Assembly: GCF_964204865.1 (NCBI RefSeq)
Contig: NC_135258.1
Span: forward strand, 10,540,001 to 10,604,000
Length of the DNA stretch: 64,000 nucleotides
From: Styela clava
Lineage: Eukaryota
Reading direction: 5' to 3'
Shown here: positions 1-64,000 of the stretch, in pieces
Position numbering within the stretch: position 1 is the first letter of the stretch
How the letters are laid out: the number at the start of each line of letters is the position of its first letter
Made by a program: the position numbers and the translations under genes
Notes under the pieces: generated by a model
The model's database searches: none
What the model saw: the letters and a program-made list of their open reading frames with translations, nothing else
What the model was told of the DNA's origin: nothing

Positions 1-438
1 GATACTTCGCAAGATAACGCTTTCATGCTTTTGGGGTGACTCAAATTTCAGTTTCCATCATTTATCACATTCCTTCAATAATGTGATAAACTGGTCACAT
101 TTCTTTTTATGATCCTTTCACAATGTCATCAAAAATTTTAGGTGATAATAATGCATGTTCAAATAGGTAATGGTTAATCTTGTTTTGTGCGACATATTAG
201 AAGCCAAATTTAACATGCGCAATGTATGATATGGTCTAAAATAGTACTTAATACTTACTAACTGTATTGTAAATCATTATCGTGCTGGAAAAATTTAATT
301 TATCACCAAAGCACGATAAATTACCGAAAATCAAAACTTTGTTGAAAAAATGCTTATTGCTGCACTATAATGCACAACTAACGCAAATCGCTGCTATTAA
401 TATGGTAAAAAAACAGTGGGATTTGACTGCTTGTGCAG

Positions 439-3400
439 GTTACCAACCACGCGAGTTCTACAACGATGAAAGTGCAGACGTCCTTAAGACTGAAATTCTG
501 ACCAATCCTGTCAAAAAATCTGTGTGTAAGTAAAACCAGTATAGTACAATATATAATCAGAATGAAAAATTTTGCTTGGCATTCTGGGTAATTTTTTTCT
601 TCGTCGTTCCAATATCTTTTGTTTGTTTCAGCACATTTTACTTGTTTCAAATATGCAGCATTTTTGTTTATCTTGGTTTGTGTTCTGATCACTAATATTG
701 GAAAGCTGATGTATGTTCAAATGAATTACTTTACTTTTATAGACTAATGCTTCACTGAATTTCCTTCTTTCTGCTTTTTTCTTTGTTTGTGTCAAATATT
801 GTTTTCTTTGTGTTTGTTGAAGCTCTTGCACTTCTTTTTATTTTGATTTTATTCAGCAATAATGTTATATTTTAGATTTGTCCTCGTAAGTCGAATAAAT
901 GACATACGATTTTGGTGATTTAAAATAAATTTCCTTTCTTTTACCTTAATAGTTACGATTTATGAGGACAACTCTGAGCTTTTCACATGCGTTGCACATT
1001 CTTATTTATTTTCATTCACAGAGCACTGAAATTTTTGATTTACTTTGCTTTTACTATTCATGCATATCTATTTGGCTTTTAATTTTGTTTATTCGTGTAT
1101 TTCCAGCCGTTCGACCAGTTGTACCACCTTTAACCAACTTAATCTATATGGAAGGTAAGATGGTTTATATTTTACACTTTTCGTAAACAAATGGAATACC
1201 TTGTTTACTGGCTGTCAAAATGCAATTGTGGTAGTCGGTATGGAGTAACCTGAATAAGGTTCTTTATATTCATGAGGTCAAGATAATTAGTAAATAGGTA
1301 GTGTATTGAAAATACACATTGTCTTAAAGAAGATACGTTATCAAGCAGGGAAACCTGTGATTAAGTCTAACATTAATTATAACAGAAAAAAAATAAAGAT
1401 AAACATTTTTAATTATAGCAAGTTAAATTTTATGTTTGTTCATGCAACTGGCAATAATATAAGATAATAATATATATCTGATCATCTTTCATTAGTCTTT
1501 TTAAATAAACTATTCAGCTTATAAAATCGATTTTTTACTAGATGATGAATGGTCAGTCCCACAATTTGGTGGGTCATCTTACATGGAATTCAAAAAGATG
1601 TCTGCATACAGTGCTGCAACAATTCATATGACGTTCAAATCTGTTGATTCAGAAGGATTGCTTTTGTATAATGGACAAAATACAGGAAGAGATTTCATCT
1701 CACTTGCTATTATTGGAGGCTATGTGGAATTTAGGTGCAGTTAATATATAAATTTGATAATTGTCCTTCTCAGAGTGCTTGATGACCTCTTTTTAAGAAT
1801 GACTATTGGTTTGGATGGTAAAATTCCATCTTTATTTCTATATTTTGAATTTAAACACATATTTATGCATTCAGACTGATTTTGACATTACTCAAATATG
1901 ATCATGATGTAATAGCCACCATAAGAACTTGTTCAAAATGCTTTTTGAGTTAGGTTGTCAACAGTTACTTAGAATCAAGATCATGATCTCTTCATTATCA
2001 AATACACCTTGCTGAAAGTTTGGGCTGTAACCACCTGAAAGCAACTGAATGAGAGTAAGATTTGTTCTAATTTGTTTTTCATTTACCGTATTTTTCTAAT
2101 TTCTTTCATATACATTTTTAGATTTGATACTGGTTCTGGCCCATTATCATTGAGAAGTAACATACAAGTTAATGATGGACAATGGCATGAAGTAGTTTCA
2201 AGAAGAAATAGAAGAGAAGGAATGTTGATGGTAAAACATTTTATTTGTGATTTTTGTGTGACATAACAAGATGTGTAAAAATCTTGCATGATGAATGAAT
2301 TAGAATTGAGATCTCATTAATTTTGTTGTATGTGCTCAAAAATTTATTAAACAATCATGCTCGTGGAAAAATTATTTTTCCTTAACTCTCATGCATTTAT
2401 ACTGTGGGAATTGTAGATATTTTTCTTGAAGATATTTTTCTCCCACTATGTCATGAGAAATTTATGGTTTTTCATTCACTCCCACCAATTAAGCTGGTTA
2501 GACTCCTGCTCTGGTACGAGGGAGTATATGCAGTAAAATTTTCTCACAGTAATTAATTCATAAATCCAGGTCGACAATGAACCAGAAGTTGCCGGAACCT
2601 CACCATCAACAACAACTGGTGTTAACTTAGATACAAGCCTATTTATTGGTGGAACTGTCATAGAACTACAAGACAGGTAAATAGTTTTCTATTGACTTCT
2701 TTATTTTATATTTAGCATGATTACCCAAATCTGAATTCAATTTTTGTTGTTGCGAGGTTATAAACATTGAAGAACTTCTTTTAATACTCACACCATGATA
2801 TGGTATAATATTCACATTATACTGAGAAGCTAAGATCCGCATATCAATTTGTTTAACAGGCATATGTTATAACTGCAAGAATATGTTGGTTGTCCCATTA
2901 TATTTTGGGCGTTTCGAGGAACTAACTTAATAGTTGGAAATTATACATGTAACATCTCATAAACCAAAAAAAACTTTGACATGTTATCAAACGATTTAAA
3001 TAGAACTTTACAGGGACTAGATGACTTTAATACTGATCTTCCTGCTTATTTTATTCTAATGTTTCCACATATATTTTTTACAGTATTTTCAAGCAAACTG
3101 GGGTAACCAAAGGATTGACTGGTTGTATTTCTAATATTAAAGTTGGTGAACATGGTAAAAAGGCATTATCACTATCATCACAAAATACTGATGCAATAAA
3201 TACATTCAGGTTTGTTATTTGACTATAATCTACTTTTTACATTCCAACTGAGTTTTTTTCAATGAGATATTTGCTTTTCATTTAGGGTGGCAGAATGCTC
3301 CCAATCACCATGCTTGCCGAATCCATGCCGACATACCTCAAAATGTTTTATCACATATCAGCTTGAAGAATTCACTTATAAATGTGATTGTGGATCAAGA

Positions 3401-6400
3401 TATTATGGTATGTCCAAGTCTACATGATCAATTTTAATAACACTATTTATTACTGCACTAATATAACCTGCAATACTTCAATGCGAAACTAATTTGAGTA
3501 AAAGTTTTCAGGACATTGCATTTGACTCTTCCAAATAATCTATCAAAATCAATTCCACAATTATGACAAAATCGCTTATTAAATCATGCCATAGTAATAA
3601 CAGAGTTGCACATTTCTTTAATACTCATAGAAGCAAAAGCAGAAGTGTACAGCATTTGAACAAGACATAAAATTGGATTTGCTGTGCTCCAATCAGCATA
3701 GTACTACAGACATTTAGCATTTGACCGAAGCCACACAAACCCATTTGTGAATATTCTTAGTTTGTCAATGTTCAATCATTAGGTATAGGATAAATGTGGA
3801 ACACGGAATTGACTGAAATAAATGCTTAGTTAGATGGTTTACTAAAACCAAGTGCATTTGGGCAATATCTGCAACTTTAGTAACCTAAATTAGCTGACCT
3901 AACTGAATAAATTGTTTTCAATCGAAGGTGACAAATGTCAACATCGCACAACAACTGATACTTGTGCTTCAAATCCATGTCACGAAAGTTCAACTTGTGT
4001 AGAAGATGATAATTCATATAGATGTATTTGCCCTGAATCAAGAACTGGAACACAGTGTACTCGATGTAAGTGTTTCAAGTCTTTTTTTAGCAAACTTTTA
4101 TATGAAAATAAGCTACGGTAAGTTAATTTAATAGTATAACAAGTTTTTAAACGGTTAACTATGCAAAAAAATGTATTCTAATGATAAAAGAATAAGCCTA
4201 GAAAAGAATAGAATAATATAGTGTTGCTAAAGTTATAAAAGCATATTAATGATATGTTGCAGGTGGTACCACTGCACATATTCCAAGTATAACTCAAGGT
4301 TTCTAAGCCCTTACACCATAAATCAAATCTGGTCCAACATTGTAATCGATTTGTTTCCTCTATCTAAAGAGCTATTACAATATCACCATGTTTTTGTTGT
4401 TTTCAGTGGTTGCAGATTTGCCATTACCATCTACAATGGAGCCATCTTATATGCCAATGTTTGCTGGTGACTCGTATATCCAACGACCATCATTAGTTGG
4501 TGTCGGTACAAAACTTGATATTGAGATTGTATTCTATACATTCCAGTTAGAAGGTATGATTTTGGCCTTAGTGTCCAGATTGGTTATTTTAAATCAGCAT
4601 ATATATTTGCCTCCATTACTTCGAAAGTAGACTCGTGAATTTGACTCTGGCATACTTTATGAAATTTTAATATTAGATACCACACTCTCTTTATTATAGA
4701 CATTAGACATGCTATTATCCACATCATTTTAATGTATAGTATTTGAGACTATGCTATAAGGGACACATTCTCTATTTTTATGAGATACAAGTGTTTTGAT
4801 ACCATATCTTTAAATAGGAATTACAAGTCAAGTCTTCAAGTCTTGACTAACAAAGATAAATGACGTTGAAACACTATTTGAGTAAAGCTTTTCTAATTTA
4901 TAATAAACTCTAATGAAACATCAATTTTCCTCTTTGAATTATTCAATAATTGTGCTGATATAAAATTTTAGATTGTTGTTTTTTTTTTCGACAGGACTGC
5001 TCTTTTATAATGCACAATCAGATTCGGGCAAAGGAGACTTTGTTGCATTAAATTTAAGAGAGGGATATCTTGAATTTATGTATGATTTGGGTGAAGGACC
5101 GGCAATCATAAAGTAAGTACATTATGCACTACCCTGCCTTGGTAATACTAATATTTAATTAAATTCTTGTTATGATTATCAAAACGTGGTTGTTTCATCG
5201 TTCGTAAAATCTTTTGACCATTTTGTTCATCAAACATTTTTTTATATATTCAGGAGCACTGTCAAGGTTTCACTAAATGAATGGCATGTTGCAAAATTGT
5301 CTCGCATTATGAAGATTGGTGATCTTAAATTGGATGATGGACCCATCGTTAAAGGAGTATCACCGGTACAATGCTAATATTAAATATAAAATAAGCCTCT
5401 TTTGGACACTTCTTTTGTTTAAACATTTTATACATTTACTTTTCATGCTTGCTGAAGAGATCAAAGGCAAAGGTTTGTTGAATAGTGGTTTGATTTACTA
5501 CAATCTGATTACTGTATGTGATATAAGAGTCAATTTCGTGTTGTCCAATAGTACCATAACTATTCAATTTAATTAATATTTTCATTTATCTTTTGCACAC
5601 GTATTTTCAACTGAGTGAAATCTAATTATTCACCATAAATAACTTCGATATATACATGAATTCATGACTTTCTGTTAGTTTTGATGTTTATTTAAAACTT
5701 TTCACAGCACCGCCATTCCCAACTTAACCTGGGAAGACCATTATACATTGGCTCAGTTCCTGAATCTGTGACTGTTCCTCCAAGAACTCACATAACGACT
5801 GGACTTATGGGAGCCATTCAAAAGGTAGATAATGTGTCTTGTTGTTCAGTTAAACTATATTGATAATAACCTGTACCAATATGTGGTAAAACAGTCACCA
5901 TTAATTTACATCAAACAAAAGTAATTCGAGAATTAAAAATAAATTTTGTTTCATAGATAAGGAAATAAAGATTTTATAAATAAACATGATTATCTAAAAA
6001 TGTGTAGACTGATTGATACCTTGGTAGTTGAACGACTTGATATCCGAACAATTCGATAGTCGACCAAAAATATCTGGTTGATGACGTCATTGTGCACAAA
6101 AATCAATCCCATTGATCCCACAGAAATTTGCTCAAACAGTTACTGATATCAAATTTTTAATGTTTATCTTTATTAGTTTTAATCTTTATTATGCACACAT
6201 TTACATACTTATTATTGTTTAGTTACACGTTTTGTTAATATTTTCGGTATTTTGAAATGCGTAAGAACAAACTAAAAATATTACCATCGATTTTTATGGT
6301 GCAAAAAAGTTTTGATTCTCCAACAAGTCGGCAGTCGAACACTAATCCTGAACAAATTATGTTCGACTACCGGGGTATCATGGTATTTGTAAAATCAAAT

Positions 6401-9394
6401 TTAGTATCCAATATTCATTTAATGACTTCTCTTTGTTTATTCAAATTGAACTGTTAATTTAGAATCTAATAACTTTTACATCATTATGAAATCCATCTAA
6501 GGTTAGCTATGAGCTCTCATCCATTTACTGTTAGTGTGCCAACCTGACAAAATTTCATGCTCAAAATTTTCATTTCCCAAGAACTTCAGTTCTGTGGAAT
6601 TCACTACATCACACCGGTAGTTGTTTTCCTGGTCATATTGATATGAATCAGTGTTCACTAACACTGATTTCTACACTATAATTCGCTAGACTGTCAGTAG
6701 CTCTCAGTACTTCAGGGGTCACCTATAATTTCGATCAGAGATCAATCTCCTTTATTTTACAGTGTGTGACATTTATTTGAGCAAATTTTATCATATATTA
6801 TAGTTTGTTGTGAATGATGTTGAACTTCCGCGATCCCTTGCTGGAGAAAATTCAGAATCGTATCACATTCAAGCTTTCAATGGTCATGCCTGCTACAGAC
6901 AACCTTGTAACAATAATGGAGTCTGTGTACCAGTCCTTGGAAATTTTACCTGCACATGCAAAACTGGATATTCAGGGCAACTTTGTCAAAAAGGTTTGAT
7001 GAATTGTTTGATATTCATTTGGCATTTTAACATTTTACTTGAGGTTCATCAAAAATATGTCTTAGAGTTCTGTAATTAGAATGGTTGTGCATTTTCTGTT
7101 ATTTACATTTATCAGTACATAAATTTGAACATTTTTTTAATTCCCAGTTGAAAAGCCTGAAGAAATTCCAATGCTTCAAGACTCGACACCGCATGCAGTA
7201 TTTTTTGATGGAAGGGTCAAGGCACAATATAATAACTTCATCACTAGGAGGTAATTCATTTGATTATTTACTGCCGTTTATTTTTTTCATTGTACTCAGG
7301 TGATAAGATGCAGTTGCTTCAGTTATGGTCAGTTTATAAACTATGAAGTTTTCTTTAATAATTTATGGATAATTTTTGTATGCTAATTACTATCCTCATT
7401 ATTAAAAGTTGGTGTATTTATATTGTTCAATTTGTTTTGCTTTCAAAAGTGGAGAATCTGAAAAGATCATGAAGAAGTAAGAATATATTGTGTTGTTCAT
7501 TCTAATTTATGTGATTGATATACTGGTACTACTATATATGGGTAAAGCTATTTCATTTTCCGAAGTACCTTGTTGTTAAGATTTTTGTCATGCGAAATAG
7601 TTTTAAAAGTAATTATTGTATAAATTACATAATGTTTTGGGTACCTCACTTCAAATTGCAGGATACCCACTTCGACATGTAATTTCTCACATTGTTTTAT
7701 TTTGTAACAGGGTCAACTCATTAAAAAGCAACCACTTCGAACTTCAGTTGAAAACCACAGCTCACCATGGTTTAATATTTTATGATGGCAAAGCAACAAA
7801 ACGTGGCGATTACATAGCTTTGTCAGTTAGTTATGGCAGACTGCATTTAACTTTTGATCTTGGATCCGGTCCAGCCAATATTGTATCTGATTTAATGGTA
7901 AATGATGGGCTATGGAAAACTGTTAAAATTGTCAGGTAAGCTTAGGAATTAGGATACTTGTGTTTGTGTCTTACCCAATGATCGTTACCTACTGTTGTCT
8001 GTGCACAAGAATAAATTTAGATATATCTTGTTTTACATCATTGGTTGTCTACGACTTTTGTATCAGTAATCTACTCACTTCAGTTGACAGCTTGCAACTT
8101 TGCATAAAAATAGAAGGACTAAGAATTTCATATTTTACGACTTGTCTACGACTTTTGTATCAGTAATCTACTCACTTCAGTTGAAAGCTTGCAACTTTGC
8201 ATGAAAATAGAAGGACAAAGAATTTCATATTTTACTTGCCCAGCTATTGTCGAAGTTCTCAATGTTCTAATGATGATTTCTGCTAGAATAAATACAAAAA
8301 TGAGTAAAATAGATAGAAGTTTTGGGTTCCTTATTCTCAAAAACTTGCGGACTATACAAAATTACATTTATGAGAGGAAAAAGACATCATTCCATTTTTT
8401 GATGTGTTGGTTTTGCTATATTTGTAAATTATCAAACACATTTTCATTATTTTGCAGAAATGAACATCGAGCATCTCTACAAATAGAAGAAGGAACTCCT
8501 AAATTAGCATCTGCTCCACAACTCACAAAATGGCTAAATACTGAAGGAATGTTATGGCTTGGTGAGTGCACTGGAGTTTTAGCACATTTTCTGACATTCT
8601 TTTATAGTTATTACACAAAGAGTTCTTATATTCTAGAACAGGGTTACTCAACTGGTGGACAGCAGTCCGAATCCGGACCTTTGGAGTATTTGATTCGGAC
8701 TGCACCTAATTCTTTATTTTGATCATTAACCAAACTTTTGAAGTTTCATTTTATAAAATGACTTTTCTTGTTTTGAATATATCCGAAAAGAACTATATTA
8801 CCATAATAAACAATCTCGATTAGCTGATACTCATTAGCCGGTCGAGGAAGTGCGCATTTAAGGATGCCGAAATATAATTTCTGGAAACCTCGGACGGCCG
8901 GACCCAAATAATTTTAAAGTTTTGTATGCGGATCTTCTGTTCTAGAATGCGGTTTTGGTCTGTTTGCTATCACAAAATATTAGGTATTTTTCTTAATGTA
9001 ACATTTAACTAAACCGAAATATGTTGCATAGCAAGAAAGATGAATATTCACTATTTGCAATTTTATTTAACCTCTTAGTCGGAAATGATCAATTTAATTT
9101 AGCTGTTTAGTTTAATTTGATCTGCAGGGATTTGATCGGAATATACTAAATAAAATATGATAGCAAAAATCGATTCTTGATACCTTGTCATTCTTACCTT
9201 GAATTTAATTTCTATTCCAACTTGCAGGTGGTTGTGAAGCTGAATACATGCCACCTAGGCATCGAGGACTGACCAAGTCTTTTTATATGGGATTTGAAGG
9301 ATGCATCCGTAGATTCCGTATTGATGGAAATCTTTTACAATTACGAGAAGATGTGTTGAACAGACCCGGGTTAGCCACATGCCAAGACCGGTGA
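439..9394 (+). CDS. AGRN: Agrin orthologue, 3' portion (LG1-EGF-EGF-LG2-EGF-LG3); 5' exons lie upstream of the window
   Basis: GT-AG exons joining in frame: (439-525, 1107-1154 linker exons, less certain), 1542-1734, 2122-2230, 2570-2676, 3084-3209, 3286-3407, 3928-4065, 4407-4553, 4995-5112, 5254-5365, 5708-5824, 6804-6993, 7148-7250, 7711-7935, 8458-8561, 9228-9394 (TGA). LG3 reads [53 protein letters not shown] and ends [31 protein letters not shown]. These match agrin hallmarks (SNHFEL, GKATxRxDYxAL, TxGxLWLGG) better than pikachurin or perlecan. Confidence 0.9.
5458..5472 (+). CDS. AGRN: Candidate 15-nt agrin y-site microexon encoding RSKAK
   Basis: tacatttacttttcaTGCtTGCtgaAG|AGA TCA AAG GCA AAG|GTttgt. 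Phase 0-0, between ...KGVSP and HRHSQLNL, the position of vertebrate KSRK. The donor gtttgt is also used at 3210. Confidence 0.72.
6014..6380. mobile_element. MITE in agrin intron
   Basis: Terminal inverted repeats tgataccttggtagttgaac ... gttcgactaccggggtatca, with internal repeated tcgac/gaac motifs. Confidence 0.65.
7450..7476 (+). CDS. AGRN: Candidate 27-nt agrin z-site microexon ([16 protein letters not shown] instead of ITRR-VNS)
   Basis: tttgtttTGCtttcaaaAG|T GGA GAA TCT GAA AAG ATC ATG AAG AA|GTAAGA. Phase 2-2, no stop, strong donor, located in the intron just before SNHFEL. Confidence 0.7.
8045..8235. repeat. Direct tandem duplication of ~97 bp in agrin intron
   Basis: Two near-identical copies starting ttgtctacgacttttgtatcagtaatctactcacttcagttga at ~8045 and ~8142. 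Confidence 0.9.
8639..8939. mobile_element. Non-autonomous hAT-type MITE
   Basis: Ends cagggtt...cttctg, flanked by a perfect 8-bp duplication ttctagaa (8631-8638 and 8940-8947). Confidence 0.75.
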
Positions 9395-12215
9395 CACAGC
9401 ACTTTAAATCATGTCATCATAGGTACACGTGTGTATAATAAAGTTTCAACCATGTTGTAATATCAAACAGACACGGATAGCATTGACATGACACAGTGGC
9501 AGGGCAGCGATGCCATTCAGTACATCATCCCGAACCCCGGGATGTCAAAAGGTTTTATTTGAACGAAATAATAGTTCGTCTTACACCTAGTTTTTTTCGA
9601 ATTTTAAAATATGACACATGGAAGAGGCCGTTTATTTGTCTGCCCATGTGTTTGTTATTTCTGAGTCTAAGCATTGTGTTTGACACGGACAGGCAACTGG
9701 ACAGGAGTTGCCGCAAGTCTTAGCCCTATGAATTTTTCTTTGAGTCTGGCATAAATATGATAATGCATTTATTTATTTGCATGCATATATGCATATAAAT
9801 TTATTTGAATGTGGATTCTATTGAAATTTTTGAAACATATTTACCGGTAGATACATAACGTTTGACATCCCCAACATATCCCGAAAGCAACTCAATGTTT
9901 TTATTTTCTTATATTTTTGTGAATTTTATGCGACATTAACAACATGCACTATTATGTTAACAATGTAGACACTTAATCTTGTGTTTTGAAGTCACGATGT
10001 GGCACATTTTGTTTGAAAATTAGAAAATTAATTTTAGTTTGTCATGATTGCTTGCATATTTTATCTTAGAATTATTAATTTTTTTTCTCATTTTTCATAT
10101 TTTATTACATTTTTAAGACACTATTTCAGGTACAGTTCCATTTCTGAATTATAGATGTTGGTATGATTCATGTCAAAATGAAGCTATAAACCTATCAGAA
10201 AAATTAAACACAACTTATGAATTAGAAACGTAACATTAAGACAGTGTAGTAGTGGTGTGGCACATTCCATGTTTTAACAGACCTGAACTGAAGTTATGAC
10301 AATTTCCACCTTATAATATTCCACTCAACTTGAATAATAGGTCTCTGATAGCTAAATCCTATTTCCATATTGGTAAAAATGAATCTTCATAGGTGACAGA
10401 CTAATGCATGAACTTATCTTTGTCTAGGCATCTTATCTTTATACCTCACTGACAATATTTATAATTAAGCTGTCCTACTACTAATATGATTAGCTCCCTA
10501 TTCCATATCACTGCAACTGTAAAAGGTTTGAAGCGAGAGCAGCTTTAGCGTCTTAGCCTAATAGTCTAACTCTATTATATGGGAATATCCACATAAAAAT
10601 AAAAGTATAATGCCACATTCCACTATCCCAGAAAGACACAACTATTTTTTTATTTCTTTGGATTGGTTAGTATTGTTTTTATTAATAATTTTCGTGCATA
10701 TTATTTAATAACATCATCTGGTGCAAGATTGAAACAGTCTCTGAATAATTACTTTTTGGCAAAAACATTGATAAGTTTACATGCAGATAATGTAAAATAA
10801 GATTCGATGTCAACATTGATCTGGAACTTTTTAAAAGATTCCGGTTGTTGAATTTCGGTTGTATGAAATACATATGGCGATTTCGTTTTTGAACTATTGA
10901 TTTAAATTCAAGTAATAGTGATAAAATCTACTCATCCAAATATTCAGCATATTGTTTTTGTTATTCTGCTTAAAAATAAATTTTATTGAGTCCGTATATT
11001 GATGTTCAGTCTTTGATTGGTAGTCATTTTAGTAAATGTTGACTTGTCCTTCAAAGAAAAAAAAGACGTGTCGCGAAGTCTATCATATTTTACACAAAAC
11101 GCTATGAAACCCATAGGAATTTCGTTCAATAAATATTTCTTTATACAATAGTGATGCATCGCCATCCAAACGAAAATCTGATTGCGATAAAACGGTCTAA
11201 TCACATGGCGAAGCCGGTCGGACTCTATTCCGGGTTACCAGTCTATGTCGCGCATGGATTAGTTAGCCATTCCAGATTCCCGATTTTGAAACGTGAAAAA
11301 AACGTAAAATTAATGGTAATTTTCACGCGTAACGGCGCGCATTAGAATGTTTACGTCTTTCTACGCGCATTTCTGTCGGAAAAAGTAACATTTTTTGCAT
11401 TGAGGGGGGCGTGTGCAGTAATAATTAGAGGTGTGACGTCATCAAAATTGTCAATTGAAGCCTTGAACTTATAAATTCGGTAAATAAAATCGTGAATTTT
11501 AGAGTAACCATTCTTGCTATAATAGTGGTTTTGGTGTTGTTCTGTTGGAAAATAACACAAGAAAACGTTGGAATAAAATTAATTAATTACGAATAATTAT
11601 TAACCCTCTACTAGACACAAAATATCGCAAGTTCAATGGAATTTTGGAATTTTGGCTTATATATAAAAAAAAATTTTTTAAAGGAGTGCGTTTTTCATAT
11701 ATTGCTGAATAGAACTCTAGCACACGCTTTAAAAAAGCATGATTGAATCTTTAGAGCTTGATGGTTGACAAAAAAATAACCAATGTAAAATGGCACCAAA
11801 CCGACCGGCTGTGTTGTGTAAAAAAATATTCAATTCATGACAATTGAGAGAATTTAATTTTATTTCTATATTAATTCCATTGTGTTCAACGTAACTCGCT
11901 GTTGCCTCGACTTACGACAAAATAAAAGCATTACTATTAATCTGTGGACAAAAAAGTGAAATAAACTGCCCGATTATGTTTAGTTTTGATACCTATTTTT
12001 ACGATCTTGCGAATTCGTTATCGCTGTTAGAGATTTACTAAAAAAACGGAGAGTAAAATTTAGTACAATAAAAATACGCATGACGTGCAGTATATATAGT
12101 AGTATATCGCAAATACGTATTTATCGCTTCGAAATCCCCCCGGAGTGTCTCCTGAAACAGTTATCGCGATTATGCCACTCGTTAAACGAGTCAGAAGAAT
12201 TTTTCGGCTCATAAT

Positions 12216-12565
12216 GGATAGGATAGGATAGGATTTATATATTTATCCCGGGGGAGAGGAAAGCCGATAAGACGGCTTATCCATATGGCGAACCACGGCC
12301 TCTCGTCCGGTTACCATTCCAAGTCGGGTATGGGATTAGTTTCACTGTATTGTTTGTTTTCGGAAGCATGGACTTGGTGGTGGAGGAAGCCGTAACCGAC
12401 CAGCGGTTACGTGAACCACCCAACGACGGCGAGGAGTCCAGCAATCCTCTCGCACATAACCATCCCTGCATGGGATTCGAACCTGCGAACCCACGCAGAG
12501 TAATTAGAGGTGCGGTGGCGAGCGTATTCCTAACGCTTAGCCCGTTGAGCCACACCGCCGCGCCG
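12216..12565 (-). mobile_element. tRNA-derived SINE, well-preserved copy
   Basis: Minus strand has A-box tggctcaacggg, B-box ggttcgaatcc and a 3' tail of (atcct)n. Homologous copies occur at ~27227-27547, ~16714-19431 (split), ~24500-25710 (split) and ~18255-18375. Confidence 0.85.
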
Positions 12566-13458
12566 CATGTATTCAATCCATGACCGATAGGGCCATATTT
12601 AAAATGTCTCGCTTTATTAATTGAATTATGTTAAAATCAATTAGCGGTTACGTCGAAAAAAAAGGAACATTACTTTTCTAAAATATCACGGCCATGTGTG
12701 GTAGAGTGCCCAATTATTTCTTGTTTTGATTCTCATTTTTTGATTTCAAGATTTCACCATTAGAAAAATATGCGATAAAATCCCCAGGAGTAAAATTTAT
12801 TTTAACATGATAAAAACTTTGATTGAACATACCTTGCATTAATTATCTTATTTTTCATCTTTATCCAGGAAGAAGTCGCATCTGACCAATTCGGTGGTTG
12901 TAGAATGGTTCAAAAGATACTTCCCGCCGATCGGACGTTTTTCAGTGGCGGTATGGTTTCCAACGCCAGCCAATCATTTTGTGTCGCGATTTACAATGTC
13001 TTAAAACTCGTTTTCAATCTGTCGCGCCCGCGGCCTTCAAAAACGAAACTTAAAGTGTTTTCCGTTTTATTTTTAGTATTTTATAATGCTGCTTTTCCAT
13101 TCAGAAAATTTTGGTTGGAGATTCATGGATTCATTCTCCTTTATTTATCGTTAGCATCTGGTCGCTGATGATTGTTATATAATAAATCGTTTTTCTCACG
13201 TTTTCACAGTGTCTGTGCAAGAACAATGATAAGTAGCCTAATCATCATTGTCTTCGTGGCACAGGGGCACAGGGCATACATATTTCGAAAGAAATTAGGG
13301 AGTATAAACACTGTGTAAAGGTGTTTATGAACCTAAATAACACATCGAGCTGACGAAAAAAATCGGAGATTTTAATAAAATGAAATGAGAAAGAATGAAA
13401 ATGAAAGAAGCATGAAAAGTGAGATATAAAATGCTTACATAAAAGTATTATGTAGTAC

Positions 13459-13530
13459 GATACGCGTCTGAGCCGCGGTAATACATATGATGGCAAAGAA
13501 AGTTAGTGAAGTCAATTGCAGTTTTATCCT
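13459..13530 (-). pseudogene. Inverted lectin paralog remnant (signal-peptide part of exon 1; ATG replaced by AGG)
   Basis: Reverse complement reads aagaAGGataaaactgcaattgacttcactaactttctttgccatcatatgtattaccgcggctcag, versus aagaATGataaaactacaatcgacttcact in the intact gene. Homology ends at ~13459. Confidence 0.75.
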
Positions 13531-13963
13531 TCTTGCCCAATTTTTTCACTTTTCTGTCAACAAAACGGCACTTAGTAACAACACAGAATGTTGGATGCGT
13601 TACTTTTACAAAATCAGCTTATTAGAGAACTAATAAGACAGAAAAGGTTCCTTCTCATATTACATGCAGGATCATCGAAAACGTAGATTGAAAACGCTTC
13701 AAATAGCAATAACCGCGACGCGCAAGGTTATTGTATAACAATTGCACGATATATTTGGTTGTTCCAATGTAAATAAACTTTTGAAATGTCGAACATAAAA
13801 GTTAACGTTCCTGAATAATCTCTCCATAGATATCTTGATATAATATACCTATTTTAAGCCAAAAACTGTGTGAGATAAATGATTCAAGATTGGTGATAAA
13901 CAGAAAAGTAATGTTTTAACTTTTAACAAATGCATCCTGATTCGTATATTATATAGTATATAC

Positions 13964-14462
13964 CAGGGTTCCCCAAACTGGTGTCCGCGGAACCCTTGGG
14001 GTACGTGACAACTGCACAGTGGGTCCGTAACGACATGAAAAAAGTCTGATCGATATTTAATGATTGATTTTAATCAAAGAGCAATAGCATATTTTTGGTT
14101 GAGCGTTGCGGATGAATATCCTTGCTTTCAGAAAAGTCAATTAAAATTGTATTGCCTTTTGTAACGACCTACATGCGCGAGGCAGCTTTTTCACCTCTTA
14201 TCAATATGTTGATAAAATACGGGTCGAGACTTGCCGAAGAATCCGATCTATGAGTTTGCTTGTCACAAATTGCTCCGAGAATCGATTAATTGCGCAGTGA
14301 AAAGCAACCTTATTGATCACATTAATGTCGTATGTATTGTAAATGAAACATTATCTTAACTCGTTGGTTAGGCACAGAAATTGATACGGCATAGTTTTGG
14401 GGTGCGTCAAAACTAAGATTTACAAATAAGGGTCCGCGGCCCAAAAAGTTTGGGAAATACTG
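13964..14462 (+). mobile_element. Non-autonomous hAT (Buster/Charlie-like) element with transposase C-terminal relic
   Basis: TIRs cagggttccccaaact / aagtttgggaaatactg, TSD gtatatac/gtatatta. Interior translates to ..FWLSVADEYP..KSIKIVLPFVTTYMREAAFS..KYGSRL.. with stops. Duplicate at ~22048-22530. Confidence 0.8.
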
Positions 14463-16083
14463 GTATATTATATATACTATATAGTATACCAAGCTTTTGT
14501 ATGTTTATTCAATCATAATATATCGTTTGCCCCTCTGACAACTTATCTGAACTGATTATAGCGGCGGATGCTTACAAAACTTTTTTTACAAATCCAATGC
14601 GTTCATAAAATACAAAGACATACCAAAGTAATTAGATAAAAATCAATTTTCAGTTTTGAAAAACTTGTTTAATTTACGGTACACACGAATATTCTTCTTC
14701 TCAGTCAATCTCTACTGTGCTTCCTAACAATGAGCACTTGATCTTTGGATTACAATTTATATTTCGTTAGTAGTGCGTAACCGACAACAAAATTTCACAC
14801 TGCGTATTCTTCAAAAATGGTTTGACTATATTTTTCAGCGCTCGTTTTGGGATTTTGCTGAGGCCGGAGATTCCGACGGTAAGCCAGCCTTGCCGATGAT
14901 TAGAATGCAGTCAATTATGTACGGTGTACATACTTCTACAAAATATCAAAACAAGTTATGGAATATGTTAATCCTAGATGAAAAATATTTTCAACAATTG
15001 AAAGTGGTTATTAATATGTAGTGATGTATATCAATCTACACACTATTAGTAGCTTTGTTGCTCTGAATTTCATGAGGCGCCATATTCTCACCGTCATAAC
15101 GATGGAAATGTACAGTTATAATATTTACATCTGTTGGATAATATTCTGACCGAAAAAATTAATTTTATAACGATTGAGCAAAACATATTTCTGATAAACT
15201 CCTAAACACCACACACGATAAGGATAAATGTACTATATAATTCGCAGAATTATAACGAGGTTATAGTATAATATTATATTATCCAGACATTGTTTACCAA
15301 ATACTTTTGTAATCATTTTGATACTGATGGCGAATAGTTCGAGAAAATATTCTATGGAAATTCTCGAGTGTTTTATCGTATAAATAAAGCCTTGTTGTTG
15401 TTGAAAATATTTTATCCAGACCGAGATTAGCATCTCTCAGAATTTAATTTGTTTGAGATTCTGCGAAAGTATCAGTAACGTAGCCTACATAGTTCACGGG
15501 ATAGTAATCGTCAGCAAGACTGGCTTATTTCCGATAACTTCAACTTCAGCGAAAAATATTGTTGTGAAACCATTTTCGGACAATGCGCGTTATGGAATTT
15601 TGTTGTCAGCTATGTACATTGAGCAACAGGGTATAAATTAAAACGAGAACACATTTTGCTCAGTGTTGGGAAGCACAGTAGAAAATAACTGAGAAGAATG
15701 ATATTTGTGTATTTTGTGAATTTTCTTTATGTTTTTTCAAAATATGAATTGATTTTATATATTTGACGATTGAATAAATACATTTCCAAAAAATCGCAAA
15801 CAATTGTTGGCCTCAAATAGCAATATCATAGCAAGATAGAAGTTCAAGATTTTATAAAATTATAGGAACAACCAGATATATAGGGCTTTTGTTTTCACAA
15901 TAATTTTGCGCAGCTCTGTTATTGCAGCGTTTTGATAAGAATCCTGTGCGTAATATGAGAAGAACCCTTTTCTGTATTAGTGATTTTCTAATATGCTGAT
16001 TTGTAAGAGCAACGCATTCAACTTTCTATGCCGTTACTAGGTATAAGTACGATTTGTTGCCAGGAAGTGAAAATTAAGTAAGA

Positions 16084-19000
16084 ATGATAAAACTACAATC
16101 GACTTCACTGGCTTTCTTTGCCATTATATGTATCACCACGGCGCAGAAATACGATGTGTATCTCACTGCTCAACTGGATGCATATTGCCGAATGCAGGCT
16201 ACTGAACATAACGAGATCGTAGATTACAACGCAAGAATACTTCAAGGTCGGATGGGAAAGGCTGGACTTCGGGGACCTCCCGGACATGTTAATTATACAC
16301 TGCTTGAAGAAATGATAAATAGAAAAGTTGCAGGTTGGTTTTCAAATTAAGAGAAAAGTTATAACTTTAGATTGCAGTAAGTCAAAAAAATCTAATTTCC
16401 AACTCACTGTCGCTGTTAGAAATTGGACGAATTAAAATATAAAGATAAAAAATATAAAGATAAAAAATTTAAAAACTGAAATTTAAACAAAAAAAAAGAC
16501 ATTTAAAAATTAACAAAGGATTACAAATAATTTTTTGTTTTTTGTACAGAGAAAATAGACGAACTGGAAGCCGAACTCGTGAATTCCGTAGATGATATTA
16601 AAAACACCTTGAAAACACTAAAAGAAGACAATGAGACACAACCGGGTAAATACAAATTGACGTCAATAGGTTTTTAAATCGAATTTCCAAAGGTTGATAG
16701 GAAACATGCAGAAGTTCGGTAATTGGCGCATTGTGCTAAGCGTTAGTAACACACTTGCCATCGAACCTCTGATTGCCGTTCGTATGTTTGAATTCCGTGA
16801 GGATAAGAATGCCCGACGACAATTTCACTAGACCAGCCGTCACTTGATTGTTCACGTAACCGCTGATTGGTCACGGATTCCCCCATCAAGTACATACATA
16901 TGAAACAACTGCCTGGTTAACTATACACATACCCTGCATCAGCGTTTCCCAACTTTTTTGGTCGCGGACTATTTTCTCACCAGAGAAAATATTTTCGGAC
17001 TTAACGTGCGTTAATTTTGTAATTGAACTCTGAGTGAAGAAGAAAAATAAAATAAAAAACAACGGAATTTTGCCGAAGTCAGTTTATTATCCACATTTAC
17101 AAATTCCAATGGGAACCATAGCGATGGTGCTCCGCCATTAGGAACTGCTCGCTCTGACAAATTTGAAATATATTACGCGATCACTGTCGACGATTAGCTG
17201 AGTAAAATTATAGGATAGAATTTGAAGCTGAAAAGTTCCAAATAAATTCATTATTATCTTTCGTGTCGGCTTTAATTATCTTTATTGTTCTCGTAAAATT
17301 GAAAAATTAACTATATCTTTACGGCTGACTTCTGGATTCGCTGTCTTTTTTCTGTTTGTATTTTTATATATGTATTTTTGCTTCAAAACATAACCTATGA
17401 AATATTGTTACTGCGTATCTGTTAAGATCTGATAGAATTCACTTGATGGTATTTCATGACACAAATACAACACTCAACTTTATATAAGAATTTTTAACTA
17501 AGCAAAAGGTTCGTGTAGGTGTAGACTCGTGTATTTGTCAGAATTCCGCAAGTGCGTTGTGCAATCCAATCGTTTGATTCAGAGAGGTGAGATTTACGTG
17601 TCATGTCCAAGTCACGTGTTACCAGGTATTCTAATGGTTAAATGTTAGAGTATTTTGCCCAGCCCTACTCAGTAATCGATAACTATTGACTCGATTAATT
17701 AATTTTTATGTGAATAAACTTGCCTTCTATGTTTTATTTGAATACTAACGTAGGTGGTTCCCAAACTTTTTTGACCCTCGCCCCCTTAAAGTATTTTATA
17801 CAACTTCAACGCCCCCCGGCACTACAAAAAATATAAAGTCAGTAACAAATATATTACAGACCCAATAAGAAGACAAATCATAGTTTATAGTGTTTTTTAA
17901 TGAGATGGATGAGCTCGGTGTTCTTCAGCGAGTTTTTTATTATATTTATCTAAAATTACCCCGTTTACTGATAGAAAGGCGATTTCGTTGTTTTGATAGC
18001 AATAGTAGCACGACTGAAAACCCCCTTTTTCACCATATAAGAGGTCGGAAATGAAAGAAACCAGGGTTCTACCTCCTCAAAAACTGCCGTGTACTCTTGC
18101 CTTATAGCATTTCACTCCCTAAATTCACCCCATTTCACATTAAAATAATAAAAACAAAGTTAATTTTCCCAAACTTATAATAATAATTTTTGTACATCTA
18201 ATTCATTCCTACAGCCTGATGACCTGCACCAAAATACTTCGGAAAAGTTCATCCCCGATTCCTCATCCTACCACGGCCTCCAGTCCGATCACCAGTCCAT
18301 AGGATTAATCAGCCATTTGTTTTTGGATTCATGGACTCGGATGTGGAAGAAGCCGTGACCGACTATTGGCTACGGCCCAGGGGTCGGCAAAGATTATGTT
18401 GCTCGCGGGACAAAATTTAGGGTTGCTAGTCTTAAAGATATTTGCGGGTCGAATATATTTTTTGAAAGTTTAAAACGGGACAGCGCGAAAACTGGGACAA
18501 TTCGTGAACACAACCCAGTCGTTTTATAAAAAAATATTACAATGACATTCAATGTGACACTGTCTTGTTGCTGTATCACGCTTGATAGCTTTACGACGCC
18601 ACGATTGGAACATTTTCTAAATGGGCATCACTAATCCCAGTTCTTTGCTTATTCTATGTAATTTTCATTTTCGAAAATAATTGTTCGCACAAATATGTAC
18701 TTCCAAACATCGAAGTGAATATTTTTGCATGGTTTCTGAAATTTTGAAAAAGATTTACTTTAAGAAGATACGTCCTTACAAAAATAAAGCAGTGATGAAT
18801 CTCTCGAATAGAATATGAATTTTATTTCCTTATTGCAAGAATTCTTTTCGATACTTTTAAATAACAGATTGTTGAATGGTATGAATTAGAATGATAGTTT
18901 GAAACAAATATCCCATTTTACAGGCAACAACTCGCGAAACCACTCTTAAACTAAGCACCGAAAATTTAAAAATGGTAAAGTATACAAAGAATTCTCCGCG

Positions 19001-20228
19001 GTCAAAGGTCGGAGGAAGGTCCATTCAGTGAATCGTTTCGCGTGTGATAATCGCCCACATGATTCAAGCCTGCGAGTGCACACAGAGTACAGAATCAAGT
19101 GCACGATGCGCCGAACAAAAGCAGATTGCGCGAAATCGCCCCCCTATCGCCCCCTTCGACTTTTTCGCCCCCCTCTGTGTCATCTTCGCCCACCGGGGGG
19201 CGATATCGCCCACTTTGGGAATCACTGGGCCAAATCGTAACTTGGCTGGTACTGTTAATGTTAGTGACCTGGTAATATACTACTACATAACTTTCTAAAA
19301 CGGTTTGCTCGTTGAGGACTCATTTAAACGCTCCGCGGACTCATTTGAGACCGCGGACTCGGGTTGGGAAACACTGCCCTACAGGGATTGGTAATCGGAC
19401 AAGAGGCCGTGGTTCGCGAATTGATAAAGCCCCCATTAATATTGCAATATTGTCATGGGTGTTTACAACGTATTACAGAATCTTGCGATGGCGTGATATA
19501 CAAGAAGAAATGTTATTTAGTTATAGTTCAAAAGATGACTCTCGATAAAGCCAAGACCCTATGCAGATCTTTTAACGGAAAAATGGCAGATATTTACTCT
19601 CTGCAACATTATGATAAAGTAATGGGATATATGTCACAACACATGGATGCTCACCACTACGAAATTCTTCTCGGAATGAGCTTCAATCCAACGGTTTGTT
19701 ATGATATTGTAGTGTTTTGTTAGAATGTATAGAAGAAGCAGATTGGGGAATGCGAATTCCTAAAAATTTGCAGTTAGTTGTTTTTGATTTTTTTTTCGAA
19801 ATAGTTATCTTATAATGCCGTCTTCGAAAACCGATAAACAACATAGTGAATATTTCAGTTTTTATGCAAGCCACAAATTATGACATCAACAAAATTTCAC
19901 ATATAAAATAGCTTCTCTCTTCCACATAATACCGTGTATAATACTGTACACATTGCTTAACTTAGGAGAGTATGTTTATTCCATTGCTGGGACAAATGTA
20001 GTAATATAGGCTCATAAATAACACAGCACTTCTACACAGACCTCAGAGGTTCGTTTGGATGACGGAAGACCAGCTCCCTACGTTAACTGGTTGAGCGGAT
20101 GGCCATCTTTAATTTCTATCAAAACACAAATGTCAGTTCGTGTTAATAACGATGCATCACTCTCATATAAAGGAATGTGGAATCAAGAAAATTCCTACAA
20201 GTTTCATGGCGTTCTTTGTGAAATATGA
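16084..20228 (+). CDS. Secreted collectin-like protein, copy A (signal peptide, short Gly-X-Y stretch, coiled-coil neck, C-type lectin domain)
   Basis: Exons 16084-16333, 16550-16645, 19479-19693, 20040-20228 splice in frame. Motifs: GRMGKAGLRGPPG; KIDELEAELVNSVDDIKNTLKTL; CDGVIYKKKCYL..AKTLC..GKMADI; NWLSGWP..GMWN..HGVLCEI*. AATAAA at 20613 and 20682. Confidence 0.88.
16940..19376. mobile_element. hAT MITE inserted into a SINE in lectin A intron 2, carrying nested elements
   Basis: TIRs cagcgtttcccaac / gttgggaaacactg, TSD ccctgcat/ccctacag. The shorter version in copy B is 24727-25649 with TSD ccctgcat/ccctacat. Confidence 0.8.
17752..19227 (-). mobile_element. Nested hAT relics specific to lectin copy A
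   Basis: Ends aggtggttcccaaact / tttgggaatcactg. Minus-strand relics FPTSYMVxKGFS..KQRNRL (~17950-18060) and SMFGSTYLCEQLFSKMK (~18660-18720). Another TIR caggggtcggcaa at 18378. Confidence 0.72.
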
Positions 20229-20342
20229 TAGACCTCTCGACATGGCACACGATTTTCTTTGAAGATTTACAAGAACTCCGACAAAGACCGAACATAAAAC
20301 TAAGGACTTAACAAACTTTATTTTCAAGCATTATAACGAAAA

Positions 20343-20452
20343 CGGCGCTCCCGAAGTATGTGCATCAAGATGGCGCACAACCTGAACCCTAATCTGGTAC
20401 AACTACTATGTTCAGATTGGGCGCCATCTTGGTGCAATACTTCTAAAGGTCC
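20343..20452. mobile_element. Short palindromic MITE in lectin 3' UTR (duplicate at ~26646-26755)
   Basis: gaagtatgtgcatcaagatggcgcacaacctgaac ... gttcagattgggcgccatcttggtgcaatacttc forms a long hairpin. Its ends resemble the 32868/36092/46626 family. Confidence 0.7.
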
Positions 20453-21368
20453 ACGAAAACAGGATATATGCCGAATATTTAGATGAGTAGATTTTATCAC
20501 GAATATTTGAATGTAATTTGTACAAATTTCAACCGCGGCATTCTATTAAGAGTTCCAGAGTGATATTGACGCCCAATTATATTTAGTCTAATCAATTTCA
20601 TGCCAAAATGTAAATAAAGGCAATATTCCATTTTGTTTTACCACATGATATTATTAAATAACATGCACAAAATTTATTAATAATAAAACAATACTAACTA
20701 GTCGTAGTTTCAAACAATACCTCGTTTTCGCGATTTTGAATGCGATTTGTTAGAGTTTGGTCGTGATTCCGAAATTTAAGTATGAATCAAATACGTCAAT
20801 CAACATTTTTCTTTCTTATGATTTGATCAAAAATTAGTCTAGAAATAGGTTAAATAGGTAAAGTAGGCTAAAATTCTCTGCAGTTACGCAACGGTTTCTG
20901 CGAAGAATGCACTCGTACACTTGTGGTTGTGGCGCGTGATTTCGGCAAAACTATTGATGTGTTGTTTTGCTAACAGCTAACCTCAGGATTGTTGTCTAGA
21001 AATCTTGTATATTTGTTCTGCTATGATGTTCTTTATCTATATTCTGTTCTAAAGAATTTAATATTCAAGAATTCAGAAACGTAGAATTTATATTTTTGAA
21101 TAAATTGAATGGATTTCCCAACTTTTGGGAATTTATTGTATTGCATTGACAAAAATATGTGTTTCATTTCCTATGTGTAGTTTTTTTATTTCCCCCGAAA
21201 ATATTGTCAGACAAATAAAAACACATTTTTGTAATCAAAATTCGTTAATTTATTAGTTCAATTACTGCCAGAGACAGTAAGTTCAAATTTTGATATTTTT
21301 TTGAAACAATGTTTGTAACAATATATATATACACTGGTATAACTTTGCAATAAGTTTGAAAACCAACC

Positions 21369-21618
21369 TGCAACTTTTCTATTTATCATTTCCTCAAGCA
21401 ATGTATATTTAACATGTACTGGAGGTCCCCGTGGTCCTGTTTTTCCAACTCTGTCTTGAAGTATTTTTGCGTTAATATCTACGACCTCGTTATGTTCAGT
21501 AGACTGCATTCTGCAATATGCATCCTGTTGAGCAGTGAGATACGCATCGTAATTCTGAGCCGCTGTAATACATATGATGGCAAAGAAAGTTAGTGAAGTC
21601 AATTGCAGTTTTATCTTT
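21369..21618 (-). pseudogene. Inverted lectin paralog: complete exon 1 only, ATG replaced by AAG, exons 2-4 absent
   Basis: Translates TSLTFFAIICITAAQNYDAYLTAQQDAYCRMQSTEHNEVVDINAKILQDRVGKTGPRGPPVHVKYTLLEEMINRKVA followed by donor gttggt. Intron homology breaks at ~21210, before the exon 2 acceptor. Confidence 0.82.
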
Positions 21619-24600
21619 GTTGTTTAATTTTCACTTTCCTGTCAACAAAACGGCACTTAGTAACAGCACAGAATGTTGGATGCGTTACTTTACAAAATCA
21701 GCATATTAGAGAACTAATAATACAGAAAGAGTTCCTTCTCATATTACATGCAGGATCATCAAAAACGTAGATTGAAAACGCTTCAAATAGCAATAACCGC
21801 GACGAACAAGGTTATTGTATAACAATAGCAAGAGATATTTGGTTGTTCCAATGTAAATAAACTTTTAAAATGTCGAACATAAAAGTTAACGTTCCTGAAT
21901 AATCTCTCGATATATATCTTGATATAGTATATAAAGCTATTTTAAGCCAAAAACTGTGCGAGATAAATGATTCAAGATTGGTGATAGACAAAAAAGTAAT
22001 GTTTTAACAAATGCAATCCTGATTCGTATATTATATAGTATATACACCAAGGTTTCCCAAACTGGTGTCCGCGGAATCCTTGGAGTACGTGACAACTGCA
22101 CAGGGGGTCCGCAACGATATGAAAAAAGTCTGATTGATATTTAATGATTGATTTTAATCAAAGAGCAATAGCATATTTTTGGTTGAGCGTTGCGGACGAA
22201 TATCCTTGCATTCAGAAAAGTCAATTAAAATTGTATTGCCTTTTGTAACGACCTACATGCGCGAGGCAGCTTTTTCACCTCTTATCATTATGCTGACAAA
22301 ATACGGGTCGAGACTTGCCGAAGAGTCCGATCTATGAGTTTGCTTGTCACAAATTGCTCGGATAAACGATTAATTGTGCAGTGAAAAACAACCTGTCGTA
22401 TGTATTGTAAATGAAACATTATCTTTACTCGTTGGTTAGGCACAGAAATTGATACGGCATAGTTTTGGGGTGCGTCAAAACTAAGATTCACAAATAAGGG
22501 TCCGCGGCCCAAAAATTTTGGGAAATACTGGTATATACCGGTACTATATAGTTTTTCAATTTATATTTCGTTAGTAGTTCGTAACCGACAATAAAATTCC
22601 AGACTGCGTATTCTTCAAAAATGGTTTGACTATAGCCTATTTTTCAACGCTCGTTGTGGGATTGCGCTGAGGCCGGAGATTCCAACAGTAAGCCAGCCTT
22701 GCCGATGATTAGAATGCAGTCAATTGTGTACGGTGTACATACTTCTACAAAATATCAAAACAAGTTCTGGAATATGTTAATCCTAGATAAAAAATATTTT
22801 CAAAAAGTGAAAGTGGTTATTAATATGTAGTGATGGATATCAATCTACACACTATTTGTAGTTTTGTTGCTCTGAATTTCATGAGGCGCCATATTCTCAC
22901 CGTCATACCGATGGGAACGTGCAGTGATTATATTTACATCTGTTGGATAATATTCTGACGGAAAAAAATTAATTTTATAATGATTGAGCAAAAACATATT
23001 TCTGATAAACTCCTGAAAAACCACACACGATAAGGATAAATGTACTATATATTTTGCAGAATTATAACGAGGTTATAGTATATTACTGTATTATGCAGAC
23101 ACTGTTTACCAAATACTTTTGTAATCATTTTGATACTGATGACAAACAGTTCGAGTAACTATTCTTTGGAAATTCTCGAGTGTTTTATCGTATAAATAAA
23201 CCCTTGTTGTTGTTGAAAATATTTTATTCAGACCGAGATTAGCATCTCTCAGAATTTAATTTGTTTGAGATTCTGGGAAAGTATCAGTAACGTAGCCTAC
23301 ATAGTTTACGGAATAGTAATCGTCAGCAAGGCTGGCTTATTTCCGATAACTTCAATTTCAGCGAAACCCACACACACACACAATGCAAAATATTGTTGTG
23401 AAACCATTTTCGGAGAATACGCGTTATGGAATTTTGTTGTCAGCAATGTACATTGAGCAACAGGGTATAAATTAAAACCAGAACACATTTTGCTCAGTAT
23501 TGGGAAGCACAGTAGAAAATAACTGAGAAGAATGATATTTGTGTATTTTGTAAATTCTCTTTATGTTTCTCAAAATAGGAAATTGATTTTTATATATTTG
23601 ACGATTGAATAAATAGATTTCCAAAAAACCGCAAACAATTGTTGGCCCCAAATAGCCATAACATAGCAAGATAGAAGTTCAAGATTTTATAAAATTATAG
23701 GAACAACCAGATATATAGGGCTTTTGTTTTCACAATAATTTTGCGCAGCTCTGTTATTGTAGCGTTTTGATGAGGATCATGCGCGCAATATGAGAAGAAC
23801 CCTTTTCTGTATTATTGATTTTCTATTATGCTGATTTGTAAAAGCAACGCATTCAACTTTCTATGCCGTTACTAAGTATAAGTACGTTTTGTTGCCAGGG
23901 AAGTGAAAATTAGGTAAGAATGATAAAACTACAATCTACTTCACTGGCTTTCTTTGCCATCATATGTATCACCACGGCGCAGAATTACGATGTGTATCTC
24001 ACTGCTCAACTGGATGCATATTGCCGAATGCAGGCTACTGAACATAACGAGATCGTAGATTACAACGCAAAAATACTTCAAGACCGAGTTGGAAAAGCTG
24101 GACCTCGGGGACCTCCCGGACATGTTAATTATACACTGCTTAGAGAAATGATAAATAGAAAAGTTGCAGGTTGGTTTTCCAATTAAGAGAAAAGTTATAA
24201 TTTTAGATTGCAGTAGATCAAAATAATCTAATTTCCAACTCACTGTCGCTGTTAGAAATTAGACAAATTAAAATATGAGATAAAAATTTAGAAAATTTTA
24301 AAATTATCAAACGATTACAAATAATTTTTTGTACAGAGAAAATAGACGAACTGAAAGCCGATCTCGTGAATTCCGTAGAAGATATTAAAAACACATTAAA
24401 AACACTAAAAGAAGACAATGAGACACAACCGGGTAAATACAAATTGACGTCAATAAGTTTTTAGATCGAATTTCTAAAGTTTGATAGGAAAAATGCAGAA
24501 GTTCGGTAATTGGCGCATTGTGCTAAGCGTTAGTGACACACTTGCCATCGAACCGCTGATTGCCGTTCGTATGTTCGAATTCCGTGAGGATAAGAATGTC

Positions 24601-27007
24601 CGACGACAATTCCACGATTCCAGTCGTCACTTGATTGTTCACGTAACCGCTGATTGGTCACGGATTCCCCCATCAAGTACATACATATGAAACAACTGCC
24701 TGGTTAACTATAAACATACCCTGCATCAGCGTTTGGTCGCGGACTATTTTCTCACCAAAGAAAATATTTTCGGACTTAACGTGCGTTAATTTTGTAATTG
24801 AACTCTGAGTGAAGAAGAAAAATAAAATAAAAAACAACGGAATTTTACCGATGTCAGTTTATTATCCACATTTACAAATTCCGATGGGAGCCATAGCGAT
24901 GGTGCTCCGTCATTAAGAACTGCTCGCTCTGACAAACTTTAAATATATTACGCGATCACTGGCGACGATTCGCTGATTAAAATGATAGGATAGATTTTGA
25001 AGCTGAAAAGTTCCAAATAAACTCATTATTATCTTTCATGTCGGCTTTAATTATCTTTATTGTTTTCGTAAAATTGAAAAATTAACAATATCTTTACGGC
25101 TGACTCCTGGATTCGTTGATTTTTTTCTGTTTGTATTTTTCTGTGTTACTTTTGCTTCAAAACATAACCTCTGAAATATTGTTTCTGAGTATCCGTTAAG
25201 ATCTGATAGAATTCACTTGATGGTATTTCATGACACAAATATAACACTCAACTTTATATAAAAAATTTTAACTAAGCAAAAGGTTCGTGTAGACTCGTGT
25301 ATTTGTCAGAATTCCGCAAGTGCGTTGTGCAATCCAATCGTTTGATTCAGAGAGGTGCCATTTACGTGTCATGTCTAAGTCACGTGTTACCAGGTATTCT
25401 AATGGTTAAATGTTAGAGTATTTTGCCCAGCCCTACTCAGTAATCGATAATTATTGACTCTATTAATTAATTAATTAATAAGTCTAGTAAAAACGTTCTC
25501 GACCCCCAATGAATTTCGCGACACTAAAAAGCTTAGTGACCTAGTGATATACTACTACATAACTTTCTAAAACGGTATTGCTCGTTGAGGACTCATTTAA
25601 ACGCTCCGCGGACTCATTTGAGACCGCGGTCTCGGGTTGGGAAACACTGCCCTACATGGAATGGTAATCGGACAAGAGACCGTGGTTCGCGAATTGATAA
25701 AGCCGTCTTAATATTGCAATCTTGTAATGGGTGTTTTCAACGTATTACAGAATCTTGCGATGGCGTGATATACAAGAAGAAATGTTATTTAGTTATAGTT
25801 CAAAAGATGACTCTCGATAAAGCCAAGACCCTATGCAGATCTTTTAACGGAAAAATGGCAAATATTTACTCTCTGCAACATTATGATAAAGTCATGGGAT
25901 ATATGTCACAACACATGGATGCTCAACACTTCGAAATTCTTCTCGGAATGAGCTTCAATTCAACGGTTTGCGATGATATTGTAGTGTTTTGTTAGAATGT
26001 ATAAAAGAAGCAGATTGGGGAATGAGAATTCCTAAAAATTTGCAGTTAGTTGTTTCTGATTTATTTATTTTTTTTTCAAAATAGTTATCTTATAATGCCG
26101 TCTTCGAAAACCGATAAACAACATAGTAATATATCAGTTTTTGTGCAAGCCACAAATTATGATATCATATTAAAACGTAACAAAATTTCACATATAAAAT
26201 GGCTTCTCTCTTCTACATAATACCGGGCATCATACTGCACACATTGCTTAACTTAGGAGAGTATGTTTATTCCATTGCTGCAATGCTGCCTAGGACTAAT
26301 GTTATAATATAGGCTCCTAAATAACACAGCACTTCTACACAGACCTCAGAGGTTCGTTTGGATGACGGAAGACCAGCTCCCTACGTTAACTGGTTGAGCG
26401 GATGGCCATCTTTAATTTCTATCAAAACACAAATGTCAGTTCGTGTTAATAACGATGCATCACTCTCATATAAAGGAATGTGGAATCAAGAAAATTCCTA
26501 CAAGTTTCATGGCGTTCTTTGTGAAATATGATAGACCTCTCGACATGGCACACGATTTTCTTTGAAGATTTACAAGAACTCCGACAAAGACCGAACATAA
26601 AACTAAGGACTTAACAAACTTTATTTTCAAGCATTATAACGAAAACGGCGCTCCCGAAGTATGTGCATCAAGATGGCGCACAACCTGAACCCTAATCTGG
26701 TACAACTACTATGTTCAGATTGTGCGCCATCTTGGTGCAATACTTCTAAAGGTCCACGAAAACAGTATATATGCCGAATATTTAGATGAGTAGATTTTAT
26801 CACGAATATTTGAATGTAATTTGTACAAATTTCAACCGCGGCATTCTATTAAGAGTTCCAGAGTGATATTGACGCCCAATTATATTTAGTCTAATCAATT
26901 TCATGCCAAAATGTAAATAAAGGCAATATTCCATTTTGTTTTACCACATGATAATATTATATAACATGCACAAAATTTATTAATAATAAAAACAATACTA
27001 ACCAGTC
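21540..27007. repeat. Segmental duplication unit 2 of the lectin locus
   Basis: Partner of 13459-20704, with the same order of inverted remnant, hAT MITE, spacer and lectin gene. Confidence 0.92.
23920..26531 (+). CDS. Secreted collectin-like C-type lectin, copy B
   Basis: Exons 23920-24169, 24337-24432, 25751-25965, 26343-26531. Exon lengths equal copy A (250, 96, 215, 189 nt) and the frame is open to TGA. Confidence 0.88.
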
Positions 27008-27226
27008 AAAAAATATGAGTTTCCATTTGGGATAGTGAAATGTGAAAAGCGACAATTTGTTGTTGTTTTTTTAGTTCGGTGGTTCTCGTACATCATCTGC
27101 GAATATTTTAATGTTTTAGAATATATATTAAGCTAGGATCCTATTCTGTATCTCCTCGTATCTCTGTATTGTGATATATATTTAAACGCAGCTACTGGTT
27201 TTCAAAAAACAATCTTAGACATGTTC

Positions 27227-27547
27227 GGATTAAGGAGGATAGGATTTACATATTTATCTCGGGGAGAGGAAAGCCGTCGAAACGGGTTAGTTATATGGCG
27301 AACCATGACATCTTGTCCGGTTACGAGTCCACGTCGGGTATGGGATGAGTGTGGCAGTAATTTATTTTCAGATGCATGGACTTGATGGTGGAGGGAGCCG
27401 TAACGGACCAGGAATTACGTGAACCATTCTACGGCGGCGAAGAGTCTAGCAATCCTCTCGCACATAAATAACGCCTCGGAGGATTCGAACCTGGTATTCA
27501 GAGGGGCGATGGCGAGCATTTTCCTAACGCTTATCACAATGCGGCAC
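27227..27547 (-). mobile_element. tRNA-derived SINE, diverged copy
   Basis: Homologous to 12216-12565 (ggggagaggaaagccg, atatggcgaacca, ggattcgaacctg, cctaacgctta). Confidence 0.8.
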
Positions 27548-29343
27548 AAGCTATTAGTCATTGTAAACTTTATGATCTCGAAGTGTTCCGTGGAAAAAAA
27601 ATCAAAAATATGTCTAAAATGGTTGCCATGGCGATCCATGGAAAGTGAAGTTGTCGCCCAACTAACCGTTCGATATCGCGTCACCGTCGGCCTAAAGTGG
27701 ACTAATTAGGGTGGGGTAGTGGAATTTTTGAAAACCGTCGCTATTCTTACCTTATATTTGCCTGGTTTTACTAAATGCTGAAAAAAAAATTCAAAATTTC
27801 ATATTGAGTAGATAAATAAACTGTAGCAGGTACTTCTATCTCCATTAGACGTAACATTAGAGGCAAGCCCTATCTAATGGAAAGTAAACGACATAGAATG
27901 ACAAAATGAATGAATTGATTTTTATACAAAACATTCATAATAAATGCAATATGCAAAATATTCAATCATTTTTAGGTATTTTTAACCGTAAGGTTTAACA
28001 CAATTCTGTCAGTTGTCGCGGAGCATTTGGCAACTCGCGACAGAGATTGGAAACCGCTACATTGCACCGTTTTTATTTATCAATTTTTGGTGTTCCGCGA
28101 GGCGAGATAAAAGATGCAAGTGTTCCGTGGCCAAAAAAGTTTGGGAAACGCTGCTCTAAACAAAAACAAAAAATGAGTCTGACTTATTAGGTGAGTAAAC
28201 ACGTACCACTTCCGCTTGGAAAAACCTTCCATCTTATATTTTGTACGTTATAAACCTTATCTAAGGTTTTGTTTGCTCCCCTGATTTCATATTCAGTTTT
28301 TATTTATTTGTTTTTATCTGTCAAATGTATTGTTATGCTGATTATGGAGTCGAAATAAACTTATAATTATTATTATCAGAATGACAAATTGTTATGATAT
28401 AAAGAAATTGTCATTCCTACTGTAACTTGGCTACCATAATTCAGAAATCGGTTATACAGTGGTTTCCAATTCTTTTTACTAAATTCTACCTTATGGCCAG
28501 TTTGGACATCTTTATTTTAACTCTAACCTCACTGTTATGTGCATAAAAACTATGTTTCGGTTATTTGTTTAATCTTAAATGAGCCTGAAGCTTGCGCCAT
28601 GCGCAACCAGCACTCCGGCTTTTGCACAGTTTGAATAATTTATAACAAAACCATGAATGGGTATTTTAATAATATTAAATAACCAAACAAATTTTGTGAA
28701 ACTACACCAAATACAAAGTGATGTTTCCTTCTCAAAAATATCAAAATCACTCATTTGAGAAATTTTTCCTTGGTTGGGAAACGTGGGATAATAACTTTCT
28801 TTATTTCCGCGTGGAAAATTTCTACTGACAACAAACTGACATTTGACATCTCTCAGTCGCCTTCGAAGACGGAAGTACCGGTAGACTATGCCTATGCTTT
28901 GTTTTGTCTTTTTTGCTGTTTCATCGTTCATTGTGTGATCGTGGCTATTTTCGATTTAAATATCGTAGTCTGGTTGTTTTACCATCTACAGAACCTAAGT
29001 TGCGGAATACTGCTAACTTTTATATTAATATCAGAATATTCAGACGTTACCGTACCGGTATCCCAGTACCGTACTGCAGTATCTGGCAGTCTCTAGTCTG
29101 TTGGTCACATCAGTACGGTACCGGTACCGGCGGTACAGACTGACAGTTTATTCAATCGGTAGACTACTGGTCTATGTCTGTTACAGACTGTAGTCTATGT
29201 CATTAAATCAGTAGTCTACCTTCCTTCCTTCTGAGTCCTGGAAACTGAAATCTCAGAATCTGGAAATACATATTTTTCTATTTTACTTAGTCAGAACCCA
29301 TATATTAGAGCTGTTTTGGTCGGAATTTGTAAAAGGAAACATT

Positions 29344-32300
29344 ATGCACAGCCTTCAAGGCAAGTTTCAATCAAAACGAGGTAAGTCAATGATTTTTATT
29401 TAAGTCTGTAAGTTATAACCTAGATCGGGTCTTGTGTAGTTTCGTACCTAACGTACTTCTAGTAGGCGTAGCATAACAATTTTTTGATATGACAATCCTA
29501 ACCCTGTAACCCCCATCTGACTATGCGATCCAAAAATTACATCACTACGACATCACGATCACGTCATAGAGCTTTCCAAATACTGAAATATACGTACAAT
29601 CGCCCGAAATGGCATCGGTGCCGACGATAAAGAACTGACTAACGTCACCGATCTCTCTCCTATTGGGATCGTAGTGACGAGAAAACGAGAGAAATACAGA
29701 AATACCTGTTCGATTTCGGGTGCTCGTCTGCGCGTCTTGGATGGCAGTTTGTATGGTTTGAAGGGTCTATTACGTGACTGTGACGTCGTAATGTTGTTAT
29801 TTTTGAACGGCGTAGTCAGGTGGGGGTTAGGATTGAAATGTGAAACAATTGTTATGCTACGCTCACTAGCAGTATATTAGGTCTGTAGGTACGAAACTAC
29901 ATGAGACCCCAAAGATCATACCTAAATTCTGAAATTCTAATCTTAGTTTGCCATAGTTTTTGAGTTCTGTCAGTCGGTAGTTCTGTAGTTGTGATTGCTG
30001 GGTGCATAAATTTTTTTTCGATGGCTCAGATATTACTTTTGAACATCTGAACATTATGCAAATAATTTTATTCATTAATCAAAGAAATAGTACAAATCAA
30101 CTGAAATTGCATAATTTCGCGGTAATTAACTGTAAAATTCCAAAACATTCACCTCATTTGAAAATGAACATTTTTCACGTTTTTTAGAATCCAAGCAAGA
30201 ATCCGTCACTACACTGTCATCAACGAATAAAGCTTTCTCATCAAGTACTTATTCACCGACTATTTTAAGAGGATTTCATCAATTACGTGATCTGCATGCC
30301 TTGTGCGATGTTACTCTGTGTGCCGATGGTTCCTCATTCAATGTTCATAAAGCTCTCTTAGCTTCAGCATCGGATTATTTTCGAGGTACTAATATTTATT
30401 ATACTTTCAACTATGGTACCAATTTGTCAATAAATTTATATCTTCCAATGCAATTTCATAATATTGTAGGTAGAAATGGAATATTTTCACTGTTTTCATT
30501 AAATTGAATATTATCCAGATAAATGGTGTCAAGATTTATTTATGCCGATGCTCATTCAAGCCTTTCACTCCAGACAAGGCCCCGTACAAGCATTCACTGA
30601 CATCTTAAAATATGTAAAAAACTACTGTTTGTTGAATGGCTGTAATCTTTCTGGTTTGGCATTGGCTACCCAATTTATTACACCATGGGTGAGGTGGTGG
30701 TCACGGCATTTCAACCTTGTAATGCCAATAGAGTTATCCACCAGGCCATCATGCATATTTTGTGCTTTTCATTCAGTTTAATTACCTAGCTATCATTCCC
30801 AAATTTGGATTGACCTCCAAATCTAGCATTTGAAAGCGTTTGACTCCAGCCCAGTAAATCTTTCATGTCAGTGTTGAGTTTTTCGATATTTTTGGCTATA
30901 TACTGGTATATCACAATTCACAATGATATAAGCGTATATATAGCTATTAGATTATCATTTGTTGCTTGAAACTTTCCTATCTCAATTCTTTCCTAAAACT
31001 TGAATTATGAAAGATCAAAACTCCCTGCACATATGGCTCTGATTCAACAAGTATTAACAAAAAATATTGAATTTACCAGTTTTGATTTCAATGCCTTTTA
31101 TTAACAATGTCCGCAACGTTTAGTTTGAGCAAACTTTAATTGAAGTCAAGGTATAAGATATATGTGAGACAAACACTGGTTTCTCATTGAATTTTTCATC
31201 TGCCGTCAATTCCAGAAATATTCACTTTAGTGAAGTAAGTTATGGTGCACAGATATATCTTGACTTCACTGTCAAATAGATTATTAATATTATTATGTTA
31301 TTTTTATGATTATATTGGTATTTGTTATTTCCTCTTGAGTCTATGTATATATTATATTTTGTGTAATAAAGATGTGTTTTAACTGTTTGAAATTGCAATC
31401 TATTCTGCATGATAGTTGGAATTTCAAAACAATATTGGGATCATATCAAGATTCTCCCCCAAGGCTAGATCGTTTGTATGTACCGTTTTAATATAACCAT
31501 ATTTACAAGGTCTCTTTCTGTTTCATTTCTTTTTTGAACTCTACATTTTCAAAGGAAAATATTTTCAATATCTTGGGTATTTATTTCAGCTATGTTTACG
31601 TCGGAAATGAGAGAACGAGTGGCAGGAAGTGTTGAACTACATGGCGTAACCGCAACTGGATTGGAAAAAGTATTAGAATTTATCTACAGTGGAAACATAG
31701 TTCTATCTCTGGACAATATTCAAGATATTCTTGCCGCTGCTTCACATTTACAAGTGATGCCCGTCTTGGATTTTTGCAAGGTATTCCTTATTTAATTTTT
31801 TATTTACACTAAATTGAAAATACTGAAAACCAGATTTCGACCCAAAATAGGGAAAACAAGTGTTTTGAGATTGTGGAAAAAAACATTTTTGATTTGTAAT
31901 TTCTAACTTTTTTGATACATTTGCCCTTTGGTCTTGAAACTCTTGCGTTGATTACCGGTAATCTCATAAACTTTGTTGGCTTTAGCAATCGTAATGACAT
32001 TTCCAAAATTGACTCTGAACTTCATTTGACCTATAAATAGTTGATAAAGTATAGGCATCGGTTTATTAACATTTCATTGTGAAGTTACAAGAGGAAATGA
32101 TTCAACGATAATGTTTATACAAATGTCATTGGAGGATATGAATTCTGATTCCCTGACTGATTGTTACACCCATTGTCCCAGTGGCATATGACATAGAATA
32201 ACTAGTTGAAACAATGAGTTTTATTGAACTTTTATTGAACAACATACAAAAAATATAGTAATCAACTCAAATGTCATTTCAAATGTTGTAATCCCACTTC

Positions 32301-35300
32301 ATTTCCTGTTTTTTAATCAATGTTTGATAAAGGTATACATCTTTACAGGACACATACTATATTTTGTACAATATCAGTCATATATTATATCAAGAGGCAT
32401 TAATTTGAGGGTTAAAAATTTCTATATTTGCTTATGAAAAAACTGATTATTTGATGTGGATTCATATCTTATGCTGGGTGGTAATGATAGTAAAATGTAA
32501 TTCCTGTTTATCCTGTATAAGAACCTAATTTACACTAAGCTCAACCAATTATTGCTTTTAATGAAAGAACAGATGTTTTATAATGACTTCAATTTTATTA
32601 AGTATCAGTTCTCTATCAATAAACGTCAATGATCCATTCATGCGTAATATTAATTCATGTTCTGTGTAGAATTACGTAGGATTATGGAATTCAATGACAA
32701 TACTTTCACTGTTAATTTCATGAAGTTAATAAAATTCAATTCAATAATGAAAATAATTATAAATATAGAATGTGGTCTGAAACAATGTTACTATTGAAGG
32801 CTCTAGTCTATGGCTCAATCTTATTCGCTTCATAATATATTATTACATAGTCATGTTGTTGTCTAGAAGTGTGTTTGCCAATATGGAGGTAGCTAATTTT
32901 ATTTGCTGACTTTACATCAAGTTGTGTAAAGTGAGTGAACATATAGGCAGGGGGTATATTCACTTGGCTAACACAGACAGTCCCCGAACTCGTAATCGAA
33001 CTAAAATAAGGAAAATCTGGATAAAGTTATCACCCAACCCTAACCTGGTACACACGCTATGGAAGTACCGTCATGTCAGCCTTCGACTGTCATTCTATGA
33101 ACACATACATCTAACCAATTTTCTGATGTATAAAACGTACCATAGCGGAGGGGTACTCAAACTTTTGGTGTTACAGAGCCTGTGAAGAAGGTGGCTATTA
33201 TTCACGGGCACCACAAATCCACAATAAATATATACAAATAAAAACAAAAAAACTTATTTTTATTTCCGATAAATGTCCCTGACGAAACTAAAATTACTTT
33301 ATTCAATGACTCGGATGTATTTGCTGCTTTGTATTTATAACATATCCAGTATTTTAATAAGTAAATGAAAAGTTCTCGAAACCCCTGGGTTTCTCTGACG
33401 GAGCCCTTCGAGAACCTATGTCATAGAGTTTACCATTGTATAATATGTAATTGAACCTGAAACCAGTGGAAATAACTTTATTCATCAATCCATCCATGGT
33501 GTTTCATATAAATTTATACTTGTTGGGCCAATGGCTTTGGACTAATGTACAGAAGTGATGAGATGTAGCATACTTTCCTTGGTATTTGAAAGCACTGTGA
33601 ATGACATAATTTTATTTCTACCTGGTTTCATTTGGTATCTCAAATACTCTTTATTTTCATTGTCCTGGTGAATCATTTGTATTGAAAATAGAGAAGTAGT
33701 AATAAAATTTGTATCATACTCTCCAAATATTTATCTAACACAGTCATAGCTATGCACGAAATTTACAGTATTTGAATATTATACTCTCATATTACTGTGA
33801 GTTCTAAGAGTACTGACAATATTTACGGTATTTATTTATGTTAAATCTAGACATGTTTGTGTAAGCGTCAAGGGGGCAGTGGAATGTAAATTTTTATTCA
33901 CTAATAATAAACTTCAGTTATAAAGTTATACAACCGCTGGTATTATTTGTCTTTATATTATTGTGACATATACAGAAAGGGTGCATCCTTCTGTTCTCAA
34001 AATTTCTGTCTGCGTACAATTCTTTTTATTGATTCACTAATCACTAAATAACATAATGGTGAAAATAAACATTTTTTGCTGGGTTGTCATATCTCTATAT
34101 TCCTCGGTTAATAATCCCTTTCCATTCACACAAAATCAATAAAGAATAATGAAAAAAGTCTATTGATAATAAAGAATTAAACAAACTTTTTGAATTGTAA
34201 TAGTGATATAAAAACCAGTTTTATCTATAACCAGTAGCAAATCCCGCCCCAATCATCTTTGCTATATAAACAGATTATAACCATTTGTTTTTACATTTTC
34301 TTTGTGTCAGAGTAATATGTTTGTTTTATATTACAATATTTATGATCTTACTAATCCCCTTCTTTTCTTTCAGGAATTCTTGATGGGAGAAGTAACTTTA
34401 GACAATTGTCTTGATATCGGCCACATTGCTAATGCTTATAATCTGGAAGCTGTCGATAGTTATGTGAACAGTTTCATGCTTCAGCATTTCAATCAAGTTT
34501 TCGATTTCAATAAATTGCCAATTGAAAGATTCACATTTTTGTTATCAAGCAACAGCCTGAAGGTAAGATATCATCTGATTATATGACATGTCTGTCGTCT
34601 GATATATTATTGGTATAAAACTTGTTTGATATGAAATTATATTTTATTGCCGCAATTTTATGTCCATTTTTTTGAATTGCGTAAATTAGACCTGTAATTT
34701 TTTCAACAATCACATTTCAATTTAGGATTGTAGTGAACTCAATTTATTTAACGCTGCGAAACGATGGTTGAAATATGATCTTGAAAATCGAGCACAATAC
34801 GCAGCACGAATCATGGAACACATTCGATTTCCTCTTATTGCACCAAATGACCTTATCACACATGTCCAGGTGAGACAAATTCAGTCGATCAATCAATTAT
34901 TGACAATTAATTATATTAATCAATTGATACATACAATACATACGCTGATAGTGTTTTTATGTTTTTAGACATCATATTGAAATTTTGTATTTGTTTAAAA
35001 CTCGGCTATCCACAGTAATATTGGTTATATGCAACATAAATTAGGCTATGTACATGCAAATCGAATTTTGTATATCTAACCTTTTTGAATTAATAGGACA
35101 GCAATATTCTTAGTTAGCTGGGTCACATCCATTCAATGTCATTAAAATTTTTATACCAAAAGTATTCCATCAGTCTCCATCACGTATTAGCAAGTACGTG
35201 CAACCTTCCGAATTTCTTCAATTAAAGAAACAAAAACAAAATTAATAGCTTTGCTGATTGTAAGGTAAAGAAATGGGCATCCACTTATTGTTATATTCAT

Positions 35301-38300
35301 CAAATCCAAAATATTTTTTTGCTATTTTTGTATTCAAATTGTGTTTAAAAATGTGATAACGACCTGGCATAAATAATTTTACTTTTATTATGTTTTTCCA
35401 GTCTGTGGATTTCATGCGGAATAACAAAGACTGTATGGCATTATTACTTGAGGCTTCAACATATCGAATGGTGCCATATATGCAACCAATATTACAAAGT
35501 AATAGAACAAGTATAAGAAGTGATGCAACACATCTTGTTACTCTAGGTAAGTTGTCCACATTGATTTTCTCAAATGAAATTATAAAACGAATGTCCATAG
35601 TTTATAAAAGATTTGAAATACATTGAAACAACTACCTGTGAAATAACTTTTTTTTTTGTAATTTTTCAGAAATGTATAACTTATCTCAAACTGTTTAATA
35701 AAAGGAAGTTCAAAAACAGACTTCTAAGCTAACAATTGCATATGTATAAATATAAATATTTCATGTTGCCCACACTTTGGTTATCAACTCAATTCAAAAA
35801 CTTCATAACATTTTTTTATTAGGTTACAAGGTATATTTTCTCAAATTATAGTTTATTATTAGCTAAGAATAACACTGATTTTCTACCAAATTGAATTTTC
35901 CCTCTACATTACAATAACTTAATGTCTTTATAGATTTTTCAATCAATATGAGTTGAAATCCATGTAATGTTAATTTGTTAACCTTGAATATTGTTTTAAT
36001 CTTGTCATTTTTTTTTGCGTGACTGTTTTCTATTAATGCTACTTATGAGGTAGTGCTTATAACCTTGTTTTGAGTAAATTTTTGGGCTCTCCAGCGGTAT
36101 TGTGTACCAATATGGAGGTAGCTAATTGGTTCACCTATTTTACATCAAGTCGTGTAAAGGGGCTGAAACCTATGCGCAGGGGGGATATTCACTTGGCTAA
36201 CACAGACAGTCCCCGGACTCGTAATAGCACTAAAATAAGGAAAATCGGAATAAAATTATGGTCTAGCCTTAACCTGGTACACATACTACGGGAGCACATA
36301 TTTTTGTACAATTCATATTAAACATCAGATCCCTGATATTAAGGCCTATCATTATCTATATTGACGATTCTGTATTCAATAACTTATTCCTCAATTTTCA
36401 CAGGTGGAGTATTGCGTCATCAATTGGATGTCTCTATGGATTTGAGAATATTCGACGAAAGGTCGAAAAGATGGATCAACCTAGCGCCGATGGAAAACTC
36501 AAGGTTACTGTCCTATTGACCACATCACTATATTATGTTCAATTATCTATTTTTGAGGAAAGACAAGACAACTAACAAATAACAATATTCACTCGCATTC
36601 TAGATTAATATTGTATTGAACATTCCGGGCTTGTTATTTTGCAAAAATGTGGTCAATTAGGAGTAGCTTCCACTTTGTCTATGTTTCTGTGGTTCTGTAT
36701 CCACCAATAAGATGACAAAAATAAAAAGTAATGGCCATCTAACGACAGCAACAATCTTTAACCACTGAAAATTTCAAAATATTAGTTCCAACAATAAATG
36801 AGAAAATCGAATTTTTCCTAACAACAAGAAGAAGAATAATCTTAACAACAACAGCATTTTACCAAACAACAATTGTCATATTAAAACAACATATCAATAT
36901 TGCTACGACATTCCAATTTGCATTACTTTGCTCAGCTGGAGTCTATGCACCAACTGTATGACCAAGAATAATTTTTCAATTTTTTCAAAGTTTATCAAGT
37001 TTAGGACATAATGACTATAATAAATACATTTCTTAGAAATGTCAATCTGTTTTCTATGTTCCTTATATACAGTGGTCTTACCTTGAGGGCATGCTTCATT
37101 GCTAGCCAATAGCGGCTATGCTAGTTTTTTCTAACTAGATTGTTTCAATTCAGTATTATGTAACTGAGTAAATTAAAGGTGATAGGTAACCCTTACATTT
37201 TTATTGATCTGTGTAAAGGTTTCAATTTGTTGATGTCTGCCCAATCTCCTGTCATTCGGTCTCACACCAGCTGTGGCTCTTTTCACGCGTGCCTGACAAT
37301 AGGTCATCGACCATTACTTTATTTGTTGTTAGCTTTTGAAGATAATGGCTCGGTGTTAGTTTCTTTTTCTGCGCCAACGATTTTGAACTGGCTTATTTGT
37401 TTTATTTCTAAATTAAACACTGACTTATGCCTTAATTTTGGTTCTATTTTTGGGCCAATATCACTCTACTGGGTTGATTTTAACAGCCAATGTATCTTTA
37501 TTATACATTTGCTAGGATTTTGATAGAAGTTGCTGGATTTTGTATTGTTTGGTAAACACTTCACTTCAGTAGGCCTATGAGGTAATAGCTAACTAAAAAA
37601 TTATTTTCATTTTTGTTTTTTCTCAAAACATGAACATGTTCTGACAGTTTTTCTATGAATAATATTGAATCCTACATTTTCAAATGATAGAAGAAATCCA
37701 TAGTCAAGTCATCTTTTTGTGTGACATAATTTTTACGCCTTTATTTAGTATAGAGAAAAGGAATATGATTTATTTTTTTTTTTTTCATTTTTGAATATGT
37801 GTCCAAATACATTTAACAAATTTTTGTCTTTTGTATCTCTGGTGATAATTCACTTCCGCTTATAGTTAAAAAAAATTTTGCAATACATACAAAAACATTT
37901 GATGACTTTCATTTCTTTTATATTATCTAGATACCAGCACGGTATTGCAGTCATTGGAAATTTCCTTTTTGTTGTCGGTGGACAAAGTAATTATGACACA
38001 AAAGGAAAGACAGCCGTTGACACAGTATTCAGATATGATCCACGATATAATCAATGGATAAAAGTTCGATCTTTGAATGAAAAGAGAACATTTTTTCATC
38101 TGAGGTATTTGAATTAATATTTTTTATTGTTCACTGTTTTATTTTCAATTACGGTAGTTGATAATACCAATTTTGCTGTTATTAATGATACAGTGTTTAA
38201 TTTATGCAACAAGGATGGCCAAATCTAAACTTTTTCCAAATACATTTATTAATATGATATTTTTAATAGGGCCTATATAGTAATGGTTTTGGGACTATAT

Positions 38301-41300
38301 TAAATATAATATACAACAAGCAACACACAGAATTGAATATGGATAAGCAATAAGTTTCCATTGGAAACTCAGCAGCAAAGTCACAGATAAACAGTAATTT
38401 TTTAGTTTTCTATTTTTATCATTATCAGTTTTAAATAGACGAACTAAACGTCTTCATCATATCGGGTGCCCATAAAGTCCTTTTATTTTTTTTTTAAATA
38501 GCAAAGGGAATTTATGGATACCATAATTATATTGTTTTGGCTCTCACAGATGTATTAATGAAGTAAAAATACTTGAACAATTACAGATTAAAAAATAACA
38601 TACCTGGTTATTAAGATTTAATAAGAATTGACTTCATAACAAAATTGAAACTGTAAAGGGACTTTATAGACATCCTGTACTGTCATACGTAAGCCTTTGA
38701 TTTCCTAAAATAACAAGTTTTCAGATGAAGGTATTCTGAATTATTCATTATTAAATCAAGAATTTCAAATATAATTAATTCAGATTTGATTCTTATATTC
38801 GTTCGTCATCGACGCCATACTCATAATGTTATTAAACACAGTATTTAATATTTCCTCACCAACTTAATGACAAAAGATTCCACTTTAAATGCCAGCATTG
38901 TCATTTCAACAATTATTATTTGAAAATCCTTTCTATGAAAACTAGCTCTATAATGGAAGATTACTGTATAAAATTCTATGTATGTATGATTGTAAATTGT
39001 GAGCCATGATAGATACAGCATTATCCAAGGTTATTTTTTGTGTAACATATTTTATAATGACATATAATTACCAGTGTCCACTTAAAATAGGAAGTCTGTG
39101 TCTGGAAATCTGAATTCAACTGTGAAAAACAGGACGATTATTTGAAGACAAATTATAAAACTAAATATCATAAATGGAAAATATGTTTTGATTATCACAT
39201 TTAAAAAAAAATAAATTGACCTCGTTTTTGGGTTTCCAAAATAAATTATTTGTGTTATTTCTATGGGTTTACTATTTTAAATCAACCTTGGAATTTTCTC
39301 CTTGTCATACGAAACTACATACCTCCTGTGTGGCATCGCTTCACTTGACAGGAATTCTAAAACTTTAGTGCTATCACCCTGTGTACTTTCACACACCCAC
39401 AGACATCAATTAGTCTGGGTGTTGATAACATTTTGACAGTAATTCTGTTCCATATGATTTTTGGTGTGGGAAAATGAAGATTGTGTTGCTGCCTATGCTC
39501 AGATTATTCAAAATAATGTGATTGATTGTGCTCTATTGAAAATTTATAAAAGTTTGTTATTCTCGAATTTGTAATAAACCCTGGGGTAATAAACCCTAGG
39601 GTACTAGGATATGTGTTTTATTGAACTGCAAGTCCTTTCTCCTTGTTTATTTTGTACTTCGGATTCGTATGTGTTCGTCACGAGGGTGCTTGAACGAGAT
39701 ATTAGTATAAGGATAAATAAATAAGAATAGTATAATCTCGTTTCACAAAATAGCAAGTATATTTGGCGTTAGCTATCGTTTGATCATAGTCTCAATTCTT
39801 ATCGAACAGCTTATCGAATCGAATAGCTTACAAATATACTCGTTATTCTGTGGAAAGAGATTATGATATTACTATTTATCTGTCTAATCTTTGTTTATGA
39901 TTTTTTTTTTAATTCATTATGTCCTGAAGAAGATTTTTTGTTGGTCAAGTTACATTTTCACCCTGAACAAGTCTCTATGCAAGCAACTGATAGGAAAGGA
40001 GAAAGATGCTGACAAAATTAGGAATGACCGTAGTTTTTTAGGTTCTGCATAGTCTATCCAATTTTTGCACCCTTCGTTCCCTGGGGTAAATTCATACATT
40101 AATTCCTTTCTTATCCAAGTGGGAAACCATATGTCAATTTAAGGATTTGGAATGTCTCTTTCAAGCTAAAGAGCCCTTTTTCTTCAACATGTTATTATAT
40201 TCAAACATCTGTGCTAGCCTTGTTGTTATGTAGTTATCGTTCAACCATTACTTTTCTTTTGTAAATAATTCAAAGGAATGCAGAAATGGTCTTAAACTCA
40301 GATGAACTATGGGTGGGATATAATACACGGTTACTGCTGTAACATCATGACAATTTTTCCATTTTTTTTTACCATTTTTCCAATTTTTATATGGTTTTCT
40401 TCAAACATGTGGCATCTATTTTTTCGCTTGTTTCACACCCGATGGCTCACTTTATAAAAAAATATTTTTATTATTTTAAAATTTATTTTTTCTTATATTA
40501 TGATCGTATATATAAACACAAAACATTCAGACATAGGGAGCTTTTGCATTCGTGTGAAACTTTCCTATTTGCCATAATTTAAACTATTTGCTTACACTCA
40601 AATGAAGTGATCTTATTAAAGTATTAAAAATAACATTTCTGCTTATGAACCAGGACACTCAACAACTCAATTTGACCAATCAATATTTGTTTTCTCATAC
40701 CAAGTTAAAAATTGATTTATATTATAACTTATAAGATTATATGCCAATTTACAATCTTGGAATGCTCAATTCAATAATTTTAATCTTCTACATCCTACTG
40801 CATTATGTGTAATATATCTTCATCTTATGTCTAGTGCAATCGATGGGAAGTTGTATGCAGTAGGTGGACGTAATGCAGCAGGTGAATTATCCAATGTTGA
40901 ATGCTATAATCCACAATTTAATGAATGGACATTTGTTGAAAAAATGAGGGAACCACATTATGGACATGCAGGTATTTATTTACATAACTAATATAAGTTT
41001 ATCAGAAACTTTTTTGCTCCACCCCCTAGCTCCGAAAACACAGTATATTCGAACTTTTACTCCAACAACAGAGCTTCATTTTGCTACGTCTTTATAGACA
41101 TTGATGTTTCGTGATATGCAATGCAATTTTGCGACAGTGGGATGATATAAAGCAGGGGTGGGCAAATTACTGGCCGGATCCGGCCCATCAAACTGCTTCA
41201 TTGGGCCCACTTGTGTCTGCTGAAATTATGACTATAGTTTTTATGGATATAAGTTTCTATTGATAATATCGATGAAAATAATGTCATATTGACTCTGATT

Positions 41301-44300
41301 GGTACATTGTGCTTATTATTACATAATTGTTAGCCTAGCTGTTATAAGTAAACTGTTTTTTTATTCATAGTTTTTCATATTCCACTCAGAAAAGTAATTG
41401 CCCAACCCTGATATAGTGGTTTCAAATTTTGAAATTAACCTCAAAACTTTTTATTATACGTGTTTAACTTTGAAATTAATATTAGAAATTAATTACCTAT
41501 TGAAAAAAAACAAAAAATTACAAGCAGAAAAGATAGAGATTCCAATATTTTATGAAGTTTCAGGAAATTCTCAATATTAATAACAAGTAATTGAATCAAA
41601 TTTAGTAGCTTCAGCTTCATCTATTACAGCAACCTTGGCACCAGTTCCGACGCCAGTAGGCAGTAGGACTGTGTCTATAAATTTTAAATCCTTCCCAGGG
41701 TATTTAATTGTTCAAAAAGAACCAGTCGAATCAAGACAACTGAAATTTGAGATCTATTGTAAGGCAATACTTAGTCAGCATCCTCTTTTATCTATATGCC
41801 ATTATATTTCCCTTGAGCCGCTCTGACGGATGTATCTTGATCAAACATGGGCCTTCGATCTACCTCACTGCCTTGCCTGCGACCTATGCTTGATTGAACA
41901 TGATTTTGTCACTTAATATTGTCCCACTCAACAACACTTGAATAAGCTTGAGTCAGAATAAATACTGTTTTAGTCAATAGAAATTTGTATCATATGCCAG
42001 ATTGCTGATAGGGTTCATTACCTATAAAGGATTTGGTTGCCGGCACTGGTTATTTCTCATGCTACATACCTTACAATCCTTTCTAATGCGGCGTGATACA
42101 CCACAAACATTTTTTACTCTCTCGTGACAGATTTGGAGCTGTAATTTCATCTTAGGCACAGATTGGTTTAGTTGAATTCCGTTCTTTTCACACAATCAAG
42201 GCCATATGTTAACTTGACAAAATGTGTACAAAATGCCACAGAAACCACATTACATTGTTACAAGACCTTGTGTTCCTATATTATGGGGCAAATATCACTG
42301 TTATCTTTCTAATTTTATTAATATTTTAATTTGATTCGCGTGCAGCACATTTCCCATTATATAAAAAATTTGGTTTCCCAATTTTTGTGCCATCTTACAT
42401 TATTTATCATTATCCAGATTTCGTAGATTACAGACAGCATACTAATTTTATGTTCTAATTTTGTGCTAGAATAAAACATACCACCATAGGCCAAATGAGT
42501 GTTCCGAAAATATCATGCTGATTTATACAATTTGCTCGTTAGACATCAATAAAGCCATTTGAATTGAGTAGTCATGTGTATAATATTATCCATAATGTTG
42601 CATCTACCTAATCTTTACTACTTCAAAGTCGGTACATAAAATCAATTTTGAATCATTGTTGTACTAAAATTTCAAATTATGTATAATATTCAAGTTAAAT
42701 GATAGAATGTCTTACTATTTGAGTATTGATATAATTAATTCAATGTCTGATATCGCTGACTCAAGCACCTTCTTTTTCCAGGTACAGTCTACAATGGTAA
42801 AATGTATATATCTGGTGGAATTACACATGACTCTTTCCAGAAGGAATTATTATGCTATGATCCTATCACCGATAAATGGGAACAAAGGTATTGTATTTTG
42901 TTTATAAAATGTTCACCTGAAAATAACAGTTGAATATCTTGAATTTTTATCTTTGTGGAATTTCCATTCAACGAATACAAGTTTTATGTTCCCACTGTCT
43001 GAGGCAGTGGTTCCCAAACTTTTTAGTATAGTTACCCCAAAATCGATTTACCAAAAGCCTAATTACCCCTTTCGTAAACTCGGAGGACATTAGGTCAAAA
43101 AATTTTAATCCTTCCCTGAAAATGATGGAACATTCAGGTTATAGGCCAACCAAAATTTTGCAATCTGTCTTTGCAAAGTCAATTTTGAGCCTTGAATTTC
43201 TGATTCATATCATTATCACTAAGCATGAGCAAAAATGGAGAAAACACCATCACTCCTCCCAGTCCAATTGTTATGATGTCTCTGCCAGCCGCACTCCTGA
43301 CTGCATTGTGACATAACAATGTTGGCTGCCTAGATCTCCGTTTGCCTGCCTAACACTGCACGACTGGTTTTCCCGTAGACCAACAAAAATCGGTAATTAC
43401 AAAAGAAATAAGATATTGAACTTTTGTATTATCCCCCTAAAATTGTCAAATGACCCCCAGTTTGGGAACCACTGGTCTAAGGCGTTGCAACCACCCCCAT
43501 TAAAGTTTTTATAAACGCTTATCTAAAAACTAAAGACCATGTTTGTCGTGTTATCAATATCAATAAAAATGTCCACATTTGCAGTGCGCTAACAAATCTA
43601 AATTTCTGCTCTGGTGACCGCATTCCCACCCGAACAGCTAGTGTTGAAAGTGTTTTGTATATGCCACTTTTATTTTTCTTGCGTGTGATCGGCTTTGAAT
43701 GTCTATTGGAGAATTAATCATGTTTGCACAATTGAATATGAGAATATTCTCAGTTATTAATTAATAAAGTCTTGTTGTTTTGGACAATGAAAATCCCACT
43801 GATATTTTTTAGGTTTATTCCTTTGATTCGATTGCAACATTTAATTGACTATTCTCTGTTTTTAGACGCCAGATGTCGACAGTCCGAGGTTTACATTGCA
43901 TGACAACTGTTCGTGATAGGTTGTATGTGATTGGTGGGAACCATTTTAAAGGTATATCGGAATAAGTATTATTTTCAATATGGAGCATGGTTGATGAGAT
44001 GAGATCCTTATAAATTATAGTTTAACAATATTTTTAAATATGCATAAAATCATTTGGTATAACTTTGCTCTACAATGGTTTGAGTTTGTCTACTTTTTTT
44101 AAATTTTTCTGATTGGCGGTAAAATTATTCGCTAAGCAGCATTATGTGGACACCAGCACTGTGTACAAAGTCTGTTATGCTACCATTGCCACCCACGACT
44201 TTAAGAATGTCGAAATTCATCAACTCAATGATTTCATCACTTTCCTAAAATCAGTAAAATTTGGCGTAAAACAATGAGAGCCAGAGAGGTTAGAGGAACA

Positions 44301-46451
44301 TTAGAGAAAATAAAAGTAATAGCCTTCAATGCAGCATTTCCATTTCGAACATGATATTTCTATCAAGAGGAAGGGATTTTTTTCACCGACGACAACAAGA
44401 AACTAGCAAAATGATTCACACCGTGTGCTAAAAAACTTATACTTGCTTTTTGTGTTATTCAGGCACTACAGACTATGATGATGTATTAGAATGTGAATAT
44501 TATTCACCAGACCTTGACCAATGGACAGCTGTAGCTCCTATGTTAACGGGGCAGAGCGATGTGGGTGTAGCTGTATTCAAAGAAAAAATATTTGTTACTG
44601 GTGAGTTTAAGAGGCTTAAAGCTTTTTCCAATGTTAGACAATTTTTTAGGTTTCATAATAGTCTTCTTTTTATGTTTTTTTGGAGAATTTCAGGCTTTAT
44701 TATTATATCCCTTATGATATATATTTTGGATCACATTAAGTTTTCCCTCAAGCCGAAATATGTGATTGACGGGATGTTTAAGGAATTGGTCAGGGATCAT
44801 TTTTTTCAGTATACACATATTAAAAGTTTCTGTTTGTTCTGTTTGTTCTATACCAAGCAGGTGGCCAACCTGCTTCCGACCACGATCCGACTGCACACAA
44901 AAAATTCCAACGCTGCCAATAAGAAGGCTTTGTGGGCACACTATTATTAAAATCGACACAAAATTTGTATTTTTATTACACAAATGCAATTTCCTCAGAT
45001 CCTCAAAATGTGATAAGCTAGTTTAGCTCCACTGCGATTTATCTATATATAGTGTGGGAAAAAAGTAGGGTAACAGTTATTAAATAACTTGTTATCAATG
45101 AATATTATCCTACTTTCGGACAACCCTGTATATATCACGAGCAATAAATACGTTGCCCAATATCCAACCACTAATTGTTTTCATTGGAAGGACGTGGGAC
45201 GTGGTTATGTACAAGTAGATTGCTGAATGTATTGCAGACAAGTTAGAAATAGGCTCTAAAATTCATTAACATTATTCATTAACGATTTCTAGGAGGATAT
45301 TCATGGAACAATCGATGCATGGTTGACATCGTACAATGCTATGATCCAGAGTCAGATAAATGGAGTAAAACATTTTCTCTACCTGCCGCGCTTGGTGGGA
45401 TTCGAGCGTGCACTTTAACTGTGTTGCCACATTTTACGCAACCTCAATGTATAGTGGAAAACAGCACCGGAAGTCCAGTAACAATGGATAGTTCAATGAG
45501 TAAGTGTGACACTTTTTTAACTTTTCCTGTTTCTTTTTTACACAAGGCTATTTTTGCAAGAATTTGTGATATCTTCTCTGAAATATTTGTGTGAAAAACA
45601 AGCATATTTTGAAGATTATGAAATATTGATGTACTAATCAATTTGAAAATTTGAATATACATGTTGCGAATATTTAATTTAAAAAGCAAAAATTGCAATG
45701 TCATGACTTCAAACTCTTTCTCCCTGTGTATTTGATTTATAAAACGGATTGAAGAAAATAGTTTTTTTTTAAAATACTTAATTATTCTATACATTGAGTT
45801 TTTCATATGGAATTAACCATACCCAGGGCCAGATCCCATAAAATTTGGACGCCTATAATGGTCTCGTAACTTCTTATCATGTAGAATTTCGAACAAAACC
45901 TGAATATGTTGGCATCACAGGTTATTTCTCCTCCGGTTTACTCTTAACCGATGTCGATTGGAGTAACTAGTTTGATAATTATTAAGATAAATGCTGATTC
46001 AAAAGTGATTTTTCAGTTATTAATTTAGGGTGAAATAACATTAGTTTAATGAGAACACTGTTGTTAGTTCAACAACAAATTGACTATTCATGATTGTTCT
46101 TGTGTCCCCTGTTCCTCACTTTATTCTGTATATATCCACTGCTTCTGTGTGCGATCACTAGCTAAAGAACAATTGAGAGTTATTCATTATGTTTTTACAC
46201 TCGTATTCTATGTCACAAAATAGCATTGCCTGCATATTGCTTTCATGCAGCAAGTTTAAATCTCATTTGAAGTTTTCTGTATGTATATTTTTCTGCCATG
46301 ACAAAAAAGTTATTTAGAGCTATCTTCACTTGCAGGTGACCTACCAGGACCAAGCAACAGAGATGATAACGTTGGCCAACCAGTCGACAGACCTAACCCA
46401 AGACATTCAAGGCAAAGTTTAAATTTTGATGTAGATATGGCAGCTGTTTAA
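29344..46451 (+). CDS. KLHL13: Kelch-like protein, KLHL9/KLHL13 orthologue (BTB-BACK-Kelch, CUL3 adaptor family)
   Basis: Exons 29344-29380, 30188-30385, 31590-31780, 34374-34562, 34726-34869, 35402-35546, 36404-36503, 37931-38104, 40835-40971, 42782-42887, 43866-43951, 44463-44600, 45293-45499, 46336-46451 (TAA), with compatible phases. [53 protein letters not shown] and [15 protein letters not shown] are characteristic of KLHL9/13. First and last exons are less certain. Confidence 0.92.
29466..29862. mobile_element. MITE in kelch gene intron 1
   Basis: 16-bp TIR gcgtagcataacaatt / aattgttatgctacgc, plus subterminal inverted aatcctaaccc..cccatctgacta / tagtcaggtgggggttaggatt. Confidence 0.8.
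32866..33068 (+). mobile_element. ~200-bp MITE family, copy 1
   Basis: ccaatatggaggtagctaatt...ggggtatattcacttggctaacacagacagtcccc...aaccctaacctggtacacac; homologous to 36092 and 46626. Confidence 0.8.
36092..36296 (+). mobile_element. ~200-bp MITE family, copy 2
   Basis: Same family; imperfect TIR gtgtacca / tggtacac. Confidence 0.8.
41153..41410. mobile_element. hAT MITE
   Basis: TIRs caggggtgggcaaatt / aattgcccaaccctg; degenerate TSD atataaag/atatagtg. Confidence 0.72.
43005..43474. mobile_element. hAT MITE
   Basis: Perfect TIR cagtggttcccaaact / agtttgggaaccactg; TSD gtctgagg/gtctaagg. Confidence 0.88.
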
Positions 46452-46625
46452 CATATTATTTTTGACGATCTTTTTTATGATAAACCGCTGGAATGTGACA
46501 ATCTTCTATTATGTATATTACGCTCAGGCTGCCGTATCAAATATGAAGCTTTAATGAGCCTAAAGCTTTTATGAATTTGCTTTCATGCATTGACTTTACT
46601 CAGTTTTTATTATGTCAAAACCTGG

Positions 46626-46837
46626 GCGCTTCAGAAGTGTGTGTACCAATATGGAGGTAGCTAATTTTGTTCGCCCATTTTACACCAAGTTGTGTAAAGG
46701 GGCCGGAACCTATGGGCAGGGGGATATTCACTTGGCTAACACAGATAGTCTCCAAACTCGTAGTAAAACTAAAATAAGGAAAATCGGAATAAAATTATGG
46801 CCTAACCCTAACCTGATACACACACTACGGCAGTACC
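46626..46837 (+). mobile_element. ~200-bp MITE family, copy 3, in probable kelch 3' UTR
   Basis: gaagtgtgtgtacca ... cctaaccctaacctgatacacacactac. Confidence 0.8.
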
Positions 46838-49801
46838 AAAACTGGAATGGGAAGGTTTATTCCGATCTTTTGAATGAATAGATCATCAATTCTAACTGAG
46901 TTAGTCTAACTCTTCTTTACCTCTTAGTGCCCGTTTCATCGGCTTCACATCAAGTGGTTTGTTTTAGGAAGCATGTTCATGTCTTTCAGTCTTAAAATAT
47001 TTTCCACTAATATATGGCTGCGTATTATATCCCTCAAGTAAGCCTTGCAATATTGATATTATTTTTATGTAAGAAATGATGACCAAAGAGAAATGTGTGC
47101 GAACGGCAATGGAATATTGTATGCTCTTTGTAAAGTCTCATGAAAGTCATTCATTAAGACTAAAATATTTTAAGAAGAATTTGCCAATTAGTTAGAAAAT
47201 CAAAGGAAAATAAAGTTGGCAAATTTGTGCGTGCCTTTACAATATAAATCTAACTAATTTAGTACATGAGTTTGTTGATCGGTGTTTTAGATACCCAAAG
47301 AAATTTTTTTGATTGCATTTGAGTTCATTTCCATTTAAAAGCATTCTTATTAACCAAAACTGCTGTTTTTCAATTTTTGAAACTTGTTTTTCACATCATG
47401 ATTAAATTCCAATATTGGTAAATAGAGTTCTAGAGTGCCAGCCTATGTGGGTATAGACATACCTAGTCCATATGCTCTTTACTCTCTCTTTTCTTCTGTT
47501 TACTTTTGCTTTCTTCTTATTTTCTGAATTTGAAAGTGTATTTACGCCTTGTTTACTCTTAATTATTGAACTCTAGGACTATTCAGTTGTGGTATTTTTG
47601 TCACTGCTTGAGGAATAGCATTTTACAAAGAATGTGTACTATTCTGACCCATGTTGAAACGATCGATCGCTTTTTCATTGAATTTATATAGCACAATATA
47701 CACATTCTTGTAAGGTGAAGTTTATTTCAAATACTTTTACAGCGTATTTTAGTGATATTTATCCTGACCACCGTCCATTATTATCTACTTCCATCTGTTA
47801 TGATGTTTCTGACTGGTCTCAATCAGCATAAATTAATGATTGAACATATCAATATCAAGCATATTCACACAATATAAGCTTTGGGCTATAACCAATCTTC
47901 CCTGAAGTGATTCTTATTTTAATGAAGGTTGGATATTCATTTAGTAACATGGTATTGTTTTCATACTTGAAGTATATATTTATCTCATGGTTCTTACAAA
48001 TGGATAGATGGGATTCGGTTTCGCATTCACAATTTTTGAATACCCGGGCGGCTCTTTATAAGAATCTTATTTTCAGTATTATGTGAATCTTCACACTTGT
48101 ATGTAATGTAATCTATTTACTATCTATCTGTATTTGACCAAACTCTGTTTTCTTTATTTGAAATATACCATTCAGATTGTATTGGCGTTTTTTTTTTCAA
48201 TATCTCTCAAATATTTTGGAGCAATGTTATGCTAATATTGAAGCAGATTTCTTGTTCTCATCTCGTAGTCGCTTTTCCTGCATCGGTTTATCGTGATGTG
48301 ACTTTTTGTGATTGATGACTGTTAAACTCGAGATACAATGCTTTGCATAACGCCGCGTTGACTGTATCGGGCAATAAAAGTTGTTCAGAAAACAATATTA
48401 AAAGTGTTGCTATTGTCAGGCTATATATTTAATACCTACCTATTGTGCTCATTCGAGGAGCGTCGGGTTCATTTCGACATATTTCAGATTCATAGTTAAA
48501 ACGAATTATAAAATATATTGCGGTCTGTGGTTCAGGGACAGCATTTTTTATCAAAAATTAATATAACTAGCTTACGTAAAGAGTATATTGAGTAATATTG
48601 AATTACGGCGGAAAGATATATATATATAAATTAGAGCAGGTTACTTGACCAGTTTCATGAAAATTTACCATAACTGTCGAGTGGGAAAATAATGTACTAC
48701 TGATAGTTCGACCACTTCTTTAATCAACGTGAAATTCTAAAAAAGCAAACTCTGTGTATACACATGTATTATACACTCTGTGGGTAATTGGACGATGAAC
48801 AATGCAATCACGCCAGTTTAAGCAAGCTGGTTACTAACTGCCCACCCTTACGTGGTTCACAAGTATCTATGAGTGGTAAATAGCAAATAGGTACCATGTG
48901 ATGCTTCACCACGAATTTGATATGAGCTTATAAATATTTATGACATATTACATTTACTGACAAAAGTATCCGTGCAACGGCTTCTTTTTCCATTGGTCAG
49001 GAGAACGATTGACAATTCTTCAAGATTAGAGTTTTAAGTCTGTCGAGGCTTTGCTTAAACCAGGTAGACAACGTAAATTAGATATATTGGACTGATCGAG
49101 TACGGAATTTTACGTGGCATTTGATGTTGGAAAATCTTTGTGTGTCACTTTCAATCTGGTATCAAAACTTTAATGTTGTCTTGGCATGCATCACTCATTG
49201 TTCAAGGTAGGGTAATTTTAGAATATGCCAAAGGACCCAAAACAAAGCCGAAGCATTTTGATAAGCGTAATGAAGAGGAAAAACGAAATATATAATAATA
49301 CGGTATATATATATTAGCATGGGAGCATATAATATGAAGTGATATTTAGTATTGTAATATGAAGTTGTCATTCTTTGGTTTCGTTGCAGTAAATAGCTTA
49401 TTTTTTACTAGAGGACGTTTTAGCAAAATACCATTTCCATGCGTCAGCTTGATTCTGAAGTTGAATCAATAAAATGAATCAAAGTGGGCTTGGGCTATCT
49501 CGCCATATATATTCCTCATTTAAATATCAGGAAAGGAATTACTAACTGCTATCAACTTAGTTTGTTGAATTATAAAAGTGTCTTACATAATAGCGCAGAT
49601 GTCGTAGCCTGCGCTGATTTACTGTGGGCTTTGAAATACCTCCATCACTGTATGTTCGATGTGAAGGAAAAACCGTGTTAATGTAGAATTTGTATCTCCA
49701 TATGAACGTAAATTATGCTGGCAGATGTCGGAAAACGGCGCCTGGTATAAACCACGAACACGGTAAATGCATGTAGGCCTACTTATGCGCTCAAAGAGTA
49801 A

Positions 49802-52493
49802 CATAGGCGTAGCCAGAGGGGGCCATGGCCCCCTCCAAAAATTTCAAGAATTCCATTCCTAATCCACCAGTTTTGTGGCATCGTGTCTCGTCACGCTTGC
49901 TGATTGTCATTGTTATGTCACAAAGACTTGACCGTTCGCTCTTATGAGCAGTATGGGAAAGACTTACTTTCGCAAGCTTTCGGTCAGTTACTCGATCTTG
50001 ATTTGTTCTCGCCGGATTTTTATTCGAAACGCTTGGATTTTGATGACCAAATTACTTCGATGGCTAAATTTAAACAGGCGAAATTCGATAGTTTTGTTCA
50101 GCGAAATAAAGACTCGCTTTCCTCAAATACATCAATAAGCGCTTCTCAGGCTGTGGATGCACCGGTTACGTCAGTTACGTCTATCACTTCTATTCCCGAA
50201 GATGAACTAATAATCAACGAAGGGAAAACAAACGATCTTGGATTTATTCTTAAGAAACATACACAGCTTACCGATGCGGAGAGATACAGGCTTCTAACTT
50301 CGGATGGTCCGAAAAACGTGACGATTCTGGATACTGTTAGACAAAGTCGTCGTAAATTTCTCAAAAAATGGCTTGACGATAACAGATTTTGCAGTTGGTT
50401 AGTTTACACCCAACTCTCTGATGGGGGTGGTTTGTGTAAGATATGCATAGTCATGCAAGCACGTTTGAAGCATGGAACTTTCAGGGACACTGCCTTTGTT
50501 ACAAGACCATGCATTGACTACAAAAAATTTATGGAAAAGGCTGTAGCACACCGAGACACAAATTACCACCGAGAATCAAATATAGCTGCAAAAAATTTTG
50601 TCAAAAGCATGGAAACTGGTCAAAATGTGCGTGCAAACATGGAGGCCCAATATGCTACGCAAACAAAATAAAACAGACGAATAATGACTTCCATTGTTAA
50701 GACTGTCATGTTCTGTGCTTCGGGTAACATACCCTTGCGCGGACATTCCGGGGATAGTGGAAATTTTGTGAACCTTCTTCTATTTCGTATCGACGCAGGG
50801 GATGAAGATTTGAAAAGGCATTTCGCTCGAATGGCCGGAAACGCTAAGTATACAAGCCCGATGATACAAAATGAAATTCTCAAGGTAGCAAGCAACATGA
50901 TAGTGCAAGATATCGTTATGGAGGCTAATAAATCGTTTGTGTCCGTGATAGACAACGAATCATGTGATATTTCTGGGAAAGAACAACTAAGCATCGTTTT
51001 GAGGTATGTGAAAGGTGGTGAAGTGTGCGAGCGCTTCACAGGATTAGTGGAAATGGATTCTGTTTCTGCCGAATCAATTTCCTCAAATATTTTAACCCAC
51101 CTCTCTGGTATAGGAGTGGATTTGCAAAAACTTGTGGGGCAACGACAATGGCAGGTCACGTCAGCGGTGTGCAAAAACGCATTCGTGATAAATACCCGCG
51201 CGCAATATTTGTGCACTGCGCTTCTCATTGTTTGAATTTGGTCATAAATGACCAAAGTAAAGTTGCAATCATCAGAAGCACCTGTGATATCATTCGTGAG
51301 ACTATTCGTTTTTTCAGGGAGAGCCCTTAAAGGCGCGCGGGTTCAGGAATTAACATCCCTTTGTTCTGCCCCACCAGATGGTCTGAGAAGTACATGAGCA
51401 TCCGAATCTTCAAATGCAACTTCAAACGAGTACTTGAGGCTCTTGATTCTTTGGCGAGAGAGGCTAACAGTGAGACGCGGGCGAAGGCTTTTTCTTTGAA
51501 ATCTGCTCTAGAAAAGTCGTCGGTTATCTACGCCGTATGTTTGATTGGACGATATTCGGCACTAATGGAGCCACTAGCGCGCGCACTTCAGGCGGTCGGA
51601 GTCAGTAAAGAACCTCACATCCTCTCTTCAGAGCGTTATCGCTGAAGAACGCAATGACTCTGAAATCGCATTGAATATTTACAAAGAAGCTTGTGAAATA
51701 GCTGGCTTGAAAGAGTTGACAATACCCAGAGTAGTCGAAGTACAAGTTTATCGCGACAATGTCTGTGCTGATTCAGCATCCCAGTATTTTAAACGTTCCG
51801 TATATCTCCCATACGTCGACGGCTTGAGCTGCTCTATTCGGGAACGCTTCATTGACAACCCATCATTTTTTTCATTGCTATCAATTCTTCCACCGAACAA
51901 ACCAGTTCACGTGGATGAGGTAGAGCGTCTGTATTTATTGGATAACCTCCAGAATGAAGTGAGACTGTGGAGAACTTCTTTAAGTTCCGACGTTAACGAC
52001 GAATGTTTGGATGGGCTTCTTCTGAGCGCTCGAGATTATCCAAGCGTGTAAACCGCAATACAGATCGTTATGACGCTACTAGCAACCACCGTTGAGGCTG
52101 AGCGGTCTTTCTCATGCATGAAACGGGTAAAGACATGGCTGCGCTCATCAATGACGTCCAATCGCCTTTCTGATTTGTGTGTGCTTCACTGTCACCGTGA
52201 AATGGTCACCGAGAAGAAAATTAATCGAGTTGTGTCGAGCATAGTTGGCGGGAAGCGAAGGATGGACTTTTAATCGGGGCTATGTATTTTACTTATTCAA
52301 ATTGCGTTGTTAATATTTGTTGTTTCAAATAAAAAATTGTTTATTAATGGATTTTGTATTCACAAAAATCCAGCTGAGTAATTGAATCAGTTTGCTTGTT
52401 GACCAACTGTTGTTGTTTTGCGCTTGAAGAACGGGTGTTTTAAACCCAATATAATTTCTAAAATTTTCAAATTTTGGGCTGGCTACGCCACTG
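49802..52493 (+). mobile_element. Full-length hAT DNA transposon (~2.7 kb)
   Basis: TIRs cataggcgtagccag / ctggctacgccactg (13/15 match); perfect 8-bp TSD aagagtaa at 49794-49801 and 52494-52501. Confidence 0.95.
50060..52273 (+). pseudogene. Inactivated hAT transposase (ZMYM1/THAP12-like: TTF-type zinc finger, DUF4371, hAT dimerisation domain)
   Basis: Motifs WLVY..GGLCKIC, IPLRGH..GNF, YTSPMIQNEI, ESCDISGKEQLSIVLRYV, VHCASHCLNL, CPTRW, AERSFSCMKRVKTWLRSSM. In-frame stops at 50669, 51328 and 52049; frameshifts at ~51140 and ~51605. Confidence 0.92.
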
Positions 52494-53879
52494 AAGAGTA
52501 ACAGTGACAATAAACATTAGAACCGAGACAAGATACATGTACAAAATCTTGCTGACCTAAATCACAATTGTGAGACATGTAACCCTGACCAATGACATTA
52601 AACAACATGATAGGCAACTCTGACGTCACTCCATAAGACTACAGGCAAAACATTGTATTTCATGATACGCTCCAATGCACATATTTCTCGTCGCCTTTCG
52701 CGTCCGTTTTCCGCTCGCTCTTGCTACTCGGCGTCTTTTTTACGTATAGTACCTGCCTTTTTGCGCCTGTAACGAAACAAAATAATCTCTATATCTAAGA
52801 AGTTTTGCTTACTTGGAAAGCTGGAATAACAGGCAAGCTGTAAAGAGCAATTCTGGACATCATAGACGTTTTTTTTTATCAGAGAAGATTACAAACGCGA
52901 TAGCGGGAAGATTTGTGTGGAACATTTTGCAGATAATGACAAAGTTCAAAGTTAGTAATTTTAATGTTTGCGCTTAATCATTGAAATTTCATTTAAAGAG
53001 GGTGTCATACAAAACTGTGCTGCGATACAATTCCATAACACAAGGTTTGCACCTATCGAACTTGCTTTTGTAGGTGAATTTATTAGACATATTACATATT
53101 CAGTTAATCGTAGGTAACATTGCTGGTACATAATGCATCGTAGATAGGTTTGTTTAAATTTAGGAATTTAGCTCATAGCCCACTAATTAATATTATCTTC
53201 TATGCAGGAGGTTGCAGGGCTGAATTCAACTTGCAGCCTTACCGATCACCTGACGATGCTCATTTAGTTTGGCTCGAGCAAGTCTTCTTGAAATGCTTGT
53301 GTGGATGGAAACTACCTATATTTTTTGCCTTCCTCCGATTTTAGACAAATTTATTCTGAGGGATTTCGCATATAATTCTCACTGATTGTTGGCTGTTTAT
53401 AATTCCTATTGATTGTGAATTCTGATTATAACAATGAGTTGAAAATTTTTTTACCTAATTTACTGGCACCTTTTTCTTGTCAATACTCCAAGCTGAGGTA
53501 ATAAACATGACATTACATTTATGTCATCTGGAAGCAAAATATGCACACTAATTAATAGTTTGGCACATTGAGATAATACATCATGACAGAAAATACAAGT
53601 TCAAGATATGTATGACCATCACATGGTAATTGAAATTAAAAAAAATTAATAGGGGCTGTGGAGTATGGAAAGTTCAAGACAAAGAAAAGAACAAATGTTC
53701 ATAGCTCATGAACTCTCAATTTTGCCTCCATTGCTTTGTGAAGGCCAGTATATTTCGAGTGGCTGAATTGGTTTACCTTTATGATAGCAACGATTTTGTA
53801 TTTAATATAGCGAGATTATTTCAATTTAATTGAAGTGATATAATTTCCCAAAGCAATGCTTGAATCGTCTAGAATAGAT

Positions 53880-55070
53880 CAGTGGTGTCAAACTCATGGG
53901 TTTTCGAGAGCCGCATTGCATTTTGAAAATTGTAAAAAGAGCCGCAAACAGTTTTTGATAATGTATACTTAAAAGATATTTTTAAGATAGTTTTAGTTTG
54001 TGACATATATTGTGATGCAACTAAACAGTTGGATTAAGTTTTATTATTTTCTTCAATTTCAAATGCAATTACATATTAATATTTGCATTCCACTATTATT
54101 GCAACATTTGCAAGTTACAGTATTTATTATAAAAAATCGTAAAATTCTATGTACAACCATCAAAATCATTTTTGAACAAGCTTTGAATGAGGAAAGAATA
54201 ATACATACACTAAAAATAACTTAATCTAAATATATGAACCTAAAATTAACAAAAATACTACAGTATAAACTCAATGTTTTAATAATTACATTTGTCCTGG
54301 CGTTTGGCATCTTTTTTGTGTCACCAGCATACTAAGGCCAGTCTGAAATGATTTTATAGTACCAACTCTAACTAACGAGGCCACATGATCATGGTTTTAT
54401 CTGGATCTTTACGAATGTTTAATTAATTCCAGTAATGCAAAAAAGTTACTTTTATCATTTCATGTATAGATCAGTAAAAAAACAAATGACAGATTTTTTC
54501 GACAAGACATTTCGCACTTCATTGCGTGGCATAGGATTGCTTGAATTATTATTGATATTGATTTTCAGTAACTAAGTCGTTGTATAATTATATTAATATA
54601 CAAACACATGGAAATTTTCTGTTCGAAGTTGGTCTTCGAATTTGTCATATTGACTGCTGAGCTTATTGTGTTTTTTGATTGTTTTGATGGAAATATGACA
54701 AATTAAACAATGTGCTTCAGAATTTTGTGAAGAGCAGAAATGTTACAACTCCCATTTTCTTCAAAAATGCCACCTTCTTCATGTACTTTGCGTTTAATTT
54801 AATTACTCAAGTGTTTTATTCAAGTATTCTTTTGCTAGCTTGATGTGTATTCTTAATTGGGTCAAAATGTGGACAAAAAAAAATCAATATTCCAAAACTA
54901 CTTTCAGTAAATTGTTTTTTGTGTGAATAATCAATTTCACTTTAGAAGGTTTGAAAAATCTATTACATTTAGATAAAAATAAAAAAACTTCCAAAATACT
55001 ATTACAATTATTGTTAAACGTTCGAGGGCCGCACTGGAAGTTCTCTGGGGCCGCGAGTTTGAGATCACTG
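53880..55070 (-). mobile_element. Non-autonomous hAT (SPIN/Buster-like) element
   Basis: TIRs cagtggtgtcaaactc / gagtttgagatcactg, subterminal g(a/g)gccgca repeats, degenerate TSD gaatagat/gtctagat, and a decayed transposase C-terminus on the minus strand. Confidence 0.75.
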
Positions 55071-57479
55071 GTCTAGATTGAAGTTGTTCAAAAAATATAT
55101 GATAGTATTTTATCATGAATGATGATTATACCCCTTCCGGAATTTCTTCTATAGTACTACCAAAAGTTGATGAACCAAATATAACACAGGTGCAGTGAGT
55201 ACCCGTAATCCTCATTTCCAAAGCTGTTTTAAGTATGTCTGGCGTGTTTTGTGCCTTTTTACAAATAAGACCGCTTATGCAATCTTACGCTTTGGAATTT
55301 TTAGTTATTTTCCTCAAGCCCTGCAGGATGTGGGGGCCATACACAACTCTACCGGAGGGTCAAATGTCTTTGCATGCCTCCATAGGTTGTTTTTCTATTG
55401 CAATTTTCTATTTTCAAATGCATTATATTTCTTGGAATCACACTGTCACTGATATGTCGCCAGACTTCTGATATCTCCCCGTCTGCTATAGTTGTCCTGT
55501 GAATAAATAATAGGAAATTGAGATTAGACGAATAGTTGAAAGTTTTGCTTTATGTCGGCTTAATTTCTTGATTGATATACTTACTATTTCTGCTATTGCC
55601 TCTTGTGCTGCAAGAGTCTCACAATGCTTAGACAGGTTTGTCCACAACTTTCACATCTGAAGAAGTTAAGAATAAATAAAGCAGTCTATATGATTCAGAA
55701 TGGAAAAGCTAATAAATCCAATATCTTATGTTTTATTCAAAAAATATTTTACTGAATTTGGTATATAAACCAACTAATAAAAGAGTTTAGTCAGAAAATT
55801 ACAAGCATTCGTGGCTCCAAATACTTGAGAAATCAGACTATACAATATAGACCGGTATGAGTGAAATGTTAGGTGAACTTGTTAACACTTTGATTCAATA
55901 CGCAAATAAAAGTGAATGCGTAATAGTATGTTACAATGAGCAGCAATCAACAATGAGTATATATCCTCACTGATTAAAAAAAATCTAACTGGAGGTGCAT
56001 GAACTATTTGAAACCATAAGGGGTAAGTAAATATGTAATTTCGGCAAATGGGCAACTACGTACCGTACTGAATTAATAACTTCGTAGTATTTGACAAAGA
56101 CTGGGTTTCCCACATGTACTTAACAGTGCGATGCCCGGGTGTGATATACAACAATAGTATTCACCTTACCTTTTACCGATTTCTTTTTACCCCAACTTTC
56201 AAAAATATCATTAAAATCGACAACAACTGTCAAAGCAGGCACGAACACCATTCGTGCTACGCCTTGAAAGCAGCACACATCCGCTCGTTTTCGTTTCGTC
56301 AAGTATGTGCATTGGAGCGTGCTATCGAATACGATCTTCGGACAAAAATGCCGGAGTTGCGCATCATGTTGTTTAATGTCATTGCCCTGACAAATACACC
56401 AGCAGTTTGGAAATGATACGCTATAAGAGGTCACAGTGGTTCCCAAACTTTTTCAGCTTTTTCGGCACGCTAAAAATAAAATTAAAAAGCGGAGTACTTT
56501 TTATCCAATTCAAATTTTTCTAAATCCCCTCATCCGCAAACTAATCATGCGTTGTTTGGGACAGTTTTGACAGGAAATAAGATTGCAATAACGATCCATG
56601 GTTTTGTCGGTCAATTGTAACAAGTCTATATATATCGTTTTTAGTTTTAAATTTCTGTCAGCGCGGTAACTTAATATTCGCAAGGTCATGAAGATGCAAA
56701 TAACAAATCATTTTATTGACTTCGTAACTGATCATTGAATAGGAGTTGTAAGCATATAACCAAAACTGTTTCATTGAAACTTTTAAACGGAGTATAGTTA
56801 AACTTCGTCAGGCCCTAATTTCAGAATGGAAACTAGATGACAGCATTCAAATTGACATGAATAACGAAATAGAACTAAAACAATTGTATTCTTTTCACAA
56901 ACAAGACATAAACGTTTAAATATGGACAAGTTGATATATATACTCGTATATATCATCTAACACCGGTCGTTGAACGTTTGCTCGCTGAAATTGGTTGACA
57001 GAAAATCCACATGCTAGCGAATTTCAGGAAAATTTGGAGTAAAATTGATAGCCTCCAAGTAGTTCAGAGAAAAATTGACAAACTATGGAAGTAATATGAT
57101 GTTATGAGGTCTTTGCAATCCCAAACTGGTAAAAGTTTTGAAAAAATTATTCCAGTATTTTAAGAGAAATGATAATTTTCCCGAAGGCGTCAACTTTTCA
57201 TAATGATCCATAGATCCACTTTGACTAATAATTAATTACCTAGCAGTAATGGTAAACTTAGTGGAATCAGGAAAATTCCAAAATTATTAGCTTCCTAGGT
57301 GTAAGTGTTTATTTGTCGAGCTCTAGCTACCAATATTTTCATTTGACAATGTTTCATTTGAAGCAACGAATACTCCCAATTTTGTTATTTGTTTTATTTA
57401 TTTTAGTAGAAGTCGCTTCGAACAAGGTTGTATGCAGCACTGAAATTGCAAAAAGCCACATAAAGTTTGCCGACCACTG

Positions 57480-58032
57480 CTATAATTTCTTCATACTTTG
57501 GTTACCCGCATTGCTTCTTGCAAAATTATTGTGTTTTGTGGCAGTGTTGTGGGCACTAATTGCTGTTATCCCCATGGCCTCTAGGTTGATATCGGTGTCG
57601 CAATAGCAGCAGTGAGCATAGCTCTACCTTTTCGACTTTTTTTAAAGTTAGCAAATTCCTTTTCAAATTCGAAACGAACTGATGTTTACATCTACTCATT
57701 TTATAAATTATGGTTTGTCCCTAAAAACAGTCGCACATGCCTTGAAACTAGCAACAACTATTGTAACTGCTGTGTCACAGTTTGCCTGGAAATACCGCAA
57801 TCCTTACAGTGAACATAAACAGTTCGCGCTGAGAGCGAGCTTGTGGCGAGAGAAAACTTCCACGGAAGCTTTGTACGCAAAACAAGGACGAGTTATACAT
57901 GTTTCTAAGACAAAATAAGCACACAACTCAAAAATAAGCAATTTTCTTAGATATAAGCACATCGTTACCTCATAAGACGTATGCTAGAAAATAAGCACAA
58001 ATCTTAGTAATAAGTACGATATGGTAACCCTG
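57480..58032 (-). mobile_element. Truncated hAT (Blackjack-like) left end with zinc-finger relic
   Basis: Minus strand starts cagggttaccatat, with repeated ataagcac motifs. Frameshifted N-terminus MSRCKHQF..FEKEFANFKKSRKG..YAHCCYCDTDINLEAMGITAISAHNTATKH. Confidence 0.65.
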
Positions 58033-58108
58033 TCTATGAGTTAGATTATTAGCGCTATATTTTATCAAACCTCATACAAATAATTCGAATTTAGACTAAT
58101 TAGTATTG

Positions 58109-59774
58109 TTTTTTTTTTTTTTTTAAATCGGATCAGAACAGCACTACTGGATCCAGCCCAACGCCTTCATTTCCTGGTAATGCCGATGGAAGCTAATCAT
58201 TCATTTACCTTTATTTAAAAGGTTTGATCCATACCACGTGATGTGGTAGACCTCCAATCATCATATCCGTTATTTTTAGATGGTATTTCATGTTTTTTTA
58301 TCAATAAAATGGTTTGTAAATATGGCATTGTGCTCTTTATTTTGGGGATAAATCCTGTAACATGAGGCTTCTTATATACTTTAAGCAATGGCATACCGTA
58401 ATGGTATTTTTAAGTTACATGGTCTTGATAAAAACATTTTTTTTTTGAATCAGTCAAATTTCTTTTTTTTTGTTGTGCCTCGTTACTTTTTGTTATATCC
58501 ATCTTATGTTCGTGCTTCGTAACCCAATATTTCTTTCCAATTCGTTTTAAGCGTTATGTTCTTTGTTCCATCATATGTTTCTAATTGAAGATCAGCAAAT
58601 TCTGCCAACTTTCTTATGACGTCTGCACTGATTTCGTCATATTCTCTTTTATTTAAATTTCTGTTCAGTTTATCTAACTTTCGTTTCATTTTTATTATTC
58701 TAACTTTCAATATCTGAAGACCTTTCCAAATCAACAGCTTATTTGTACCATCGTATTGATTTGTAAAAACGGTTTCTTTAGATAAAATGATGTTTTGTCC
58801 TGTTATAATTCGAAATTTGGCCTCCATATCCCTTATAATAGAATTTATCACAGTACAGTTTTGAAATATGTGTTTTGTGTCATCGTTTCCAACCCCACAA
58901 AACTTACATTTAACTTTGATGCCTTTAGTTGCTATGTATGCTCTATATCCGGTGTTTTTTTTTCTTTTCTACATAGAGAAATCCTTCTTTTCTGATTCGA
59001 TAGGAAATGACTTTTTCATAGTTTCATAGCCCATTCCGTTTCTTGTGCTTTCGCAGTTTCAACTGTTTTGTTATTTCTAAACAAGATATATAACTTTTTC
59101 AAATTCATGTCTCCCCATTCCTCTTTGTTCAACTTGATTGTCTTTATTAATTCCAATGAGTTAGTCCATTTGTTAGGTGCTTTCATAGTATGTGGCATTG
59201 AATTGGTATAGAGATGATTATTCAGTGTCCGAATTCTTGTTCCCAAACTATACAATGCCTCAAAATGCCAGAATTGAGACGGTTTTTCAATGATGGCTAG
59301 TTTTGCAACTTTTTCAGTTTTACATGAGTTTATTTTTGCTTCCAGATCAATTGTTCTAAATCCACCATGAAGTTTGTTTTTTTGAAGTTCAGTTCTCTTT
59401 ATTACTTCAAATGTTTCGGGGTACCATAAGAATTTATAGATGATGGCATTAATTTTCATTATCTGCTCCTTGGATACTGCTATTGTTCTTGCGCTGTGGA
59501 GAATTTGGGATATAGCCAAAAAATTTATTATAGTGTTTTTACCATACCATGTTAAATTTCTTGTTTTGCTCATATTCAATACTTTTGTGATTTTTGAGAT
59601 CTTCTCGTTCCATGTTAAAGTTTCTTTGTTTTTACCAAAATACACTCCTAATATTTTTATATGATCCTTGATATATCCTTTATATTTTGTATTATTCACC
59701 ATATCCATTGCTCTTTTGTTTATGCATAATATTTCCGTTTTATCTTGGTTTATTCTTTGACCAGTGGCTAATCT
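58109..59774 (-). mobile_element. 5'-truncated non-LTR retrotransposon (L1/Tx1-like ORF2 C-terminus) with poly(A) tail
   Basis: ATGQRINQDKTE..IKILGVYFG..RNLTWYGKNTIIN..IYKFLW..GGFRTIDL (ORFs 59016-59708 and 58504-58851). A T16 run at 58109-58124 is the poly(A) on the minus strand. Absent from the duplicate copy at ~63270-63365. Confidence 0.88.
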
Positions 59775-60946
59775 AATAGCGCTGCGCTACACAGAAACAA
59801 CAGTAACGAGAACATGTTCGTGTTTTATGCTGGATGGCTGAACGCAAAAGCGGGACTTTTGGCTGACTTGTCGGGACAAGACGCTAAAAAGCGGGACTGT
59901 CCCGCCTAAAGCGAGTATGGTAAGCCTAGGTATGGTTAAACCGCGACGTGTACAGCAGTTAGTTATGTATCAGGTTCAGATGTGAAAAAAACGGAAGTCT
60001 GATAAAAACCGCCAATCGATGCGTTCTTACAAAAATTGGGTTTGACTTCAGACCAGTAAATAAATTGCCAATTACCACCATTCGGTGGCACAACAACTAA
60101 TTTTGATAATGCGGAAAGGTGAAACACACTATGTGTGATGTATTTCTGACGTAAAATCCACGATGTCTACATCTATCTTCGAGGGCACTTGGTGTTGGTT
60201 GTGTTTAGTGGATCTATGGATCATGTTTTTCTTTTTTTTGTTGTTGTGAAAATATCACTATTCTCAATAGCTACTAGACCAATTGCTTTGAATTTTTTTA
60301 TTGGCTGAAGACTGTTGTTGTGGCTAAAAGGCTATTATTTTTATTCGTTTCGAAGAAAATTTGCTCTCCGTGGAATTCGTTTTTCGTTCCAAAGTCATCA
60401 AAATTAAAAAAAAATCGCATCGTGTCGCGGTTCTGTGATTGCATTTCAGCGATCTTGTGGTCTGACTACCATACCTTAAAAGATTTGATACTACTTTGTT
60501 GTAGACACGGTGTCCGTATATTTAGCATTTCTCTCTTGTTAATTGATCGGCAAGACTTATTTCCAGCTCAGTGAAAATTGTCTTTGATTCAAATAGTAAC
60601 CTTGCATCAAGTTGCATTCAGCTCTTGTTGAATACGGAAATATGAGTCACCAATCTATTGTACACGTATAAGCACGGCTTCATTGAAGCTTGTCGCGAAT
60701 ACATTGATAAAAGAAAACGATTGGAAGGGTCTTGTTTCTCCGCTATTGTGTACTCGTTATTCAATTATTCAAAGCATTATATGACTTAGCTTCGCCTTCT
60801 GCTTTACATACCTTAAGCGAGATATGCATTAGTCCTGGTCTTTCCGTGACCACCTTGCAGGCTAGACCAGTAATCGAGTGATGTTTTTGTTCGTGTATGT
60901 ACCATTGGAGTATTATACTAAGTCACAGGTTATTTTTTTGTTTTAT

Positions 60947-63900
60947 CGCGTTGACTGTATCGGGCAATGAAAGTTGTTCAGAAAACAATATTAAAAGTGT
61001 TGCTATTGTCAGGCTATATATTTAATACATACGTATTGTGTTCATACGAGGAGCGTCGGGTTCATTTCGACGTATTTCAGATTCATAGTTAAAACGAATT
61101 ATAAAATATATTGCGGTCTGTGGTTCAGGGACAGCACTTTTTATTGGAAATTAATAAACCTAGCTTACGTAAAGAGTATATTGAGTAATATGTAATTACG
61201 ACGGAAAGATATACATATATATATATATATATATATGTGAATTAGAGCAGGTTACTTGACCAGTTTCATGAAAATCTACCATAACTGTCGAGTGGGAAAA
61301 TAATGTACTATTGATAGTTCGACTGTTTCTTTAATCAACATAAAATTCTAAAAAAGCAAACGCTGTGTATACACATGTATTATGCATATACACTCTGTGG
61401 GTAATTGGACGATGAACAATGCAATCACGCCAATTTAAGCAAGCTGGTTACTAACTGCCCACCCTCACTTACGTGGTTCACAAGTACCTATGAGTGGTGA
61501 ATAGGTATCATATGATGTTTTACTACGAATTTGATATAAGCTTATAAATAACTACGACATTACATTTACTCACTCACTTTAATCAAGTAGGCTACCCGTG
61601 CAACGGCTACTTTTTCCGTTGGCCAGGAGAACGAATGACAATTCTACACGATTAGGGAGTTTTTAAGTCTGTCGAGGCTTTGCCCAAACCAGGTAGACAA
61701 CGTAAATTAAATATATTGGACTGATCGAGTACGGATTTTTACGTGTCATTTGATGTTGGAAAATCTTTGTGTGTCACTTTCAAACTTAGTATCAAAACTT
61801 CTATGTTGTCGTGGTATGTATCACTTATTGTTCAATGCAGGGTAATTTTAGAATGTGTCAAAAGACCCAAAACGAAGCCGCAGCATTTTGATAAGTGTAA
61901 TGAAAAGGAAAAACGAAATATATATACGGTATATTAGCATGTGAGCATGTAATAGGAAGTGATATTTAGTTTTGTAATAGGAAGTTGTCATTCTTTGGTT
62001 GGATTAAACTTTGTAGTAAATAACTTAACTTTTACTAGAGGACGTTTTAGCTTTTTATCCAATTCAAATTTTCCTAAATCACCTAATTCGCAAACTTATT
62101 ATGCCTTGGATGGGACAGTTTTGACAGGAAATAAGATTGAAACAACGATCCATGGTTTCGTCGGTCAATTGTAACGAGTCTATATATATATATATATCGT
62201 TTTTAGTTTTAAATTTCTGTCAGCGCGGTAACTTAATATTCACAAAGTCATGAAGATGCAAATAACAAATCATTTTATTGACTTCGTAAATGATCATTGA
62301 ATAGGAGTTGTAAGCATATAACCAAAACTGTTTCATTGAAACTTTTAAACTGTGTATAGTTAAACTTCGCCAGTAGTTTCAGAATGGAAACTAAATGACA
62401 GCATTCAAATTGACATGAATAACGAAAACAATTGTATTCTTTTCACAAACAAGACATAAACGTTTAAATATGGACAAGTTGTTGATATATATACTCGTAT
62501 ATATCATCTAACACCGGTCGTTTAACACTTGCTCGCTGAAATTGGTTGACAGAAAATCCACATGCTGGCGAATTTCAGCAAAATTTGGGGTAAAATTGAT
62601 AGACTCCAAGTAGTTCAGAGAAAAATTGACAAACTATGAAAGTAATATGATGTTATGAGGTCTTTTCAATCCCAAACTGGTAAAAGTTATAAAAGTATTA
62701 TTCCAGTATTTTAAGAGAAATGATAATTTTCCCGAAGGCGTCAATTTTCCAAGACGATCAATAGATCCACTTTGACTAATAATTAATTACCTAGCAGTAA
62801 TGGTAAACATAGTGGAATCAGGAAAATTCCAAAATTATTAGCTTCCTAGTTGTAAGTTTTTATTTGTCGATCTGTAGCTACCAATATTTTCATTTGACAA
62901 TGTTTCATTTAAAGCAACGAAAACTTTGCTTTGAGCAAGCTTGCATAAAAATATTTGCTTCGACAAAGAGTAATAAGGAGATTCTCAAAAAGTGAAAATA
63001 GACAAGTTTCGTTATTTCGGTGATGTAATTTTGTCATCTGAACATATTTGCGTTAAAATTTTTAATTTTTCCGCAAAAAAATTTAGAGTTAGGGATCAAG
63101 GATTGTCAATAAATTTCGGCGAGACGACGTCAAAATATATATTTGTAAAACTGGAGGCAGTTAAAGAAACGCTGATTATTGAGGAACAGATAATAATAAT
63201 CCATAAGTTATATTATTAGCGCTATATTTTATCAAACCTTATATATATGACCGATTATTGTTAATTCGAAATTTTTTTTTTTGAAAAACACTTACGGCAC
63301 ACTAGTATGCCGCGACGCGAAGTAAAACAATATTCATGAAATAAAGAAAGTACAACACTGAAAAATCTAGCGCAATACACAAAACAGAGGTATGATTGAA
63401 CCGCGACGTGTACAACAGTTAGTTATGTATCAGGTTAAGATGTGAAAAAAATGGAAGTCTGATAAAAACCGCCAATCGATGCGTTCTTACAAAAATTAGG
63501 TTTGACTTCAGACCAATAAATAAATTGCCAATTACCACCATTCGGTGGCACAACAACTAATTATGATAATGCGGAAAGGTGAAACACACTATGTGTGATG
63601 TATTTCTGACGTAAAATCCACGATGTCTAAATCTAGCTTTGAGGGGAATTGGTGTTGGTTGTGTTTAGTGGATCTATGGATCATGGTTTTCTTTTTTTGT
63701 TGTTAAAATATCGCTATTCTACTGGACCAATTGCTTTGAATTTTTTTATTGGCTGAAGACTGTTGTTGTGGCTAAAAGGCTATTATTTTTATTCGTTTCG
63801 AAAAAAATTTGCTCTCCGTGGAATTCGTTTTTCGTTTTAAAGTCATCAAAATAAAAAAATTTGCACCGTGTCGAGGTTCTGTGATTGCATTTCAGCGATC

Positions 63901-64000
63901 TTGTGCTGGTCAGACTGCCGTACCTTAAAAGATTTGATGCTACTTTTAGCCACGGTGTCCGTATATTTGGCATTTCTCTCTTGGTAATTGATCGGGAAGA
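60947..64000. repeat. Second segmental duplication, short copy (runs off the window end)
   Basis: Collinear with 48354-60560 but lacking 49425-56496, the LINE and the Blackjack-like fragments. Confidence 0.88.

Follow-up and report, generated by a model that had tools for sequence, protein, structure and literature searches.

The agrin gene of the tunicate Styela clava raises the question of whether the two very short exons at its y and z sites are controlled by one splicing programme, and whether such a programme would depend on Nova or on an Srrm protein with an eMIC domain. The window, which is the whole stretch of 64,000 nt that was analysed (contig G000:C10), holds the 3′ end of this gene in its first 9.4 kb on the + strand, with domains in the order LG1-EGF-EGF-LG2-EGF-LG3. 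A protein search matched 'agrin-like [Styela clava]' and a cluster of nine proteins was found to fit the window exons, while the LG3 exon alone gave no match in a protein search limited to 2000 residues. Mapping of protein model X1 resulted in 46 agrin exons over approximately 45 kb, and the Pfam domains of Styela agrin comprise NtA, Kazal, laminin-EGF, EGF and three LG domains. The constitutive exons on either side of the two sites were placed by this exon map and by RNA contigs:

5254..5365, + strand: constitutive LG2 exon ending in ...KGVSP, phase 0 (spliced RNA contigs in four of four runs; exon map)
5708..5824, + strand: constitutive LG2 exon, HRHSQLNLG... (RNA; exon map)
7148..7250, + strand: constitutive exon ending in YNNFITR, phase 2, which includes a constitutive N-F-I motif (RNA; exon map)
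7711..7935, + strand: constitutive LG3 exon (RNA; exon map)

The candidate microexons lie in the introns between them, each behind a short acceptor region:

5446..5457, + strand: two TGC (starts at -12 and -8) and the weak AAG acceptor of y (sequence; acceptor matrix)
5458..5472, + strand: y microexon, 15 nt, phase 0, RSKAK, donor AAG/GTTTGT (NCBI models; top score among the 13 frame-preserving AG..GT candidates of its own intron)
7438..7449, + strand: TGC (start at -12) and the weak AAG acceptor of z (sequence; acceptor matrix)
7450..7476, + strand: z microexon, 27 nt, phase 2, GESEKIMK, donor GAA/GTAAGA, without N-x-I/V/F (NCBI models; top score among the 24 frame-preserving AG..GT candidates of its own intron)

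Both had been put forward in the initial annotation as the y and z microexons of agrin, and this identification was borne out, as each is present in NCBI models, keeps the reading frame and lies at the corresponding chordate site. For y this site follows G-x-S-P in LG2, where the short basic insert RSKAK aligns with the position of KSRK, and for z it falls after the last EGF-linker exon and ahead of the LG3 exon. As a cassette exon y was found in three of nine Styela models (P0285, P0287 and P0288), corresponding to three of four from the older release and none of five from the current one. A read-through form is present in P0283 (RSKAKVC-stop, TGA at 5479-5481), with the current model X5 using the y acceptor and reading through. 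Exon z is included in six of the eight models that extend to the site; z is left out of the agrin model of a close relative (P0013), a z-minus form that is uninformative on the z Asn. Models with the y and z inserts exist both on this contig and in the older release, which was counted in favour of eMIC control. All four combinations of y and z occur among the gene models and were taken as uninformative on linkage. The annotated inclusion presumably rests on RNA-seq junctions, which we take to be the practice of the NCBI pipeline. As the two exons are already in the public annotation, the novelty lies in the comparison and not in the exons. A 54-nt variant of y (5460-5513) was rejected due to weak sites. 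It should also be noted that the Styela X5 and Ciona X9 models stop soon after the y insert and lack LG3 (proteins P0283, P0295 and P0153).

The RNA showed skipping of both exons, with junctions from 5365 to 5708 and from 7250 to 7711 in four of four runs (three studies). No inclusion junction of y or z was found among these four runs, in which assembled contigs drop rare forms and cannot show absence of inclusion. The sample consists of four of nine RNA-like runs, in the form of contigs of unlabelled tissue, none of them recorded as RNA. A further product of the z intron was detected:

7251..7689, + strand: probable lariat loop formed by the complete z intron, with the skipped z exon inside (back-joint from 7688/7689 to 7251 in two of four runs)

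The back-joint was present in runs X1 and X2, both of one study, with T read for A7689 in X2, and its depth was approximately 14-17% of that of the mRNA contig. The circle looks like a stable lariat loop, and this is its likely nature. Pieces of the z intron were present in all four RNA runs, and none were found for bin 5386-5566 of the y intron. The X2 allele carries 10 listed substitutions and one insertion, all within 7280-7356 with none listed for 7357-7688, and these variants destroy the CAG at 7297-7299 of a 28-nt pseudo-exon (7300-7327). Despite its strong score this pseudo-exon was rejected, given its in-frame stop, an upstream intron of 49 nt against 76 nt for the shortest real one, and the loss of its AG in the X2 allele. 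A 3-nt exon at 7409-7411 was rejected for weak sites, and the idea that the z intron encodes a structured RNA or a snoRNA was rejected with a folding z-score of 0.05 and a single sub-threshold Rfam match (25 bits against 50).

With regard to the 3′ splice sites, a TGC close upstream of both exons and the use of AAG acceptors in place of CAG or TAG had been described as common features, and both descriptions proved correct. TGC starts at 5446 and 5450 for y (-12 and -8) and at 7438 for z (-12), and the AAG acceptors lie at 5455-5457 and 7447-7449, whereas the reference set, consisting of the gene's 42 constitutive acceptors as placed by means of the annotated protein, comprises 25 CAG, 15 TAG and 2 AAG. 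The difference in AAG use, 2/42 against both microexons, gives Fisher p=0.006, and that for TGC within -20..-7, found at 5/42 constitutive acceptors, gives p=0.022, in each case with two exons only and a test chosen post hoc. The combination of AAG and TGC was found at 0/42, which was counted in favour of eMIC control. Scored with a matrix built from the same gene's 42 acceptors, y and z reach 2.9 and 1.4 bits, where the median is 7.2, placing them above only 7 and 4 of the 42, respectively; their donors are average in strength. Within 44 agrin introns 1167 pseudo-microexons were counted, 67 of them with both AAG and TGC. Frame-preserving ones with at least 9 bits number 39, and only three of these have TGC at -20..-7: two use the y acceptor, paired with different donors, and one uses that of z, the 9-bit threshold having been fixed after the fact and the matrix itself penalising G.

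Other parts of the acceptor regions are less distinctive. The U-tract, which had also been listed as a shared element, is present as a slight excess, with T fractions of 0.56 and 0.59 against 0.45 +/- 0.10 at -40..-13, only about 1 to 1.4 SD above. The AG-exclusion zones of 60 nt (y) and 39 nt (z) are of ordinary length, the median being 41.5, and no UCUC-rich tract was found upstream of y or z, where just isolated TCTT and CTCT words occur; both results were counted against eMIC control. The Styela pair thus resembles the neural microexons dependent on SRRM3/4 (eMIC) in its sizes of 15 and 27 nt, within the limit of 30 nt for such exons, in keeping frame, in being alternatively spliced (gene models include the exons and RNA skips them), in the UGC near a weak 3′ splice site and in the presence of the factor in the genome. 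It differs from them in having neither the long AG-exclusion zone nor the UCUC tract at either exon, and eMIC dependence is putative.

The factor was identified on G000:C19, where PF15230 (SRRM_C, the eMIC domain) scores 30.7 bits against a cut-off of 27 and runs on as SARKRPIPY in the next exon across a phase-2 intron; a protein search with the eMIC exon, limited to 2000 residues, gave no match. The eMIC exons (G000:C19:12893204-12894700, L011) and a cwf21-bearing Srrm2 gene (L014, near 9.404 Mb of the contig carrying the window) are separate genes on different chromosomes. This split is like that of vertebrate Srrm3/4 and Srrm2 and unlike the single Srrm234 described for non-vertebrates, with a second, diverged eMIC exon on C10 being possible.

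Published data, cited here by accession from the parts available, connect agrin with this factor. A 12-nt agrn exon, likely Y judging by its length, shows a neural dPSI of 90, a dPSI of -21.7 on loss of zebrafish srrm3/4, which is the lowest value among three comparisons, and one of +36.1 when the amphioxus eMIC was added to human cells (PMC12626424), and the 12-nt Agrn exon of mouse is only mildly SRRM4-dependent (PMC11648925). No row for an agrin Z exon was found in the zebrafish tables searched (PMC12626424). UGC occurs in around three quarters of SRRM3/4 microexons and is helpful, not strictly required (bioRxiv 2024.09.17.613571), and the eMIC code has been described, with strong CUAAY branch sites marking fly eMIC exons (bioRxiv 2021.02.24.432780). 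The available parts of PMC4387716 and PMC13326754 hold nothing bearing on the case. The earlier suggestion that a UGC beside an AAG acceptor points to Srrm was judged right: an eMIC gene is present in the genome, and the vertebrate 12-nt exon, likely Y, responds to Srrm3/4.

It is given slightly better than an even chance that both microexons are included in neurons through an Srrm3/4-type eMIC protein at the UGC 12 nt upstream of a weak AAG. Taken singly, eMIC action would be fairly probable at y and evenly balanced at z. The weak AAG acceptors in short introns would favour skipping, in keeping with the weak sites and the skipping observed, and action of the eMIC protein at the UGC at -12 may then promote exon recognition in neurons. 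It is plausible that the Styela pair works like eMIC-type microexons at agrin's established y and z positions, with eMIC control as a candidate.

Alternative explanations were weighed against this, one being the complete grammar of the initial annotation, in which a CTAAT word forms a branch-like element common to both exons. An identical 8-mer is indeed present upstream of both, with TGCTAAT at 5372 and 7381:

5371..5378, + strand: ATGCTAAT, A5377 being the 12th intron base (sequence)
7380..7387, + strand: ATGCTAAT, with a putative branch A at -64 of z (sequence)

If it were a functional element, whether a distal branch, an SF1 site or a decoy 3′ splice signal, it could couple y and z, and the strong CUAAY sites of fly eMIC exons, the AAG found approximately 20 nt after each copy and the presence of a common CTRAY-containing 7-mer in just 1.8% of random intron pairs speak for it. 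However, the putative branch A lies at different positions, -81 for y (92-nt intron) and -64 for z, and an AG intervenes in both cases approximately 20 nt on (5394-5395 and 7407-7408). Being only 12 nt into the intron, A5377 is an implausible branch site for the y acceptor, and the AG at 7407-7408 makes a branch role of the z copy doubtful. There are also 21 copies of TGCTAAT in 164 kb, and in 36% of random intron pairs the two members have an equally rare 7-mer in common. Upstream of y and z, weaker yUnAy sites were found at -13 to -30. Both CTAAT words probably fall outside any shared code, and their coupling of the two exons is scarcely credible. Of the single grammar that had been proposed, TGC and AAG are retained, whereas the CTAAT branch falls away, the U-tract is slight and YCAY, as described next, is at background. 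That z is driven by Nova through downstream YCAYs as in Ciona, with y regulated separately and the UGC incidental at z, was considered unlikely. The sequence in question is as follows:

7477..7710, + strand: z downstream intron with six scattered YCAY and branch A7689, 22 nt from the acceptor (sequence; RNA back-joint)

In Ciona, Nova is both necessary and sufficient for inclusion of Z6/Z5, which need 18 downstream YCAY with none elsewhere in the region, although only two YCAY per enhancer are needed (PMC12445529), and a Nova gene with a KH1 near-identical to that of Ciona is present on G000:C2. The count of six YCAY downstream of z given earlier is correct (7497, 7553, 7588, 7646, 7667 and 7687), but the modest excess attributed to it is not distinguishable from background (3.9 expected, p=0.19), so that no enrichment supports a Nova signal. 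The motifs are spaced 20-60 nt apart, and one of them is the branch site itself (TCAC at 7687, A7689). At least six YCAY in the first 234 nt were found in 5/34 agrin introns, and the y downstream intron also has six. Nova is probably less important at Styela z than in Ciona.

Inclusion by relief of an upstream repressor, either Muscleblind bound to YGCY or PTB bound to the U-tract, in place of an eMIC enhancer was judged improbable. MBNL binds YGCY. Upstream, a stretch of 291 nt holds seven YGCY where 2.2 are expected (p=0.008), and downstream there are none in 469 nt against an expectation of 3.6 (p=0.03); this count is post hoc and contains the same TGCs, every upstream TGC being also a YGCY. 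Human Y and Z are jointly repressed by PTBP1 (PMC10139058), but CU-rich PTB words are scarce here. Even less probable is that y, z or both are infrequent products of unregulated splicing that entered the annotation. The lack of inclusion in the four RNA runs (0/4), the absence of a cassette y from the five current models (0/5) and the loss of the functional motif from the z peptide would agree with such noise. Against it, y and z lie exactly at the chordate sites, keep frame and are the best scorers of their introns, and inserts at the y site are also found in Ciona, Phallusia and amphioxus models. The confinement of the X2 allele variants to 7280-7356 points the same way, weakly, since these variants are linked and so give weak evidence on constraint.

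Returning to the exons as eMIC-type candidates, the peptide of z was compared with those of other chordates. The z-site peptides are xLTNEIP in vertebrates, PNDFRE in Ciona, ESNSIREQ in amphioxus and GESEKIMK in Styela, of which only the last is without Asn, and a search of the z-exon peptide for N-x-I/V/F found the motif absent. Binding of Lrp4 has been tied to N-x-I (PMC6966886), and N-x-F is found in Ciona Z6 and N-x-I in amphioxus (PMC12445529). The only open in-frame candidates bearing a motif were 7610-7633 and 7601-7633 (...N-Y-I...), scoring -5.4 and -7.5 bits and used by no model; as a second, N-x-I-type z exon they were rejected, with acceptor and donor scores below nearly all constitutive sites. 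The Lrp4 gene on G000:C19 keeps the propeller-1 motifs of rat and Ciona in a comparison by eye, exon by exon, with the figure's pocket-residue colours not visible. The z insert would lengthen the LG3 loop without canonical engagement of Lrp4 and, since it is without the Asn of N-x-I, may bind Lrp4 poorly or in another way. Judged by its sequence, which has neither the motif nor a YCAY cluster, Styela z is not a canonical Nova-dependent, Lrp4-activating Z exon. The initial annotation did not mention this absence of N-x-I/V/F from z, the published Nova control of the Ciona Z exons or the presence of both exons in public models.

Agrin Z6/Z5 of Ciona robusta (PMC12445529) and Styela z have in common the same intron, phase 2 and an optional microexon, with Nova and Lrp4 present and an upstream constitutive N-x-I/V motif kept (N-F-I). 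Styela differs in having one exon of 27 nt instead of two (18 and 15 nt), in being without N-x-I/V/F and in having 6 YCAY instead of 18. A further comparison is with the amphioxus Z exon (ESNSIREQ), a single z-site exon with TGC, AAG acceptor and GTAAG donor, in which E-S-x-x-I resembles ESEKI by eye; it differs in keeping N-S-I where Styela has E-K-I and in its CU-rich tract, of which there is none in Styela. The TGC of the amphioxus exon, at -16, its CU tract and its AAG acceptor were read by eye from S2 Fig of PMC12445529 and were counted in favour of eMIC control. The available main text of that paper makes no mention of a Y exon, Srrm, UGC or Styela. A survey of literature by titles and abstract openings, which covered few subscription papers, found nothing on a tunicate y exon or on Styela agrin splicing; the supplements of the two preprints, which may list agrin events, lay outside it.

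At the y site, inserts were found in all the chordate groups compared. The vertebrate Y exon (12 nt, KSRK, in 18/66 pattern-matched sites) confers heparin binding (PMC6966886), and the 15-nt Styela exon is likewise short, basic and placed after G-x-S-P in LG2, its heparin binding and neural inclusion being putative. By analogy with KSRK, inclusion of y would likely give LG2 a basic heparin-binding patch. Ciona has KAIPPVKNK in 7/11 checked models reaching the site (one of them read-through), Phallusia a longer basic insert (one model) and amphioxus the neutral GG(P/Q)SNNV(P/L)E (10/19). Within the amphioxus insert (P0267-P0280) lies N-N-V, which is of the N-x-V type. In Ciona, the extension RQWYWKH matches RKWYMKH, the insert of Phallusia, which hints at a longer or second y segment in these two species. 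It is tentatively suggested, as a possibility given clearly less than even weight, that a basic y microexon predates vertebrates (Styela, Ciona, Phallusia) and that Styela z has been rewired: the N-x-I ligand for Lrp4 and the cluster of Nova sites would both have been lost, eMIC alone would control the exon, and AChR would cluster in the absence of a canonical Z motif even though the Lrp4 propeller looks intact. The basic y inserts of three tunicates would date the heparin-binding Y switch to a time before vertebrates arose, contrary to a statement of 2010 that invertebrate agrins are without the KSRK motif (PMC2874008, Fig. S7 legend). The Nova-agrin Z-Lrp4 switch has lately been called chordate-conserved from Ciona and amphioxus, and Styela, a second tunicate lineage in which the sole credible z exon is without motif or YCAY cluster, offers a natural test of the reach of this conservation. 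The two short introns also make a cheap minigene for distinguishing eMIC from Nova.

Several further observations were made in the window and its surroundings. Additional alternative agrin exons are one of 87 nt (439-525, 29 aa), which also has a TGC at -11, and one of 108 nt (36 aa) approximately 16.6 kb upstream of the window; at places similar to this pair, Ciona agrin has alternative exons that are 28 and 36 aa long. A tandem duplication with a period of 97 (8045-8235) lies in the intron after the first LG3 exon, and the last agrin intron contains a high-copy repeat (8644-8940) with RNA contig depths of 600-2200 and many variants. Downstream of agrin, at approximately 16078-19900, ORFs inspected by eye indicate a gene whose start resembles a signal peptide and which includes a collagen-like G-x-x stretch as well as an exon resembling a C-type lectin.

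What the first reader, a model, noticed from the sequence alone, without database searches (positions are those of the whole stretch)
5458..5472. Hidden basic 15-nt microexon (RSKAK) at the agrin y/A site of an invertebrate
Seen: the LG2 intron 5366-5707 splits KGVSP|HRHSQLNL in phase 0. Inside it is pyrimidine tract-TGC-TGC-AAG|AGATCAAAGGCAAAG|GTTTGT, which adds R-S-K-A-K in frame. Established: vertebrate agrin has a 12-nt alternatively spliced exon (KSRK) at the same position (GESP|KSRK|VPHT..LNL) that confers heparin binding. Inference: a homologous basic switch exists here with 5 residues instead of 4, which would place the y-exon origin before vertebrates. Gene predictors and the ORF track miss it.
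Basis: partly seen in the sequence, partly recalled or inferred. Interest (0 to 1): 0.9.

Follow-up and report, generated by a model that had tools for sequence, protein, structure and literature searches.

The report
Sea-squirt agrin y-site basic microexon
A 15-base mini-exon encoding RSKAK lies at the exact spot in a sea squirt's (Styela clava) agrin gene where vertebrates splice in KSRK, but public gene models already carry it, related sea squirts have basic inserts there too, and I found no RNA containing it.

Summary
Bases 5458-5472 (AGATCAAAGGCAAAG, RSKAK) lie in the phase-0 intron 5366-5707 of the LG2 domain, with an AG acceptor and an AAG|GTTTGT donor.

The gene is Styela clava agrin, and the site aligns residue for residue with the vertebrate y/A site (GESP|KSRK|VPHT..LNL).

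The exon is unlikely to be a chance match. Only 6 comparably splice-like in-frame 9-27-nt candidates occur in 128 kb, and this is the only basic one. Two UGC motifs lie within 12 nt of the acceptor, which is true of 0.5% of AG sites.

It is not hidden. Three earlier RefSeq models (for example XP_039263716.1) contain RSKAK and one skips it. A newer model (XP_077972423.1) uses the same acceptor but reads through the donor to end in RSKAKVC*.

Contigs of four runs that behave as RNA (spliced contigs; the tool only guesses RNA; three studies) show only the skipped junction, so I saw no direct RNA for inclusion.

Public models show alternative inserts at the same position:
- Ciona: KAIPPVKNK, with or without RQWYWKHR
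- Phallusia: KARTSVKNKRKWYMKHW
- amphioxus: GGPSNNVPE
- abalone: EPPRAQ
- lamprey and hagfish: KSRK

Verdict: probably a real, low-inclusion cassette microexon and a tunicate counterpart of the y exon. Its function and its homology to the vertebrate exon are inferred. Interest is moderate.

The parts
5254..5365 (+). Constitutive LG2 exon ending ...KGVSP. Its donor, CCG|GTACAA, is weak.
   Evidence: Spliced contigs in 4 runs. 100% identical to Styela clava agrin models. Its end aligns to GESP of vertebrate agrin.
5366..5457 (+). The 92-nt upstream mini-intron that would be removed when the microexon is included. It holds a pyrimidine-rich stretch and the AAG acceptor (AG at 5456-5457).
   Evidence: Sequence. 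12 of 17 pyrimidines at positions -20..-4. The CTAAT at 5374-5378 lies only about 11 nt from the 5' splice site, so it is an unlikely branch point. TTTAC at 5435-5439 (A at 5438, 19 nt before the AG) is more plausible; this is inference.
5446..5452 (+). Two UGC (TGC) motifs, at 5446-5448 and 5450-5452, just upstream of the acceptor.
   Evidence: At least 2 TGC within 12 nt upstream occurs at 0.46% of all AG sites in the window. The eight constitutive acceptors of this gene have 0 or 1. UGC between branch point and AG is the hallmark of SRRM3/4-dependent microexons (bioRxiv 10.1101/2024.09.17.613571).
5458..5472 (+). 15-nt cassette microexon AGATCAAAGGCAAAG, encoding RSKAK.
   Evidence: Sequence. 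Present in RefSeq models P0267, P0269 and P0270 and absent from P0268, P0264, P0170, P0263 and P0266. Not present in the contigs of 4 RNA-like runs.
5473..5707 (+). Downstream intron (235 nt) with donor AAG|GTTTGT. If the donor is not used, the frame runs GTT TGT TGA (V C stop, with TGA at 5479-5481).
   Evidence: Sequence. A confirmed donor in the same gene is AAG|GTTTGA at 6993/6994. RefSeq XP_077972423.1 (P0265) ends ...GVSPRSKAKVC. There is no AATAAA or ATTAAA in 5473-5707.
5708..5824 (+). Constitutive LG2 exon starting [15 protein letters not shown]. With the microexon included, the local sequence reads PRSKAKHRHS.
   Evidence: Spliced contigs. Aligns to VPHTxLNLKEPLYVG of human agrin 8s9p and to the mouse LG2 structure 3pve. 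Local translation.

Best explanation
Bases 5458-5472 are a genuine, alternatively spliced 15-nt cassette microexon of the Styela clava agrin gene. It lies at the same phase-0 intron position in the LG2 domain as the vertebrate y/A exon.

When included, it inserts R-S-K-A-K between ...KGVSP and HRHSQLNL.... This creates a dense basic patch (RSKAKHRH) in the surface loop where vertebrate KSRK creates a heparin-binding site and weakens alpha-dystroglycan binding.

Inclusion is low in bulk tissue. I infer that it is switched on in particular cells, most likely neurons, through the UGC-UGC element in front of the weak AAG acceptor, read by an SRRM3/4-type (eMIC) factor. The genome encodes such a factor.

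Shown here: the sequence, the position equivalence, the rarity by chance, the presence in independent public gene models, the skipped form in RNA, and basic inserts at the same site in other ascidians.

Inferred: actual inclusion in RNA (seen only through RefSeq models), tissue specificity, the regulator, heparin/heparan-sulfate binding, and common descent with KSRK.
For: - Sequence and frame.
- Gene identity: LG1-EGF-EGF-LG2-EGF-LG3 (Pfam). P0170, 'agrin-like isoform X3 [Styela clava]', is 100% identical over both flanking exons.
- Position: exon ends align to GESP|...|VPHT.LNL in dozens of vertebrate agrins with or without KSRK. In human agrin 8s9p they align with a 4-residue gap, 1751 to 1756.
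- Chance: 6 comparable candidates in 128 kb, of which this is the only basic one. The double UGC occurs at 0.46% of AG sites.
- A GTTTG-type donor is used elsewhere in this gene.
- Three RefSeq models contain RSKAK and one sibling model skips it. A later annotation run independently uses the same acceptor.
- Basic inserts at the identical site occur in Ciona intestinalis isoforms (KAIPPVKNK with or without; a MetaClust entry adds RQWYWKHR) and in the protein of GenBank record CAB3220652.1 of Phallusia mammillata (KARTSVKNKRKWYMKHW). That this record is cDNA-derived is my own knowledge, not shown here.
- KSRK with or without is present in lamprey and hagfish.
- The genome has one SRRM_C/eMIC-type match above Pfam's cut-off.
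- Vertebrate KSRK lies in the J-K loop next to the Ca2+ site, creates heparin binding and lowers alpha-dystroglycan binding (PMC6450144).
Against: - Contigs of four RNA-like runs from three studies carry only the direct 5365|5708 junction. The depth in the bins around both exons is fully explained by that one contig, with no letters between the sides.
- The current RefSeq annotation has dropped the cassette form. It keeps only a read-through form ending RSKAKVC*.
- I could not see the evidence behind any RefSeq model.
- The donor has T at +3 and +4. A second AG at 5458-5459 would give a 13-nt, frame-breaking exon.
- The insert sequences of Styela, Ciona and vertebrates are not alignable beyond being basic, so homology is not shown.
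- No orthologous intron from a second stolidobranch could be fetched.
Confidence: 0.68

Rival explanations
1. The acceptor at 5457/5458 is used, but the real product is not a cassette. The transcript runs on through GTTTGT into the intron and terminates the protein as ...GVSPRSKAKVC*, either as a truncated agrin lacking the end of LG2, EGF4 and LG3, or as an unproductive or partly spliced RNA. On this view the 15-nt cassette in the older models is a modelling choice.
For: The newer RefSeq model XP_077972423.1 (P0265, 1813 aa) ends exactly RSKAKVC. All newer full-length models skip RSKAK. The donor GTTTGT is sub-consensus.
Against: There is no AATAAA or ATTAAA in 5473-5707. No contig covers 5458-5496 in four runs. 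The older annotation spliced at 5472 in three models. The same gene uses AAG|GTTTGA as a real donor. A read-through form is what a splicing intermediate of a microexon would look like, so both forms can coexist.
Confidence: 0.15
2. It is a chance look-alike that is never spliced. The RefSeq models that contain it are artefacts, for example of a few misaligned reads.
For: No inclusion was seen in four RNA-like contig sets. The intron is AT-rich, and AAG/AAA/AGA codons are common in such sequence.
Against: About 0.016-0.04 comparable candidates are expected per intron, and about a tenth of those would be basic. The double UGC is rare. Two separate annotation runs use the acceptor. Other ascidians have basic inserts at this very site.
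Confidence: 0.08
3. It is a real cassette exon but not the orthologue of the vertebrate y exon. The LG2 J-K loop intron would be a recurrent slot for lineage-specific microexons, and the basic character in Styela, in Ciona/Phallusia and in vertebrates arose independently. The exon may then serve a different ligand.
For: Inserts at the same position differ completely between lineages: RSKAK, KAIPPVKNK(RQWYWKHR), GGPSNNVPE in amphioxus, EPPRAQ/K in Haliotis, and KSRK invariant from hagfish to mammals. Hemichordate, arthropod and other mollusc models have none.
Against: Tunicates are the sister group of vertebrates, and both carry basic inserts at the same phase-0 intron. RSKAK and KSRK share the pattern basic-Ser-basic-(x)-Lys. 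Z-site microexons are reported as conserved between Ciona and vertebrates (PMC12445529).
Confidence: 0.3

Closest known systems
Vertebrate agrin y (A) exon: 12 nt, KSRK, in LG2
   Same: It is in the same gene family and the same intron position (after ...ESP/VSP, before xxHxxLNL), between codons in Styela (the vertebrate intron phase was not checked), in the same J-K loop of LG2. It is a short in-frame cassette rich in Lys/Arg with a Ser at position 2, and skipped and included forms coexist in models (PMC6450144; PMC10139058).
   Different: It is 15 nt and 5 residues instead of 12 nt and 4. The sequence is RSKAK, not the invariant KSRK. Inclusion was not seen in RNA here. Heparin binding, the alpha-dystroglycan effect, neural enrichment and PTBP1 repression are untested.
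Ciona intestinalis / Phallusia mammillata agrin y-site inserts in public models (KAIPPVKNK with or without RQWYWKHR; KARTSVKNKRKWYMKHW)
   Same: They are ascidian agrins with the identical insertion point, a strongly basic insert, and both with- and without-insert forms in Ciona RefSeq isoforms.
   Different: They are 9 or 17 residues, apparently two consecutive microexons, and are conserved between the two phlebobranchs. No sequence similarity to RSKAK is detectable, and no second exon of the R.WY.KH type is visible in the Styela intron.
Ciona agrin Z6/Z5 microexons (PLoS Biol 2025, PMC12445529)
   Same: They are cryptic neural microexons in a tunicate agrin LG domain, presented as conserved with vertebrates. 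The Styela gene also has an annotated 27-nt z-site exon at 7450-7476.
   Different: They are at a different site (LG3), have a different regulator (Nova) and a different function (Lrp4 binding via N-x-F). The paper does not mention a y-site exon.
SRRM3/4 (eMIC)-dependent neural microexons
   Same: The length is 27 nt or less, the acceptor is weak, and UGC motifs lie directly upstream of the AG. An SRRM_C-type exon is present in the genome.
   Different: Neural specificity and SRRM dependence were not tested. The upstream intron is only 92 nt, so the long branch-point-to-AG spacing typical of vertebrate microexons cannot apply.

Membership tests
Agrin y/A-site alternative exon | The host gene is an agrin orthologue. 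| tested here: met
   LG/EGF architecture. 100% identity to 'agrin-like [Styela clava]' models that carry NtA, Kazal, laminin-EGF and LamG Pfam domains. The nearest relatives are Ciona and vertebrate agrins.
Agrin y/A-site alternative exon | The exon lies in LG2 between ...GESP and VPHT.LNL (J-K loop), as a separate in-frame cassette. | tested here: met
   Exon ends align to those residues in about 100 agrins and to human 8s9p with a 4-residue gap. The intron is phase 0 and the exon is 15 nt.
Agrin y/A-site alternative exon | The insert is short and basic (KSRK). | tested here: inconclusive
   RSKAK has 3 of 5 basic residues and the pattern basic-S-basic-x-K, but it is not KSRK and is one residue longer.
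Agrin y/A-site alternative exon | Both included and skipped mRNAs exist. | tested here: inconclusive
   The skipped junction is in 4 RNA-like runs. The included form is seen only in RefSeq models.
Agrin y/A-site alternative exon | The insert confers heparin binding and lowers alpha-dystroglycan binding. | not testable with these tools
   This needs recombinant LG2 with and without the insert. Only the basic patch PRSKAKHRHS can be read from the sequence.
SRRM3/4 (eMIC)-dependent neural microexon | The exon is 27 nt or less, with UGC between the branch point/Py tract and the AG. | tested here: met
   15 nt. TGC at -12..-10 and -8..-6. Two or more such motifs occur at 0.46% of AG sites.
SRRM3/4 (eMIC)-dependent neural microexon | The organism encodes an eMIC-type regulator. 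| tested here: met
   PF15230 (SRRM_C) matches at G000:C19:12893204-12893359 with 29.9 bits (cut-off 27) and E 3e-4. This is a single exon-sized hit, and the gene was not reconstructed.
SRRM3/4 (eMIC)-dependent neural microexon | Inclusion is neuron-enriched and depends on the regulator. | not tested
   The tissues of the runs are not known to me, and no further read-laying was possible.

The most novel reading that the evidence does not exclude
The agrin LG2 J-K-loop intron is an ancient slot for alternative microexons. It is present in all three chordate subphyla and in at least one mollusc lineage. Its basic, glycosaminoglycan-binding version arose once, in the common ancestor of tunicates and vertebrates. 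Styela RSKAK would then be a direct orthologue of KSRK, and together with the z-site exon it would be part of a neuron-specific agrin splicing programme older than vertebrates.
Probability: 0.3. Interest if true: 0.65.

Novelty: new member of a known kind. Interest (0 to 1): 0.5.

Why it matters
The published view (Banyai et al. 2010, PMC2874008) is that the y-site KSRK insert is missing from invertebrate agrins. The 2025 Ciona study (PMC12445529) pushed only the z exons back to the chordate ancestor.

A basic y-site cassette in Styela, Ciona and Phallusia would mean that both neural switches of agrin predate vertebrates. One is glycosaminoglycan/dystroglycan tuning at y, and the other is Lrp4 activation at z. 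Both can be studied in ascidian larvae, which have very few motor neurons.

The value is tempered by three points:
- The exon is already in public gene models.
- Inclusion was not seen in the RNA I could inspect.
- The function rests on analogy with KSRK.

Tried and rejected
- **Read-laying.** Four RNA-like runs showed only the skipped junction. No letters lay between the sides, and no extra depth appeared on either flanking exon. The look-up of sequencing runs and read laying allow one call each, so neural or larval runs could not be chosen or added.
- **The look-up of encoding contigs.** The orthologous introns of Ciona, Phallusia or other ascidians could therefore not be fetched, and DNA-level conservation of the 15 nt and its splice sites is untested.
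- **Search for more tunicate agrins.** A second protein search with the Styela model found no tunicates beyond Ciona, Phallusia and Styela. Transcript-derived fragments under about 1000 aa fall outside that tool's length filter.
- **Second y-site exon.** I looked for one like Ciona's RQWYWKHR in the Styela intron and found none.
Rejected. It lies about 11 nt from the 5' splice site of the 92-nt mini-intron.
- **Perlecan instead of agrin.** Rejected on the named orthologues and the single EGF between LG2 and LG3.
- **Structure prediction of LG2 with and without the insert.** Left out. It would need a joined spliced sequence with no reference, and the full models exceed the size limit.
- **Joined spliced model.** Searches used single exons by reference or public protein ids.

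Full report
**Observation.**
- The exon 5254-5365 ends ...K G V S P.
- The intron 5366-5707 begins GT and ends AG, and splits two codons cleanly (phase 0).
- The exon 5708-5824 begins H R H S Q L N L.
- Inside the intron, 5458-5472 reads AGA TCA AAG GCA AAG (RSKAK). It is preceded by a pyrimidine-rich stretch, TGCTTGCTGAAG, and followed by GTTTGT.
- If included, the flanking introns would be 92 and 235 nt.
- The stretch is single-copy in the genome.

**What the gene is.**
- Pfam finds Laminin_G and EGF pieces in the order LG1-EGF-EGF-LG2-EGF-LG3 over 1500-9400.
- A search of protein representatives with the LG3 exon led to Ciona agrins. A follow-up search found 'agrin-like isoform X3 [Styela clava]' (P0170, XP_077972422.1). 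It is 100% identical to both exons that flank the site.
- The window is therefore Styela clava agrin.
- Contigs of four runs that behave as RNA (spliced; three studies) give this exon chain: 4407-4553 / 4995-5112 / 5254-5365 / 5708-5824 / 6804-6993 / 7148-7250 / 7711-7935 / 8458-8561 / 9228 onwards.

**Is it the y/A site?** Yes.
- Local alignment of the two flanking exons to about 250 agrin-family proteins places the end of exon 5254-5365 on the conserved ...GESP. It places the start of exon 5708-5824 on VPHT.LNLKEPLYVG.
- Vertebrate entries either join these directly or carry KSRK between them.
- Against the solved human agrin chain 8s9p, the first exon ends at residue 1751 and the second begins at 1756, leaving exactly four residues.
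- The mouse LG2 structure 3pve also matches the second exon.
- According to PMC6450144, KSRK lies in the J-K loop next to the putative Ca2+ site, creates a heparin-binding site and lowers alpha-dystroglycan binding.

**Chance.**
- In this intron, five AG...GT pairs give stop-free inserts of 6-30 nt in a multiple of three. Only the RSKAK one has credible splice sites.
- I then applied stricter criteria over the whole window, both strands (128 kb): -3 not G, at least 12/17 pyrimidines at -20..-4, 9-27 nt in frame without a stop, G|GT with G at +5.
- Six sites pass, which is about 0.016 per 342 nt. This is the only one that is at least half Lys/Arg.
- Two TGC within 12 nt upstream of an AG occur at 0.46% of AG sites. 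The eight constitutive acceptors of the gene have none or one.
- The thresholds were taken from the candidate, so these numbers flatter it, but the coincidence at a pre-specified intron is still strong.
- A confirmed donor of the same gene is AAG|GTTTGA (6993/6994), so the GTTTG type is in use.

**RNA.**
- In all four runs the dominant contig joins 5365 directly to 5708, with no letters between.
- The depth in the bins covering both exons equals the contribution of that single contig to three figures.
- I therefore saw the skipped form and no trace of inclusion.
- Contigs drop minor variants. The tissues are unknown to me. The result is therefore no support rather than refutation.
- The same contigs also skip the z-site exon.

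**Public models.** The exon is not hidden.
- The 90% cluster of the Styela protein holds nine models.
- Earlier-release models XP_039263716.1/717.1 (2085 aa), XP_039263719.1 and XP_039263720.1 read [22 protein letters not shown]_039263718.1 (2080 aa) skips it.
- The newer full-length models (XP_0779724xx and XP_039263718.2) all skip it.
- The newer isoform X5 (XP_077972423.1, 1813 aa) ends ...GVSPRSKAKVC. It uses the same acceptor and reads through the donor to the TGA at 5479-5481.
- I cannot see the evidence behind these models. That a 15-nt exon would rarely be placed without spliced-read support is my inference.
- There is no canonical poly(A) signal in the downstream intron. I therefore read X5 as a partly spliced intermediate or a minor product.

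**Comparative picture (public protein models).** The table lists what is found at the identical position.

| Lineage | Insert |
|---|---|
| Ciona intestinalis RefSeq isoforms | KAIPPVKNK, with or without |
| Ciona intestinalis, MetaClust entry | KAIPPVKNKRQWYWKHR |
| Phallusia mammillata (GenBank CAB3220652.1; cDNA-derived by my own knowledge) | KARTSVKNKRKWYMKHW |
| Branchiostoma, four species or hybrids | GGPSNNVPE-type 9-mer, with or without; not basic |
| Haliotis, four species | EPPRAQ/K; models without it seen in three species |
| Lamprey and hagfish | KSRK, with or without |
| Hemichordates, arthropods, other molluscs | none |

- An alternative cassette at this loop is therefore older than vertebrates. 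The basic flavour is shared by tunicates and vertebrates.
- The inserts cannot be aligned between lineages. RSKAK and KSRK share only the pattern basic-Ser-basic-(x)-Lys. Common descent versus repeated invention stays open.

**Mechanism (inferred).**
- Protein: inclusion turns ...GVSP|HRHSQ... into ...GVSPRSKAKHRHSQ..., five Lys/Arg plus two His in eight residues. This sits on the loop where KSRK acts, and most likely tunes binding to heparan sulfate or other sulfated glycans and to dystroglycan.
- Splicing: the weak AAG acceptor preceded by two UGC motifs matches the enhancer used by SRRM3/4-type factors. The genome has an SRRM_C/eMIC-type exon above Pfam's cut-off.
- In human AGRN, PTBP1 bound to the pyrimidine tract represses the Y exon and relief occurs in neurons (PMC10139058). 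The pyrimidine stretch here could work likewise.
TTTAC at 5435-5439 is more plausible.

**Literature.**
- Banyai et al. [quoted passage not shown]
- The 2025 PLoS Biology paper describes Ciona Z6/Z5 exons and an amphioxus z candidate, but says nothing on a y exon.
- My searches found no paper on a tunicate y-site exon. The library is incomplete.

**Verdict.**
- This is most likely a real, low-inclusion cassette exon and the Styela counterpart of the agrin y exon (confidence about 0.68).
- It is a new member of a known kind rather than a new kind, and it is already in database models.
- Its main value is the comparative point that y-site splicing predates vertebrates.

**Limits.**
- No structure was predicted, because the joined LG2 has no reference.

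Noticed in passing
window 7450-7476 (+): A 27-nt microexon in the intron 7251-7710 (LG3, z/B region) encodes SGESEKIMK. It is present in most Styela RefSeq isoforms and skipped in P0270 and P0263. All four RNA-like contig sets skip it. One UGC lies 10-12 nt before its AAG acceptor.
   Followed up: partly
window 7251-7710 (+): Contigs in runs X1 and X2 carry a 'goes back' joint 7688 -> T -> 7251, and low-depth contigs cover 7251-7688 in all four runs. The intron starts at 7251, and 7689 is the A of TTCTCAC, 21 nt before the 3' splice site. This looks like read-through of a lariat branch, with the branch A misread as T. It suggests a stable lariat or circular intron RNA from the z-site intron.
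   Followed up: partly
window 8575-9087 (+), inside intron 8562-9227: RNA-contig depth is very high (hundreds to about 2000, against about 70-130 for agrin exons). Many short contigs and many variant letters are laid here. This is an abundantly transcribed dispersed repeat, not agrin expression.
   Followed up: no
window about 439-525 (+): An 87-nt cassette encodes [29 protein letters not shown]. It is present in most Styela agrin RefSeq isoforms and skipped in P0269 and P0170. It is a third alternative exon of the gene within the window.
   Followed up: partly
window 5365/5366: The constitutive donor upstream of the microexon, CCG|GTACAA, is far from consensus. It is the weakest of the eight confirmed donors in this part of the gene.
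   Followed up: no
G000:C19:12893204-12893359 (L001): This is the single match to Pfam SRRM_C (PF15230), at 29.9 bits. It is the C-terminal region that carries the eMIC microexon-enhancing domain in SRRM3/4.
   Followed up: no
window 6010-6700 (+), intron 5825-6803: Low-depth RNA contigs lie here with non-canonical joints (6267/6268 -> 6355, CA..CA) in three runs. The cause is unexplained. It may be a repeat or an indel polymorphism.
   Followed up: no

Follow-up and report, generated by a model that had tools for sequence, protein, structure and literature searches.

Splicing of agrin at the z site is a classic RNA switch, in which a ubiquitous matrix protein is turned into a neural signal for acetylcholine-receptor clustering, and the agrin locus of the ascidian Styela clava raises the question of whether its z-site intron hides a microexon. 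The original prediction, made from the letters of the window (the whole stretch of 64,000 nucleotides that was analysed; contig NC_135258.1, positions 10,540,001-10,604,000), had proposed a 27-nt microexon with an atypical peptide at the z/B site, located at positions 7450-7476 of the plus strand. We regard this segment as a well-placed candidate and a plausible lead, short of a demonstrated isoform. That z splicing pre-dates the vertebrates was shown in 2025 for Ciona, together with a predicted z exon in amphioxus; none was found in sea urchin or C. elegans, and Ciona was the only tunicate treated in that study (Hossain et al., 2025, PLoS Biol, PMC12445529).

Between positions 1,500 and 10,800, the plus strand contains the 3' half of a gene. 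Along its exons, Pfam recognizes a succession of Laminin G, EGF, EGF, Laminin G, EGF, and Laminin G domains, which corresponds to the LG1-EGF-EGF-LG2-EGF-LG3 order at the end of agrin. For the LG3 exon (74 residues, positions 7712-7933), the top single-domain match among solved structures was the third LG domain of human agrin (55 bits; aligned human stretch, ALQSNHFELSLRT), followed by the crystal chains of rat and chick agrin LG3, and Pfam recognizes a Laminin_G_1 domain in exon 7711-7935 with an E value of 7.6e-13. The upstream exon of 33 residues alone gave no agrin match among the solved structures, the query being too short, and its homology was established via natural contiguous proteins in an alignment with other agrins. 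An exhaustive, profile-free search of 1.84 billion representative proteins yielded the agrins of Ciona savignyi, C. intestinalis, and Clavelina lepadiformis as best named whole-protein matches, with hemichordate, amphioxus, and lamprey agrins ranking behind them. The closest protein of all was an unnamed, transcript-derived z0 fragment (P0013) with 60% identity, and nothing exceeding this value turned up in the exhaustive search. Word-index protein searches with P0013 and the Clavelina agrin as queries retrieved no further tunicate and no z+ isoform, and scanning metagenomes with three aligned LG3 exons from tunicates revealed no relative. Proteins of the species itself are apparently not contained in the protein collections searched. 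As judged from sequence relatedness, the gene should be regarded as a tunicate agrin orthologue, because its LG3 exon matches agrin LG3 best, its domains follow the agrin order, and tunicate agrins rank first among its named relatives.

Three studies contributed a total of nine RNA-like runs for this organism, all represented by assembled Logan contigs; each run contains 30-41% of the words of positions 4900-10800, which fits the exons plus a long 3' UTR. Contigs were examined over this interval for four of the nine (X1 and X4 from study P1, X2 from P2, and X7 from P3); the agrin gene is fully covered in these runs, with word depths of 43-131. One long contig per run shows the same exon chain in all four cases, consisting, in GT..AG-adjusted coordinates, of 4993-5112, 5254-5365, 5708-5824, 6804-6993, 7148-7250, 7711-7935, 8458-8561, and 9228 to beyond 10800. 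The confirmed acceptors of the gene, seven in number, are without exception CAG or TAG, while the best of its confirmed donors are GTAAGT, GTAAGC, and GTGAGT, the rest being GTTTGA, GTACAA, GTAGAT, and GTAATT. The two exons that had been assumed to flank the candidate, and the GT..AG intron between them, are thus borne out by the RNA-like contigs. At the y site, the main contigs represent the y0 form, with 5365 joined straight to 5708 in all four runs. At this homologous site, another candidate is present whose basic peptide is vertebrate-like (RSKAK vs. KSRK); it was counted in favor of the z candidate.

The borders of the intron place it within the known architecture of agrin genes (slashes mark exon junctions). 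The upstream exon ends with ...ATC ACT AGG AG at 7250 (...YNNFITR plus AG), followed by the intronic GT at 7251-7252, and the downstream exon opens at 7711 with G GTC AAC TCA. The resulting z0 junction, AG/G GTC AAC TCA TTA AAA AGC AAC CAC TTC GAA, is in phase 2, as are the z0 cDNA junctions of mouse (...GAG AG/T GAG AAA GCG CTG CAG AGC AAC CAC TTT GAG) and Ciona (...GCA AT/T TCT CGT...), which are both given in the supplement of PMC12445529. As seen from the cDNA comparison and the agrin alignment, five residues separate the junction codon from the sequence S-N-H-F-E, the same number as in mouse. A mammalian protein carries an insert precisely at this site, ...NAVTES[ELTNEIPVPDAPDSGALPS]EKALQ (ELTNEIPV...), and Branchiostoma isoforms occur with or without one (...NAINKR[ESNSIREQ]EPNQD); cassette exons at the z-site intron have been reported in every chordate lineage examined (PMC12445529). 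By these sequence comparisons, the intron is homologous to the z-site intron of vertebrates and Ciona with regard to position and phase (phase 2), and the proposed z/B placement agrees with the mouse and Ciona z0 junctions in both phase and residue position. The intron has one match in the 376.8-Mb genome; a repeat or transposon origin is ruled out by this single-copy state. The features of the region are compiled in Table 1.

Table 1. Features around the z-site intron of the agrin gene (window positions).
Feature	Position	Strand	Basis
Constitutive exon, EGF-like domain between LG2 and LG3	6804..6993	+	Pfam EGF, E 2e-08; contig pieces 6802-6991, cut +2, runs X4 and X7
Constitutive exon, LG3 start; ends in phase 2 (AG); constitutive N-x-F/I motif	7148..7250	+	103 contig letters, 4/4 runs; translation; agrin alignment
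z-site intron, 460 nt, GT..AG, phase 2, single copy	7251..7710	+	Joint 7248->7709 (cut +2), main contig of 4/4 runs; 1 genome match; mouse/Ciona z0 junctions
Putative 3' splice region: pyrimidine tract, UGC 7438-7440, AAG acceptor ending 7449	7425..7449	+	14/20 pyrimidines
Candidate 27-nt cassette microexon, would encode (S)GESEKIMK(K)	7450..7476	+	Sequence reading; frame; no contig joint
Putative 5' splice site GTAAGA	7477..7482	+	Sequence reading
Branch-point A (ctcAc), 21 nt 5' of the 3' splice site, whole-intron removal	7689..7689	+	Contig joints X1, X4
Constitutive exon, LG3 core	7711..7935	+	LG3 match, 55 bits; Laminin_G_1; contig pieces 7709-7932, cut +3

The candidate segment itself reads TGGAGAATCTGAAAAGATCATGAAGAA and is in frame and stop-free; it is immediately preceded by ...tttgttttgctttcaaaag and followed by gtaaga. 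Re-reading of the sequence and a frame check reproduced its coordinates and letters, the phase 2 of the intron, and the GTAAGA donor, and translation confirmed the atypical peptide, which contains no Asn and hence no N-x-I/V/F motif. Local joining of the exons indicates that inclusion would add a net nine residues without introducing a stop codon, the predicted junctions being AGGAG/TGGAGA on the upstream and GAAGAA/GGTCAA on the downstream side. The donor is on a par with the best confirmed ones of the gene, and the AAG acceptor is weaker than its confirmed acceptors. A UGC is found at -12..-10 relative to the candidate 3' splice site, and the body of the segment consists of purines to 74% (20/27), with GAR-type repeats. 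It has the form of an agrin z cassette, being short, a multiple of three, stop-free, and bordered by AG and GT splice sites, and it also shows the sequence features of the eMIC/SRRM type, namely, a UGC next to a pyrimidine tract and shortly upstream of the 3' splice site, together with a strong 5' splice site. Nova-type clustering of YCAY was not found downstream of the segment, where six copies occur in 234 nt (2.6 per 100 nt vs. 1.5 per 100 nt as window background).

The RNA-like contigs report on the usual fate of the intron. The main contig of all four runs carries the direct 7250/7711 junction of the z0 form, and exactly 103 letters lie between 6991 and 7709 (record coordinates) in each of them; therefore, no 27-nt insert is hidden in the main contigs. 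Joints to 7450 or from 7476 were absent from the contigs of these four runs from three studies, and the loose ends listed for them include none at 7250 or 7711. While segment, frame, signals, and z site are as originally described, inclusion of the microexon was not seen in these contigs. Because contigs drop minor variants and rare isoforms, the absence of such joints is compatible with a neuron-restricted use of the segment. The z0 form is the dominant agrin product in the four runs, and its origin by a single splicing step is directly visible in contigs of low depth that cover the intron: a 439-nt contig of X1 closes on itself by a joint from 7689 to 7251 ("goes back 439"), and X4 contains a joint from 7688 to 7251 with a T replacing A7689. 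These joints represent a lariat read across its branch, showing that the whole intron is removed in one step and that this is the main pathway. The lariat amounts to about 17% of the exon word depth (X1, X4), and the intron is over-represented in the RNA contigs compared to the other introns of the gene, with sizeable contigs in all four runs. The intron or its lariat is unusually persistent, given that the remaining agrin introns are covered at low depth or not at all in these runs. Over-representation of this kind is what slow or special processing of an intron would lead one to expect, and it was counted in favor of a microexon.

The closest known counterparts are the exons Z6 (MPNDFRD, with the motif N-D-F) and Z5 (QLSDN) of Ciona robusta agrin, which were cloned and found to be neural and Nova-dependent (Hossain et al., 2025, PLoS Biol, PMC12445529); the mention of z-type microexons in Ciona that accompanied the original prediction is thus substantiated by the literature. 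Both cases concern a tunicate agrin and the same phase-2 LG3 intron, located between an exon ending in ...N-x-[IVF]-x-x-x and one containing ...NHFE or NNYE, and both involve very short, frame-preserving cassettes hidden from annotation, with z0 as the form outside neural tissue in Ciona. However, Ciona contains two exons of 18 and 15 nt, whereas the window offers one candidate of 27 nt; the motif of Z6 is missing from the Asn-free candidate, and the peptides share no sequence similarity. Moreover, the Ciona exons were cloned and are followed by 18 YCAY copies, whereas the candidate is known from the genomic sequence and its YCAY copies are unclustered. Compared with vertebrate agrins, whose LG3 core exon is 47-51% identical to that of the window, the intron is homologous in position and phase, and the insert would fall into the same rim loop as Z8 (ELTNEIPA) and Z11 (PETLDSRALFS). 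Z11 resembles the candidate in having no N-x-I, while a by-eye alignment with Z8 puts E-K-I of the candidate in the place of N-E-I. Neural inclusion has been shown for Z8 and Z11, in contrast to the candidate, which is defined by sequence. The agrin LG3-LRP4 complex is represented by the structures 3V64 and 3V65. Asn and Ile of Z8 are the contacts to LRP4 (cited in PMC12445529). The z exon of amphioxus (ESNSIREQ) is similar to the candidate in being a single cassette of the 24-27-nt class at the same site, which is present or absent among the annotated Branchiostoma isoforms, but differs from it in encoding N-S-I and in being backed by these isoforms. Further resemblance exists to the neural microexons of bilaterians that depend on SRRM3/4 (eMIC). 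With a length of up to 27 nt, these combine a weak acceptor and a strong donor with a UGC that adjoins a U-tract and lies no more than about 15 nt from the 3' splice site, as reportedly described by Raj in 2014 and Torres-Mendez in 2019. The Ciona z exons, however, are reported to depend on Nova instead.

The most serious competitor of a real microexon is a chance pseudo-exon, i.e., an A/G-rich stretch in an AT-rich intron that has acquired an AG, a GTAAGA, and an open phase fortuitously and never appears in mRNA, with the species either producing only z0 from this intron or having lost z splicing. Being frame-preserving and stop-free is indeed not special here, because 15 AG..GT segments of the intron share these properties, or 18 if GC donors are included. 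Among these candidates, only 7450-7476 combines 14/20 pyrimidines, a UGC at -12..-10, and a GTAAG donor, and only its peptide is hydrophilic and loop-like, all others being translated to intron noise rich in F, I, L, and Y. A scan of 244 kb of the same genome on both strands, composed of the window and 18 random 10-kb stretches, gave 0.01-0.16 segments of this signal class per kb-strand, corresponding to a chance expectation of 0.004-0.065 in the usable 420 nt of the intron, with genuine short exons included in the background count. The signal combination thus reaches a p value of roughly 0.01-0.07, to be read with thresholds that were set post hoc, after the candidate had been seen. Besides this rarity, the location argues against an accident, since this is the single intron of chordate agrins from which hidden microexons are known, and so do the exon-like purine/GAR composition and the hydrophilic peptide, which are unlike those of all other candidates. 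In favor of a pseudo-exon, splicing of the intron is represented in the four runs solely by the skip junction and the lariat of the entire intron, the AAG acceptor is weak, a downstream YCAY cluster is missing, in-frame AG..GT segments are numerous in the intron, and the feature thresholds were chosen in retrospect. Most weight was given to the peptide, which is devoid of the N-x-I/V/F found in vertebrate, amphioxus, and Ciona z exons; as judged from the known inserts, this would exclude membership in the Z8/Z6 class only, since Z11 and Z5 are also without the motif. Taken together, a real microexon and a chance pseudo-exon appear about equally likely.

Two other readings of the intron fall far behind. 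A splicing-regulatory decoy, in which the signals of 7450-7476 bind U1 and U2AF and slow or stabilize the processing of the intron without any exon being included, would account for the fact that this intron, alone in the gene, yields sizeable contigs in all runs examined and a lariat of the depth given above. It is nevertheless quite improbable, as contig depth is a poor measure, direct support for a link between the segment and lariat stability is lacking, and the preserved frame would be a coincidence. Even less credit is given to a different z exon in the same intron, such as 7601/7610-7633 (SNYCINYIM in one form), which would encode N-Y-I. No in-frame AG..GT segment of the intron other than its variants carries an N-x-I/V/F motif, and the agrin gene makes constitutive use of weak donors such as GTTTGA. 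However, the variants are preceded by a purine-rich tract (9/20 pyrimidines), their donor is GTTTTG, the hydrophobic peptide with an unpaired Cys is typical of a translated AT-rich intron, and no junction occurs in the contigs of the four runs.

Our preferred reading is that segment 7450-7476 is spliced as a default-silent, neural-type cassette microexon, to which we assign a probability of roughly 0.45. A high prior speaks for such an exon, as microexons are hidden in the z-site intron of all chordate lineages examined. In the RNA contigs of the four runs, the intron is removed as a unit, with the 5' site at 7251 and the branch A at 7689, which gives the z0 protein (ITR-R-VNS). The segment combines a weak AAG acceptor, a U-tract with a nearby UGC, a purine-rich, GAR-containing body, and a strong GTAAGA donor; this layout would correspond to the grammar of neural microexons. 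Inclusion would be limited to a small cell population, presumably neurons, and the segment would be invisible in bulk assemblies for that reason. The included 27 nt would then add a charged loop of nine residues to the rim loop of LG3, where the vertebrate Z8/Z11 and Ciona Z6/Z5 inserts are located. Devoid of N-x-I/V/F, the insert would probably not dock into the propeller pocket of LRP4 as Z8 does. It may be a counterpart of the motif-less Z11/Z5 class, to which its peptide, if real, appears closer than to Z8/Z6, or else a loop spacer beside the constitutive N-N-F-I. The original prediction had proposed that the interface with LRP4 differs or that the insert repositions the constitutive N-N-F-I, both of which are speculative. 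Such a constitutive motif of the N-x-I/V/F type beside the z site is conserved, with unknown function (PMC12445529). A more far-reaching version of the microexon reading, in which 7450-7476 is the sole z exon of the ascidian, is included in motor neurons, and produces synaptogenic agrin by virtue of its Asn-free, charged nine-residue loop, is considered unlikely. If it were true, a z insert could act by reshaping the rim of LG3 and not by supplying the Asn for docking to LRP4; the insert might, for instance, expose the constitutive N-N-F-I located just upstream or create an S-G-E modification site.

As z-site microexons in tunicate agrin have already been published, the segment, if real, would add another tunicate with an unusual Asn-free peptide. 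The case for z splicing before the vertebrates rests so far on one tunicate genus, and a z-site cassette in a second, distantly related tunicate would show the pace at which the inserts evolve. A real cassette without N-x-I/V/F would also test whether this motif is obligatory or whether the adjoining constitutive N-x-I/V contributes.

A look at the intron at the y/A site of Styela clava agrin reveals a possible counterpart of the vertebrate y insert, namely a short segment whose peptide, if spliced in, would sit between ...GVSP and HRHSQLN and resembles the KSRK of vertebrate agrin both in its position and in its basic character. The segment is preceded by the acceptor tgctgaag and followed by a weak donor, gtttgt. 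It is absent from the assembled contigs of all four RNA-like runs, in which 5365 is joined straight to 5708 (y0), and it therefore has to be regarded, like the z segment, as an unconfirmed candidate. The coordinates of this and further features are collected in the table.

Candidate exons and open reading frames in the window
Feature	Position	Strand	Remarks
y/A-site candidate segment	5458-5472, inside intron 5366-5707		15 nt, in-frame, AGATCAAAGGCAAAG = RSKAK
Short segment	1107-1154		48 nt; strong pyrimidine tract, CAG acceptor, GTAAGA donor; found by the scan that recovers the z candidate
Exon with Kelch motif	44450-44620	+
Run of long ORFs with DUF4371 domain	49904-52051	+	E 2e-18
230-residue ORF	59016-59708	-	likeness to retroelement fragment; no Pfam match

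As to Ciona intestinalis agrin, the LG2 domain reads ...GTSPVSNMIQHSFLDL in the UniProt model (F6ZH24) and ...GTSPSQHSFLDL in the sequence used by Hossain et al. (2025; PMC12445529). Judged from the two sequences, it is possible that this difference represents a y-site cassette in Ciona, itself containing N-M-I. The F6ZH24 model also has intronic sequence (ISTHTLNLKISISFFFLFSSRAR) left in at the z site.

The short segment of 48 nt listed in the table, which lies outside the region of the aligned contigs, probably represents a true agrin exon of small size, located upstream of LG1. Elsewhere in the window, near-identical ORF pieces (...CDGVIYKKKCYLVIVQKMTLDKAKTLCRSFNGKMA.IYSLQHYDKVMGYMSQHMDA...) occur about 6 kb apart at 19364-19723 and 25585-25995; they resemble copies of one exon, duplicated in tandem, of a lectin-like gene, and Pfam gives no significant match for them. 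Moreover, positions 12277-12583 and 25585-25700 have a GC-rich short element in common, translated in both cases as ...PTWNGNRTR.RGS..., which may be a SINE-like repeat; ARAGORN detected no tRNA genes in the window. The run of DUF4371 ORFs is characteristic of hAT/ZMYM1-like transposases that have been domesticated or are decaying.

Within intron 8562-9227 of the agrin gene, the stretch 8643-9036 shows a very high word depth of 126-767, compared to 43-131 for the agrin exons, and numerous loose ends and incomplete contigs lie there in each of the four runs. These observations suggest that the intron contains a repeat or a fragment of a transposon whose expression is independent of that of agrin.

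A contig of 439 nt from run X1, covering 7251-7689 of the z-site intron, closes into a circle via a joint from 7689 to 7251, and the same joint is present in run X4, where T is read in place of A7689. This joint is characteristic of a lariat whose branch lies at ctcAc. In X1 and X4, the z-site intron reaches about 17% of the word depth of the exons, and in X2 and X7 about 2%, and the depth of the remaining introns of the agrin gene is near zero in the same runs; the z-site intron or its lariat is unusually persistent.
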